Source: Mantamonas sphyraenae STR306 (lineage: Eukaryota; Protista; CRuMs). Taken from it: a stretch of 64,000 nucleotides of DNA. The notes below the pieces were generated by a model. The model searched no databases and was not told the origin of the DNA. It worked only from the letters and a program-made list of their open reading frames with translations. Shown here piece after piece: positions 1 through 64,000 of the stretch. Location: positions 372,001-436,000 of the forward strand of contig JAPMXV010000051.1 in the NCBI GenBank assembly GCA_026936335.1, given 5' to 3'. The translations under genes were made by a program, and so were the position numbers. The stretch's first letter is position 1. Each line of letters begins with the position of its first letter.

Positions 1-54
1 GCCTGCCACGTGTGTCACCCGTGACCCTGTTCTTCTCTCTCTGTGTACACGTAC

Positions 55-339
55 CTCGGGCGGCAAGAGGTCGCACCATTCGTCGACGGTCTTTTCGATG
101 CTCTGCTCATGCACCACGGCGTAGTTTTCCACAGTTGTGAGGATGATGGTGCAGGCAGCACAGTCGATGGCCTTGGGTGGTCCGTCCTTGGACACCTCCT
201 GCGAAAAGCCAAACATGGTGCGCACCAGCTTTCCTGCGCTGGGCACGTCGTCCAGCGACGCTGCCACCACGCTTGCGCAGACCACGAGCAGGACAACCAC
301 TGTCACGGCTTGAATCTCCTTGTTCCGCTTGATGTACAT
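55..339 (-). CDS. AOAH: First exon of a secreted saposin-B-domain protein, most like acyloxyacyl hydrolase (runs off the left edge; not in the ORF track)
   Basis: Hand translation MYIKRNKEIQAVTVVVLLVVCASVVAAS...DCAACTIILTTVENYAVVHEQSIEKTVDEWCDLLPPE, then a GTACGT donor. Signal peptide plus a CxxC...VH...C..LP pattern like the AOAH N-terminal saposin domain. The catalytic part is not visible. Confidence 0.65.
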
Positions 340-513
340 GCCGGGTTGTTTTGGCGTCCATGGGGCCAGTGTGGGCTCGTCTCTGCTGTGTCTCCAGCAG
401 AGACAAGCCCATTGCCATTCCTCTGCCTGACTCGTTCCCGTGTGGATCTGCTTGCGTGCCGTCTGATTTTTGATGCACCGACGTTGGATCCAACGCAACT
501 CGAACGCACAGCG

Positions 514-2726
514 ATGTCCCAGTCCGACGAGTTCTTTTCACTCACATCCTCGAGCGATCCGGAGGACGTCATCATCCAGATGTGCAGACACCTGTACTCG
601 CTGGGCCACGTGTCGGGCACAGGCGGTGGCATGTCTGTTCGCGACGGCGACCGCGTGTACATCGCCGGGTCGGGTCTGATGAAGGAGCGGCTGACCAAGG
701 CGGACATTTTCCTCTTTGACCGCACGTCGCAGGAGATGGTGCGCGCAGCCACAAACCCGGGCGTGAAGCCGTCGCAGTGTACGCCGTTGTTCTTCAACGC
801 GTACGAGCTGTCGGACGCCGGCGCGTGCATCCACACACACAGCCTGCACGCGGTGCTTGTCACGGCCCTGCTGGAGCCCTCGTCCGTGTTTCGTGCACGC
901 AACTGGGAGATGGTCAAGGGTATCCGCGGGCTGTCGTACAACGATGACCTCGTGGTGCCCATCATCGACAACACAGGTGCGTTGCTCTCTCTGTGCCTGT
1001 GCGTCGCGTCGTCGTGACACAGGATTTTTTGGTTTACCCCCCCCCGGCTGTCCGGCTCACTCCCTCCCCACCCCACACGCGGTTGTCCACCACCCGACTG
1101 TGCGGTTGCTGCCCACAGCGCATGAAGCGGATCTCAAGCAGTCCATGTATGAGGCGATGAAGGCACACCCAAACACCTATTGCGTCCTCGTCCGCCGCCA
1201 CGGCGCCTATGTGTGGGGCAAAGACTGGGTTGAGGCGAAGCAGCATCTGGAGATTTACGAGTACCTCTTTGAGCTTGCCGTCAAGCTGCACACGCTGGGT
1301 CTGTCCATTGCACGCGGCGTTTCTGACGTCGTCAGTGTGGCCGACGACACGGACGCGCGCTCTGTGGTCCACGCGCGGCCTCGGTTGCCCAGCACAGGCA
1401 GCCAGGCGAGCAACGTCAGCGCCCCTCCGTCAACACAGACCCGCAAGCGCAAATTCTCCGATGCCATCGAGCAGCCCTTTTACAGCCCCAGCGTGCATCA
1501 CGCCTCTGCCAGTGGCTCCGTCAGTCCCAGCGTCACCAATGCTCCGCCTGCGCTGAAGCGGTCCTTTCTGGGGAACAGCGGTTCGTCGTCCAGCTCCAGC
1601 ACACCTACCCCCACTGCAGCCGCCTCCTCCTCCTCCTCGTCGTCGTCGTCGTCTGTGTCCTCCTCCGCCATTGTATCCTCCTCTGCCATCTCATCCCACA
1701 TTGCCAAGTACAACTTTGAGCCTTCGGAGCGCGCCGGAAGCGTGTCGTCCGGGTACAGCTCGGGCTCCGAGTTTCCCCACGAGCCCCTTTCCAGACGCAA
1801 GCGCACGCGTTCGCGCGACTCGGTGACGTCGAGTGAGTGACGATTTGGCCTTCCTTTGTGTGCGTGTGTGCGTGTGTGCGTGTGCGTCCGGCTGCTTGCT
1901 AACACACCAAGGCGCTCGCTTGCTCTGAGCAGAACTGCACACGTGGTTGAAAGACCATTGTCAATGTGTGATCATGGACATCGAGGGCACCACGACACCC
2001 GTGGCGTTTGTGCACGACGTGCTGTTTCCGTACGCCGAGGAGATGCTCCGGTCGGATTGGCTTGTGGACAACTGGAAGGAGGTGCAGGTGGACGTGGCCG
2101 CCCTTCGCGAACAGGCACTGATGGACATGGCCAACGGTGTCAAGGGGGTGATCGCCATCCCGTCGGAGCAGGAGGGAGCCACGATGGAGCAGGTGATGGA
2201 AGCGGTGCGGACGTATGTAGAACACCTCATGGACGCCGATCGCAAGGTTCCATCGCTCAAAGCGTTGCAGGGCAAGATGTGGCGAGAGGGCTATGCCAAC
2301 GGCGACCTGCAGGGCCACGTGTACGACGACGTGCCCGAGGCGATGGCCTTCCTGAGCGGCCTTTACGGCTCGAGCATCCGCGTGCCCATCTATATTTACA
2401 GCAGCGGCAGTGTGGCGGCGCAGAAGCTGCTGTTTGCAAACACAAACCATGGCAACCTGCTCAAGTATGTCAGCGGCCACTTTGACACGACCACGGGCTC
2501 CAAGACGGAGGCCGAGTCGTACACAAAGATCAATCGCATCGTGCGCCCTCCCACGTCCAACATTGCCAACAATCTCTTTCTCACAGATAGCACCATTGAG
2601 GCCATGGCTGCACGCAAAGCGGGCATGTATGTTGTCCTCGTTGACCGCCCAGGCAACAAGCCGCTTCCTCCCGACGCAGCCGATTTCAAGATCATCAAGA
2701 GCTTCAACGAGCTGTTTAGTGAGTGA
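514..2726 (+). CDS. Bifunctional methylthioribulose-1-phosphate dehydratase / enolase-phosphatase E1 (MtnB-MtnC fusion, methionine salvage), 3 exons
   Basis: MtnB motifs GTGGG, KPSQCTPLF, ACIHTHS, VLVRRHG; MtnC HAD motifs DIEGTTTP, LKALQGKMW, YIYSSGSVAAQKLLF. Introns 977-1118 and 1833-1932 both join in frame (second junction A|AA, giving SKLHTWLKDH). Confidence 0.88.
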
Positions 2727-2825
2727 GTGAGTGGGTTTGGAGCACAAGTAGACACTACAGTTTTGTTGGGATTGGTTGGCGCACACTCTGCCAAGCAAGC
2801 AACCGTCCGTCACTCTCTTGACCCA

Positions 2826-3587
2826 ATGGGCGGTGGAACCTCCAAGAACACCGGAGGGCAAGCGCCCAAACCCGAAGCACAACCAAACGACTCTGAACTC
2901 CAGGGCACAGACGTGTACGCAGAGGGTGTCCTGCTGCGGCCGTCGGGCGTCCACCTCTCGGGCCTAGATTCGGACGTGCAGGTCAAGCAGATGGCAGACG
3001 CGTACGGAATGACCCGCTCCCAAGTCGTCAACTACTGGCACCGTTTCCACATCCTTGACTACAACCAGAATGGCGTTCTCGACGCAAACGACCTTGAGGA
3101 CATTCCTTACATGGCCGAACACCCGCTCCTCCTTCGCTTCCTGACCCTGGTCTCCAACGACCACTCCGGATGTGTCACCTTTCCTGATTTCCTCGACGTC
3201 ATGCGTGTCTTTCAGCCAGAGACCCCGCTGGAGGACAAGCTCACGTGTGCGTTTTTCGCCCCTCGTTTTCGTGTGCTGGCCAAACCCCCCCTTCCCCCAG
3301 CACACACCTGCTTTCGCTGACACGCGCCTGTCAACCCACCAGTCATCTACGCTCTCCTCAACGTCTCTGACGGCAATCAAAGCCAACTGGGCCAAGATCT
3401 CCTCTCCATCTTCAAGCACGCCGAGGCCGAGCTCAACCAACACACTGTACAGGACTCCCAGCTGCCCGTCGTCCAATCTCTCAACCTCTACTGCGACGAC
3501 TTTGTCTCACTCGCCTCCTCCCTGGACGACATCGAGCAAGAGACCAGCCTCTCGCTGCCCACACCGGGACACAGCACCAACGCGTGA
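2826..3587 (+). CDS. Myristoylated EF-hand protein, calcineurin-B-like, 2 exons
   Basis: MGGGTS N-myristoylation motif; RFHILDYNQNGVLD, HPLLLRF, DHSGCVTFPDFL, EDKLTFIY. Intron 3247-3342 joins in frame. Confidence 0.75.
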
Positions 3588-3781
3588 CAGATGCGTATTG
3601 AACTGCGTATCGCTCGTGCAAGCACACCATGGAACACTGGCGTGGTAAGGCTGCGCATGCGGTGGTTTCCATAACGCACACACGGCGTTTCATTGCGAGC
3701 GGGGGTCTCCCAAGAAAAAGAGTCGCTCGATTGAAAACCTGCGTACATTTCCGTGGTTTCTCCGCACTCCTGCGTTTGCGA

Positions 3782-5073
3782 TCACAGAAAGTACGGCATC
3801 GTGGTGCGCGAGGGCGGGATCACGCGCTCGTGGTCGGGCACGGCTTCGAAAATGAAAAACTTTCGGTTCAGCTCTTCGTCAAGCGACAGAATGGCAGCCA
3901 CGTTGCCGCACCGGTAGCAGTAGTTGGGCGCACTCCACACCGTCACCAGATTCTGCTCGGGAAACATAAACTTGTATCCGTCCTGCACCAGCTGGTGTGC
4001 GCGGCAAATCAGCTCCAAGCCGTTCAGATGCACAAACTCCTTGGTCACCTTGGAGCCAAACAGCCACCCTGCTCCACGTGGGCTCACAGCCCACGTGTCA
4101 ATGTCCTCCGGATCCGACCACATCAGGTCGCAGAACGGGCCCTCGTGCGGCACCTCTTGCAGGCGCGGGATAGTGCGGATCTGGTCCAGCGTGCGGATGT
4201 CCGGCGACAGACCTCCGTGCACGCACAGCACCGACCCGTCCACCACAGCCGCCAGAGTCAGGCAGTCAAACACCTGGCAGCAGTACTTCCACGGGTTGGC
4301 GTTGCCGTACTTGTTGTTGCACTCGTCAAAGAACCCGTACACCTGCGTGATCTGCCGCGACTCGTGGTTACCACGCAGCAGTGTGATCCGTTCCGGGTGT
4401 CTGTGTGCGCACGCCAGCACTCGGTCAGTGTCCCCTGCCTCGTGTTTCCGTGCAGCCATTATCACGCCTCCCAACCTACTTTGCCTTGAGTGCCATCAGA
4501 AACGTAAACGTCTCCAGGCTGTAGTAGCCACGGTCCACATAGTCTCCCTGTCACCATCGTTGCAATTGGCCCCAGGGCGCGCCCACGCGTCAGCGACTCT
4601 CGCCTCCGCAACTCGCCTCTCAAACTCCCCCCTTCCTCCTCCCATCACCACTCCCACTTCTTGCCCTCATCCGCCCTCCCGCCACACACGCCTGGCTCGC
4701 GTCTCCCCTTCCGATAACCCATCCTGCGCCACTGCGGGCCACCCACTACGTACCAGGAAGATGTAGGACGACTCCTCGATATCCCCACCGGTTTTGAACA
4801 GCTCCAGCAGGTCGTAAAACTGGCCGTGGATGTCTCCGCAGATTGTCACGGGCGAGCTAACAGGCTGCACATTCGACTCCTCCAGCAGCAGCTCCTTCAC
4901 CTGTGTTTCTCGCCACAGACACCCGCTGAGTCAGAGGCTCCCGCGAAAATGGAAAACCCTCCCGAGCGACTCCAGCTCTCACTTACAAAATCGCAAAGGT
5001 TGCGCAGGTCCGATTCCGGCAGGTATTTACATTTGCGGATCGTTTCAAGCCAACCGTCGACGTCGTTGCCCAT
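3782..5073 (-). CDS. PPP6C: Ser/Thr protein phosphatase 6 catalytic subunit (Sit4-type), 4 exons
   Basis: [39 protein letters not shown] and the PP6-type C-terminus [15 protein letters not shown]. Confidence 0.93.
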
Positions 5074-5193
5074 GGTGATGTGATGCTGCGTGCAGGCTGG
5101 GCAAAAAGCAAAAAAGTTCTGCCGCCGCCTGCGCCCGCGTCCGTCACTCCACCCAAAAACTCGTCGCTCACCCGCACACCCGTCGCTTCCAAG

Positions 5194-5448
5194 ATGAGCT
5201 TCCGAAGGACAGTGAACAAGTCGATGGCGGAAAAGGTTATCCATGGCCAACGCAAGCAACCGGCCAGCTTCCTTGACGGCGCAAGGGAGGGCTGGCGCGA
5301 CCACCCGATGCTCACCGGAACGCACCGCGTTATGCTGCCGGGCTTTGGCACCGCCGCCGTCATCTACGGCGCCTACATGGTGCTCGACATGGCCCAGGAA
5401 AAGGGCGAGCATGCGTCCTCTTCCTCGTCATCCTCATCTTCTCATTAA
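5194..5448 (+). CDS. NDUFB3: Mitochondrial complex I subunit B12 (NDUFB3)-like
   Basis: AREGWRDHPML...LPGFGTAAVIYGAYMV matches the R.EAWR.HP...PGFG plus single TM pattern. Confidence 0.7.
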   Translation: MSFRRTVNKSMAEKVIHGQRKQPASFLDGAREGWRDHPMLTGTHRVMLPGFGTAAVIYGAYMVLDMAQEKGEHASSSSSSSSSH

Positions 5449-5804
5449 GCGAGTGGAGTGTACAGCAGCGCCGGAATGCAATCGCGCAGGTCTTTGCGAC
5501 CCTCCCACCTTGCTCCGTCCTCATCCCGTGCGCACCCTGTCTTGATACGTACGCTTTGTTCCCATCCATGGGACTGTATGTGACAATCACCACTGCTGAC
5601 CGTTCTCTGCAAAGACAAGGCGGATTTCCCCTGAGCGCACGTATCTCGTTGTCGCCTGCACTGAACCTGTCACACACTCTGCCACTCACCAAACCTTGCG
5701 TCCCATGAACCACCCCCCTTCCCCCCGGCCACATCTCTGCGCTCCTCTTGCTGGGCTTGGTTCTTGTTGGCTGAAAACTCATCTGCCCTCACATACGCTG
5801 CGCT

Positions 5805-7169
5805 TCATTTCCCCACACTCATCGGGTCAAACTCCTTCCCACTGACCAATCCATCATCCACCCACACGTTCTCCAGTCCACCCTCTTCCCCAGCGCGCAA
5901 CGGTCTGCCCTTTGCAAACGGTCCGAACTCCCAACTCACACCCACTGCCATGCCCATCACCTCGGCACTGCGTCGTGTGCCATGCATCAGCGTCATGCAA
6001 TGGCCCCACCGCACAAATAACAGCCAGAAGGACACAAGCGCGTGGCAGATCGCCACCAACTGTGGAAGCACCTTTGCACTCCCGGTCACCGAGATGACGC
6101 TGCAACACACAAGGTCACCTATCCCAGAGATAAACGTACAGAATGCAGTCGCCTTGCACAACGCCAGAAGGCCCCTGTGGTCCTTTACGGGCCAGATATG
6201 GTTGATGCCAAGCATCGTTGCCACCACCAGGTTCACAAGCACTGCTCCAAGGACGAAAATCAACGAGAAAAGATCGACGTATCCAATATCGAGTTCCCGC
6301 ACAAGCAGATCCACACCGAAGAGCACGATACTGGCCACGGCCGCAACGAATAGCTGGCGCAAGCTTCCGATTGCCTTTGTGATCTTTGCTTGTGCCTGCT
6401 CGAGAGTCGTTTCATCGGCATCCAGGATGCCATGTTCGGGCGTAAATTCATAACCTGGGCCCAGGAACGACCATACCCGCTCCATGACAACGCACCAGCC
6501 GCCTCCGACAACCATTTTGACCAAACTCAGACTCAGCACTGTCCCCAAGTACTCCTGGTATTCCCTCAACACATTGATTTGGTTTCGGCTATAATGTGTT
6601 CTTGACATCAACCGGTCGGTCCACACTGAGATGAGAGATTGTGCGCTGATGATGTCGATTACGCAAGCACAGATGGTCGCCACACCCAACACGACATGCA
6701 CGGCAGCCACAACGCGAGTATATCCTCGGAATCGCCGCACATTGAAATTTTCTGTGCAAACTTGAGCCACCGACACTGGCACCGACAGGCAACCCACTGC
6801 AATGAGTGTCAGCGGAAAATTCGCCCTCGTACGTAGCCTCAAACTCAGGCCTCAGGCAACGTACACACCACGACCGCCACGGATGCAGGAAGAAGCGGTT
6901 CGTCATCGTCCAGTTTGTACCAAGTAATGGCAACGATGCCAATCGTTACGACGAGCATCGTTGCCACATCAAGCAGCTGGAGACGGGAAAAGGATGTCAG
7001 TGTCCTGGATCTCCGAAAAGAAAAGCAACTTCCCTTGGACCACCTCACACTGACTACTCACCCCCAACAGGTGCATCATGGTTCTATTCTTCTTGACCAT
7101 GTCCAGTGCTTCCTCTTCATTTTCCGGTGTCCATCTGGACACCCAATTGCATTGCATTCGCCGCTCCAT
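5805..7169 (-). CDS. Orphan multi-pass membrane protein, copy 1 (most diverged), 3 exons
   Basis: Exon 1 MERRMQCNWVSRWTPENEEEALDMVKKNRTMMHLLG, GTGAGT and GTACGT introns, about 8 hydrophobic segments, conserved end DGLVSGKEFDPMSVGK shared with copies 2-4. Confidence 0.8.
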
Positions 7170-7191
7170 TTCTTTTGGGGTGACAACCGCT

Positions 7192-8601
7192 TCAACTCCC
7201 CACACTCATCGGGTCAAACACCTTACCACTGACCAACCCATCTCTTTCCACTCCTTTCCCATCCTCCTCATCTCTCTCCACTCCTCTCCCATCCTCCTCA
7301 TCTCGCTCCTCCACTTCGTGCTCGCTCTCCACCCTGGTCGTCGGAAACGGGTCTGTCGCCCCCCAATTCACACTTTTGTCCATTCCCAGCACCTCAAAAC
7401 TGACTTTGGCGTTGTGCACCAGCCTGTAGCACAGAATCCAGCGGTAAATCCAGAATCCCAAGGCTACAACCGCATGGATGCAGCACAGCGTAATCGCAGC
7501 AATCATCATACCTGTCCCTCCGTACCAGAACAAACCAATCAAAGACATCAACACCGTCAACGCGACGTCTCCCATCGCTCCAACGGACACGAATAACACT
7601 GTCGCCTGGATCAACCGCAGAAGGCCACGCCGATCCACGACCGGCCACTTGTGGTTGATGCCCAGCATCACAGAGGTCACCAAGTGGTACGCAACCCCAG
7701 GCGTCGCCAACACCAAACCCAACAGTAAGCCAACGACCTCCAAGTTGAGGAAAAAGACCAACTCCACCAGAAAAATACCCAGCGAGATCCCTTCCGTTCT
7801 GTGAATGACCCTCAGTGTTGTCAACACCTGCGCCTCTTTGGCTTGCGCAATTGCAACCGTTTCCGAATCGTATTCTGCTTCCAACGACTCTTTCTTCGAC
7901 TCCTTGGCGGATTCGAACGAAAACTCATCTCCCAGAAACGTCCACACTCGCTCCATGAACAGGAACCAACACCCCAGCAACATGCACACCGCTCCCAGTA
8001 CCGACATGGCTTCCATGAGTTCAATGTAGCTGTCCATCCTGCTCAAGTAGTAGCGGTGCCGGGGAATGGTCCTCAGATAGTGGTACCCGGCAGCCGCTGC
8101 GACTGCCCCCGAAATCACCATGGCCAACCCTCCCAGGCCGTGCACACCAGCCATCACGCGAGTGTATGGGCGAAGTTCCATCACCGTGCCCTTGCGAACG
8201 CACATTTGTGCCATCGCTGTCACCAGAAACAACCAACCGACTGAGGATGGGGTCAGTCGTCAAACAAAGTGTACGCGCTCCGGCTCCCACAACTCACGCA
8301 CGACAACCACAATGGATGCACCCTCATTCGCCCTGGCCCCGTAGTAGGACAGGTAGGTCGCGAAGTACGTGACATTCATTGTCAACACGATCGCCAAGTC
8401 CAGCACCTGCGGGCCCGATGTGTGTCAGCGGCGTCCCGGATTTCCAGCTCGGTCCTTCCCTCTCCCCATCCTTTCACCTACACCAACAAAGCCCATCACC
8501 CAAGAGTTCATCTTGACCAATGTCATCGCCTGGCTCTCATCTTCTGGCTTCCACTTCAACAGATTCGAGCATTTCATGTTCTCAGAATGATTGCCTTCCA
8601 T
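7192..8601 (-). CDS. Orphan multi-pass membrane protein, copy 2, 3 exons
   Basis: Exons 8601-8482, 8406-8298 and 8240-7192 splice in frame; MEGNHSENMKC...DGLVSGKVFDPMSVGS. Confidence 0.85.
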
Positions 8602-8747
8602 ACCGCCCACCTCACTCACAATCGTCACTTTGATTCACTCTTCCCTCCTCCCAACAGCGTCTTCCCTGTTCTCTCTACCCATCCCCACCCTCCTCCCGGC
8701 GATGCTCCAGCAAACGAGCAGTGACACGCCCATAGAGACTGACCGCT

Positions 8748-10152
8748 TCAACTCCCCACACTCATCGGGTCAAACGCCTTACCACTGACCAACCCATCTC
8801 TTTCCACTCCTTTCCCATCCTCCTCATCTCCCTCCACTCCTTCCCCATCCTCCTCCTCTCCCTCCTCCACTTCGTGCTCGCTCTCCACCCTGGTCGTCGG
8901 AAACGGCTCTGTCGCCCCCCAATCCACACTCTCGTCCATTCCCAGCACATAAAAACTGCCTTTGGCGTTGTGCACCAGCCTGTAGCACAGAATCCAGCGG
9001 TAAATCCACAATCCAAACGCCACAAGCGCATGGATGCAGCACAGCGTAAACGCAAGATCACCCATGTCTGTCACTCTGTAGAGCCAAAAGAAAGCAAACA
9101 ATACCGTCAACGCCAACGTCAACGCGACATCTCCCATCGCCCCAAAGGACACGAGAAAAGCAGTCGCCTGGATCAACCGCAGAAGGCCACGCCGATCCAC
9201 GACCGGCCACTTGTGGTTGATGCCCAGCATCACAGAGGTCGCCAAGTGGTACACCGTCCCAGGCAACGCAAACACCAAACCGAAGATCAGGGTACGGGGC
9301 ATGGTGAGAAAAACAACCAGCTCCACAAGGTAGAAGCCCAGGGAGATTCCTTCCGTTCTGTGAATGACCCTCAGCGTTGTCAACACCTGCGCCTCCTTGG
9401 CTTGCGCAAGTGCAACCGTTTCCGAATCATAATGTGCTTCCAACGACTCCTTGGCGGATTCGAACGAAAACTCATCTCCCAGAAACGTCCAAACTCGCTC
9501 CATGAACAGGAACCAACACCCCAGCAACATGCACACCGCTCCCAGTACCGACATGGCTTCCATGAGTTCAATGTACCTGAACATACCACTACTCGTGTAG
9601 TAGCGGTAGGTATTGGTCCTGTGGTAATGGTACCCGGCAGCCGCTGCGACTGCCCCCGAAATCACCATGGCCAACCCTCCCAGGCCGTGCACACCAGCCA
9701 TCACGCGTGTGTATGGGCGAAGTTCCATCACCGTGCCCTTGCGAACGCACATCTGTGCCATCGCTGTCACAAAAAACAACCAACCGACTGAGGAGGAGCT
9801 GGGGGGTCAGTCAAGAGTTTGCACGTTTTCAAACCCTCCCACAACTCACGCACGACAACCACAATGGATGCACCCTCATTCGCCCTGGCCCCGTAGTAGG
9901 ACAGGAAAGTCGCGAAGTACGTGACATTCATTGTCAACACGATCGCCAAGTCCAGCACCTGCGGGCCCGATGTGTGTCAGCGGCGTCCCGGATTTCCAGC
10001 TCGGTCCTTCCCTCTCCCCATCCTTTCACCTACACCAACAAAGCCCATCACCCAAGAGTTCATCTTGACCAATGTCATCGCCTGGCTCTCATCTTCTGGC
10101 TTCCACTTCAACAGATTCGAGCAGTTCATGTTCTCGAATGATTGCCCTCCAT
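8748..10152 (-). CDS. Orphan multi-pass membrane protein, copy 3, 3 exons
   Basis: Same exon structure and high identity to copies 2 and 4. Confidence 0.85.
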
Positions 10153-10295
10153 GCCGCCCACCTCACTCAATCGTCACCTGATGTACTCTTCCCTCCTCCC
10201 AACAGTGTCTTCCCTGTTCTCCCTACCCATCCCCACCCTCCTCCCGGCGATGCTCCAGCAAACGAGCAGCGACACGCCAAAAGAGACTGACCGCT

Positions 10296-11704
10296 TCAAC
10301 TCCCCACACTCATCGGGTCAAACACCTTACCACTGACCAACCCATCTCTTTCCACTCCTTTCCCATCCTCCTCATCTCTCTCCACTCCTCTCCCTTCCTC
10401 CTCATCTCGCTCCTGCACTTCGTGCTCGCTCTCCACCCTGGTCGTCGGAAACGGCTCTGTCGCCCCCCAATCCACACTCTCGTCCATTCCCAGCACATAA
10501 AAACTGCCTTTGGCGTTGTGCACCAGCCTGTAGCACAGAATCCAGCGGTAAATCCACAATCCCAAGGCCACAAGCGCATGGATGCAGCACAGGGCAATAG
10601 CTAAAGCAACCACGTCTGTCACTCTGTAGAACCAGAACGAAATAAAAAGCGTCAACACCACCGTCACCGCGACATCTCCCATCGCCCCAACGGACACGAG
10701 AAAAGCGGTCGCCTGGATCAACCGCAGAAGGCCACGCCGATCCACGACCGGCCACTTGTGGTGGATGCCCAGCATCACAGAGGTCGCCAAGTGGTACATC
10801 GCCCCAGGCAATGCAAACAGCAACGCGAAGAGCAAGCTACGTGTCATGGTGAGAAAAACAACCAGCTCCACAAGGTAGAAGCCCAGGGAGATTCCTTCCG
10901 TTCTGTGAATGACCCTCAGCGTTGTCAACACCTGCGCCTCCTTGGCTTGCGCAAGTGCAACCGTTTCCGAATCAAAATCTGCTTCCAACGACTCCTTGGT
11001 GGGTTCGAGAGAAAACTCAGCTCCCAGAAACGTCCACACTCGCTCCATGAACAGGAACCAACACCCCAGCAACATGCACACCGCTCCCAGTACCGACATG
11101 GCTTCCATGAGTTCAATATACCTGAAGATACCACTACTCGTGTAGTAGCGGTAGGTATTGGTCCTGTGGTAATGGTACCCGGCAGCCGCTGCGATTGCCC
11201 CCGAAATCAACATGGCCAACCCTCCCAGGCCGTGCACACCAGCCATCACGCGTGTGTATGGGCGAAGTTCCATCACCGTGCCCTTGCGAACGCACATTTG
11301 TGCCATCGCTGTCACAAAAAACAACCAACCGACTGAGGATGGGGGGTCAGTCGTTCTGTTCGACGAACTTTCTCGTTTTCCATTCCCTCCCGCAACTCAC
11401 GCACGACAACCACAATGGATGCATCCTCATTCGCATAGAACGCATAGGGGAACACGTATGTGCCGTAGTAGGTGATCATCATGGTCAACATGATCGCCAA
11501 GTCCAGCACCTGCGGGCCCGATGTGTGTCAGCGGCGTCCCGGATTTCCAGCTCGGTCCTTCCCTCTCCCCATCCTTTCACCTACACCAACAAAGCCCATC
11601 ACCCAAGAGTTCATCTTGACCAATGTCATCGCCTGGCTCTCATCTTCTGGCTTCCACTTCAACAGATTCGAGCAGTTCATGTTTGTAGAATGATTGCCCT
11701 CCAT
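10296..11704 (-). CDS. Orphan multi-pass membrane protein, copy 4, 3 exons
   Basis: Same exon structure; divergent from OCRL across a 140-bp spacer. Confidence 0.85.
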
Positions 11705-11844
11705 GCCGCCCACCTCACTCAATCGTCACCTGATGTACTCTTCCCTCCTCCCAACAGTGTCTTCCCTGTTCTCCCTACCCAGCCCCACCCTCCTCCCGGC
11801 GATGCTCCATCCTCCATCCTTCCCAACGAAAACATCGAGGGCAA

Positions 11845-14800
11845 ATGAGCAGCGACGTGCCCAAAGAGATTGACCGCCTCCTCCGCACCTCTGAAACCTG
11901 CGTGCTGGCCCTCGAGGTCAAGTTTTACACACAAAACAAAAAGAACAAGCACAACCGCATCATGTGCCTTGTGCAGAACCGCAACAACAAATCCGAGCAC
12001 GCGTGAGTTCCCCAACCCCCATCTGTACCCGATAATGCTCCATGCGCACATGTTCCTCCCCCACATCTCACCCGAAATCCACCCCTCCTTTCCTTCTATC
12101 CCATCTTCTCATTCCCACAACTCCACTCTCGTTAACACCGTTCCACCCCCTCCCAATATCTCACTCCACCACCACCTTCTAGCCTTCTCTTTGTCAAAGC
12201 CCGACGATTCCAATCATACTATGTCGACGGCGTCGTGCCCGTCTTCTCCGACTTCAACCAACGCCTCTTTGTTAAAGGCAAGGCTCTCGATCTCAAATTC
12301 GATCTCGTAATGTTCAACGGCGAAATGGTCCGCTTCGAAGCCATCTGCGAATGGGAACTGCTCAACCGCATGTTTACAGAGCTCAATGCTGCTGCACAGA
12401 CGGCCAGTATGTCACAAACGCCTCGCCCACACCGCCCGTTTCCTAGCCCTCCATCGCGCTGACCCCCCCTCTCCCTCTCTCCTTCGTAGCCGACAAAGAG
12501 TACCAGCTGGAGTACGGCGAGTCCCACCAATGGGTCGTCCCCTACGTCGTCAGTCGCGACAAGGGTGCATCCGACCACACACGCGACCTCTTCCTCTCCC
12601 AGGGCGTCGTCAAGTCTGTACGCTTTGCCGGCTCCTCCGGCTCCGGCCCAAACACGCGCTCCTTTGCCGCCCGCAAAAACACAAACGCATTCCAGCTCGA
12701 CTTTGACGACGGCGACATCATGGGCATGGGTGCAAGCAGCTCCTCGCTTCTCTCCACCACCTCCTCCAGCTCGGCAGCCTCCTCCTCCTCTGCCTCTTCC
12801 TCCGACGCCTCCGTTTCCGCATCTGCCACCATGTCCTCCCCGACACAGTCTCTCACCCACCAAACAGGCAACATGAGCGCAGGCATGTTTGCCACGGGCT
12901 CCCGCAACATCAAGGAGATTTGGCTCAAGAACAGGATCAAGGCCCGCGAAGACGAGTTTGTCCAGCTGCGCTCCTTCAACGTGTACTGCGCCACCTGGAA
13001 CGTCAACATGAAGAAGCCCAAGGAACCGCTCGATCAGTGGCTGCAGGATCCCTCGTTCCCGGACATCTACGCCGTCGGTTTCCAGGAGATCGACATGAGC
13101 GCCGAGGCCTTTGTCCTCTCCGACACCTCCAAGACCGAACCCTGGGAAAACGCCATCGAAGAAGCCCTTTTGTACAAAGGCTGGGACAATGCCCCGCGCT
13201 ACGTGAAGCTCACCTGCAAGCAGCTCGTGGGCATGGCCATGGCCGTGTATGTGCGTGCCGAACACGTCAAGCACGTCAAGAACCTGCAGCACTCGCTCAT
13301 TGGCGTCGGCGTCATGGGCGTGGGTGGCAACAAGGGCGGCGTCTCTGTACGCTTCAACTTTTACGATTCGGGCGTTGTGTTTGTCAACGCCCATCTCGCC
13401 GCACACCACTCCCACGTCGACAGGCGCAACCAAGACTTTGCCGACATTGTCGCACGCACAGACTTTTACACAGAGGACCACGAACGGCTGAGCTTGTACG
13501 ACCACGACCAATTCTTCTGGATCGGCGACCTCAACTACCGCGTGGATCTCTCGTACGAGGAAGTGCTCCAGGAAATTGCCAAGGAGAACTGGGAATACCT
13601 GTATGCCCACGACCAGCTGGAGGCGCAGCGCAAGGCGGGCAACGCCTTTGAGGGCTTCCACGAGGCCAAGATCGAGTTTGCCCCCACGTACAAGTACGAC
13701 AACGGCACGGACGTGTACGACACAAGCGAAAAGAAGCGGATACCGGCGTGGTGCGACCGCGTCATGTGGTTCGACGACGCGGTGACGTGCAAGTTCTACA
13801 GACGCCACGAAATGCTCACCTCGGATCACAAGCCTGTCAGCGCCATGCTGGAAACGCCGATCAAAACCATCATCCGAAACAAGTACCAAGAGGTGTACCA
13901 GAGCGTCATTCGCGAACTGGATCAGATGGAAAATGACAGCATGCCTGACGCCAAGCTCAATGATAACACGGTGGACTTTGGGCCAGTGCATTGCTACAAC
14001 AGAGCAACGCTGCAGCTGACCCTGGAAAACACGGGTCAGGTGCTCGTCCAGTACTCATTTATTGCCAAGCCCGACGAAACCAGCGTGGCTCCGTCGTGGC
14101 TGACCATCAATCCGCTGCAGGGAATCCTGATGCCGCAGACAACCGAAACCATCCGCTTCACCGTGTACGTGGACGCGGCCATGGCTGCCGAGCTCAACGC
14201 CGGCTCCACCCAGTTGGAAGACATCCTGATCTTGCACCTGGAAAACGGCAAGGACCACTTTGTCAGCGTGACGGGCGAGTGGCAAGCGAGCTGCTTTGGG
14301 CGGTCGCTCACAGAACTGGTCAACTGCCCGTCAGCCATCCGCCGCATGGCCTACATGCCTTCGAGTGGCAAGGAATTGGCAGACGTCAGGTTGAGCATCC
14401 CAAAGGAGCTGTGGCGTCTCGTAGACTATCTGTACGCGGTGGGCGCTGACGAAGAGAACCTGTTCTTGGAGAGCGGCGACCGCGTGGAGATGTTTTCCAT
14501 CCGCGAGTGCCTGGACAGGGGTGAGCCGTTCAACACGTCGGAGATGGGAGTGCACTCGATGGCCGAGACGCTGATGCTACTGCTGGAGTCGCTTACAGAA
14601 AGCGTGGTGCCTGCGTCGTGCTTTGCCAAGTGCATCGAGGCGTCGCACTCGTACGAAGCCAGTGTGGATGTGCTCGGCTCCTTCCCGCTCGTGCACGCCA
14701 ACACATTTGTTTACTTGATGGCGTTTCTGCGCGAGCTGCTGGACAAAGAGCACAGCAGCAACGGCCTCACCGCAGCCAACCTCAGCGTGCTCTTTTCGCA

Positions 14801-14909
14801 GGTGCTCATGAAACCCGTGCGCAACAGCAAAAGTGCCCTGCAGAGGAAAGCTGCCCAATTTGTGCGCAACTTTCTCGACGGGGTGGAAGACCGGAGCAGC
14901 ACGCAATGA
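11845..14909 (+). CDS. OCRL: Inositol polyphosphate 5-phosphatase OCRL/INPP5B (PH-like, 5-phosphatase, ASH, RhoGAP-like), 3 exons
   Basis: TWNVN, GNKGGV, FWIGDLNYR, PAWCDRV, SDHKPV, DILILHLENGKDHF, IPKELWRLVDYL. Two 5' exons from ATG 11845 splice in frame into ORF 12720-14909. Confidence 0.92.
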
Positions 14910-14986
14910 CACCTGTGAACAAAATGAACAAATCTGGGTTTTCTCAAGAAATCAACTCTTGCATTTGCTGTCTGCGCGTCAACAAT

Positions 14987-16158
14987 TTACTGAGCGCCCG
15001 GCACGGAGCTGCGGGGAGAGGGGTCGATGGGCACGTGGTACGTGTGTGTGTGTGTGTGTGAGCGTGTGGCAAACGGATTCGGGATTCCTCCAATTTCACG
15101 GCTCGACGCGACGCCTTGGGGCTTGCCAGCCATCCAAACAAGCGAGGTGGAGGGGGGTTGCGCGTGTGCATGTTGTGTCAACAAACGTACCGGATGATGT
15201 CCGAGTCTCCCGGGTCGGTGATGCTCAGGGTGCCCACGGAGAAGTACTTGCCGCAAGCGGTACCCAGAGCCAGGTTGTCTGCAAGGGGAAAACAAGGAAC
15301 AGGTGGCCATGTGTGAGTAGGGGATATCCTTGACACAGACAGGTGCCTGCTCTGCGGCAGGTGGTAAAGCCAGATGCAGACATGGCAAGCGCAAAGGAGA
15401 GGGGAGGCCACCAAAAGACGGTGCAGAGAGGGCTCGATGGGCGGCAGCGCATGCATGGACTCAACCTACTCCCGTTAAAATGATACACGACGGTCTTGCC
15501 CAGCATGGCGTAGTACTCGATCTCGGTGCGGCGCAGGGCGGGGCAGTTGTTGGCCACGACGATCATCTTGGCTGCAAGGGGATGGAGAACAGGCAAGGGG
15601 AAGGACGGCGGGCGAAGGACGGGGGTCAGCCAATTGCGCTTTTTTCCCAGGCAGCTTTCCGGCGCGCCTGCACACGTAGGCAAGGCACATGAGCACCATG
15701 GTAGGTGGGAATGGCATGCGTGTGCAACTCACCCTTGCCAGAGCGCAGAGCCTTGAGCGACGACTTGTATCCCAGGGTGTACTTGCCCGACTTCATAACC
15801 AGGGCGAGACGGGCGTTGATGCTCTCCTTTGCCGACTTCTTCTGCTCGGAGTTTGGCCACCATGCGGGCAACGGGTAAGCATGTGCACGTGCGCATGGGA
15901 GGGCATGGACATGAACGAGGGCACACAGCTGCATGGCCAAGCCCTAGGCCTTGTGTGCCACGCAAGCGGGCGCGGACAACGCAGCCGTGCATGCAAAGCG
16001 GTGGACGAGTGCGCCCTGCACTCGGTCTCCTGTATTGCACAGCTGCGTTCCTTTCTGCGCCTCGCATGTACATGTGTATCTTCTGTATGTGTGTGTGTGC
16101 ACATATGTGCGTGCGTGTGTGCGTGGATGGTTCGGTGCAAACGTACAGACTTGACCAT
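14987..16158 (-). CDS. RPL30: 60S ribosomal protein L30 (eL30), 5 exons
   Basis: MVKS|[36 protein letters not shown]|[24 protein letters not shown]...|[29 protein letters not shown]|SVPGAQ. Confidence 0.95.
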
Positions 16159-16226
16159 TGTGTGTTGTTGTTTTTGGTGGCTGAGCGGTCGCTGGCCCGA
16201 CACCACGCAAACCAATCCACACATCC
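16159..16226. promoter_or_regulatory. Probable minimal bidirectional promoter RPL30/SMNDC1
   Basis: 68 bp between divergent ATGs; GT-rich left half, AC-rich right half. Confidence 0.55.
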
Positions 16227-16495
16227 ATGGAGGAGTTGCAGGGCAAGGTGAAGCTCTACCAGGACAAAGTGGCCATGCTTGACGCCGCCCTGGCCAGGGA
16301 TCCGTCCAACACAGAGCTCGCCACCTTGCGTGCGGGTCTTGTGGAGATGTTGTCCACCACACAGCAACTGCTCGCGGCCAAGCAGCAGCAACACACACAG
16401 AAGAAACAGCAGCAGCCACAGCAGGGGAGCCAACCCAGATCAGAGCCCGTGCAGGGGATTGTGTACCAGAGCAGTAGCAGCAGCAGTAGCAGTAG

Positions 16496-16530
<35 letters not shown>

Positions 16531-16976
16531 GCAGGAACGAGCAGACAAAAGCACCTGCAACGCCTCAATTCAAGGTGGGCGACGCATGCCAGGCGCGCTG
16601 GAGCGAAGACGGCGTGTGGTACAATGCAGTGGTGGACGCCGTGGCCCAGGTGGCCCAGCAATGGATGTTTACAGTGACGTTTACGGAATACGGAAACAGC
16701 GACCACGTCGACGCCTCGAGCATCCGGCCGTTCAAGAGCACCTCCGAGGCAGTGGCTGCTCAAACAGGCAAAGTCATTGAGACCAGCAAGCGCAAGTTGG
16801 AGACTGATGCCGAGGCGGAGGAGCGCGACGCAAAGAAACGTCGTGTGGAACGCGCCAAGGCCAAAAAGCAGAAGTACGAAGAGAAGCTCAAGGAGGTGGA
16901 CAATGCGTACAATGCCAAGAAATCTGCATGGCAGACTTTCCAAAAGGGCAGCAAGGGCAAAAAGAAACGAAGGTGA
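16227..16976 (+). CDS. SMNDC1: Splicing factor SPF30 / SMNDC1 (Tudor domain)
   Basis: N-terminal AALARDPSNTEL, Tudor FKVGDACQARWSEDGVWYNAVV...FTEYGN, C-terminal KSAWQTF. Confidence 0.85.
16469..16533 (+). repeat. (AGC/AGT)n trinucleotide tract encoding poly-Ser
   Basis: Read directly; similar poly-Ser tracts near 1625, 44080, 48360 and 56510. Confidence 0.9.
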
Positions 16977-17011
16977 ACGCTTCCGCGACTGCTTGCCTGG
17001 CTTCCGGGCAT

Positions 17012-19001
17012 TCATTCACGCACACCCTCTTCTCCGTCTTCGCCATCGGCATGAACAGGGGCAACAGGGGCAGCTGGGGCTGCGCTGCCCTTTTTGCGGT
17101 TGATATCGTCGGTCAGACGCAGAGTGCTGGCAAACTGGAGGAGAACGACGAGCGAGCTGAGCACAAAAGTGAAATAGATGTTGAGAGGGAACCAGTCGAT
17201 GCCGTTTTGCACACTCCAGGCCAAAGAGGTGCCTGCAATGATAGGTGCCAGTGTACGCACCAGCGCAGAGAAGGACTGGGCGATACCGTTGACAGAGCCC
17301 AGCGCGTCGCGGTCCACGCTGTTGTTGATGCAGAGGAAGGTCGATGTGAACGAGGAGATGAGCAACACGCCGCGGACGACGAGGAAGCACACAAGCAGTA
17401 CCCACAGCAGCATGGTGTCCTCGGCGGCAGCGTTGAGCAGCGGCAGCATCAGACTCACGGCCGCAAGGCCCAGTGAGCACACCTGGAAGATCTTCAGGGG
17501 GCCGTAGCGGTCTGCCAGCTTGGGATACAGCCATATTTGAAAGGTGCTGGTGGCCAGACCCGTCACGGCCAATGAAACGCCCAGGGATTGGGTGTGGAAG
17601 CCCAGACCGCCTGCACTCGGTGGCAGCACAGCCCACAGCGGGTAGGCTTCGTCAAACATCACATTGTACAAAGAAATCCATGTGTACATGGCCACGACCC
17701 AAAACACGTTGTTCTGGGACATGAGCGCGGAGAAGGACAAATGGGCGTTCTTGTCCACGGCCACCTCCTCTCCATCGTCTTGGTCTTCTTGGCCCTCCTC
17801 CTGGTCGCGCATTTCGATGAACCGTCCATTGTTGGAGGAGGCGTGTGCGCCGCCGATGCAACGTGCGGGCACAAAGTACAGGAGGAGATTGGCTGGGGTC
17901 GCTGCCACAACCTCGCCAGCCTTGGTTTCGGGAATATACAGACTGTAAACCAGGGCACAGACGAGAGAGAGCACAAACGGGATGATGCAAGGCAGCAGAT
18001 AGGGAAACTCAATCCACAGCGAGGCGTCTTGGAAGCCGTCGTATTTTGTGGCTGGCTCTGCGAGAATGCCGCCCCTGCGAGTGGGGTGATGGTTGGCAGA
18101 CCACGCAGAAAGAGAATGTGGCATGGCGTGGCGTTCAAAATCAGTGATCAGTGTCAGTGTCAACGCAGATCATCGCAGGGAGGCAGGGAGAACGTACAGA
18201 CTCGAGCCCGAGATGAGACCAAAGCCCCAAGTGGCACCGATGACGGACATGCCACGTGCGCTGTGCTCGGGGGTGATGCAAATTTCGGCCAGAATGGCCT
18301 TGGCAGTGCCGACGATGCCTCCCGCAAGGAGGCCTGTGAGGAAGCGTGCGGCAACGGCGAGACCAAACGACTGGGAGGAGAAGCCAAAGAGGAGCACCGT
18401 CCAGGCGTTGGAAATGAGGCCAAACACCATGACGGGCTTGCGGCCAAAGTGGTCGGAGAACTTGCCCCAGATGTAGGAGCTGAAGAGGCGGCCGAGGAAA
18501 AAGGCACCGGCGACAAAGCCGGCATAGTTGCCGATCTCCTCCACCTGGTCCACAACGCCAGTGGCCTGCACAAAGAAGGGCAGAAAGGGAAACAGCACGG
18601 TCATGCCTGAGGCATGACACACAGTGTCAGCGTGCCTTGTGGTGTGTTGTTTTGCATCGCTTCGTTGCGAGGTTGCGAGTTCGGCGGAAAGTACGCTGGG
18701 CTCTTCCGGCTCTCCGGCACCTACCGATGGCGTTGGCAAACAGGGAAAGACTGATGGCAGCCACCTGGAACAACGGGAACTTGGGTTCTTGCTCGCCATC
18801 ATCATCGTCGTCGTCGTCGTCGTCAGCGTTGTCCTGGCTGGCCAACAGATTGGCCTTGGCAATCATCTCGCCGTCGTCCTGGTCGTCAGCATCCACTTCG
18901 AGTGCAACGGCAGCCGTCGCCGTTTCTACCTGTGTGTGAGAAGCCGCATCGGAGGCAGCAGGGTCGATGTCGGGTGTAGCGGGATCGGGTGGCGGGCTCA
19001 T
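17012..19001 (-). CDS. Major facilitator superfamily transporter (ZIFL1/DHA1-like), spliced
   Basis: MFS motif A WGKFSDHFGRKPV, RFLTGLL, WAVLPPSAGGLGF, LGSVNGIAQS; acidic N-terminal exon from MSPPPDP. Confidence 0.88.
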
Positions 19002-19342
19002 GCAGTGGCCCGAGCGGAGCTCCCGGCGACGATCCACGCAAGGAAACCCAAAAGGCGCCGAAAAACACACGAGACGGCCAACTTTTTCTGAGAGTTGAAG
19101 CAACGGACGGCGCGGATGAGTGGAGAAACGAAACTTTTGTCACCGGGTGCATTGCTGGCAGGCAATGTGCACCATGCATCGAGCCAGAGCAACGAAGCAG
19201 TAGGTGGAGGGCGGGACGGACTCGAAGACGGGGGGCAGCGAGTTTGGGGTTTGGGGTGGTTTTTTTCCTGGGTTCTGGAATGGGGCGTTTTCCCATTTGC
19301 GGCACGCGTGACGTGGAAGGAGGGCAGGAATACAGGGAAGGG

Positions 19343-20221
19343 ATGGCTGACAAGTTGGAGGACACACGTACGCAGGGAGCAAACCTGCTGCAGATGCTGC
19401 AGGCGCAGAGCACAAAGTCGCAGGAGGAGGAAAAGGCAGAGCGGACGGAACTGAACGGACAGGTTCTTTTCCAACGGCTGCAGGCGCACAACGCAGAGGT
19501 GGAGGAGCAAACTACGAGCGGAAGGACATCGGCAGGGAGTGGATCCGGATCGGGGGACGAAGGCATGAGTCGGTCTGTAAGCAACACAAACCTGCAGGGT
19601 GCGCAGTTGCTGGCGCTGCTGAATGGCGGCAGCGGAATCTCGCAGCCGTCGCAGCAGCAGCAGCTAGTGAGCAAGCAGACGCGTTCCATGTCTGTGGACA
19701 GCGGCAGCAAGTCGCAGAGCAAGAAGGGCAAGAAGGGCAAGAAGGGCAAGGGGGGCAAGCAGCAACAGCAGGGCGGAAAAAAGTCGGGCAATGCCAGCAG
19801 CAGTGACGACGAAGACACGCCGCAGCACAGCCACTACGCAGGTGCAAAGTTCACCGCAAGCCCTACGCCTGGAGATCTGCCCAAGCCACGCATTGGCAAG
19901 CGCAAAAAGTCGCGCAGCACAGAAGGCGTAAGCGTGACGCGTCGCGGACGTACCGCAAGCGTGGACGAACAGCAACAGGACGCCAGCTCTGCACTGAAAG
20001 CGATGCTGCAGATGAGCGCAAACAACAGCGACAGCAACAGCAACACAAGCACTGTGATCAGCAACAACATCAACATCAACAACACAACGGCGATGTACGC
20101 ACCCTCGCGCGTCACGTCGCAAACTCTGTACAAAACGTCGAGTGAAGAGGCCAGCAACGACCTGAAGTCTATGCTGGGCATTGGAGGAGGTGCAGGAAGC
20201 AAGAGCTCGCTCGGGATGTAA
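19343..20221 (+). CDS. Edc1/PNRC-type mRNA decapping activator, intrinsically disordered
   Basis: YAGAKFTASPTPGDLPKP matches the PNRC/Edc1 YAGxxF...LPxP motif; repeated L(L/K)x(L/M)L helical motifs. Confidence 0.75.
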   Translation: MADKLEDTRTQGANLLQMLQAQSTKSQEEEKAERTELNGQVLFQRLQAHNAEVEEQTTSGRTSAGSGSGSGDEGMSRSVSNTNLQGAQLLALLNGGSGISQPSQQQQLVSKQTRSMSVDSGSKSQSKKGKKGKKGKGGKQQQQGGKKSGNASSSDDEDTPQHSHYAGAKFTASPTPGDLPKPRIGKRKKSRSTEGVSVTRRGRTASVDEQQQDASSALKAMLQMSANNSDSNSNTSTVISNNININNTTAMYAPSRVTSQTLYKTSSEEASNDLKSMLGIGGGAGSKSSLGM

Positions 20222-21035
20222 TTTCGACTGCGCGGAGCCTTGCAAAAACAACAACAACAACAACAAACAACAACAACAACAAAAAGAGGAGCTGGGAGAG
20301 CGGGCGAGATCAAGGCGTAGTGACAGCCCCATATTCACGAGAGGTCTGATCTGCAGGCATTGTCCGCAGGCTGTTCTCGTGCTGTCCTTCGCCTGGACTC
20401 GCGCGCTTGTCCCGTGGTTTCGTGATTGTCCAACTTTGTGGACTCACAGATGGTGTTTGTTCAACGACAGAGAGGCAAACAGTTGCATAATCAATGTCAA
20501 TGTTCACCATGGTATCTGCAGCACACATTGCACGTCGCACATCGCATGCGGGGAGATTGTTTCATTCGAATTCTTTTGCTTCGTCCATTGGATGGCCTCC
20601 GAATTCCCAGCATGGCTTCATCCATCTTCGTCCATGGAACGTTGCATGTTGTCTCGTTCCGCACCATTCTCCATGAGTCCTTGTCCGTGTGTCGCAACGG
20701 ACAAGGGGAGGGGGGCCAATGGGGACGGGAAGTCTCTCGCAGCTCCCGGTTGCATCGATTTCGGCGAAAGCTCCACGCGCAAAGAAGCGCACCTCCATCC
20801 CACAAACACCACCCTACGACACAAAAACGTGTGAGAAACTCGATCCAAGCACCAAACACTCGTGGTGAGCTCAACAGATGAGACGTGCGCGATTGCAATG
20901 GGGTTTGCGGCGATGCGCCTGAGAACAAAAAGTGCGCGCGTCGCAACTGCGCCAACTGACCCAGTACTTCAAACACCCTCGACAAACACTCGCTTCCACC
21001 TTCCTCGGAAACAACACATTACACATCCAATCGAC

Positions 21036-22637
21036 ATGGCAGCACTTCTGATGAAATCCCCGGCGATGACCAATGACCTGGACCTGCACAAGCAGTCGCA
21101 GCACGGCCAATCTGTGCTCGACAGCGAGTCAACCACAGGGCTTGGTTTCCAGAAGCCTGCCGTTCTGTCGGCATACAATGTAAAGGGTGAGTTGCAATGA
21201 GGCATTGTCCATCCTGTGGCCCTCAAGGCCCTCCAGGCCCTCCACTTTCTGTGGAAGGATTCGCAAACACACCGCCGGAATTCCGCGTTTGATCCTCGCC
21301 CGCCCAATTACCCAGGCCCTTGGACGTGCACACACACACACATACTGCAAGCACATGTGCGTGCAGTGTCTGTGGCGTGTGTGCGCCGTTGCCGAAAAAC
21401 GCGGAATTCCGTGTTTTCTGGTGGCTACTTTTTTTTCTCGCCTTTGCTTTCCGCCCGTCCGCCCTCGCTCTCGCACGCCTGGGCGGCCTTGGCGAAACGA
21501 AACCAACGCCTTGCGGTTGCATGTGTGCATGAGAGTCCCAGAGCCGAGTGAGAGGGATATGCAACATGGTGCCCCATATGCGGATGGCTAACCACAAAAG
21601 CGGCAAAAACGCCTCTGCGGAATGTTGCCGTCCGCTTCCACCACCCACCAGGTCGCTCGACAGGCTCCAACAAGGCTCGCGTCTGTTCGCAGCGCTTTCG
21701 AGTGATCAATCCGTGGAAGAACGAGCAGCACATCCCCACCATGCTGGATGACTACGGCGTGGAGATGACGTGCTGCGTCGCCAACGGCACAGAGAGTTAT
21801 CCTCTGCCGCTGAAGGAGGTGCGTGTGTTTGCTTCGAACAACAATGGTTTGGAGAGCGACAAAGACACCATCGAGCTCATCTACGAGGCCTTCTACTACG
21901 GCGGCTCCTCCTGCGCCGGCCCCAACTGCGGCAAGCAAGACGACAAGGGCAACTGGGCCTTCTCGCCCTCCACCATCGCCCTGTCCCTTGTGCCCCAGTC
22001 CGATCTGCTCGACCAGGACGAGCTCGATCTCATTGTCGCCAACCAGACACAAACGGGCGCGCGAGGCCTCGCACAATGCGAGCAGTCGCTGTTCCGCAAG
22101 TCCGTCTGCGGCAAGAAGATCGGCCGCTGCTTCGACGTCGCTCGCAAGCAGCAGCGCAACCAGCTGGACCAGTCCTTCAAGTTTCGCGTGGCAAACAACT
22201 CTTTTGCAAAGGTGTCCGCCAGCATTGAGTACCGCGAACGCTACAACCGCATGGAGTTGAACCGCGTCAAGGTCAGCCTCACTCGCGCACAGCTGCGCAA
22301 GCAGTGCGAGGCCGCATGCCCCAAGATGGAGGCCCAGTACCAGCACCTGCTCCAGAAGAGCAAGTACCAGCACCAGATGCGTCTGCAGCACCTCGAGCTC
22401 ACAGCCGAGTGCGCCGTGGACCTCGAGCACGAAACCAGCTCCGAAGACGAGGACAACGATCTGCTTGTGGAGGGTCTCACAGGTTCTGCCAACCTCTTTG
22501 ACACCCAGCAGCTCAGCGATCTCGACGATGATGAGGACGATGACGAGCTTCCCACCGTCAACTCCTCCACCATCGCCTTTGACGACGAGGACGAGGCCAG
22601 TCTCGATCTCGACGTCGCCAACCTCCGCCTCGAGTGA
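21036..22637 (+). CDS. Hypothetical protein (Cys-containing globular core, basic helical region, acidic C-tail), 2 exons
   Basis: Exon 21036-21186, GTGAGT...CAG intron 21187-21651, joins in frame (K G|RSTGSNK) to ORF 21702-22637; coding-like codon usage. Confidence 0.7.
21396..21417. repeat. Near-perfect 22-bp palindrome AAAACGCGGAATTCCGTGTTTT in an intron; second CGGAATTCCG at 21276-21285
   Basis: Read directly; one mismatch. Confidence 0.85.
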
Positions 22638-22788
22638 GGTCGAGGCGTCACAGAGAGTTGGGAGACACCTCCCAAACACTCGTTTTTGAACAAAGTCTTT
22701 CCCATTTTCAGTTTGTGGCCTCATCCTTGGCTCCCGTCGCCTCTTGGTGCGCCTGCGCCTGCGCCTCCACCGCAACACCCGTTATCGA

Positions 22789-25700
22789 ATGCCGGCCAAG
22801 GTCAAGCAGCGCAACAAAGCCAGCAACAAGCTGGCCTCGCGCTCCAGCAGACGCACAGCCGTGCGTCAGTCCCAGATGAAGGAGCGCAAGCGAGCCATCA
22901 ACGAGCAAAAGAGCAAGCGTCTCAACGCGGAGGCCAGCAACCAAGTGGCGGCCGAGCTGAACAAACCCGTCCAGCTCGAACCCTCGGGCGAGGACTTTTC
23001 CTTCTTTGCCAACTATGGCGGATTTGCGTCCTTCCTGGACACCCTCGACACACAGGCTCTGCAGCAGGAACACGAGTCTGCCCACAGGTACGCTGGGACC
23101 CGTCCACCTTGGCAAACATGCACCCGGCCAGGCCGTCCGTCCCGCGCCCCGCGCCCTACACCCATGCTCACCCCCGGTTCGTCCTTCCCCACCCGTCTCC
23201 ACAGTGGCACAAAGAAGCCCCCGCGTTCCGAGCGCTTTATTTATTCCAGCCAACGCAAGCGCCGCCGCGACGACGATTCCGACTCGGACGACGACTCGGA
23301 CGGCGACCTCCTCGTCGATGCGTCTTCATCAGACGACGACGATGACCTCAGTGACGACAACGACGATGTTCAACACGCCACACATCCCTCTGCAGAACAC
23401 AGCGACAGCGACAGCGTGTACGACAGCGAAGAAGAGCGCGGTCCGCAGCTGCTCGCCCGGGCTGAAGCCAAACCACGCTCTGTGCCCACCAAAGCCAAGC
23501 AGCGCGCCTCCAGACTGCCCGTGCAGACTCTGGATGGCGAATGGCGCAAGCAACAAGCGCCCACAAGCAGCACACGCGCAGCTGCTGCTGCCGAGCAGGA
23601 GGAGGACAACGTGGACGACGGCGACGATCATCAAGTTCAAGACGACGCCATGGACATTCAGCAGCAACATGACACGGAGGACAGCGCCTCGGTGGCTTCG
23701 GACACGTCGTCCCAAGCATCCAAGGATGCACGTGAGGAATACCTGGAGCAGCTGGCACGGCTGCCTGCACACAAACTGGAGCAGACGTTGAGGCAGCAGA
23801 GGCACGACACGCTGCAACGCAAGCGGGCACGCATTGCCGAGCTCAGCAAAACCATTTTGGTGAATCCAGAGAAGCATTTGGAGGAGTTGCAGGAGTTGCA
23901 GACGTTGTGTTTGGACGAGGACATGGCTGTGCGCAAGCTGGCCATCGTCTCCATCATGGCCGTGTACGCAGACATTGTGCCGGGCTACCGCATCCGCATG
24001 CTGTCGGAGCAGGAGCTGGAGGTCACTGTGAGCAAAGAGGTCAAACGTCTGCGTGACTACGAGTTTGGCCTCCTCAACCTGTACCAGAAGTACCTGCAGC
24101 TGCTCGACAAGCTGCTGGCCGCCCCGTCCAAGCTCAAGAAGCACCGGGCACGCATCGAAGCCACCAGTGGCAACTTTGACCTCATTCAGAAGCAGACACA
24201 CACGCTTGCCCTGCTGGCTGTACGATGCATGGGCGATCTGCTCAAACGTCTGCCCCACTTCAACTTCCGCAACAACCTCATTGCCGCCCTCATCCCTCGC
24301 ATGGACCACAACACCACAGAGCTGCCCTACACCGAAATCGTGTTTCCCGTCGTCCTCGACGCCGTCAAGAACGACCACAACGGCGAACTGAGCCTGGCGC
24401 TGGTCAAGTACATCGCCAACTTTGTCAAGCGCAAGAATTACAAGGTGCGCGTGGAGTTGGTGCAGCCCTTCCTCTCGCTCAACATCGACGACACCCTGGG
24501 CACCAAGATCGACAACCCGGCCATGAACCGCAAGAAGGACCGCAAGCTGCGTGGCCAGGCCAAGAAGGCCGCCGCACACGTCAGCAAGAAGCAGAAGCGT
24601 GCCCAGAAAGAGTGGCAAGAAGTCGAGGCCGCCCTCAAAGAGGCTCGCGCCGATTTGACGCTGGAGGAGAGGCAGAAGCAACAGACGGAGCTCCTGCGCA
24701 TGGTCTTTCTCACCTACTTCCGCGTCCTGAAAAAGGCACCCGATTCGCCCCTCATGCCCTCTGTGCTGGAGGGCCTGGCCAAGTACTCGCACATGATCAA
24801 TCTGGACTTTATGAACGATCTGCTGCAGGCTCTGAAGCAGCTTGTCGGCCGCCCCAACCAGCCCCTTGCCGACGTGCTCCACTGCGCCATCGCCGCCTTT
24901 CGCATCATGGCCAACAGTGGAGACACCCTCAACGTCGACCTCAAGGAGTTCTACGTGGCTCTGTACGGCCGCCTGATGGACCTGCCTGCCAACTGCGTCC
25001 AGAGTGAACATCACCTTCTGCTTGCCCTGCGCTGCCTCGAACTCATGCTCTCGCGCAAACACAACTCCCTCGACCGCATTGCTGGCTTTGTCAAACGCAT
25101 GTGCATTGTCAGCACTCAGCTGTCGCCCCACGCCGCCCTCTCCCTGCTCACCGTGGTCATTCAGCTCATGCGCCGCTACCCGCGCGTGCAGCAACTGTTG
25201 GACAGCGACTTTGTGGCCCTGGGTGTGTATCTGCCCGAGTTGGACGACGACGAGTATTGCAACCCGTTTGCCAGCAGTTTGTGGGAGCTGGCCTCACTGC
25301 AGAGTCATCACCATCCGCAAGTGGTGCACTTTGCCAAGGAGCTGGCCAGTCTGGCCCAGCCCAGTCACCAAGAACTGGCCAACAGCAGCAAGAGTGCGCA
25401 ACAGCAGGCTCAAATCAACGAAATGGTGCAGGGCGACGTCACGCGGCTCAAGGTGTGGACGGAGGCGCGCAAGCTGCCCACGCGTGTGTTTAAAGAGTAC
25501 GACAGCAGCACGGGAGGGTTCAACCCGCCCGTGCGTGAGCCCAAGAAGCACCCCTTTCTCAAGAAGCTCAGTGAGGAGGAGCTGGCCGACGACGAGCTGG
25601 ACGCATCCAAGCGCAGACACATCCGAGTGCGTCGCGCACGCACTCCGTGGAAACCACTGCGCGCCATGCTCATGGACACAGAGGAAATGGGCAGTGCAGT

Positions 25701-25980
25701 CACGTCGTCGGCAGAGCCCGAGTTGCAGTTGAGGCAGGTGGATTTGGACGATGCCGACGAGGAACGACGTCTCGACGCCGCCCTGCGCACCCAGTTTGTC
25801 ACCGAACGTCGGTTTGCCCTTGAGGAACAGCTGGAGTTGTTGGACACTGTGCAGGCCATGCATGCTCGCTTTGCCTCTGTCCGAGCCAAGCAGCGTGCTG
25901 CCAGGCAGGCATCAACGACGTCCACAACAGCCAAGGGCAAGGGCAAGGCAAAGGCAAGGGGAAAGGGCAAGAGAAGGTAA
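22789..25980 (+). CDS. NOC3: Nucleolar complex protein 3
   Basis: DIVPGYRIR, HFNFRNNL, VLEGLAKYSHMINLDF, RIAGFVKR, SLWELASLQSHHHPQV; probable 117-nt intron 23088-23204. Confidence 0.92.
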   Translation: MPAKVKQRNKASNKLASRSSRRTAVRQSQMKERKRAINEQKSKRLNAEASNQVAAELNKPVQLEPSGEDFSFFANYGGFASFLDTLDTQALQQEHESAHRYAGTRPPWQTCTRPGRPSRAPRPTPMLTPGSSFPTRLHSGTKKPPRSERFIYSSQRKRRRDDDSDSDDDSDGDLLVDASSSDDDDDLSDDNDDVQHATHPSAEHSDSDSVYDSEEERGPQLLARAEAKPRSVPTKAKQRASRLPVQTLDGEWRKQQAPTSSTRAAAAAEQEEDNVDDGDDHQVQDDAMDIQQQHDTEDSASVASDTSSQASKDAREEYLEQLARLPAHKLEQTLRQQRHDTLQRKRARIAELSKTILVNPEKHLEELQELQTLCLDEDMAVRKLAIVSIMAVYADIVPGYRIRMLSEQELEVTVSKEVKRLRDYEFGLLNLYQKYLQLLDKLLAAPSKLKKHRARIEATSGNFDLIQKQTHTLALLAVRCMGDLLKRLPHFNFRNNLIAALIPRMDHNTTELPYTEIVFPVVLDAVKNDHNGELSLALVKYIANFVKRKNYKVRVELVQPFLSLNIDDTLGTKIDNPAMNRKKDRKLRGQAKKAAAHVSKKQKRAQKEWQEVEAALKEARADLTLEERQKQQTELLRMVFLTYFRVLKKAPDSPLMPSVLEGLAKYSHMINLDFMNDLLQALKQLVGRPNQPLADVLHCAIAAFRIMANSGDTLNVDLKEFYVALYGRLMDLPANCVQSEHHLLLALRCLELMLSRKHNSLDRIAGFVKRMCIVSTQLSPHAALSLLTVVIQLMRRYPRVQQLLDSDFVALGVYLPELDDDEYCNPFASSLWELASLQSHHHPQVVHFAKELASLAQPSHQELANSSKSAQQQAQINEMVQGDVTRLKVWTEARKLPTRVFKEYDSSTGGFNPPVREPKKHPFLKKLSEEELADDELDASKRRHIRVRRARTPWKPLRAMLMDTEEMGSAVTSSAEPELQLRQVDLDDADEERRLDAALRTQFVTERRFALEEQLELLDTVQAMHARFASVRAKQRAARQASTTSTTAKGKGKAKARGKGKRR

Positions 25981-26007
25981 AAAAAGGACTTTCACTCTCG
26001 TTTCTTG

Positions 26008-26994
26008 TCACTGTGCTGCATTCACCGAGCCAATTTTGGCATAGGCTGGTCGGCTGCTGCCGCCACCGCGGAAGGAGGAGCCTGAGCGGAACGAACCGCT
26101 CTGCCAGCGATCACGGCCTGTGGCGCCGCTGGGCAGCACAAGGGTAAAGGTGACAATGACGAGGAGGGTGGGAACGACCTCGACGACAAGGTAAAAGGCC
26201 ATGTAGGCGGTGTAGTACTTGTCAAGTTCTCCCATGGCCGGGTTGTTCTGCGTGATGGCAACCTGCATCCACACCTCCATCTGGTTCTGCAGCGGGTTGA
26301 CGTCCAGCACAGAAAGGAAGCCCCACACGGCTCGGAGCATGAAAATGACAAAGTAGAGAAGGATGACGAGCTTGAACTGGAGCAGCCACGACTTGCGTGG
26401 ACCGCTTCGGTACACAAAGCCCGCAAGGACACGGTAGGTGCGGAAGCCGTAGATTCCCATCATGATGACAAGCAATCCAAACACAACCGAGCTGTACAAA
26501 GAGGTATGTGCGTCGTAGCGGCGCACGTCGGCCGTTTCCCAACGCGAGCACACAAGCACGTTGAGAGCCACCAGCAGAGAAAACAACAGGCTGAGCAGCA
26601 TGTAGTACGACGGGTACAGGCGACGGCTAATCAGATCCTCCTTGGCCAGCAGAATCATTTCACACTTGGCCAGGTAGAGAATGAGCAGGGAAAAGGTGAC
26701 GAATTGCAGGTACAAGGGAAGCAGCAGGTCCAGCAAGACCAGCCAAAAGTAGTCCCATTGGCCAAAGTCGATAAAGACGAGCAGGCAGCGCAGAGCCATG
26801 GTGGCAAACGCAAGGGCCAGAAAGTAGAAGCGGAAGGAGTTGAGACTCATCTGCAAGTACACAGTTCGACCCACCCCGACGAGACTGTACAGAGCCGTCA
26901 ACAAGTACAGCGTGGCCAGCACATACATCTGCCACGCCCCCGTTGCCTGTGCTGTCGGCAGGATCAACCTGGACAGGAACACGCTCAGGAGCAT
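26008..26994 (-). CDS. Seven-TM protein, THH1/TOM1/GPR137-like
   Basis: Seven hydrophobic segments with LPLYLQFVTFSLLILY and YLVVEVVPTLLV patterns. Confidence 0.65.
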   Translation of the reverse strand: MLLSVFLSRLILPTAQATGAWQMYVLATLYLLTALYSLVGVGRTVYLQMSLNSFRFYFLALAFATMALRCLLVFIDFGQWDYFWLVLLDLLLPLYLQFVTFSLLILYLAKCEMILLAKEDLISRRLYPSYYMLLSLLFSLLVALNVLVCSRWETADVRRYDAHTSLYSSVVFGLLVIMMGIYGFRTYRVLAGFVYRSGPRKSWLLQFKLVILLYFVIFMLRAVWGFLSVLDVNPLQNQMEVWMQVAITQNNPAMGELDKYYTAYMAFYLVVEVVPTLLVIVTFTLVLPSGATGRDRWQSGSFRSGSSFRGGGSSRPAYAKIGSVNAAQ

Positions 26995-27051
26995 CTCGGA
27001 ATGTGGAGAGGAGAAAGGGTTGTCGCCCCGTCGCAGGCAACCTCAATCTCC

Positions 27052-28352
27052 ATGTTCAGACGCAGCGCAGTGCTGTGCAGCCGATCGGGTGGGTCCAACA
27101 CACAGGAGCGGGTGGCGGCCATGTTGGAGTCGCCTCAGCTGGAGGGGAAGGCGGTGGAACACGGAGGCTTTGTCAATGCACTCGACGATCGCGCCCTGTT
27201 CCGCATCAAGGGCTCGGATGCGGCGCACGTGTTGCAAGGAATCACCACGAGAGACATGCGTGACCTGGGCAGTTCACAGAGGGCTGTGCACACGGCCTTT
27301 CTGTCGCTGCAGGGCAAGATCCAGCACGAGGCCTTTGTCATCCAGGTGGCCGACAACAACTATGTCATCGATTGCCACAAGCACTCCCAACAGTCGTTGC
27401 GCAAACACATTTCTCGCTATCTCATGCGCTCAGACGTGCAGGTGCTCGATCTCCAGAGTCCCGTGCGAGTTTTGTCCGTGGTGCCTCCTTCCAACTCGGC
27501 CGACTCTTGGACTGCCGCTGCCCTGAGCAAGCAACTGCACACTCATCACCCTGATTCCTTCCGTGGCGCTGTCGTCGCTGATCCTCGCCGTCCCGAGCTT
27601 GGCTTGCGAGTCCTGGCACCAGCGGACTTTCCGCTCGGTGAGTTTTTCTGCCAACCAGCCAGCACGCTGATCGGCGGCGTTGCTTTTTCCGTCTGTGCAT
27701 TGCCACTGACCCCAACCTCGCCCACTGCACATGCACACATGCAGATTCCTTCGACTCTCCCGAGTTGAAGGTGCATCAGGGAGATCCGGATCATCGCCAG
27801 CTTCGCTTCCTGTGTGGCGTGCCTCAGGACGAGGAGATCGCCTCACGCTACTTTGTGTTGGAGGCCAACTTTGACCTTGCTGCATCGGTCTCCTTTGACA
27901 AAGGCTGCTACATTGGACAGGAGCTCGTGTCACGTGTCTACCACACGGGTGTGGTGCGCAAACGAGCGGTGCCCCTGCTGTTGTGTCGTCCGGACGGCTC
28001 CCCTCTTGGTGGGCAGACCTCGCAGGTATTCCACGCCCGCGTGGCTGGCCTCATGCAAGATGAGGCACAGCACTGTGTGTTGGCCCAACTGGACGACGAT
28101 GATGAACATAATGCCAGCTTGCCCGCTCCAGAATCGGATCTGCTCGGTCCCGATGGCAAGGCGGTGGGCAAGTACATGGCCCAACAAGGGAATGTTGCAT
28201 TGGCCATGCTCCGTCTCCCGGCCCTCATTCGGGCCATGTACAAAAGCACTCCCGGACAGGGCGTCCTGCTGAGCACGAGCAATCCGGACATCTCTGCCCT
28301 TGTTCTCAACACCCCGTGGCTGCGCACAGCCTTGCAATCACTTGTGGAATAG
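27052..28352 (+). CDS. IBA57: Mitochondrial Fe-S assembly factor IBA57/CAF17 (YgfZ family), 2 exons
   Basis: Presequence-like MFRRSAVL, LQGITTRD, signature VSFDKGCYIGQELVSR; intron 27638-27744. Confidence 0.9.
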
Positions 28353-28391
28353 ACTGGACGACGAATCATGTGTATGCACGCGTTCATTTGC

Positions 28392-31292
28392 TCATTTCTT
28401 GCTGTCCAGCATGGCAAACTCGTCGTTGCTCGGGTTGTGCTTGAACAGGTACTCGGCCAGGTAATCGACCGGATCCTCAGGACGCACCTTGCACAGCTGG
28501 ATGAGTCCCTCGGAAAGCGTGGGCAGCACGTTTTCCACCAGGTACGAGCGCAGCGGCATCGACAGTGCCTCCAGCGCCTCGCGCTCTTGTTGCTCAATTT
28601 CTTGCAGACGCACCGTCACTTCCTCGTTGTGCTTGCGACGCTCTGCCTCTTCTTCCTGGTCACGTCGACGCAATTCCTGCTGCACCCGCTCCTCTTCCAT
28701 CTGTGCACGCTGCTGCTGACGTGCCTCGCGTGCTGCCACCTGAGCCGCGCTAGGGCCGTAGTTGTGCGGCTTGCCCACCACCTTGACGATGCTGTTCAGC
28801 ACCTCATCCTTGGCCAGTTCCTCTTCCAGGTCCAGCAGTGCATTCAGCGTCTCCTCCTGGCTCGGCGCCTGCTCCTCCTCACCGCTGCTGCTGCTGCTGC
28901 TGCTGCTCCCCGCCACTGCCACAGCATCCACCTTGGGTTTCAGGGGCACAAGGGGTTCAATGTTGATGCGCACCACCTGTGCCTCGGTCTCGTCCAGCAT
29001 CGTCACCACCGTGCGTTCGTTGCTGTCGTCGTTGCGCTTGCGGTACCCGCTCAGCGCCTGCTTAAACTCCTCCTCCGAGTAGTGGTCGCTCTCCACCTGC
29101 TCTTCGTTCAGTTCCATCACTCGCTCGCGCAGGAACTTGTCGCTAGCCTCCAGCACCACCACATAATCCGGCAGCAGCGTCGGGTCCAGCTCAGCATCCT
29201 CGTCCACCTCACCATTGAACGCCTCGGCCCCCTCCATGCTGTCCTCCTCGATCTTGCGGAACAGTTGCACTGCCTGTTCCACATTCAGCGGGAAGCCGTC
29301 CAGCACAAAGCCCTGGTTCTGGCATGGGTTCGACGCAATCTTTTCGCGCATCATAGACACCACATACGCCTCAGGGATGCTTTTCAGCTCTGGCAGCTTG
29401 CTCTTCTTTGCCTTGCGTGCCTGTGCACCTTCCTCTGCCTCTTCTTCCCCCTCCTTCGCTTCCTCTGCCTCCTCGCCAGACGCACTCCCGCTTTCGTCTC
29501 CGTTTTCCCGTCCCTCCTCGCCCTCTTCACCTCCGTCTGCCTCTGCGTCCTTGTTGTCTGCCTCATCTTCCTCATCTCCCTCCTCTTCTTCCTCTTCGGC
29601 GGCTTTCTCCGGCATGATAATCACATCGCCCTCGAGATCTTCCTCGTCGGAATCGACGTCTGCGTCACTCTCGTCCTCCTCCTCCTCCTCCTCTGCGGCG
29701 GCCTGTTCAGCCTCGATCTCGGCCAGCTCGGCAATCTCTTCGCGCACTTCCTGCAACAGCTCCGGGTTGTTCTGCAGCGCTTCGGTGACCACGTCCTGCA
29801 ACACAATGTGGTGCAGTTTGTACTTTTGTGCCAGACGCGACGCGTAGTAGCTCTTGCCAGACGCAGGCGGACCGTCCACAAGCACTTTGATGGGTGTCAA
29901 CTCGCGCTTCACGCGGTATTCTTGCACCACCTGGGCGATGTTCTCCACAAAGCCGTCCTCGCTGTGCCACTCGAATTCCACCTCCTCGCCCTCTTCGTTC
30001 ACCGTCAGCTCTCGCACAAAGCCAGCCTCGAGTTGCAAGTTGACCAAGAGCAGTTGGACGTCGTGTACGCTCATGCCGGGCAACAGGGCAGCTTCCTCTG
30101 CGCTGATGTGCCGCACCTTTCCCGTGCCCAGGCTATCTGCAATAGCCTGCATGATTTCAAGCTGTGTGTTGCGTCCTGCGTCTGTGGCCAGCACATACTT
30201 GGTTTTGGGCTGCTCCGTGAGCACCTTGAGCACCAGACGGGCCAGGTCTCGCACGTGGACAGTCGGCACAAAGTTTTCACCGTCGCCAATCACAGGCAGT
30301 GCGTCTGTGTTGCCTTCCCATGCGTCACGGAAGTACTGGTGCAGCAGCTGCTCCTGCTCGCCGTAAACAAGACCAGTGCCCACCACGTATGTGAGCAACG
30401 TCTCCGACCTCGCCTTGGCCACCAGCTTCTCCACGTCTTTCTGCGCCTGGTAGTCCGGGTGGGCCTTGCGTCGCTTGAATTCGTCCTCATGGATCACAGG
30501 GTCTTCCTCCTGCTCAGAGGTGTGAGTGTGTTGTGGGTGTGGAACCCGTGGGGCGTTTGCTGTGTCAGCGGTGGGCCGGTTCTGCGTTTTCGGCCCTCGT
30601 TTCACAGGCAAACTCCCTTCCCACCCACGCGTGCATGCCCCAGTGCCACCTTTGGCCCTGCCACGTGCGTCCTTGCCCCCAAAAGAGGGTCACTCCATGT
30701 ACCCACATGCGCCTCTCTGTGTCTCTGGGGACCGCAAACAACGGGTGCACAAGCAAGATGGAGGTGACCGTTGACTCGCCACCCCAGCGTTTTCCACTCA
30801 CCTCCTCGGCGTACGACATGGTGCGCTTCCAGCACAGCACGTCGCTCACACACACAAAGATCTTGTCTGTGTCGTCGTTCTCACGGTTCTGCAGCGTCTG
30901 CACTGCATACAGCGTGCCTTCAAGGTCGTCCATCACATTGAACACCACAATGTCCGCACGCAGCAGCTCTTCTGGCACTTCCTCCGGCTGTGTGTGGGGG
31001 GGTGGTGCGTATAGACCGCAATTTTCAAGCACATACGGGCACATGTGTGTCAGTGAGCGCCATTGCGGTTGGTTCATGCGCCTCTGTGCCATGTTGAGAG
31101 GCTCGTTTCCGACGGGTGCCGCGCGCAACGCACCTGGATCACCTGCTTCACGTGCTTGCTTGACCCCTGTTGGCTCTCCGGATCCAGCAGCGTGCCCACA
31201 ATCTCATACTCGGCCTCCTCGGCACCACTCAGAGTTTCGGCCAGCACCACATTGCTGAGTGTGTCAAGGTGATTGATAAACACGCGCGGCAT
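28392..31292 (-). CDS. AK7: Adenylate kinase 7 (axonemal) with C-terminal Dpy-30 motif, 3 exons
   Basis: MPRVFINHLDT, RRKAHPDY, PTVHVRDLA, P-loop GPPASGKS, CQNQGFVLDGFP, PLRSYL...RPEDPVDYLAEYLF. Confidence 0.92.
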
Positions 31293-31404
31293 GGCAACTT
31301 TCTTCTGGCCCCTCCTGCGCCCTGGGGCACACAACCCATCCATCCGCCACACCTGACGCACGCAACCAAGGAGTTTAGCGCCCGTCCTCCCATCCCATCC
31401 CATC

Positions 31405-32518
31405 ATGCAGGCAGAAGTGTTTTCACAGCTGGTCGCGGCCAAGGGAGCGCGTAGGACGTCCGACGAGGAGGGTGGCTCGGGCGACGAGTACGAGGTGGAG
31501 GGCACGGCACAGTTGTACAGGCTGGACTTTGAAGAATTGGACAAACCAGACGCAGGGCTGGCCCATCAGGGCAAGAATGTGACCACCTCGCGCATGAGCG
31601 AACGCAAGAAGCGCAACCTGGAACGAAATCTCAACCAGGGCGCTGGGTCAGACACATACGGCCGTTCCGACAACCCGCAACCCACACGAGAGGGCGGGTT
31701 GCAGGGACACACAGACCCACGCACTCGAGTCAGCTTTGATGTGCCCTCGCGCCAGCGCCGCGAGTCGTCTCGGCCCTTTGAATTTAACCGTTTGGGCCGA
31801 GGCGACGGCAACTTTATCATTCCTGGGCGCAACCACGAGGGCGGCATCCTGTTTGAGGACGAGGAGATCGAGTTGGCCTTCAACTACCTCGACTACGAGC
31901 GGGAAGGCATTCTCGACGTCGACATCATGAAAACGGGGCCCATGGACACTCTGCTCAAGAACAACGAACTGACGGAAGACGACTTTGCGTACCATTTTCT
32001 GAAACCCAAGGAGCCGTACATGACGTTGCCCGGTCTCAAAGCCCTCCTCAAGGACAATCTCCTCAATGACTTTGACCCTGTGGCCGAAGCATTCAAGGTG
32101 AGTGTGTGAAGAGGCTCTGCTTCTCGGTTGAGAGAGAGTCGGCCCCACTCCCAGCCACAACTGACGCCCAAATCCCCATTGTGCCGCGCAGCTGTACGAC
32201 CCTTTGGACACAGGATACATTGACGAAGATGTGCTGTGCTCCATCTTTCAGGATTTGGGCTTTGGGGAGCTGAGTGACGAGGATCTGCAGTTCCTGATCC
32301 GACTGGCAGGTGCAGAGGACGAAGGACGCATCAACATGACACATTTCCGCAACATGCTTGTACACAACACACTGTGTGTGCCCCCACTGGACCCAAAGGA
32401 ACAACAGAGCGAGCACAACGACGGCTGGGAGTCGGAAAGCCGGTCGTCGGCACGGAGCAGCAGCAGAAGGCGCAGCAGCAGCAGCAGAAGGCCCAGGCCA
32501 CCCTCGGATGCAAATTGA
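31405..32518 (+). CDS. EF-hand (calmodulin/centrin-like) protein, 2 exons
   Basis: IELAFNYLD, FDPVAEAFK|LYDPLDTGYID, GRINMTHFR; intron 32098-32191. Confidence 0.78.
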
Positions 32519-32590
32519 ACATACAACAAAGGTGTTTTGGGACAGGAATAGGAATTGTTTGGGGTCTTGTTGGATGGAGAGCTCTGCCGC

Positions 32591-34658
32591 TCACATTTCC
32601 TCGTCGTCCTTGAACAGGGTGCCGATGCGGCGTAGACGCTGCTGCAGCGAGTACAGCGAACGCTGCAGGGCAATGCGGTACTGTCGTTCGCGCGACAGCT
32701 GCTCTTGCAGGGCCAGCAAGTCGCGCATAGTCACGGGTGCGTCGAGGTCAACGTCGCCCACCGCAAGCTCGCTCACCACAGGGTTCTCTGCGGTGCGCTC
32801 ACCTGCAGCCAGATTGTCATACAGGGCATTCATACCCACCGACCCCTGCGACTCCAGCTCTTGCTTGACCAGAGTGGCGGGCGACGGAGGCGCCTCACCA
32901 AGCTCTCCCAGCTTGCTGGAGTACGTGTTCTTTGCGGAACCGGAGCCCGACGACGACGACGACGACGCCTTCTCGTCTTCCTCTTCGCCGTCGTCGTCTG
33001 TGGAGCTCAGCGCCTTGGCACGCTGCAGAATAGTGCTCAGCGGGGACATGTCCGACACCGACGCGCCAATCAGATCCTGCAGCGTAGGATCGGTCGACTC
33101 GCGCACCAGCTTCTCCGACACCATCAGCTCAATGTACGACTTTTGCGCAAACTCCTCGATGCCCAGCGCCTCAGCGGCTTTGCTCACGGTGCTGCGGTCC
33201 AGCGCCTTGATCTGAAGCCAGGTCTGGTTCAGCTCGGGAATCGTATCAAAGGAGAACATCAGCTCGTCGTCCTTGTAAATCTCGCTCTGGCGGCCCATGG
33301 TGGCGCCAATCTGGTATCCCAGGGCCATGAGGCCTCCCAACGTCTTGACCGACACCTCAAAATCCAGACGAGGCGAGATGATAAAGTCGCCGTCACGCAG
33401 CCACTCGCAGAAGTAGATGATGAACTTGCTGCCGCTCTGCCGAACACGAATCCAGTCCTTGCCCGAGTTGAGCGTAGTGGCGTTGGGCGGGTACAAGTAG
33501 ATGTCAAAGTATTTGTCGCTCTTGTATCGGAACGTACCTTTCTTCAGCAGCTGCTTGACCTCCTCTGGGTCCACCACCTGCTTCGTCTTGAGGATGAACA
33601 GCGGGTTGTGGAGCGATGACAGCGGGTCAAACGTGTTGGTGATCTTGAGATCTGCCAGGCGCAGGTCCGGCTCGATGAACGTTTTGTACATGGGAAACAC
33701 GGTGTCTGCCATCTGAGCAATGGCTTCCTTGGGCGTCTGACCCGTGCGTTGCACGTCACGCATGATGCGCTTGATGAGATCAAAGTGAACGCCGCCGACA
33801 ATGGACACCTGTGGGAGACGACGTGGCACGTGGGGGGACAACGTGTGAGCAAACACACACGGTCGCTGCTTACGCCGCACCAGGGACACACAATGCACCA
33901 TGGTTGCCAACAGGAACGGCATACACGCATTACACAGTGCCTTGTTGGATCACAGTGCACGTGCGGTCGCGTGGGACGGCATTGAGGGCAGGAGGAGCGG
34001 GTTTCTGGAAAAGTGGCCAAAAAGAACGGACCTTGAGATCGAGAAAGGGACGGACGATGGCGTGCAGGCAGTAGATGCCCTCCACAATCACAATGCCGTT
34101 GTTCACCTCCACGCGCTTGTAGTCAACGCGACGGCTTTTCTTGTAGCTGTAGACAGGCACATCGATTGCTTCGCCCTTTCGTGCCTCCTGCAAATGCTCA
34201 ACAAGCAGCTCCCAGTCAAAGTTGTTGGGGTCGTCAAAGTTCTCGTCGACCACCTTGGTGCCGTCAAAGTAGTTGTCCAGTCCAATGATGCTGTGCGTGG
34301 CAGACATGCGTGGGTCTGTGCGTCAGCAGCGTGCTCGCAACCACGTGACGGTGGCCTCTCATCCTCACCACCTCAACCACCCACTTACGCGCAGTCCACC
34401 ACACTCTGGATCTTGCTTGCCATGCTCGACTTGCCTACAAGATACGGAGCCGCATTTGCAGCAGCAATGTGCCAAGCACGGGGTTAGGGTCAGTCGCATG
34501 TCCACGCAAGGAAGACACAAACGCGCAAGGGCGAGCCGCAATGATCACGTACCCGAACCAGATGGCCCTGCAATGCCCACCACCACCACAGGCTGGTTCA
34601 ACTGCTCTCGCAGCACCTGGATAGCCCGCACAGCCACAAAGAAGCCCTTGTCGAAGCT

Positions 34659-34689
<31 letters not shown>

Positions 34690-34838
34690 ACACACGCGCA
34701 AGCGGTTCGTTGTTAGCATCGCACTCGCTCGACAAGACATCCAGCGCACACACTGCGAAAACCACATACAAAGTTATTTTCACTAAGTTTCAGGCTCTTG
34801 GTTTCCGTGTCAAAGTCAATCTGGACGTTGGATGACAT
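32591..34838 (-). CDS. Uridine kinase-like plus CYTH domain protein (plant TTM1/2 and Dictyostelium UdkC type), 5 exons
   Basis: SFDKGFFVAVRAIQ, GIAGPSGSGKS, GGVHFDLIKR, VFPMYKTFIEPDL, FIISPRLDFEVSVKTLGGLMALGY; all introns join in frame. Confidence 0.88.
34662..34689. repeat. Intronic (CA)n microsatellite; (TG)n also near 15042-15060 and 61599-61623
   Basis: Read directly. Confidence 0.9.
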
Positions 34839-34847
34839 GTCTGCAGT

Positions 34848-35820
34848 TCAGGTGCCTGGCCCACCGCCGCCTCCTTCCTCGTCTCCCTTCCACCACTCCG
34901 CCACCGTCGCCTGCACCTTGCCGACTGTCTTTTGCGCAATGTGCCACGTCTTCTCGGGCAGGTCTGCCTTGTATATCTTGCCAATAGCCGCCTGGCCGTC
35001 TGTAAACACCTTGGCAAACGGGTCTGTGGTTGCCGGAAGAATCGAAACGTCAGCACTCCTGCACACCACCTCCATCCAATGTACCACTTACCCAAAGGAC
35101 TCGCCAAATCCTCCTCCTCCTCCTCTAGCGTGCCCGAGAATTCCAGCAAATGATACAATCCTACCAGCTGCAGGAGACGGATGTTCATCTTCAGTTCCTC
35201 CACTTCCCTGCGGGCATCGCATTGTAGGTTAGTATCATCACAACACCGTGTGCCTATGATGCAGTCATCTCCGCAGCCCTGTGGAAAAGCCAAACTCACC
35301 CTCGCGCGTGCTCTGCCGCCAAGTTCTCGCTGCGTTCCAGCGCTTGGTGGAGGAACTGGGAATACTTCGCCCTGCGTCGTGTGGTGCCGTCAAGGCCGTC
35401 CACGTCGCCCAGTGTGTTTCCGATCATTGCTTGCAATCCCACGCTGCGTGTCAGCGGGTCTGTGTTCGAGTCCACCAAGTCTTCGCGTTTGTAAAGCGGC
35501 GGCAAGGCCTCCACCCACTTTGCCACCTCGTCCTGGTCCACCTCCGTTCCCATCTCACTCGCTTCCACCTCCTTCTCCTTCTCCCACGCCTTGATCAACT
35601 GCTCCCGACTGTACGACTCAGAGGCACCCTTCAGCCGCACAATGGACAGACCCACACACGTCGACTGGTCGTGCGACACCGACCGCGAAAACACACCCGT
35701 CTGCGTGACATGCAACCCCGAACACAGACTCGTGGTATGGTGGCTCGACGCAGGATACATTTCCACCTTCCTCTCCCCCCCCTGCTCTACATTGAGCTGT
35801 TCATTGTCCTTGTCCTCCAT
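34848..35820 (-). CDS. Hypothetical protein, 3 exons
   Basis: ORF 35296-35874 splices (GTGAGT..CAG) to EVEELKMNIRLLQLV and (GTAAGT..CAG) to DPFAKVF...EEGGGGGPGT. Confidence 0.65.
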
Positions 35821-35877
35821 CGGTTGTCGTTTGTCCACACGCGCACACAAGTGCTCATTGTGCACCACACACACACG

Positions 35878-37117
35878 TCATCCCTCCTTCACAAAGCGTG
35901 CATTGACCCACACCTTGTTCATCGAGATCTTTCGCCTGCGGTTGACCATTTCACGCACCACATACTCGCAGCTGGACGTGCGGAAGCCGGCCCCTTCAAA
36001 CAGCTCCACCACGCGCTCGGTGGAAAAGTAGAACGTGCGTGTGCCATCGCCACGCACGAAAAAGTTGTCGTCCAGCAGATGGCCCTTCTTGTAGCGCATC
36101 ATAGACAGGTCAAACACGCCGTAGTCGCGGAAGAGCAGCGACCCACCTGGTCGCAGGCTCTTGTACAACTCTCCCAGTGCATGCGCCATCTTATCCGGAT
36201 GCACCGCACTCAGAACAAAGATCATCGTCACCACATCGATGCTCTCCACCTCCACCGTCTCCTCAGGCAGTGCCTCGTCCGCCATGTTCCACACAAACGC
36301 ATCCAAACGCCCGGCCTCCCGGTATCCTTCGTACTCTTTTCGCTTCATCACACACTCCACTGCCACCTTGCTGCAGTCGCTTGCGTAGAAGTGGAACCTT
36401 GGATGCATCTTCAGTTGCGGAAACACCTGTGTTCGCCGAAATGTGAGCGCCGATGCTGGCCTCCGTCAGGTCCGCATTCTTGTTCTCCTCCACCCGCTCC
36501 CGTCTGCCTCCCATGACCTCATTCGTCCTCCAACACACAAACCTACCGTGTTTCCTGCCCCGCAGCCCACCTCCATCACGTTCACCAATCGCTCGGGCTC
36601 GTCCTGCCACAGTGTTTCGTCGCTCCCTTCAGCCAGCTCCACCCACACGTCCTGCAGGTAGTTGCGGTCTTTGAAGAACTTGTCCATATGCCTCGAGTAG
36701 AACTTGTCCCAGTTGTCCACCGCATCCTCTTCCAGTTTGCCCTGCTCCTCAGCCGTCAATGGCTCGCCGAACCCCTTGCTTGCCATCAGCTCCAAGCTCT
36801 TGGCCTCCACCTCTTCAAACGTCCTGTCATCGTTCCACGACTGCTTCATGGCTTCGTAATTCTTGGTGTGGTCCTGTACAAATTCCATTTCCTTCTTTTT
36901 GGCATCCTCATGCACCAGTCCCGCCGCCCGCAGGGCCGCACGCCTCGCTTTACGCTTTTGCCGCTTTCAACCCTACCCGGCCCAGCCGTCGCTGCCCATT
37001 CTCATCCAGATTCGAGTGTGTCTGCTGCTTGCCCTTGTCTTGTTCCTCCTCCTCCGAAGACGACGACGATTCGTCCACCAGCGGCAGGATCAATTCTTCC
37101 TCCTCGCGCTGTGTCAT
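35878..37117 (-). CDS. METTL6: tRNA m3C methyltransferase METTL6/METTL2/Trm140-like, with one frame break near 36966
   Basis: NWDKFY, FFKDRNYL, MEVGCGAGNT|VFP, IFVLSAVHP, LFRDYG, FVRGDGTRTFYF. The N-terminus MTQREEEEL needs a +1 correction at TTGAAAGCGG. Confidence 0.85.
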
Positions 37118-37146
37118 CGTGCTTGCTCAGCTTGGTGTGGCTCCAT
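37114..37146 (-). other. 10-codon mini-ORF (MEPHQAEQAR) overlapping the kinase stop (TGATG) and the METTL6-like start (ATGA)
   Basis: Minus strand GC TG-ATG GAG CCA CAC CAA GCT GAG CAA GCA CG-ATGA-CA; whether it is translated is unknown. Confidence 0.35.
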
Positions 37147-40100
37147 CAGCGCTCACTGCCTGACGACGACGAAGTGGCACGCACCTTGAGCAGGTGCTCA
37201 CTGGCTTGCATCATCAACTCTTCCACCTTGGCCTTGCGCACGGGCTTCGACGTGACCACGTCCATGCCTGCCTTGCGACACCTGCGGCGTTCTTCCTCGC
37301 CCACATTGCCCGGCACGCCCACAATAAACGTGTGGTGCTTCTGCACCTTGCGAATGGCCACTGTGGCTTCGTACCCGTCCACCAGTGGCATTTGACAATC
37401 CATGAACACCACGTCGTACATGTGGCGTTCGTACATCTCCACGGCCTCGCTCCCATTGTTTGCCACATCCACCTCGGCGTGGCCCAGCTTGTTCAGCATG
37501 GCCTTGAGTACCGATGTTGACATCGGATTATCGTCGCACACGAGCACAGACCTCACCACCTGCGTCGCGCGCACAAGATTCGACTTGGATCCTCGTCCCG
37601 CCAGCGATGACGACGACCCACTGCTGTTGCTCTGCTGCGACACAGACGCACGACGCAGCACCTCTGCCGCTGCACTTTCCAGCATGCTATCGCTGCCCAG
37701 CCGTTGGTGAAGTTGCATCAACGCATCCATCGAAGGACGACGCTGCAGCTGCTGCGGACGACTGCGCTGACAGACTGCTTGTGCTTCCCTTGTGTCCCCC
37801 GTTCATGCCCATGCCCATGCCCAATCCCATCCCTGAACTGCTCGACGACCGTGCCAGCTGCACCGTCAGCGCCCGACGCCCCAATTCAGACACCGGTCGC
37901 ATCAGCGCTTCCTCAAGAGAATCCACGTGCACCGGATGTCGCAGCTTGCTCACAAGCGGCACACTGTCCTCTCCAAACACACTCTTGCACAGCTGCAACA
38001 GATACCGTTCTACCATCTGCGGGTGCGTTCCAACACACAGAAAGTGGAACTGCGTGGGTCCCGAGTCCAACGACATCGGATCCTCCTCGCTGTCTGCAGC
38101 CTCCAGTGGTTTGCGCTGACGCACCACAGTGCGCACCCGTGTCGCATCGTCTTGTCCATCCTTTTCCTCCTCATCTTCCACCTCCACCTCCTCGTCGCTG
38201 CTGGTGTAGCTGGCCTCGGACTCTTCGTCCTCCTCCCGCTCGTCTTCCTCTTCCACGTCCTCACTCCCTTCCTCCGAGTCCTGCTTCTCCACCAATTTCT
38301 CCACACGAGCGGCCACAGCCGCCAATCTCCCCACGTTCATCGTCTTGCTGTCCATGTCGCCATGTTCCAACTCAGCTTCCGAGATCGCCTTCAGCCCGTT
38401 TGCCTCTGCTCGCGAGCCATGCTGCCCATTCTGCGGCCCCGACGACGACGCACGCTGTGCTCCGCTATTTCCCCTCGACCTGCCGATGCGATGCTCAAAC
38501 ATGTGCGGCGACACAGCCGGCGACTCCACGTGCTCGGGCGTGGCCACGACGCCAAACATGCTCAATGGATTGCTTTCCAGCCCGTACTTGGCAACAAGCG
38601 CTTGAAGTTGCTCCAACACAGCCTCGTTCAGTGGAAACTTCTCCACGAATTCCTGGTCCAGCGTCAAGAAGCAGAAGCGGTACGATGTGCCAAGGTATGC
38701 CTCCACGATGATTGCCACCAGGTCGTCCAACGACTCCAGAGTCAGCACAGAGTAGCCCCAGTCACGCATGTACAGCCCCAGCGTCTGCTGTGCACATGTG
38801 CTTGCCGTTGCATTGGCCAACAGAGACGAATGCGCAGGGATGCGCCCACCGTGAAGCAAAGACGTGGCCGCTCCACTGCTGTTTGCACTGTTCCTGTGCA
38901 ATTCCGCAACTCGCTCTTGCACAATCTGCGCCGGAGGCACCGCCACTGCGTCCAACACGACCGTAAACCAGAAGGTTGTTCCACTGCCGGGCCTGCTTTC
39001 GCACCCAATCTCGCCGCCCATCATCTCCACAATCCGTTTGCAGATGGACAGGCCCAGGCCATGCCCTCGAGCCTCCTGCTTGCTGCCCTCGATGGACACA
39101 AAAGGTGTAAACAATTTGTCCAGCTGGTTCTCCGGGATCCCCGAACCGGAGTCGATGACTTCGAACAGAATCAGAGAGCTCTCGTCCTCCAGCTGTTCCA
39201 TCTGTACACACACCATGACGTGGCCCTTGTCTGTAAACTTGATACTGTTTCCAATGAGGTTGATCAGCACTTGCTGGATGCGCCTGTTGTCGCCCATATA
39301 GTGCTGGTGCTCGTGGATCGGGATGTAGCTGGCCAGGTCCACGTTCTTGCCTGCTGCGTTGACCCACATCAGATCCAGGGTGTTCTCAATCAAGGAGCGC
39401 AGGTGGAATTCGCCCGCAGTGATGGACAGGTCGCGCACATACGTTGCGGAAAAGTCCAGGATGTCGATGACCCTGTTCAGCAGCACCGTAGACGAATTGC
39501 TGATGGTCTGCAGGTAATTCTTCTGCTCGGCCGTCAACTGCGTATCCATCATGAGGTCTGCAGACGCTTGGATGCCCTGCAAGGGTGTTTTCATGTCATG
39601 TGAAAGCACAGCCAGGTATTTGCTCTTCAGCCGGTTCGCCGTTTCCGCCTCCTCCTTGGCCAGCACCACTGCGTTACGAGTGACGCCAATCAGCAGCGTG
39701 GTCACCGACAGAGTTAGGGCAAAGAGCTGAAAGAGAAGCATGTCGGCGAGGATCAAGCCTCCTGTGGACGTGAGTGCTGCGATGAGGGCCACCGCAGTAA
39801 TGGGCACAATCACCACCGCACCCGAGGTGTGGAAGACCACGGCTGTGATGATGCAGGGCAGAAAGAGCAGGTAATTCAGCTCGTAGCGCTCGGCAATGAT
39901 GACAAGCATGACAAAGGCGACCAACATGGCAAAGACAATGATCCACGTCACGGTGCCCACATGTGCATACACGGCAGCTCCGCAGTCACTCAGCATGTTG
40001 GATGTCTGCTGTAAACATCCATTGTCCTGGTCCGCTTGTGACGAGCGCATCCCTTCGCTGTCGTTGTCGCCTGTGTCGCCGCTGTGTTCGCGTTCTGTGC

Positions 40101-41391
40101 GCACGCCACGACGCTTCAGCCAGCGGTTCTTGGCCCGCGAATGCGCTCGCGTGGCTGCGTTTGATTCCAGATCATTCCCCATGCTGTCGTCGACCGCGTT
40201 TTCGCCGTCGCGGGTGTTTACCCTCCGCCTGAACGTGAACGTGAACCAACGGCTGCCGGTGCCCGTCACGCCTCCGTCCGACGCCAGCTCGTCGTCGTCG
40301 ACACCCTGTTCGCTCGTGTTGGGATTGGAATCGTAGCAAAGGGCGGCAAACAGCGGGATGCGCTGCATGCGCGAACGTACGGCTGCCGTGGTGGCCGGTA
40401 AGAAGCGAGCGACCAGCGGCACCACCACAAGCAGGCCCAGGATGTCGCCCACAGTGAACGAAAACACAAGTGTGGTCTGGTATCCCACAGGTCCCAATTC
40501 GAGGTTGTTTGTGGCCAGGAACCCCAGGTAGGAGAGTGCCACCAGGGTGTGTGTGGCGGCAGCTGTGGCGACGAGCGCAAAGAGGTCCCGCGTGCGAAGG
40601 CTATGCAGGTTGACGTGGAAGTGCTGAGTGAGCACATGGGCCTCCAGATGATACATACACGCCTTGAGGATAGAGACCAGGAGTCGGGACCACCACGAGG
40701 TGTTGTCCACAGCCAGGACGCCAAATTGGTTGATGCATTCCAAGCCCACGGCGACGGGCAACCCGTAGGGCCCGGCGGCGAGACAGAAGAGCAGAAGCAC
40801 GGCGGCTGGCGGATACAGAGGGCTGACACGGAAGGCAACCGGGGTGGCGACCATCAGAAGGGCCACGTAGTACAGGAGGGCGGCCACGAGAAAGCGGACC
40901 AGCGACTGCGAGAGGAGGTAGGCCGGACTAGGGATGATGATGACGTTGTGTACAATGTCCACACGGGTGCCCACAAAGGTGAAAAAGCGCTGCCTGGCGT
41001 CGAGGCGCACGGTGTCGGCACAGAGGAAGGACCAGAAGGAGTGGAGATAGGGCGGCAACGAGGCGAGCGGATGCGAGCCGCCGTGGTGATGGCCTGTAGA
41101 CGACCCATGCGTGTTTGCCACGGAAGGTTGAGCCTGCAGAGCCATCGAACCGTTGCTGTTGCGTGCTTTGCTGCGTTGCACCAGCGCCGGTGAGGCTACA
41201 TGCGTGCTGCCGTGCGATCGCAGCGCGTGTGGGGTCCGCGTCGGCGATTCGGTCGCCGAGTCCTCAGTTGCCACACCGTGTAGACGCCGTATGGCAAACG
41301 TGTGGTCATCTGTGGTCAAAGACGGCCTCTTGCGAGGTGACCACTCGGGCGGTGCACCTGCAAAGTACACGCCAGGCCGAGCAGAGGACAT
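37146..41391 (-). CDS. Hybrid sensor histidine kinase: MASE1-like membrane sensor, HisKA, HATPase, C-terminal receiver (receiver in +1 frame)
   Basis: H-box LSHDMKTPLQGI, N-box QVLINLIGNSIKFT, G boxes DSGSGI and GHGLGLSI; receiver LVCDDN, VFMDCQMPLVDG, KP; MASE1-like YPPAAV, GDILGLLVVVPL, YLLFLP. No intron seen. Confidence 0.9.
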
Positions 41392-41440
41392 TTGTGTCGA
41401 TCGGCGCGAGAGCCCAGCAAACTCAACACGCGTCCCCGCC
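41392..41440. promoter_or_regulatory. Probable bidirectional promoter, histidine kinase/KIF6
   Basis: 49 bp between divergent ATGs (kinase start is uncertain). Confidence 0.45.
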
Positions 41441-44423
41441 ATGCCGAACATCAAGGTGTTTGCGCGGCTGAAGCCCACACGCAACCCGAGTCAGTTCTAT
41501 GAGGCTGCTCTGGACAGCAACAAAGTGTTCTTCAACGTGCCCAAGGAGGAGAACGGCTACGTCAACAACACGCGCGAGTCCTACGAGTTTCGCTTCAACG
41601 ACATCCTTGACATGAGTGCCACCCAAGAGGATGTGTTTGAAACCGTGTGTCGCCCTGCAGTGGAGAGGTGAGACGTGTCCCAACCACCCGCATGGCCCGC
41701 GCACAGTGGCTCGCCTGGAAATGGCGCCAACGACGGAAAAACCGTTCGCGCGACGCGCACAAACGCACGCGCACGCGACGACTGACACCTGCTTTCGTCT
41801 GGTACACAGTGCCCTCGAAGGATACAACTCCACCGTGTTTGCCTATGGTCAAACAGGCAGTGGCAAGACCTTCACCATCACAGGTGGACCTGAAAAGTAC
41901 ACGGATCGCGGGATGATCCCGCGTAGCATCGCTCTCTTCTTTGAGGAGTTTGAAAAGGTGAGTGGCGGGGAAGCGGGTGGGTGGTGGGTGGAACGCAAGT
42001 GTTGCCAGGGGACAATGGGACATGGAGAGCAGCAGTCACCACTCACGCGCTCAAAACGCCCACGCAGCGCAACGACTGCACATGGACAGTGCATATTTCG
42101 TACCTGGAATTGTACAATGGGGTGGGGTACGACTTGTTGAACCCGGACCATGAGGTGTCGGATCTGGAGGACCTGCCGTAGGTGACCAGAGGGAAAGGAC
42201 ACGGCACCACGCACACACAGAGAGAGGAGACGCTGACACGGACAAACACAAACAGCAAGGTTCGCATGATGGAAGACGACAACAATAACTACCACATGCG
42301 AAACCTGCGCACACACATGGCAAGCAACGTCGAGGACGCGTTGAATCTGCTCTTTCTGGGCGACACCAACAGGACAATTGCCGAAACACCGATGAACATG
42401 GCTTCGTCGCGTTCACATTGCATATTCACTATCTATGTGGAGTGCCGACCGCAGGGATCGGCGGTGATCCGACGCTCCAAGTTCCACTTGGTGGATCTGG
42501 CCGGTTCAGAGAGGATTGGCAAGACAAACGCAGAGGGCCAGCTGCTGAAGGAGGGTACAAGCATCAACCTGTCGCTGCACTACCTGCAAAGTGTGATTGT
42601 GGCACTGTACGAAAAGAGCAAGGGCAAGCGCGAGCACATTCCGTATCGCAGTTCGATGCTGACGTCGGTGCTGCGCGATTCGCTGGGAGGCAATTGCGTG
42701 ACGGCCATGGTGGCCACACTGAACGTAGAGGAGGAACAGCTGCGGGAGTCGATCAGCACGTGTCGCTTTGCCCAACGGGTGGGCATGATCAAGAACGACG
42801 CCAAAACGAACGAACACCTCAACCCCAAGCTTGTGATCCGCAACCTCAAGGCCGAGGTGGCACGCCTCAAGCAGGAGCTGAGCCTAGCGACGGGATCGGA
42901 CGAAAAAGGGACCGCTGACGGAGGATGAGCTTGAACAGTGCAAGCAGATGGTGCTGTCGTACTTGCAGGACACCTCCGAGGACGCCGAGTTGCTTGTAGC
43001 CGATTCGCGAAAGATCAAAGAGTGCTTTCGCCTCCTCAAAGAGCATGTGCAGAACGGAGGCGGCGTGGTGGGCGACTCGGAGGGTGGCGGGTCATCCTCG
43101 AGCGCATCGCGGGATATCACAGACGAAAAGGCGGTGCTGAAGATCAAGAAGCTGCAGGGCCAGCTGTATCAACGGGACAACGAAATCAACATTCTGGTGT
43201 CATTGTTGCAGAAGCCCAAGAGCGAGGTTGGCACGCAGACGGGCGAGGCAAGCAGCGGACACTACGACGGCCAGCAGGTGAAGCCACGCACGCTAGAAGA
43301 CTTGTCGAAGGAGCACAGCGAAGAAGATGGTGGCGAGGAGAGAGGAAGCAGTGGTAGGGGGGGCAACAGAGGAGGAGGGGGTGGATCCGGGACGGGCGGG
43401 GATGCGCGTCAGGCGGGGAACGGAGGATCGTATCCGACGCAGCAGGACTACGAAATCTCGGATGAGGTGCTTGCAGACCGAGCAAAGTCGTTTGAGTACT
43501 TCCGCAAGCAGTACGGGCAAACGAAGGGCATTGAGGAGAACAAGAAGCTGATGGAGGTGAAGTTCCGGGAAGCACGGTCGTTGGGCGAGACGGTGAGCGG
43601 TGCGCGGGCGGAAATCAACCGGCTGAAGGGACATATTGAGCAGCTGCGCATGGAGCAGGCCATGCAAGGCCTGGTGAACAAGGAGGAGGCGTCGGAAATG
43701 GATCCAGAGGAAGAGGCAGCTCGGCGAGAAATCGAGAAGCAAAAGGTGCTGTACAAGGAAAACTTCCAGAAGCTGCGCATGTACAAAGCAGAGATCGAAC
43801 ACCTGCAGAAGCTGTTGGACAAGAGCAGGATCAAGCTGCAGCGGGACTTTGAGTCATGGTACTCCATGCTGGTGCGGCAGCGCAAGATTAGCATCAACAG
43901 CGCACGGTCGAGCACAGGTGGCGGCGTAAGCAGCAGTGATGCAGGCAGCGATGTTGGCGGCTCGAGCTCGTCGCGCTGGCGTGGAAAGGGTGGCGACATC
44001 GGAGTGGACGATGACTCGGAGAGCCAGTACAGCGCACGGTCATCGTACGGCGGGTCCCAGTTTAGCAAGAGTGCGTGGACGTCGTCATCGTCGTCATCGT
44101 CGTCTTCGTCGTCATCGTCGTCATCCGCGGGAAGCAGCCGGGAGTCTGGTTATGGATTGAATTCAAGCCGGTCAGAGGCAGGGACAGTGAACAGCGTGGG
44201 AGGGGACAGCAGCCAAGGGAGCTGGGCCACAAGAGTCCACTCGACGCCACGCAGTGAGGTGACAAACGATACGGGAGCAGGGAGCAGCTCGGGATCGCTG
44301 AGTGCACGCTCAAACGCAAGCGCGCCTGTGCTGACGGGCAACCAGGAAACAGACCAGGACATTCTGGCGTTCTACGAGGCCAAGCAGAGACTGTTGGAGA
44401 GGGCCAAGGGGAGAGAGAAGTGA
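41441..44423 (+). CDS. KIF6: Kinesin-9 family motor KIF6, with one frame break near 42905
   Basis: [71 protein letters not shown]. Confidence 0.92.
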
Positions 44424-44492
44424 TTGAGGGTGAATTTTGTGGTGTGAAGCGCACGTGCGCCAAAAAGAAAGAGCCGAATTCCAGGAACGTGG

Positions 44493-47151
44493 ATGTCATC
44501 ACCTCCGAACGCACTAGTCTCGTGGTGGAAGGGACTGTTTGAGGATGATGACGACAAGCGGACCAATGTGGACAAGGTGCACGGGGTGCCTGTGAGTCCC
44601 GTGAGTCCACTCAACACCCCGGGCCAACGGGAGCAGCTCCGTAGTCAGCGACTGCTGGAACGGGAGGCACGCATGCGTGAGCAACAAGCGCAGATGGTGG
44701 CGCAGGGTGACGTGACGACAGTGTCGACAGATAGCAGCGGGGCGTCAGCAAGCGGGTGGATTCAGCCGGGGCTGCGTTACGAACTGGAGCTGAAGATCCT
44801 CGTGGTGGGAGGCAAGCGAGTGGGCAAGACATCCATTGTGCGGAGATATACCCAGGATTGTTTTACGAGCGAGTATGAACCCACTGTGGGTGTCGACTGG
44901 TTCTCCAGCCTGTTCTCGGGCGAGCAGTTTCACAGCCACAGCCACAGCCACCATCGGCCCGTCCGGTTGAACTTTTGGGACGTGTCGCACGCAGAGGTAC
45001 GAGGCAGAGCATGGGGGTGTGTTGCCTGTTGGGTATAGGAAAGCGTGTGTGTGGGACTGACACGGATGGTGTGCGTGCGTTTGTGTGTGTGTGTCGCGGT
45101 TGTTGCACAGCTGAACAGCACTCAGACCGACTTCCTTCTTCAGGGAATGCACGGAGCGATTTTGGTGTTTGACATCGCAGACAAGTCGACTGTGGAGGTG
45201 AGTGCGACATGGACGGGTGGGGCATGTGTCCACGCAGGCATGGGAAGTGCGGTGCAGTGTGGGGCTGCGGCAGTGACTGACACAGGCTGGAAACGTTGGT
45301 CCGTTTTGGCGGGAGGCGCAGGCGGTGGACCAATGGCGGGCGCTGATTGCGGAGCATTTGGAGAGGGAGAAGAAAAAGGCGGAGCGGAGGGAACGGCAAG
45401 CAGGAAAGCCAGGCGGAGGTGGCCCACAGGGGAGTCGGCTGAACCGATGGAAGCACAACACAGCGGAGATTCTGGAACCTGGAGAACAGCCGCCAATGAT
45501 TCTCCTGGCACACAAGTCTGACGAAGGCAAATCGCTGGTGAAACCCAGCGACCTGGACGAGGTGAGTTTCATGTTGTGTGTGTTGGGGATGGGTGGTGGT
45601 GGGCACACGGAGAATGGGCTGCGCAGTGGCTGACACAGGTGTGCGCAAACGCATCGCTGGGCAGTACACCAATGGCTGTGGATACCTGGGCTGGTGGCTC
45701 ACAACGGCACGGGAGGGCGACGAGGTGTTTGAATCGATCGACCATTTGGTGTGGAGCATCCTGCGTATTCGAAAGGAAAAGAAGAAGCAGCAACAGAAGC
45801 TGCTGGAGCAGAGGGAGCGAGCACGGTTGGCGCGACGGGAAAAGCGACGGGCGCAGCGGGAACGACACCTGAGGGGGGAGCGGAACAACAGCGGAAGCAA
45901 CAACAACAACAACAACAACAACAACGACGTGTCCGGAATGACAGTGGGCTCACTGGACGACACGGGAGACGTGAGTTCGGAGTGGAGCAGGGAACTGGAA
46001 CTGGAGGCAGTGCAGGAGCAGGACGAGACGCCGGTTGCGGCAGGCGACACGCTGGACGGATCGCCCTCGAGCTCAGGGTCGGCGTTTCCAGTGTCCAAAG
46101 TGGACGTGCGCTACCAAAGCATGCTGCAGAGCTCGGCGATGGCCGGATCCAAGTACAAACACGCACGGCGACTGGGCCATGGTGGCGGAGACGTGGTACG
46201 CAAGGTGAGCTTCGAAAACGGAGAGGAAGAGGAGAAGGAGGAGGAGGAGGAGGAGGAGGAGAAGGACAGGCAGCAGAAGGAGGACAATGGGGATGTACAG
46301 GATGATGGAAACGAGGGGCCCGAGACAGTGCTGGATGTGCTGGAAGGACGGGTGCATCAGTTCTACGCACGTCTGGAAGGTGACCTGCTGGGGTTCCTTG
46401 ACTGTGTGGCAGAGGAGCGCAAAGGAGACGTGCAGGTGCTGCTGGAACAGTTGCCGCAGGAGAAGAAACGGTTCCTGGAGCGGATCGAGATGGCCCGGCT
46501 GAGCAAAGGGTCGCGCCGGACGAGTGCTGCGCAACGGCTGTTTGCAGACCTGACACGCAAGTGGAAGAGTGTGGTGCGCAACCTGGACATGGAGGTGGGG
46601 TTGGCAAGCCAGGGAGGCGTCGGAGCGGACGGAATGTCGACGATGGGGGCCATCAACGAACGTGGTGAATACGGCGAGGCGTTGCCGTACGGCAGTTCCC
46701 CCTCGAAGGGCAGTGGTGCACGGGTGCGAGACCGCTCGGCATTGGTCAAGGCAGAAAGCTGGAAGCAGGGGTGGCCATTCCCGGCGCACGGGTGGGTGAC
46801 GAAGCGGGAACGGGTGGCGGCAGCGAGGTGGACACGACATCGCAGGGGTCGACCGTGAGTGAGTCGTCGTCGTCAAGTGTGTCTGCAGTGTCGTTTTCAA
46901 CCTGGTCCATGGATGACAGCGTGAACAACGATTCGTTCAGCGGGTCGCAGAGTAGCTCGTTTGCAAGCAAACCCATCCTGGTGAGCAGTGTGCTGAGCAG
47001 TCCGTCCAAGGGTAGCAGCACAGGCACAGGACCAGGCACTGGCGGCAGCTACGGCAGCAGCCAGCCGAGCAGTGGCTCCCTTGGCTTTCGCTTCCGCTCG
47101 GCGAAAACGCTGTCGTCGTTTGTGGGCAACGAGAGCCAAGGATTGAGGTGA
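44493..47151 (+). CDS. Atypical large Rab-like GTPase (Rab32/38/29-like core) with coiled-coil and low-complexity tail; frame break near 46715
   Basis: KILVVGGKRVGKTS, YEPTVGVD, degenerate G3 WDVSHAE, LLAHKSD, GWWLTTAR; three introns. Confidence 0.72.
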
Positions 47152-47215
47152 ATCGCATCATGAACTCTGCCAGAATGACTGTACATTCCACTATTTTCAC
47201 TCTTCACTCTCGTTG

Positions 47216-48584
47216 TCACTCGTCGTCTTGGCGCTGTTTCTTGTGAGACGGGGCCCGCGAGTTGGATTGGGCGTCGACGTCCATCTGATCGTGCCCCTCC
47301 TCGTCCTCCAGCACGAGATCGTCGTGGTCCAGCTCGTCTGAGCCTGTGGATCGCGTTCTTTTGTGTGTGCTGGAGCGAGGCATGCCGCGCACGCCGTCCG
47401 CTGTGATGCGGTACTGGACTGTGGCCTGTTCCCGATTGGGAGACTTGTGCAGGTTGGCAAAGCGCATTCCGTTCTTCCAGAAGAGTACGACGCGGTTGCT
47501 ACAGGCATGGCTCCACGACTCACCCAGAGCTGGGGCCAGATAGGAGACGGAGGTTTGGTTGGAACCCTTGCGGAACTTGGTGGTGACCTGGTTGATCACC
47601 ACCACCGCCAGGTTGGCCTCGTTCGCCATCCGCTGCAGCTTCTGTGCCATGCCACCCAGCACACGTGCGCGCAGTCCCATCTGAGACTGCTCAAAGTCGT
47701 GACGAAAGTGAAACGTGACCGAGTCGAGGACAAGCAGGCGCACGTTGGGGTGCGCGGCCAGGAAACGTGGCAGCGTGTTGAACAGCGCCACTTGCTGTAC
47801 AAAGTCGTATACTCGGTAGCAATGGATGCCCGAGAGCAACGACTGGAGCGACATCTGCTCCAACGCCTCTTCCTGTTCGCGCTGTCCCCCTTTGCTGGCC
47901 AGTCGCTCCAGATGATGCAGCAGGCCGCGGGCCATCTCCACCACACGTTCAATCACAAAGGACCCTTCTGTGTCCACATATACAACCTCGCCACCCAACC
48001 CGCCGAATTCGGGTGGAATCTGCACGTCCAGGGCCAGCTGGATGCTTCGTGTGCACGTGTGCGACGGATCGGGAACCCATGATCAGGAAAAACGAGGAGG
48101 TGAGCGATTGGTTTCGGGCCCCCGCTTGCTTGGTGTCACACTCTGCTTACCCAATTTGTGTCTTGCCAATCCCTGGCACACCACAAAACTCGGTGATCTT
48201 TCCCAGGGGCACACCGCCTCCGAGGATGCGGTCGAGCTCGCCACAGAAGGTGAAGATGGGTTGCATCTCCGCCTCGCGCTGGAGCAACTGCAGGGCAGAC
48301 ATGCCCTTTCCAGAGGCTGAGGAGGAGGAGAAATTGGACAAAGAGGAAGATGAGGAAGCAGCGGAGGAGGAGGAGGAGGAGGAGGAAGAGGAACTGCCGT
48401 CGTCGGAAGCCGAGGCCAGACGGACCAGCTCCTCCGCCTTGGCCTGGCTGATACCCAGCTCTTCAGCCAACTCAGGAGCAGTCACCTGGCGCAGATCAGC
48501 GACTGTGCGGAACCCTGCACTCCGCAACAGCTTCTTGGTGGCTGCATTGACGGCCAGGGAGGCTGTCGAACGAGCGGAGGACAT
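47216..48584 (-). CDS. RAD51C: RAD51 paralog C, 2 exons
   Basis: TEFCGVPGIGKTQ, LDVQIPPEFGGLGGE, DSVTFHFRHDF, PALGESWSHA. Confidence 0.93.
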
Positions 48585-48623
48585 TTTCAGAGGGGTTGGA
48601 CTGGGGTGGAGAGGGCAACGCTG

Positions 48624-49898
48624 TCACATGATCACTTCATTGGATGTGGGCGACGGCAGGGGTAACCTGGGTGCGTAGCGGAGGGCATCGATCTCGTTCG
48701 CGGTGGTGAGGAGAGACTTGTTGGGACCGTGGCGCTGCAGGTGCTCAATGCCGGCCCAGGCAATCATGATGCCATTGTCTGTGCATAGATGGAGGGGGGG
48801 AAACAGGGATTGAACACGCATGCGATGGGCCATCCGTTGCACAGCCTGACGCAGGTATTGGTTGCGTGCCACGCCTCCGCTTACCACCAGCGTGTCCAAC
48901 TCGGGATACTCGCTGCGTGCCCGTTCCAGTGCCAGCTGTGTCTTTTGCACCACATGGGTCACCGCACACTTTTGGAAGCCCGCAGCCACGTCCGCCGCGA
49001 CCTGCGGTGGCAGCGCATCGCTGCCGTGCACCTCCTTGAGCTCGACCACCCGCCTGCGCACGGCGGATTTGAGACCGCTGAAGGAGAGGTTGGGTAAGCC
49101 TTTCTTCTTGCGCATGGGTACGGTGAACACATGCTCGCCCTCGTCGCCCTGAGCTGCAAACACTTCGATGCCAGCCCCGCCTCCACCCTGCCCTGGATCA
49201 CTGCCCAGACCCAACAGGACAGCTGTCTTGTCAAACACCTCTCCTAGAGCATCGTCCAGGGTGCTGGCATACAGCGTGAACGCGCCGACGTCGTGCGCAC
49301 ACAGAAGCTGCGTGTGACCACCGGACACCAGCAGCGTCATGAAGGGAAAGTCCACTGCGTGTTCCATGCGCACTGTCAGGGCGTGTGCTTCCAGATGGTT
49401 CACAGGAAGCACAGGCAACCCATGCGCACGACTCAGCTCCTTTGCCGTTTCCACACCCACGTTCAAACAGGGGCTCAGCCCAGGCCCCACTGTCACTGCC
49501 ACTGCATCCAGACTGCTATACTCCACTCCAGCCTCCTCCATTGTCTGTACTCGACTCGTGGAGGGAGTCACACAACCCATTCCCCATTTCGTGGCTGTGA
49601 GTACTCCTTTGCGGTCCGCTCTGCCACCTTCCACTCCACTGCCGCCTACCTCGTCCAGAATGCGCCCAATATTGGCTGCATGCTCTCTCGCAGCCAGGGC
49701 AGGTACAACACCGTTGAAAGGCGCGTGCAGAGCCACCTGAGATGCCACAGCTTGGCCCAGCACCTGACCTGAACTGCTCACCACGGCCGCGGCCGTCTCA
49801 TCGCAGCTCGTCTCGATGCCCAGCACACGCCATGTCTTGGGTGTACCCACGTGCAATGCTCTCTGTCCAGATCTACACGTGCGCATTGCACTTGGCAT
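48624..49898 (-). CDS. OSGEPL1: Mitochondrial tRNA t6A synthase OSGEPL1/Qri7 (TsaD family)
   Basis: VLGIETSCDETAAA, NHLEAH, LLVSGGHT, SFSGLKS, CTDNGIMIAWAG; Arg-rich presequence; 105-nt in-frame intron near 49545-49649. Confidence 0.9.
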   Translation of the reverse strand: MPSAMRTCRSGQRALHVGTPKTWRVLGIETSCDETAAAVVSSSGQVLGQAVASQVALHAPFNGVVPALAAREHAANIGRILDEVGGSGVEGGRADRKGVLTATKWGMGCVTPSTSRVQTMEEAGVEYSSLDAVAVTVGPGLSPCLNVGVETAKELSRAHGLPVLPVNHLEAHALTVRMEHAVDFPFMTLLVSGGHTQLLCAHDVGAFTLYASTLDDALGEVFDKTAVLLGLGSDPGQGGGGAGIEVFAAQGDEGEHVFTVPMRKKKGLPNLSFSGLKSAVRRRVVELKEVHGSDALPPQVAADVAAGFQKCAVTHVVQKTQLALERARSEYPELDTLVVSGGVARNQYLRQAVQRMAHRMRVQSLFPPLHLCTDNGIMIAWAGIEHLQRHGPNKSLLTTANEIDALRYAPRLPLPSPTSNEVIM

Positions 49899-49917
49899 TC
49901 GTGCGGAAAAGCTGTTT

Positions 49918-51360
49918 TCATTCGCGCGGGTCCACAATGCCCTCGGCACTGATCTGGTACACAGCTTCACTCTCGGGCAAGTTGGGCGAGTCATAGATCT
50001 TGCATACACGCTGCTCTCCGCGGCCTTTGCGCAAGTACAGTCGCGTCGTGCATGCGTGGGCCATGATGTGCCCTCCGATCGGCTTCTTCGGGTCGCTCAC
50101 AAACATCGCGTTGGCCCCAGGGTCGCTCACCACCTGGTTCGTCACAAACACAGCCACGTTGTACTCCTCAGCAATCTTTGTCAGCCTGCTCAACATCTGC
50201 GCCAGTTTCTGCTGCCGCTCTGCGAGCTCACCGCGTCCCGAATAATCCACACGGAACAGTGCCGTCAGCGAATCGATGATCTGTGTTGCCGTGAATACGT
50301 GTAGCAAGACGTGTGCGTACTCTCTGAGTGTCAGGGTGCCGCTTGTTCTTTGCTCTTTCCCCGTGAAACATACCAACAGACGGAACGGCTCTTCGGCCAT
50401 TTTCGCAGCAACCTGCGTCAGCAGGTCCATCTGCATGTCACTCGTGTGTGCACGTGCATAGATGATGTTGTCAAGCACTGCGTCCGAGTCCACACCGTAC
50501 CTGTCGCAGATCGGCTGAAGACGATCGGGCCGGCTTGCTTGTTGTTTTGCAGTCTCCCCGTGTCAGCCATTGTTCTCTGCCCTCTGCCCTTTCGCGCACA
50601 CGCAAAGTGAAGCTTACAAGGTGCCTTCTGTGTCGATGTATGCCACCTTTCCGTTGCCTCCTCCCATGTCCGTGGGCAACTGGCACGTCACAGCAAGCGT
50701 GTGAGACAACTGCGTCTTGCCCGTGCGGAACTCGCCAAATGCCTCTGTGATTGACATCGTCTCGATGCCTCCGCCCAACAGCTTGTCCAGCTCCCCCGAT
50801 CCAGTCGTCAAGTGCATCACGCGCTTGCGCTTCTGCATCAATTGGTTTCCGGTCACAAAGCCCATGTCGCAGTTCTGCGCCGCATCAGTCAGCATGTTCC
50901 GTAGCCACGTCGCCATGAACATATCACACTCTACTCACCTCCAACTTGCTCATAGCGTCCAGGATCTTGTCTACCTTGGCCTCGGAGATGCCACGGACGC
51001 TACACAGCTTGCGCCTCGTCGTCATTGCGATTGACTGCACCGTGTGCAATCCGGCTTCCTTCAGCTTCTTGATGTCTCCTGCGTTGATGCCCAGGTTCTG
51101 CAGCTCTTCCACAAGGTCAAACATCGCCTCCTCCATCTCTCCTTCCTCTTCTCCCTCTTCCTGGTCTCCTTCTGCTTCATCTTCTTCTTCCTCCTCGCCG
51201 ACCTCCACCAACTCCTCCTCGTGTCTTGAGGTTTGCTCAAATCCTGTGTCAGGATTCCCCCATTTTCCGTTGTTCCCGATAATTCATTTCGAGCAAACCG
51301 GATTTCTCCATCCACCTCGCCCCCCTTCACACACCACACCACACACACTCACTCTGACAT
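49918..51360 (-). CDS. DMC1: Meiotic recombinase DMC1, 5 exons
   Basis: [41 protein letters not shown]; these residues are DMC1-type rather than RAD51-type. Confidence 0.93.
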
Positions 51361-51522
51361 GCTGATGCTCATGATGTTTCTTGCTCTTTGCACTTTGTTC
51401 TTTGTGCGTTGGTTTGTTGGGGTGTTGCTTGTCTGTTTGTGCCGCCGTGGGTGCGCTGCGTTTTGCAGTTGTCGTGTCGTTGCTAGCTTGGCTGGGCAGG
51501 CGCAAGCACATGCGTGTCGCAT

Positions 51523-52912
51523 TTATCGCCGTCCACGCTTCCCTTTGCCACCCTTGCCACCCTTGCGCCCTTTCTTGCCCATTTCTGCAGCAGCTAGGCC
51601 GCCCTTGCCTTTGCGTTCGTTCTCCTGCTGGAACTTGTTGATCGCCTTTTCCATGTGCATCTCGGGTGCTTTGCGCAACACCTTGTCCAACACATGCAGG
51701 TTGCTCTCTTTCTCACCCTTCAGGTTCGACTTTGTCGTGGCATCAAACTGGCGGCGCTTTCCCGGTGTCTTCACCTTCTTCTCTTTGTTCAGCTTGCGGT
51801 CAAAGTTGCCCATGGAGGCTGTGGAGCGCTGTGCTGCGTTGAATTGCACCTCCAGCTCGTCTTTCTTTTTGCCAAACTTGGACGAGCCTTCCAGCTGGGC
51901 CACAAGAGTCGTCGGCAGCGTTTTGCCCTCGCGGTGCAGCTGCTCTTTCACGTTGCGCAGCTCCCGGTCCTTCTGCTTGTCCACCACGGCCTTGCGCTTC
52001 TTGGCCTTTTGGTAAAACGGGTCTGCGTCATCGCCGTCTCCAGGCAGCGACGGAAGCAGCCAGTCGTCCTGTTCGCTGCCAGCTCGTTTGTACCCGTACC
52101 GCGGACGCCATTCCTTTGCCTCTTCGTCCCACACCATCCGCGACCTCTTCTTCTTCCTGATGTTGTTCTCACGTGCAAATTGTTGCCAGCGTGTCTCGGG
52201 CGCCTTCTCTGGCACGCTCTTCTCGCGGGGCACCTGCGTTTTCCCGTCCGGCAACGCCGCCATCACCGCAAAGTCCTCCCCTGTGGTTCACAATCCCCGT
52301 CCCCGTGTGCCCATTTGATGTCAGATATCCGGCATATGTCACCTCTTGCGCCACCTCTGCATTGTGCCCTTCCGTGTAGTCTCCTCTGCAGCCCCGCACA
52401 CCGTGGACTTTGGCATGCATGTGTGCTCCCAAAATCCGCCTTGGTTTCGAAGCACCTCCTCACACGTGCCCTGGCTTCTGCACACACCCGCACACTTACG
52501 TGATGTGGGCAACTCGAACAGTTGGTTCACCAGCTGCTGCGTCATCCAGCGCGCATGCTTCAGGATTACACCCTCGCGCTTCGATCTGCGTCGCGTGCAC
52601 AGGTGTGAGTCTCATTCCTATGGTGCCTCGCTTGTGCTTCTTCCACATGCAACCTACTTCATGGCGCGTGGGTCCATGGCCGTGCCGTAGCTAGCCATCA
52701 GGTTGCCCAGGTCGAAATCGATGTCCTCCGTCAGCATCTCGCTGTTTGTGGTGAATTCCCAGGATGTCAGATCGAGCCCAACCACACACTTTCCCGCTCT
52801 GCTACTCGCACAGCTTCACGCACCTGCTCCCACTGCTCTGTGCCTTTTGTTTGCTGGCTGCCAACAGTTCTCTTGCATCAAGGACTTCATTCTCACTGTC
52901 ACTGTCGCTCAT
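51523..52912 (-). CDS. RRS1: Ribosome biogenesis regulator RRS1, 4 exons
   Basis: FDLGNL, QQLVNQLFELP, PREK, TRWQQFA, WRPRYGYK, STASMGNFD. First exon MSDSDSENEVLDARELL splices in frame via GTGCGT..CTGAC..CAG (52823-52743). Confidence 0.92.
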
Positions 52913-55900
52913 CGCCGGGTGTTTTTCTTCTTGCGCCTGCGCGCAATGCGTCGTCCAGACATCTGTGCCTCGGACGCCTTGGGAAACACGCCACTCTCAG
53001 CAGAGCCCACATTGCCTCCTGCGCCAAACCTCACTGGCGCCGGACTCCTTCCGCTGCCCCTGTCTCCGCTGCGTGGGCTCGACCCGCTCGAACGATTGCC
53101 GAAGCGGCCTCCCCCACTGGAGAAGCGTCCTCCGCTGCTTGTCCTACGTCCCGACCGTGGGCTCTCATTGTCCATGTCTGCCTCCATCCCTCCGTCATCG
53201 TCATCCGATCCGCGACGCGACGAGAAGCGCCCGCTGCCTCCGCCGAACCGTCCGCCCCCCCGCGGGCTGTCTTCGCTCGCCAGGCTGCTGCTTGTGTCGT
53301 TACGTGTGCGGAAACGCCCTCCAAAGCGTCCTCCCGATCCCCTGCCCTTATCCTCATCCTCCTCGTCCTTGTCGCTTCGACGCGAGCTTCCCGCACGCGC
53401 CCCAAAGCGTCCCCCGCGCTTGCTGCTACCCTTGTCCTCCTCCTCCTCCTCCTCGCTTCCTCGTCGCGACTTGCCACCGAATCGCCCTCCACCTGTTCGC
53501 CTGCTCGGCGTCTCCTCCTCCTCATCCGCAGAGGCCTTGCGCACCGTACGAGAGCCAAAGCGCCCACGTCGCTCCTCTCCTTCGTCTTTGGATCCTCCCG
53601 CACGTTCTGACAGGCTCTTGTTCACACTGGGCGACTTGGGAAGGCCGCTCTTTGACCCTCCGAATCGCACGGGTCCGCTGGCCGCCGCACGTGCCTTTCT
53701 GCTGCTCCTGCTCGCTTCCTCCTCCTCATCGTCCCCACGCGCCTTGACCTTGCGCGATCCGAACAGGATTGGCTCCGAAGAAGTTGTGCGTGTCCTCGAT
53801 CGTCCTCCAGGCGCCGAGAACGCGTGCGCGCCCTTCTCCTCCTCCTTGTTCTCCTCCCCCTTGCTCTCGGGCTTCTCCTGCTTCTCCTCCTTCTCCTTAT
53901 CCCCACTGCGACGTCCAAAGCGTCCTCGTGAAGGCTTCGACGCCGTGTCTTCCTCCTTCGTGGCTGCAGCGCCGTCACTTGTGGTCTCTTGGCGCACTTT
54001 CCCGAAGCGCGGCTTAAAGGCGCCACCGCTCTTGGGCGTGGACACCTCCTCGGCCTTCTTTTCTGTCACTTCCTCCGCATCCTCCTTGTCTTTGTTCTCT
54101 GTGCGTCGCACCTTGCCAAACCGCGATGTCTTTGTCGCAGATCCGCTGTCTTTTGAAGACGACGTGCTTGCATCGTTCTCATCCCCTTTCTTTTCCTTGT
54201 CGCTCTCTTTCCCTGCGTCCTCTTCTTTGCTCGCACGCATCATGGCTGCCGAGCGGAACTTTCGACGAGGCGTCGTCTTTTCCTTGTCCTTGTCCCCCTC
54301 TGTCTCACCTCCTTTCTCTGTCTCCTTCTTCTCCTCCTCCTTCCCCTCCTTCTCCTTCGATGCGCTGCCCAGCGACCGTTTGCTGAACAGCTGGCGAGCC
54401 TTGCGTTCCTTGCCCTCATCCTCCTTGTCGTTCTTGTCGTCTGACTCCTTTGTCGCTTTGTTCTCGCTGCCGGGCGTGCTTGCCTCTGCGCCCTTCTTGC
54501 CAAACCGTCCACGTCCCGCAAACCTGCTCTTCGGCGTCTCTTCCTTTCCCGTGTCCGTCCTGCTGTTAGTATCTGTGTCTGCCTTGGATCCTCCTTCGGT
54601 GCTCGCTGCATCCGCTGGCTTCTCGTCGGAGGGCTTCTTGCCAAAGCGGCTGCGTCCAAACTTGGCCTTGGCCGCTTTCTCCTTGTCTTCACCCTCTGTC
54701 GCACTGCTTGTGTCTGCATCGACACCCGAAGTGGTGGGCACGGTGACGCTTGTGCTGCTCGTTGCATCCTTCCCTCCCTCGGCGCTCTTCTTTGTTCGAA
54801 TCGCTCCGAAGCGCGAGGTCTTTTTGGGCGTGCTTGTTGCCTCATTATCGTTGCCCTCTTTGGTGTCTGCTGCTGCCTTTCCATCCACAGCTTCCTTGGT
54901 TGCCTCTTCGGTTGCATCCGCCTCGATCACTGATGCATTGCTGCGCTTCATGCCAAATTTGCGCTTGGGTTTGCTTTGCCCATCGTCAGAGCTCTCTGTG
55001 GCCTTGGACACCTCTGCACTGGCTGCGCTGGCGTCGTTGGCGGAGGCGGACGAGTCTTCTCCGGCGTTCTTGCGTTTGCCGAAACGTGATCTGCCCATTG
55101 GGTTTCTCCTGCTCGTTGGTTCCCGCTGCCTCGCCTTCCGCGTTCTCCTGGCTGGCGGTAGTGGTAGCAATAGCAGACGAGGTTGTGTTTGCAGGCGTTC
55201 CCTGCTCCGACGGTGCGGCCGTTTCTGTCACGTTGCCCTTGCGTGCAAACAACGTTCGTCGCGTCTGCTCGCTTTCACTGGCCAACTCGGTTGCCTTGCC
55301 TGCTGCCACCTTTCCGAATCGCTTCTTTTCAGGCTTGCTACTGCTCTCGGTGCTTGTGCTTGTGCTTGTGCTTGTGCTTGTGCTTGTGGTGGTGGCGCTA
55401 CCTTCCTTTGCAGCTGTGGTTGCATCAACCGCAGAGCTTGTGCTGCTGCTACTTGATGCAGGTTGCGACGACTTGGATGCAGCCAGTGTGATGCGTGCCT
55501 TCTTGCTCGTTTGTGTCTCTTGTGTGTCTGCACCGGCCTCGCTGGCCCCTTCCATGTCAGCGTTTTTGTCAGCCGGAGCCAGATCCGAGGCCGAGGTGGC
55601 TGAGACGCCGCCGCTGCTGGGCTCTTCCAGCTCCACAGCGGGGCGCTTGCGTGTCTCTGTCTCCTGAGGAGGCTCTGGCACTTCGGGCAGGATGTGTCGT
55701 GCCTTGACGGCCTTGATGAGCGACACATGCCTTGCGGCGGGGCGCTGCTGTGTGGGGGTGGCTTCTTCGCGGATGGTGTCAAAGAACTTGGCGTTGGGCG
55801 CAGGCATGCTTGCCTTGGCCTTGCTCACCAGGCTCTGTGCGGCCGCCTGTGCGCGTTCGGAGTTTGCTGCCGCGTCATCCTCAGCGGCAGAAAGGGCGGC

Positions 55901-56506
55901 TTGCTGCTCATATGCACTGCTCGTGTTCTGCTCAATCATGTAGTATGTGTCCGCCAAAGTTGCAGGGCGCATTTTCATGGCGGAGAGTGAGGTTCGAGGG
56001 GGAACGAGCCCTGACGACGACGACGAAGACGATGAAGATGAAGATGTGCGCACAGCTTGCTCCGAAAGAGGGTCCCCTGCATGGAAGGAGCTGTGCGGGG
56101 TCAACGGTTGCCTGCGCGCGTACTGGTAGACGCTGCTACCCGGAGCGACGAGTCGCGACGCACTCATGGAACCAGCCTTGCGTGCATCTCGCAGCGGCGA
56201 AGGCATGTGTGCCAGCGTATGCAGCAGGCGTGTGGTGTGTGTACTTGCGTTGGGCAGAGGCATGTCTCGTCCACCCACGCGCTGCATGCCTGCATGACGT
56301 TTGTTGCTTGGGTAAGCCTGCACGTTTGGCGTTTGCACGTGCACGCCATCTCCGCCGTCGATTGGTCCGTCACGTCCGTATGCCTGGTCCCCAGGTGTGG
56401 CCATGAGCATGCTTTGCTCTGCTTGCATGCTCGGCGAGCGAGCTCGTTTGCGCGCTCCAGTGCTTTGAACAAGCGGTGTTGCTTGTTCGACTTGGCCAAC
56501 CACCGC

Positions 56507-56551
<45 letters not shown>

Positions 56552-57293
56552 ACTGATATAATCGTGTGCCGACCGGCCCCCGTATGTGCTTGTGTATGGC
56601 GAGCGCAATTGTGTGCGCAGTTTGGTGCGTCTGCGTACGGGCCGGCCCGAGCTCAGTGGCGTTTGTGCCAGCATGGATGAGCCCTGTTCAGACGATGCAC
56701 CATTGGCACCCCAGCCGCCCCGCAGCTGTTGTGCGCCTCCTTGCCATTTCTCGGCTGTGCGCGAAGACATGGCTGGCGACGTGTCAAGCGAAACGGAGCG
56801 CATGGTCCGTCGCATTCCGCCCCCGTTGCTCTCGCCCACAGGCATGTTCACCACGCGGCCACCAGACACCACGCGTCCATTGCTGGTGTCTCCCCTCGGA
56901 CTGCGACTGGTGCTGGGATGCGACGTGTCGCTGCCTCCATGCAGCTCCTGGGCCTCCGCGTCCTGTCCGCCGATCAGCCTCCAGGCGCTTCCCACAAAGC
57001 CCTTCAATGTGTCGATCAACAGCGACCCGCTGCTTTCCGTTTGCTCTGCCTGCTCCTCCCCGTGCTCCAACTGTTTGCCACAGACCATGTGCCCTCTTGT
57101 GTCAGTCCGCGACTCTTGCTTGGTGCTCCTGCCGTCTCGTGCATTTTTTTGGGCGCGCACAACCACCTCCGGTCACGCTTCCACTCACCTGGCCAGACAT
57201 TCGTCCGTTTGTACGCCGACGTGCTGCCATTGCATACGGATGCGTCATAGCAGCCGACGTCGAGTGTCCTCTGTTGACCCGTGCTTTGCCCAT
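52909..57293 (-). CDS. NUP153: Nuclear basket nucleoporin NUP153/Nup1-like with RFG repeats; frame break near 55102
   Basis: SPYTSTYGG and TTRLLHTLAHMPSPLRDARK resemble NUP153 TTYGG and RRILQSLEKMSSPLADAKR; many FG dipeptides; basic end GRRIARRRKK; intron 57188-57071. Confidence 0.72.
55350..55387 (-). repeat. (GTGCTT)n hexamer encoding (Thr-Ser)n in the NUP153-like gene
   Basis: Read directly. Confidence 0.85.
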
Positions 57294-57351
57294 GGCCCTG
57301 TTCGAGGAAGCGTTTTGGCGTTGGCGGCCCCGGGCAAGCCACAGAAAGCCA

Positions 57352-58334
57352 ATGTCCAGCACCGATTCCGGATCAGACGGCAAGCAGGCTTCCCTCCTGC
57401 TTGCCCGCCAGCTCAAGGGTCTGTTTTACTTCCATAATGCATCCTCCATGGTTTCCGCAGGCCTGCCCTCTGTCTCGTTTTCCGTTCTGATCAACGCCCG
57501 CCCTGACACTCGGCGTTTTGGCCCTCCCCCAAATGCCGCCTTGCCTCCCCACAGAGCTGACCAAGAACCCCGTCGAGGGTTTCTCTGCAGGGCTTGTCGA
57601 CGATGACAACCTGTTTGAATGGGACTTGATGATCATCGGCCCGCCCGACACGCTCTAGTGCGTTTTTTCCCTCTCCCGATCCACAAAGTGCTCCACGCTT
57701 GCACAGGTCTTTGGACATCATTCCCACCTCGTCCTGTTTCCGTGGCGTCTCCCTACATCTGGAGGGTTCCCATTACCTGCTCTGCTGACTCTGAGTACCT
57801 CTCCTTGGGTGTGCCTCTTTCCAGCGAGGGCGGCTATTTCAAGGCCACCCTCTCCTTCCCGCAGGATTACCCCATCATGCCACCCACAATGACCTTCACC
57901 TCGGACATGTGGCACCCCAACATCTACGAGAACGGCAAAGTGTGCATCTCCATCCTCCATCCGCCCGGAGACGATGAGTGGGGCTATGAGGACAGGTGCG
58001 TTTTCCCAAGAGCCCGCCACTTTCCGCACCCGCCTTCCAACCCCGCACCCGCCTTTCACCCCCGTTTCCACCTTGTCCCATGCGTCCCTTGCACTGTCCC
58101 TTGCTCATGGCGCTCATCCACACAACCTTGTACACGACCCTTTTGCTCAGCTCTGAGCGCTGGCTGCCCATCCACACCGTCGAGAGCATCCTGCTGTCGG
58201 TCATCTCCATGCTCAGCAACCCCAACGACGAGAGTCCCGCCAACATCGACGCGGCCAAGGAGTGGCGCGAGGACTACAAATCCTTCAAGAAGAAGGTCGC
58301 CAAGACCGTGCGCAAGTCCCAGGACGATCTCTAA
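57352..58334 (+). CDS. UBE2G1: Ubiquitin-conjugating enzyme E2 G1/Ubc7, 4 exons
   Basis: [58 protein letters not shown]. Confidence 0.93.
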
Positions 58335-58402
58335 TCGTCATCCACACACCCACACACAATCTCAAACAATACACAATAGACATGACTGCATTCTCTCTTG
58401 AC

Positions 58403-61400
58403 TCAACGCCTTGTCCACGACTCGTCCGTTCTGCCCGACCCAGACGACGCAACAACCGCCTGGAAGTCACCCGACAAGTCCACTTCCGTGCCATCTTGCC
58501 AACAGGTTGCCAATGTGGGCACCTGGTCCACAAAGTCCACCTGGTGCTTCCCTTGCACGCGCTCCTTTGTCTCCACCTCGCTTCTCGCGTTGTACTCGTG
58601 CACGCGCTGCATCAGCATCGCCAGCTGTGCGGGACTCAGCAGCATACTCGAGTCAATCTCTCCACTTTCCATCAACTTGGCTGCAGCCGAGGACCGCACC
58701 TCACCAGGAGATGCGGCTGGCATTTTCCACGTGAATGTCTCCTCCGCCCATTCGTCCTTTTGCAACCCTTGCACCTGCCTCTCCCTTGCCATGTCCTTTG
58801 CAGCTGCGTAACTGTCGTACTCGTACTCGTCTTCCTTGCTCTCCTCCTCGTCCTCGACGTCCATGTCTGCGCTCATCGGCGTGCGCAACGGCCCCGCACG
58901 ATGGTACCCGCTCCCGGGCGTGGCCATGGACATTGCGGACAGGTTTGCGCTTGCGTTGGCTCCACTCAGAAGGGAAGATTCACTCTGTCGCTCCTCGTAG
59001 TGCACACTGTGCTCGCCGTCCGTGGACACGTGTCCTCTGCCCTCGCTGTCGCCCTTCCATACCCGCTCGTCCGGATACACCACAAAGAGAGCATCGATCG
59101 CGTTCCCAATGTTAAACTCCACCCGCATGCTCTGCAACGATCGCTGCTGGTGCAGCGATAGAGGCACAACGTAATGCAGCTCACCCAGCGGTTGTGGTTC
59201 TTCGTGCACAATCTTGTGAAAGTAGGCCGACCCGCTGTACTGCAGGCGGATTCCCTTCAGCTCAGGCGTCTCTAGCATGCGTGCATTCACCTTGTAGACC
59301 AGCACTGCCTGCGAGTACATGTTGCCTACGCTTATGGACTTGCGTTCGTTCCACACCGGATCCACCTGCACATGAGTCTTCCATCCGTTCGACGAAACCA
59401 ACGCGTCCGCAGGCACTCGCCCCTTGCGCATCCATCCGTACGTTGCGTCCAGTCCCAGTTCCTCTTTGCCCTCCTCCACACTGCAAAGCCCCACGAGATC
59501 CAGTGGAAGCGCAAACACTCGCTGCTTGCTGTCCTCGCGTCGCTCCCGCACTCGATCCACCATACGTGGTGAAAGCACAAGTGATGCCTCAGAATCCTCT
59601 GTACGCGTGCGCGAGGTCGTTGGTGAAACCGTTTTGGGCATCCTGTCCATCAGCGACCTGCGCACGTTGCGCGCAGGCGGCGTCGTCGTCGCTTCCGGGT
59701 CCTTCAGCACACGCTGTACGGCGGGCACACTGCGACTGCTCGATGGTACGTCTCTCAACTCCTCCATGTGCAACTTCTGCAGGTCGAGCGTGCCAAACGG
59801 GCTACGCAGAGGCGAAAGCACGCGCACAGAACTCTTTCCTTTGCTTGGCGTACTCGCCAACGTGTCGTTCTCATTCTCTTGTTCCGCATGCTCGACATCG
59901 TTCACATACGACGAACGACTGATATCTACCTCTGTCACGGGACCAAAGATGGTGATGTCCGACTGTTCCACCTCGTCCACAGGCGACGACAAGGTCTCCT
60001 CCTCGTCTTCGTCGTCCTCGCTTGCACCCGAACCGTCCCCCACCAGCGATACCTGGATAGACGGAGGCGTCTCATGGATATCTGCCCACGCAATACGCGC
60101 ACTGTTGTTGGCATTGTTGTTGATGTTGTTGGTGCTTGCGCTGGAGCTGCTTGTGGTGGTGTCGATTGCCCTTGTCGTTGCACTGCCTGCCACACGGTCC
60201 ATGTCCAACGCTTTGCGGCGCGGCGAGTGAAACTCGACTGGCTCTGAGTTGGGCCTCAGTTTGATCTTGGTCGGCGAGGGCACAGTGTGCTGCTCCAGTG
60301 CGCTTTGCAGCCGTGCATACTCCTTCAACTGCATCTCGCGCCGCCACAGGTCATGTTCCCACTCCTGCAGCCGCTGCTCTCGCTCCCGAACTCGGCCCAG
60401 TGTTTGCTCCAGCGTGCGCACTTGTTGTTCAGCCTTTTCTTTCAGCAGTTGCAGCGTGTTGGCCGTCCTCTTCCAATCTTCGACCTCTTCCAGAAGACCC
60501 TGCATGCGCTCCTCATCATGCGGCGCCTTGAATCGCTCCTGCAGCTCAGCAAGCAGCTCCGACTCCAAACTTTTGTACTCTTGCTCCAGATCCTGGCGCA
60601 GCTGCCGTTCCCGCAATGCGTACTGCGCGGCCATTCGCTGCAGTTGCTTCGCCGCGTTCTCTCGCTCGATCCACACCTTGACTGCCGAGTAGTCCAGGAT
60701 CTGGCGGATCTCTGGTCGCTCACTTTGCTTCTTTTCCAGCATTTTGTTGATGAGGAACTGCAGCTCCACAGAGTAGCTGGAGGGCAGTGGCGGGTGTTCG
60801 TCGCCAACGATTTTCCTGCCGCAAAACATACAGTGTCAGCACAGAAGTACACCCACCCACCCACATACACACACCTTTCCACACACCTCCTCTCTCAAAA
60901 ACGTACTTGGCAAGTGCAATCTGGTTGCCAGCCATGAAAGGAGGTTGCAAGGTGCACAGCTCGTACAGAAGGCATCCCAATGCCCAGACGTCCGATTTGG
61001 CGTTGTACGGCTGGTCCTCACACAGTTCTGGTGACATGTACAGCGGCGTGCCCACACCTGTGTGTGCCCACGACTTGGAGCCCAACATCACGCTCAAGCC
61101 CAAATCGCCCAACTTGGCGTTGCCGTCCTCGTCCAGGAACACGTTCTGTGGCTTGATGTCTCTGTGTAGGATCTTCTTGGAGTGCAAACACTCCAGGCCT
61201 CTGCACACGTGCACCATCAGCTGCCAGATACGCTCCTCGTCAAGGCCGCTGCAAACGTGGTTCAAAATGTGTGAGTTGCCGCCAGAAAGCGCGCGCGCTG
61301 TGTCCGTTTGTCCTTTTCGGGGCTCCCTATCCCCACCATGCACTGCCTACCTTGTCCTCCCCTGGAGCTGCATGCCCAGATCGCCCCCGGACGCGTACTC

Positions 61401-61829
61401 CATGACAATGAACAGATCCTGCGTGTGCGTAAATGTGGGGCACTGCGTCAGCGCGTCGCGCAGACAGAAATCCTGCGGTGGAGCTTACCTCGTTCTCCAC
61501 AAACGACTCGTAGTAAGATATCACGTTGGGATGATCCAACTGACGCATCACCCTCGTCTGCAACGTCCCAGTTCGTCCCCGTGTATACATGCGTTTGTAT
61601 GTGTGTGTGTGTGTGTGTGTGTGAGCGTGTCTCGGCCAACACACGAAACCTCGGCCCCGCCTTTTCTCACCTCAATCAAAACATCGTCGCACTCGGCGTG
61701 GCTGAGCCCCTGCAGCGAAATCTGCTTCATCACGCATACGTGTGAATCCAACACACGCCTAACTTTGTGCACCTTGCCGTTCGATCCCTTCCCCAAGAAG
61801 GACAGGTGCTCGTAGCTGCGCAGCGGCAT
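58403..61829 (-). CDS. NIMA-related kinase with coiled-coil and long C-terminal extension, 5 exons
   Basis: GKGSNG, VMKQI, HRDIKPQN, GDLG, VGTPLYMSPELC..QPYNAKSDVWALGC. Confidence 0.9.
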
Positions 61830-61897
61830 CGTCCGTCGTGTCGCCTGTGGTGTTGCTTTGCATCCGCTCGCGCGTCCAACCAACGTCCAATCCGCCA
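61830..61897. promoter_or_regulatory. Probable bidirectional promoter NEK/WDR90
   Basis: 68 bp between divergent ATGs. Confidence 0.55.
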
Positions 61898-64000
61898 ATG
61901 AGCAAATCGCACACGCGCGCAAAGCGCTCGTCACATGCTTCCAGCTCGTTTGTCAATCTGGCGGACAAGCACAAACGTGTGTTTCTTGGCCCCGCAGCTC
62001 ATTGCCAGACCCGCACGCAGCCCTTGTCTCACACCCGTGGCCCCTTATTGCCGCACCGTACACACCCCACAGTCTGGCAGTCGCCCTATGTCGATGTGTT
62101 CAAGTTTGCCCACGTCTCGGACGAAAACGCAAAGAATGTCGTCCGTGACGGCGACTGCGCACAGGTTTTGGTACGAAGCGCGCCAAAAACGCACAATCCG
62201 TTCTCCGTTTCCCTCAGCAGCCACGCTCACACACGCCTCCTGCTTTCCACTTCCCCACAGGACTCGCAAATCGGCAAGAAGGTTTTCCGCATGGTTGGAT
62301 CCATTCCTGCCGCCAACTCGCTCCAGTTCCCCAAGAAGCGCCACCACGTACTCGGCTGCACTGGTCGCTTCCTCTATCTCCAACTCCGCTTCAGCGAAAA
62401 GAAGTTCTTTGTGCTTCACATCGACCTGCTCACCATGGACAACATGCCCGTCAAGGTCTCCCTCAGCAACTTGTACAAGCAGGTCAAGGTGCGTGCTCCC
62501 GCTGCCTGCCCATGCCCACGTGGCCGTCCCTGCTCACTCACACCGTCAATTTTGGCGCGCTCCATTTCCCGCAGACAAACTCGCAGCTTGTGCAGATCCC
62601 CTTCACACCCGAGTCCAACCGTTGGTCGGTGCTCACCATTGATGCTGCCAATCTGCTCGACGAGTACCTCGGGGCCAGCTACAAATGCCTCAAGAGCATG
62701 CAGCTGTGTTCGCACATGTCTGTGCGCTCGGTGCTCTGCTCCGACATCCTGTTTCGTCCCGACGCCATCCCTCGTGAGTGCGGCCTGCCTCTTAAGCGTG
62801 GCACCCGCTTCGAGGACAAGTACGACTTTGCTTGTCTTCCCGAATCCTCCCTGGACCTGTTTGACGAACCCGACGACAAACTTGTCGTCCGCGAACGCGA
62901 AGATGTCGTCCCTGCACGTTCCCAGAACGCACACATCTCCTCCTCCTCTTCGCAGGCCTCTGCAGACGCCATCGACATCCCCGTCGCCGGCAGCGACTCC
63001 CGTCCATCCTCCAGTGGCGGCAGTACTGTCCAGGGCTCAAGCAGCGGTCGCCCGGCCTCCAGCTCCGCTGGCACTAAGCGCCCCACCACTGCTTTGACCA
63101 AGCGTCGCAAGAACGGCAAGGGGCCTAGCAGAGCCGGTGATAGCAGCTCCGCAAAGTCCAAAGAGGCTGCATCCCGCCACCATGCGCGCGAACTCCACGA
63201 CATCCTCGCTCCACTGCTGGAAAAGGTCGACCAGGATAAGGTGCGCGCTCGTTCTTTCCTCCAACCCGACCCCATCATGAATCTCAGTCGGTCCATCGGC
63301 TTCTCGGGCGAGTTCCCAGGAAACCTCACCTGGTCGCTCGACGGCAGCGAAATCCTGTACACCAGCGGCTCCACCGTGGTCAAGATGAACCCTCTCACGG
63401 GAGCACAGTCATTCTTTCATGGACACACTGCCCCCGTGTGCTGCATGATCAAGTCGCCCGAACACTACCTCCTGGCAAGCGGCCAGTCCGGAAAGCAGCC
63501 CATTGTAAGTTGGCATGGGGATCGATCGGTCGATCGGTTTGGTGAGAGGGTACAGCGGATGGGATTGTGTGAGAGTGGCCCCAGAGAGCAATGGTGACGG
63601 GAAAAGAGTGAGGATGGCTCACACCGCAGCATGCAGATTCGCATTTGGAACTACCTCAACGGCGAGTGCATGTCTGTCCTTAAAGCCCATGCGCACAGTC
63701 TGGAATGCATGGCGTTCTCGCCCAATGGCAAGCTGCTGGCTGCAGTGGGCAAAGATCAGCACTCGCGCCAGATGATTGTTGTGTGGGACATCACACCCAT
63801 CGGCAAGGGAAACCAACCCATCAAGGTCGCACAGCAGATGTCCGAGTATCACATCTCATGCATCAAGTTTCTGTCATGGGAAAACACACAGGTGGTGACC
63901 TGTGGTGCGCACAACGCACGCCTCTGGCGCATCAAGGATGGCTCCCTCCGCGGTTGCTCTCTGGGACTGCGCGAGCACGCCAAGGTCCATTTCACCGACG
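61898..64000 (+). CDS. WDR90: WDR90/POC16-like centriolar protein (CFAP20/DUF667 domain plus WD40), runs off the right edge
   Basis: VWQSPYVDVFK, LGCTGRFLYLQ, VSLSNLYK, LQPDPIMNL..IGF, FFHGHT, WD repeats. Confidence 0.88.

Follow-up and report, generated by a model that had tools for sequence, protein, structure and literature searches.

Do two neighbouring nuclear genes of Mantamonas sphyraenae, the stop codon of one sharing letters with a candidate start codon of the other, also share an mRNA? In the window (the whole stretch of 64,000 nucleotides that was analysed), a nucleoporin-like gene is followed on the minus strand by RRS1, and the junction reads ...CGGCG-ATGA-GCGAC..., in which ATG 52912-52910 and TGA 52911-52909 have letters in common. 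The sequence-only reading had noticed this overlap, and the minus-strand letters 52912-52909 bear it out. It had also offered two ways of accounting for the overlap: a bicistronic mRNA on which ribosomes terminate and restart, or a promoter and poly(A) signals hidden within the coding sequences of the neighbours. The analysis described below favours the second. We consider it highly probable that these are two ordinary nuclear genes, each with an mRNA of its own, that the two mRNAs meet or overlap at their ends, and that their translation is not coupled. As for the ATGA, it has most likely arisen incidentally from gene crowding, possibly without any overlap of the two ORFs.

The two genes on either side of the junction

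The positions of all features are collected in Table 1. The nucleoporin-like gene begins with a 60-nt coding first exon, from which an intron of the form GTGAGT...CTGAC...CAG leads into the 726-codon ORF. The reading frame breaks near 55098-55110, between the N-terminal and the C-terminal ORFs. Since a KRFGK-type motif is common to both halves, they probably belong to a single gene whose frame is broken at one base. The C-terminal ORF has a codon-bias score of 198, and its 753 residues contain 18 FG dipeptides, 17 of which are preceded by R or K (RFG/KFG). Its last 30 residues match the Pfam NUP50 profile (PF08911) with an E-value of 6e-4 and 20.8 bits, which is below the 22.5-bit cut-off, and the match extends to 3 residues short of the stop. 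Counting this match of the C-terminal tail as support, TGA 52911-52909 looks like a genuine stop codon. No homologues were found by phmmer among 1.8 billion representatives, by a word-indexed search of a set of 5.8 billion proteins, or in the PDB. The FG repeats are in agreement with the label NUP153-like that the gene had been given, but the only homology to go with them is the sub-threshold NUP50 match. We treat the label as a name, a plausible guess drawn from the sequence, and not as membership of a family.

Table 1. Features around the junction of the nucleoporin-like gene and RRS1, in positions of the window
Feature	Positions	Strand	Description
Nucleoporin-like gene, N-terminal part	54986..57248	-	start ATG 57248-57246; 726-codon ORF
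Nucleoporin-like gene, C-terminal ORF including TGA stop	52909..55170	-	753 codons, ending in ...SGRRIARRRKKKNTRR and the stop
Last ATG in the nucleoporin frame	52960..52962	-	17 codons ahead of the TGA
ATGA	52909..52912	-	nucleoporin-like stop TGA over candidate RRS1 start ATG
RRS1 proposed exon 1	52824..52912	-	89 nt, 29 codons (MSDSDSENEVLDARELLAASKQKAQSSGS) plus 2 nt; putatively coding
AATGAA	52886..52891	-	candidate polyadenylation signal of the nucleoporin-like gene, 20 nt 3' of its stop
Candidate intron	52742..52823	-	82 nt; donor GTGCGT 52823-52818, CTGAC 52770-52766, acceptor CAG 52744-52742
RRS1 exon 2	52658..52741	-	...EMLTEDIDFDLGNLMASYGTAMDPRAM...; DLGNL block; alternative ATG 52737-52735; codon score 13.6
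RRS1 exon 3	52500..52585	-	SKREGVILKHARWMTQQLVNQLFELPTS; boundaries read from the sequence
RRS1 last exon	51523..52280	-	TAA stop 51525-51523; Pfam PF04939

The identity of the downstream gene, RRS1 according to the sequence-only reading, is confirmed by the match of its last exon to the Pfam RRS1 profile (PF04939; E=7.3e-30, 104 bits against a cut-off of 25 bits), by the DLGNL block and by its identity to RRS1 of Mantamonas plastica. The profile and homology searches were carried out exon by exon. The M. plastica protein is the nearest RRS1: the last exon is 61% identical to its residues 42-289, exon 3 is 62% identical to it over 26 residues (E=1e-11), and exon 2 aligns to its N-terminus. With an identity of 61-64% to this protein, a DLGNL block and a single locus in a scan of the whole genome (25,061,354 bases, 78 contigs), the gene is a clear single-copy member of PF04939. 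Metagenome loci contained distant RRS1 relatives only. The next gene along is DMC1, whose best match is a Trinity-assembled ORF in EukProt; its contig number differs from that of the M. plastica RRS1 contig.

The candidate intron and the two RRS1 start codons

An open frame that runs from ATG 52912 through the GTGCGT, CTGAC and CAG elements into the conserved part of RRS1 had been described before. This frame is indeed present, with a junction codon AG+C followed in frame by EMLTEDIDFDLGNL, but the intron is 52823-52742 and not 52823-52743. A spacer of 22 nt without an AG separates its CTGAC branch site from the CAG acceptor. The statement that there is no intergenic space at all requires exon 1 to be translated, and a further in-frame ATG (52737-52735, MLTED) lies only 4 nt beyond the acceptor. 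A start at this second ATG would leave a spacer of 171 nt after the nucleoporin-like stop. The predicted protein has 338 residues and begins with (M)SDSDSENEVLDAR if translation starts at ATG 52912, and 307 residues beginning with (M)LTEDIDFDLGNL if it starts at ATG 52737.

Exon 1 has a codon log-odds of 6.86; the opening 29 codons of confident genes average 4.3, and non-coding stretches that are open from an ATG average -0.6. Its GC content of 51% is near the 55% of the candidate intron. Pfam searches with exons 1 and 2 taken singly gave no matches, both exons being too short, and the N-terminal ends of four RRS1 homologues do not resemble exon 1. In these four the extension ahead of DLGNL is 6-31 residues long and not conserved, and homology therefore cannot choose between the two starts. 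The M. plastica protein is uninformative on exon 1, as its predicted ORF begins at the Met of 'NLMASYG'. The context of start codons in this genome is too noisy to tell the two ATGs apart; its sole standout, a G at +4, is absent from both. The string ELLAASKQ in exon 1, which resembles the N-terminus of human RRS1, was considered and set aside as a coincidence, since it is missing from the four homologues compared. As far as can be read from the locus itself, ATG 52912 has a roughly even chance of being the RRS1 start codon.

The intron could also be an illusion. If the GTGCGT...CTGAC...CAG match had arisen by chance, RRS1 would be transcribed from the 171-nt spacer and translated from ATG 52737, and the ATGA would be a coincidence. 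The intron-like pattern is indeed as frequent in reversed control sequence (105-117 per 528 kb) as in the real sequence (100-135), and for this reason we reject the pattern alone as a discriminator. Furthermore, 171 nt is a typical spacer here, with about 150 nt between RRS1 and DMC1, and the GC content of exon 1 would suit a spacer as well. However, CTGAC occurs within 100 nt 5' of the first ATG of the main ORF in 27 of 59 genes, where 4.9 would be expected. Such a fivefold enrichment means that most CTGAC sites ahead of main ORFs are real and that 5'-proximal introns are common in this genome. The AG-free stretch after CTGAC and the CAG acceptor match the local intron pattern, and a comparable arrangement is found in a five-copy tandem family, in which a stop with AATGGA is followed after 38 nt by a GTGAGA donor; the intron that begins there has an ATG 8 nt past its acceptor. 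An unspliced leader would contain ATGs 52890 and 52878, which open upstream ORFs of 24 and 20 codons, unless transcription begins no more than about 140 nt from ATG 52737. Hence, we infer that the 82-nt intron is spliced, and we regard a chance match as unlikely.

Transcript ends in a crowded genome

The tails of other genes suggest where the nucleoporin-like mRNA might end. The motif AATG[AGC]A is present in 27 of 97 gene tails, defined as positions -2 to +60 relative to the stop, but in only 1 of 97 control windows within coding sequence. AATGAA alone is found in 17 of the 97 tails against 1.6 expected (p=7e-13); its background rate is 0.142 per kb per strand. AATG counts have their maxima in the bins 0-9 and 20-29 after the stop. 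The AATGAA located 20 nt past the nucleoporin-like stop falls within the proposed RRS1 exon 1, where it spans codons Asn8-Glu9. It is a candidate poly(A) signal on the basis of these position statistics, and its presence suggests that the nucleoporin-like gene probably has a poly(A) site of its own.

Such an arrangement fits the spacing of genes in the rest of the sequence. Convergent genes have a median stop-to-stop gap of about 55 nt; 13 of 22 such gaps are no longer than 85 nt, and one, the smallest, is -14. At its other end, the nucleoporin-like gene stands head-to-head with an E2 gene, with 103 nt between the two start codons. Spacers like these are too short for UTRs and signals. The proposal that poly(A) and promoter signals reside inside the coding sequence of neighbours is thus in keeping with the data, as a candidate signal lies in the proposed exon 1 and the 3' ends of neighbouring genes routinely collide. 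For the genome as a whole, the genome paper gives 25.06 Mb in 78 contigs, a GC content of 59.19% and 9,416 genes with a mean length of 2,282 bp (PMC10492846); gene number times mean length, taken from these published figures, corresponds to about 86% of the genome. A literature search for the structure of Mantamonas transcripts returned nothing besides this paper.

We propose the following course of events at the junction. The nucleoporin-like gene would terminate at TGA 52911-52909 and use its own AATGAA signal 20 nt further on. The usual distance from a 3'-end signal to the cleavage site is 10-30 nt, from which we infer an mRNA end at about 52875-52855. RRS1 would have its own short leader with the 5'-proximal 82-nt intron and be translated by normal cap-dependent scanning, and the choice of its ATG would then be set solely by the position at which transcription starts. 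A start at 52961-52913, within the final 50 nt of the nucleoporin ORF, would make AUG 52912 the first one, with a true 4-nt overlap and a protein of 338 residues. A start at 52877-52824, behind the poly(A) site of the neighbour, would turn exon 1 into a tiny non-coding leader, and translation would begin at the MLTED codon 52737 and give 307 residues. We give these two versions about equal weight. On an RRS1 mRNA starting still further 5', the ATG at 52960-52962 would open an upstream ORF that terminates at the ATGA. If transcription of RRS1 does start inside the nucleoporin ORF, the locus would provide a clean example, from a free-living eukaryote, of coding sequence that doubles as promoter and terminator.

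The more striking possibility is a bicistronic mRNA, on which ribosomes that have translated the nucleoporin-like ORF reinitiate at the AUG overlapping its UGA, perhaps as they would at ATGA junctions throughout the genome. Both the overlapping ATGA and an exon 1 in frame with RRS1 do exist in the sequence, the two genes are on the same strand, and the spacer between them is zero if exon 1 is coding. In addition, the M. plastica RRS1 is labelled '.p2', a second ORF, on its Trinity transcript contig. The label implies another predicted ORF on that contig, so that transcripts spanning several genes are conceivable in Mantamonas. However, the upstream cistron extends over about 4.3 kb and contains 61 ATGs between 57248 and 52912, which excludes leaky scanning. 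Eukaryotic ribosomes reinitiate poorly once they have translated a very long ORF, and TGGGA, motif 1 of the TURBS element, does not occur in the 120 nt 5' of position 52912. The strong 3'-end motif 20 nt beyond the nucleoporin-like stop and the spacer at the RRS1-DMC1 junction likewise speak against a shared transcript.

A coupling system would also be expected to leave a trace among other genes. We looked for it in 264 kb of one contig, using home-made ORF calls. TGA stops of high-scoring ORFs are preceded by an A in 17 of 85 cases, where 12.3 are expected from a frequency of A at third codon positions of 14.5% (p = 0.10). The excess of overlaps at -4 that the sequence-only reading suggested looking for is absent from this sample, which covers about 1% of the genome and could let a modest genome-wide excess escape. 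Only 2 of the 17 ATGA stops lead into a long, clearly coding ORF. One of them is a frame break in a PDK/BCKDK-like kinase, with the BCDHK_Adom3 domain upstream and HATPase_c downstream, and the second may be a single gene as well. ATGA is not enriched at stops in this sample, and single-base frame breaks in the assembly, as near 55100 of the window and at 182,596 of its contig, may mimic stop/start overlaps. In summary, the 61 ATGs, the missing TGGGA, the AATGAA at +20 and the lack of a -4 excess leave the bicistronic mRNA with reinitiation without support, and we judge it quite improbable. That some adjacent nuclear genes of Mantamonas are carried on one mRNA and coupled by termination and restart at ATGA after a very long ORF is, in our view, very improbable; if true, it would represent eukaryotic translational coupling in a lineage that branches close to the root of Amorphea. 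Polycistronic transcription followed by RNA processing, for instance spliced-leader trans-splicing at CAG 52744-52742 with RRS1 starting at ATG 52737, would suit the CTGAC...AG elements shortly 5' of many start codons (27 of 59), the extremely short spacers and the position of ATG 52737 only 4 nt beyond the acceptor, but is very improbable given a GTGCGT that makes a good cis donor and is 82 nt away, as is typical of an intron, the cis donors (GTGAGA) of the tandem family and a genome paper whose accessible part makes no mention of a spliced leader (PMC10492846).

Separate transcription units with ends that abut or overlap remain the best explanation of the junction. Apart from this locus, the results describe a genome with spacers of tens of nucleotides, a stop-proximal AATGAA-type motif and frequent 5'-proximal CTGAC introns. 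The compaction, the 3' motif, the introns and the frame breaks should all be of use in annotating the first CRuMs genome.

Comparison with known systems

The same four-letter overlap is known from bacterial operons and from the termination-reinitiation sites of RNA viruses (calicivirus TURBS, influenza B M2). Viral reinitiation at AUGA or UAAUG needs a UGGGA complementary to 18S rRNA, placed about 40-80 nt ahead of the AUG at which ribosomes restart, whereas no UGGGA lies within 120 nt upstream of the junction described here. Bacterial translational coupling is accompanied by genome-wide peaks of stop-to-start distances at -4 and -1, whereas the 264-kb sample has no excess of overlaps.

The polycistrons of green algae (Chlamydomonas, Chromochloris) are closer in that they, too, consist of two same-strand nuclear ORFs at a tiny or zero distance from each other. 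Their upstream ORFs have median lengths of 444-600 nt (PMC7896298), and leaky scanning best accounts for how the second ORF is translated (PMC7896298; PMC11291117). Scanning ribosomes would reach a second start past a short upstream ORF with few AUGs, whereas the one described here is about 4.3 kb long with 61 ATGs, and a 3'-end motif of its own follows its stop.

We think that the locus works like the overlapping transcription units of compacted eukaryotic genomes. In microsporidia, such as Encephalitozoon cuniculi, and in nucleomorphs, spacers likewise measure tens of nucleotides. In those genomes, as probably here, genes contain the 3'-end signals of their neighbours and probably also their start sites, and each gene uses its own first AUG. 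Mantamonas differs from them in being a free-living, deep-branching CRuMs flagellate with a 25-Mb genome, whereas they are reduced parasites or endosymbionts. It also differs in that transcript overlap here is deduced from the sequence and in that spliceosomal introns have been retained, often in a 5'-proximal position, as appears to be the case in RRS1.

The ATGA junction and the genes on either side of it

On the minus strand the junction reads ...AAAAACACCCGGCG-ATGA-GCGACAGTGAC..., and the TGA of the upstream, nucleoporin-like gene overlaps the first of two candidate RRS1 start codons. The sequence-only reading had described this stop/start overlap and an intron that joins its exon in frame to RRS1, and as letters both are there: the junction codon AG/C, split by the candidate intron, leads in frame into EMLTEDIDFDLGNLMASYGTAMDPRAM. 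The intron pattern was also as described, but its end coordinate had been placed one base short, at 52743. The further claim of zero intergenic space between the two genes is unproven.

Features of the nucleoporin-like/RRS1 locus (window positions)
Feature	Position	Strand	Remarks
Nucleoporin-like ORF, 726 codons	ends at TGA 54986	-	overlaps the 753-codon ORF in a different frame
Nucleoporin-like C-terminal ORF, 753 codons	52909-55170	-	open from 55170, closed by TGA 52911-52909
Candidate RRS1 exon 1	opens at ATG 52912-52910	-	29 codons MSDSDSENEVLDARELLAASKQKAQSSGS plus two bases
AATGAA after nucleoporin-like stop	52891-52886	-	20 nt past the stop, in a peak bin of the motif
Candidate intron, 82 nt	52823-52742	-	GTGCGT / CTGAC / CAG
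Candidate donor GTGCGT	52823-52818	-	sequence
Candidate branch CTGAC	52770-52766	-	sequence; followed by 22 nt without AG
Candidate acceptor CAG	52744-52742	-	sequence
RRS1 exon 3	52585-52500	-	matches N-terminus of Mantamonas plastica RRS1
RRS1 last exon	52280-51523	-	Pfam PF04939, E=7e-30

The C-terminal ORF of the upstream gene contains 18 FG dipeptides, 17 of them as RFG or KFG, and its last 30 residues (...SGRRIARRRKKKNTRR) gave a Pfam NUP50 match below threshold (E=6e-4). No other match to the protein was found with phmmer among 1.8 billion representatives, with a word-indexed search of 5.8 billion proteins or in the PDB. The FG repeats and the NUP50-like tail make "nucleoporin-like" a reasonable label, whereas the earlier name, NUP153-like, was a guess as far as NUP153 is concerned. 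As the tail match ends within three residues of the TGA and the 753-codon ORF has a strong codon-bias score of 198, we accept this TGA as the true stop. The reading frame is broken further upstream, near 55098-55110, between the 726-codon and 753-codon ORFs, for which the options are an assembly error of one base, a real frameshift and two overlapping genes. KRFGK-type motifs occur in both halves, which makes a single gene, with a one-base error or a frameshift, the probable reading.

By similarity, the downstream gene is RRS1, which has one copy in the genome. In homology searches with the exons taken one by one, the closest database protein was the RRS1 of Mantamonas plastica (EukProt EP00003), with whose residues 42-289 the last exon shares 61% identity, and the end of exon 2, like exon 3, matched the N-terminus of that protein. 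Summed from the coordinates, the four exons comprise 1,014 nt, or 338 codons. The M. plastica ORF is itself labelled ".p2" of Trinity contig DN4343_c0_g1_i4, which must therefore hold at least one further predicted ORF. Preceded by an in-frame stop, it begins past the DLGNL block, a pattern that points to intron retention or a fused contig.

Gene crowding and a candidate 3'-end signal

The published M. sphyraenae assembly has 25.06 Mb in 78 contigs with a GC content of 59.19%, and its 9,416 genes average 2,282 bp in length and for the most part have a single exon (PMC10492846). By these figures genes take up about 86% of the genome, so that the spacers must be tiny; the paper does not mention intergenic distances, overlaps or polycistrons. 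In our 264-kb sample (the window and the adjoining 200 kb of its contig, about 1% of the genome), convergent stop-to-stop gaps had a median of about 55 nt, 13 of 22 were 85 nt or less, and one was -14. Two convergent stop pairs within the window, 25980/26008 and 16976/17012, are 27 and 35 nt apart. The nucleoporin-like ATG (57248-57246, minus strand) lies head to head with that of its divergent neighbour, an E2 ubiquitin-conjugating enzyme gene (57352-57354, plus strand), the two starts being 103 nt apart, and the first candidate DMC1 ATG is about 150 nt away from the RRS1 stop.

Hexamer enrichment in the 100 nt after the stops of 97 gene tails placed AATGAA first (17 tails against 1.6 expected, p=7e-13), followed by AATGGA, AATGCA and ATGAAA. 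The tetramer AATG is concentrated between -10 and +50 relative to the stop, with its peaks in bins 0-9 and 20-29, and AATG[AGC]A was present between -2 and +60 in 27 of 97 genes, compared with 1 of 97 control windows within coding sequence; AATGAA has a background density of 0.142 per kb per strand, equal to 0.009 per 60 nt. The motif sometimes shares the TGA of the stop codon (AATGA). Its position and its likeness to AAUAAA variants indicate that it is most likely a polyadenylation signal, a candidate lineage-specific one with very short 3' UTRs. With convergent gaps so short and the signal lying 0-40 nt beyond the stop, a gene's 3' end must often reach into its neighbour, and the 3' ends of closely convergent genes, such as the two pairs in the window, must overlap on opposite strands.

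The AATGAA behind the nucleoporin-like stop falls inside candidate RRS1 exon 1 and would encode Asn-Glu there. Judging from its position, the nucleoporin-like mRNA probably ends at about 52875-52855. Separate polyadenylation of this mRNA, which had been named as a finding that would speak against a shared transcript, is thus suggested at the level of a motif.

The candidate RRS1 intron and the two possible starts

The GT..CTGAC..AG pattern was equally frequent in reversed control sequence and in the real strands, and on its own it proves little as intron evidence. Position is more telling: 27 of 59 genes in the 264-kb sample have CTGAC in the 100 nt that precede the first ATG of their main ORF, where 4.9 would be expected, from which roughly four in five such sites would be real branch sites and 5'-proximal introns would be very common. 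Both the nucleoporin-like and the E2 gene open with a short coding exon, after which comes an intron. In a five-gene tandem family on the minus strand of the adjoining sequence (L005:8915 to L007:647, window coordinates about -161085 to -149353), the junctions consist of TGA and AATGGA, 38 nt, a GTGAGA donor, a CTGAC intron of about 130 nt, an acceptor, 8 nt and ATG. This arrangement reads as a 5'-UTR intron directly behind the 3' signal of the upstream gene; the first exon must either be very small or overlap the 3' end of that gene. The 82-nt RRS1 intron, we judge from these patterns, is very probably real.

Whether candidate exon 1 is coding or non-coding is balanced. In favor of coding, its frame is open and in register, for which we estimate a chance of about 1 in 4 or 5, and its codon log-odds of 6.86 is of the size usual in coding windows (means of 4.3 over the first 29 codons and 7.6 in inner windows) and lies near the 90th percentile of non-coding ATG-open stretches (mean of -0.6). 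Against it, the exon has a GC content of 51%, like the candidate intron, no similarity to it was found in the four RRS1 homologues compared, and it contains the AATGAA of its neighbour. Moreover, a Met lies 4 nt past the acceptor, where the tandem family places its start codon, which would be a coincidence if exon 1 were coding.

For ATG 52912 to be the first AUG, transcription must start at 52961-52913; a start further upstream brings in ATG 52962 and its upstream ORF of 17 codons, which ends on the ATGA. The exon 2 candidate, ATG 52737 (MLTED), is the first AUG only with a start at 52877-52824, as otherwise ATGs 52890 and 52878 open an upstream ORF that, when spliced, ends at TGA 52733-52731. 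Given how short leaders are in this genome, either range is plausible, and on these sequence criteria the two starts appear about equally probable. A similar ambiguity is seen in DMC1 (51350-51372, minus strand), where a 20-nt mini-exon with an ATG can be joined in frame only via an AAG acceptor and the in-frame ATG after it (MEEAMFDL) is 33 codons inside exon 2.

Probable separate messages and the significance of ATGA

A simple codon-bias model trained on long ORFs of the 264-kb sample yielded 85 high-scoring ORFs ending in TGA, which was preceded by G in 42, A in 17, T in 16 and C in 10. The 17 cases of A compare with 12.3 expected from third-position usage (p=0.10), and only 2 of these 17 ATGA stops are followed by a long, clearly coding-scoring ORF in the ATG frame. 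One (L003:596-599, plus strand, contig position about 182,596) splits a PDK/BCKDK-like kinase, with BCDHK_Adom3 upstream and HATPase_c downstream, and is, by its domain order, a frame break within one gene. The other (L005:3801-3804, minus strand) joins a 574-codon ORF without a Pfam match to one of 558 codons with a weak match to HEAT repeats, and may be either a true overlap or a single large gene whose frame is broken. In several ATGA stops the sequence is AATGA and belongs to the 3'-end motif. Hence there is no sign of selection for -4 overlaps in the 264 kb, a sample of about 1% of the genome in which a weak excess could still exist, and an ATGA junction of this assembly can be an artefact, as the kinase shows. 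Such junctions can have three sources: chance, as about one TGA stop in five would give one, the AATGA motif, and breaks of the reading frame.

The simplest account is that the nucleoporin-like gene and RRS1 produce two separate mRNAs, each of which would be translated from its own first AUG, whichever RRS1 start holds, and whose ends would abut or overlap owing to the crowded genome. The sequence-only reading had offered two explanations, and that of promoter and poly(A) signals buried in neighbouring coding sequence fits, given the AATGAA inside candidate exon 1 and the crowding. Its other proposal, a bicistronic message with reinitiation at RRS1, is unlikely. The upstream cistron of about 4.3 kb contains 61 ATG triplets, which rules out leaky scanning; eukaryotic reinitiation after so long a cistron is inefficient, and TGGGA, the TURBS motif 1 needed for viral-type termination-reinitiation, is absent from the 120 nt upstream of ATG 52912. 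Trans-splicing onto the CAG acceptor is even less probable in view of the good cis donors.

Of greater value than the ATGA junction itself are the AATGAA motif, the 5'-proximal introns and the frame breaks resembling overlaps. True green-algal polycistrons have short upstream ORFs (PMC7896298), whereas the upstream cistron at this locus is about 4.3 kb long. Read from its sequence, the locus would be a further case of the known crowded, overlapping transcription units, in a free-living, deep-branching protist.
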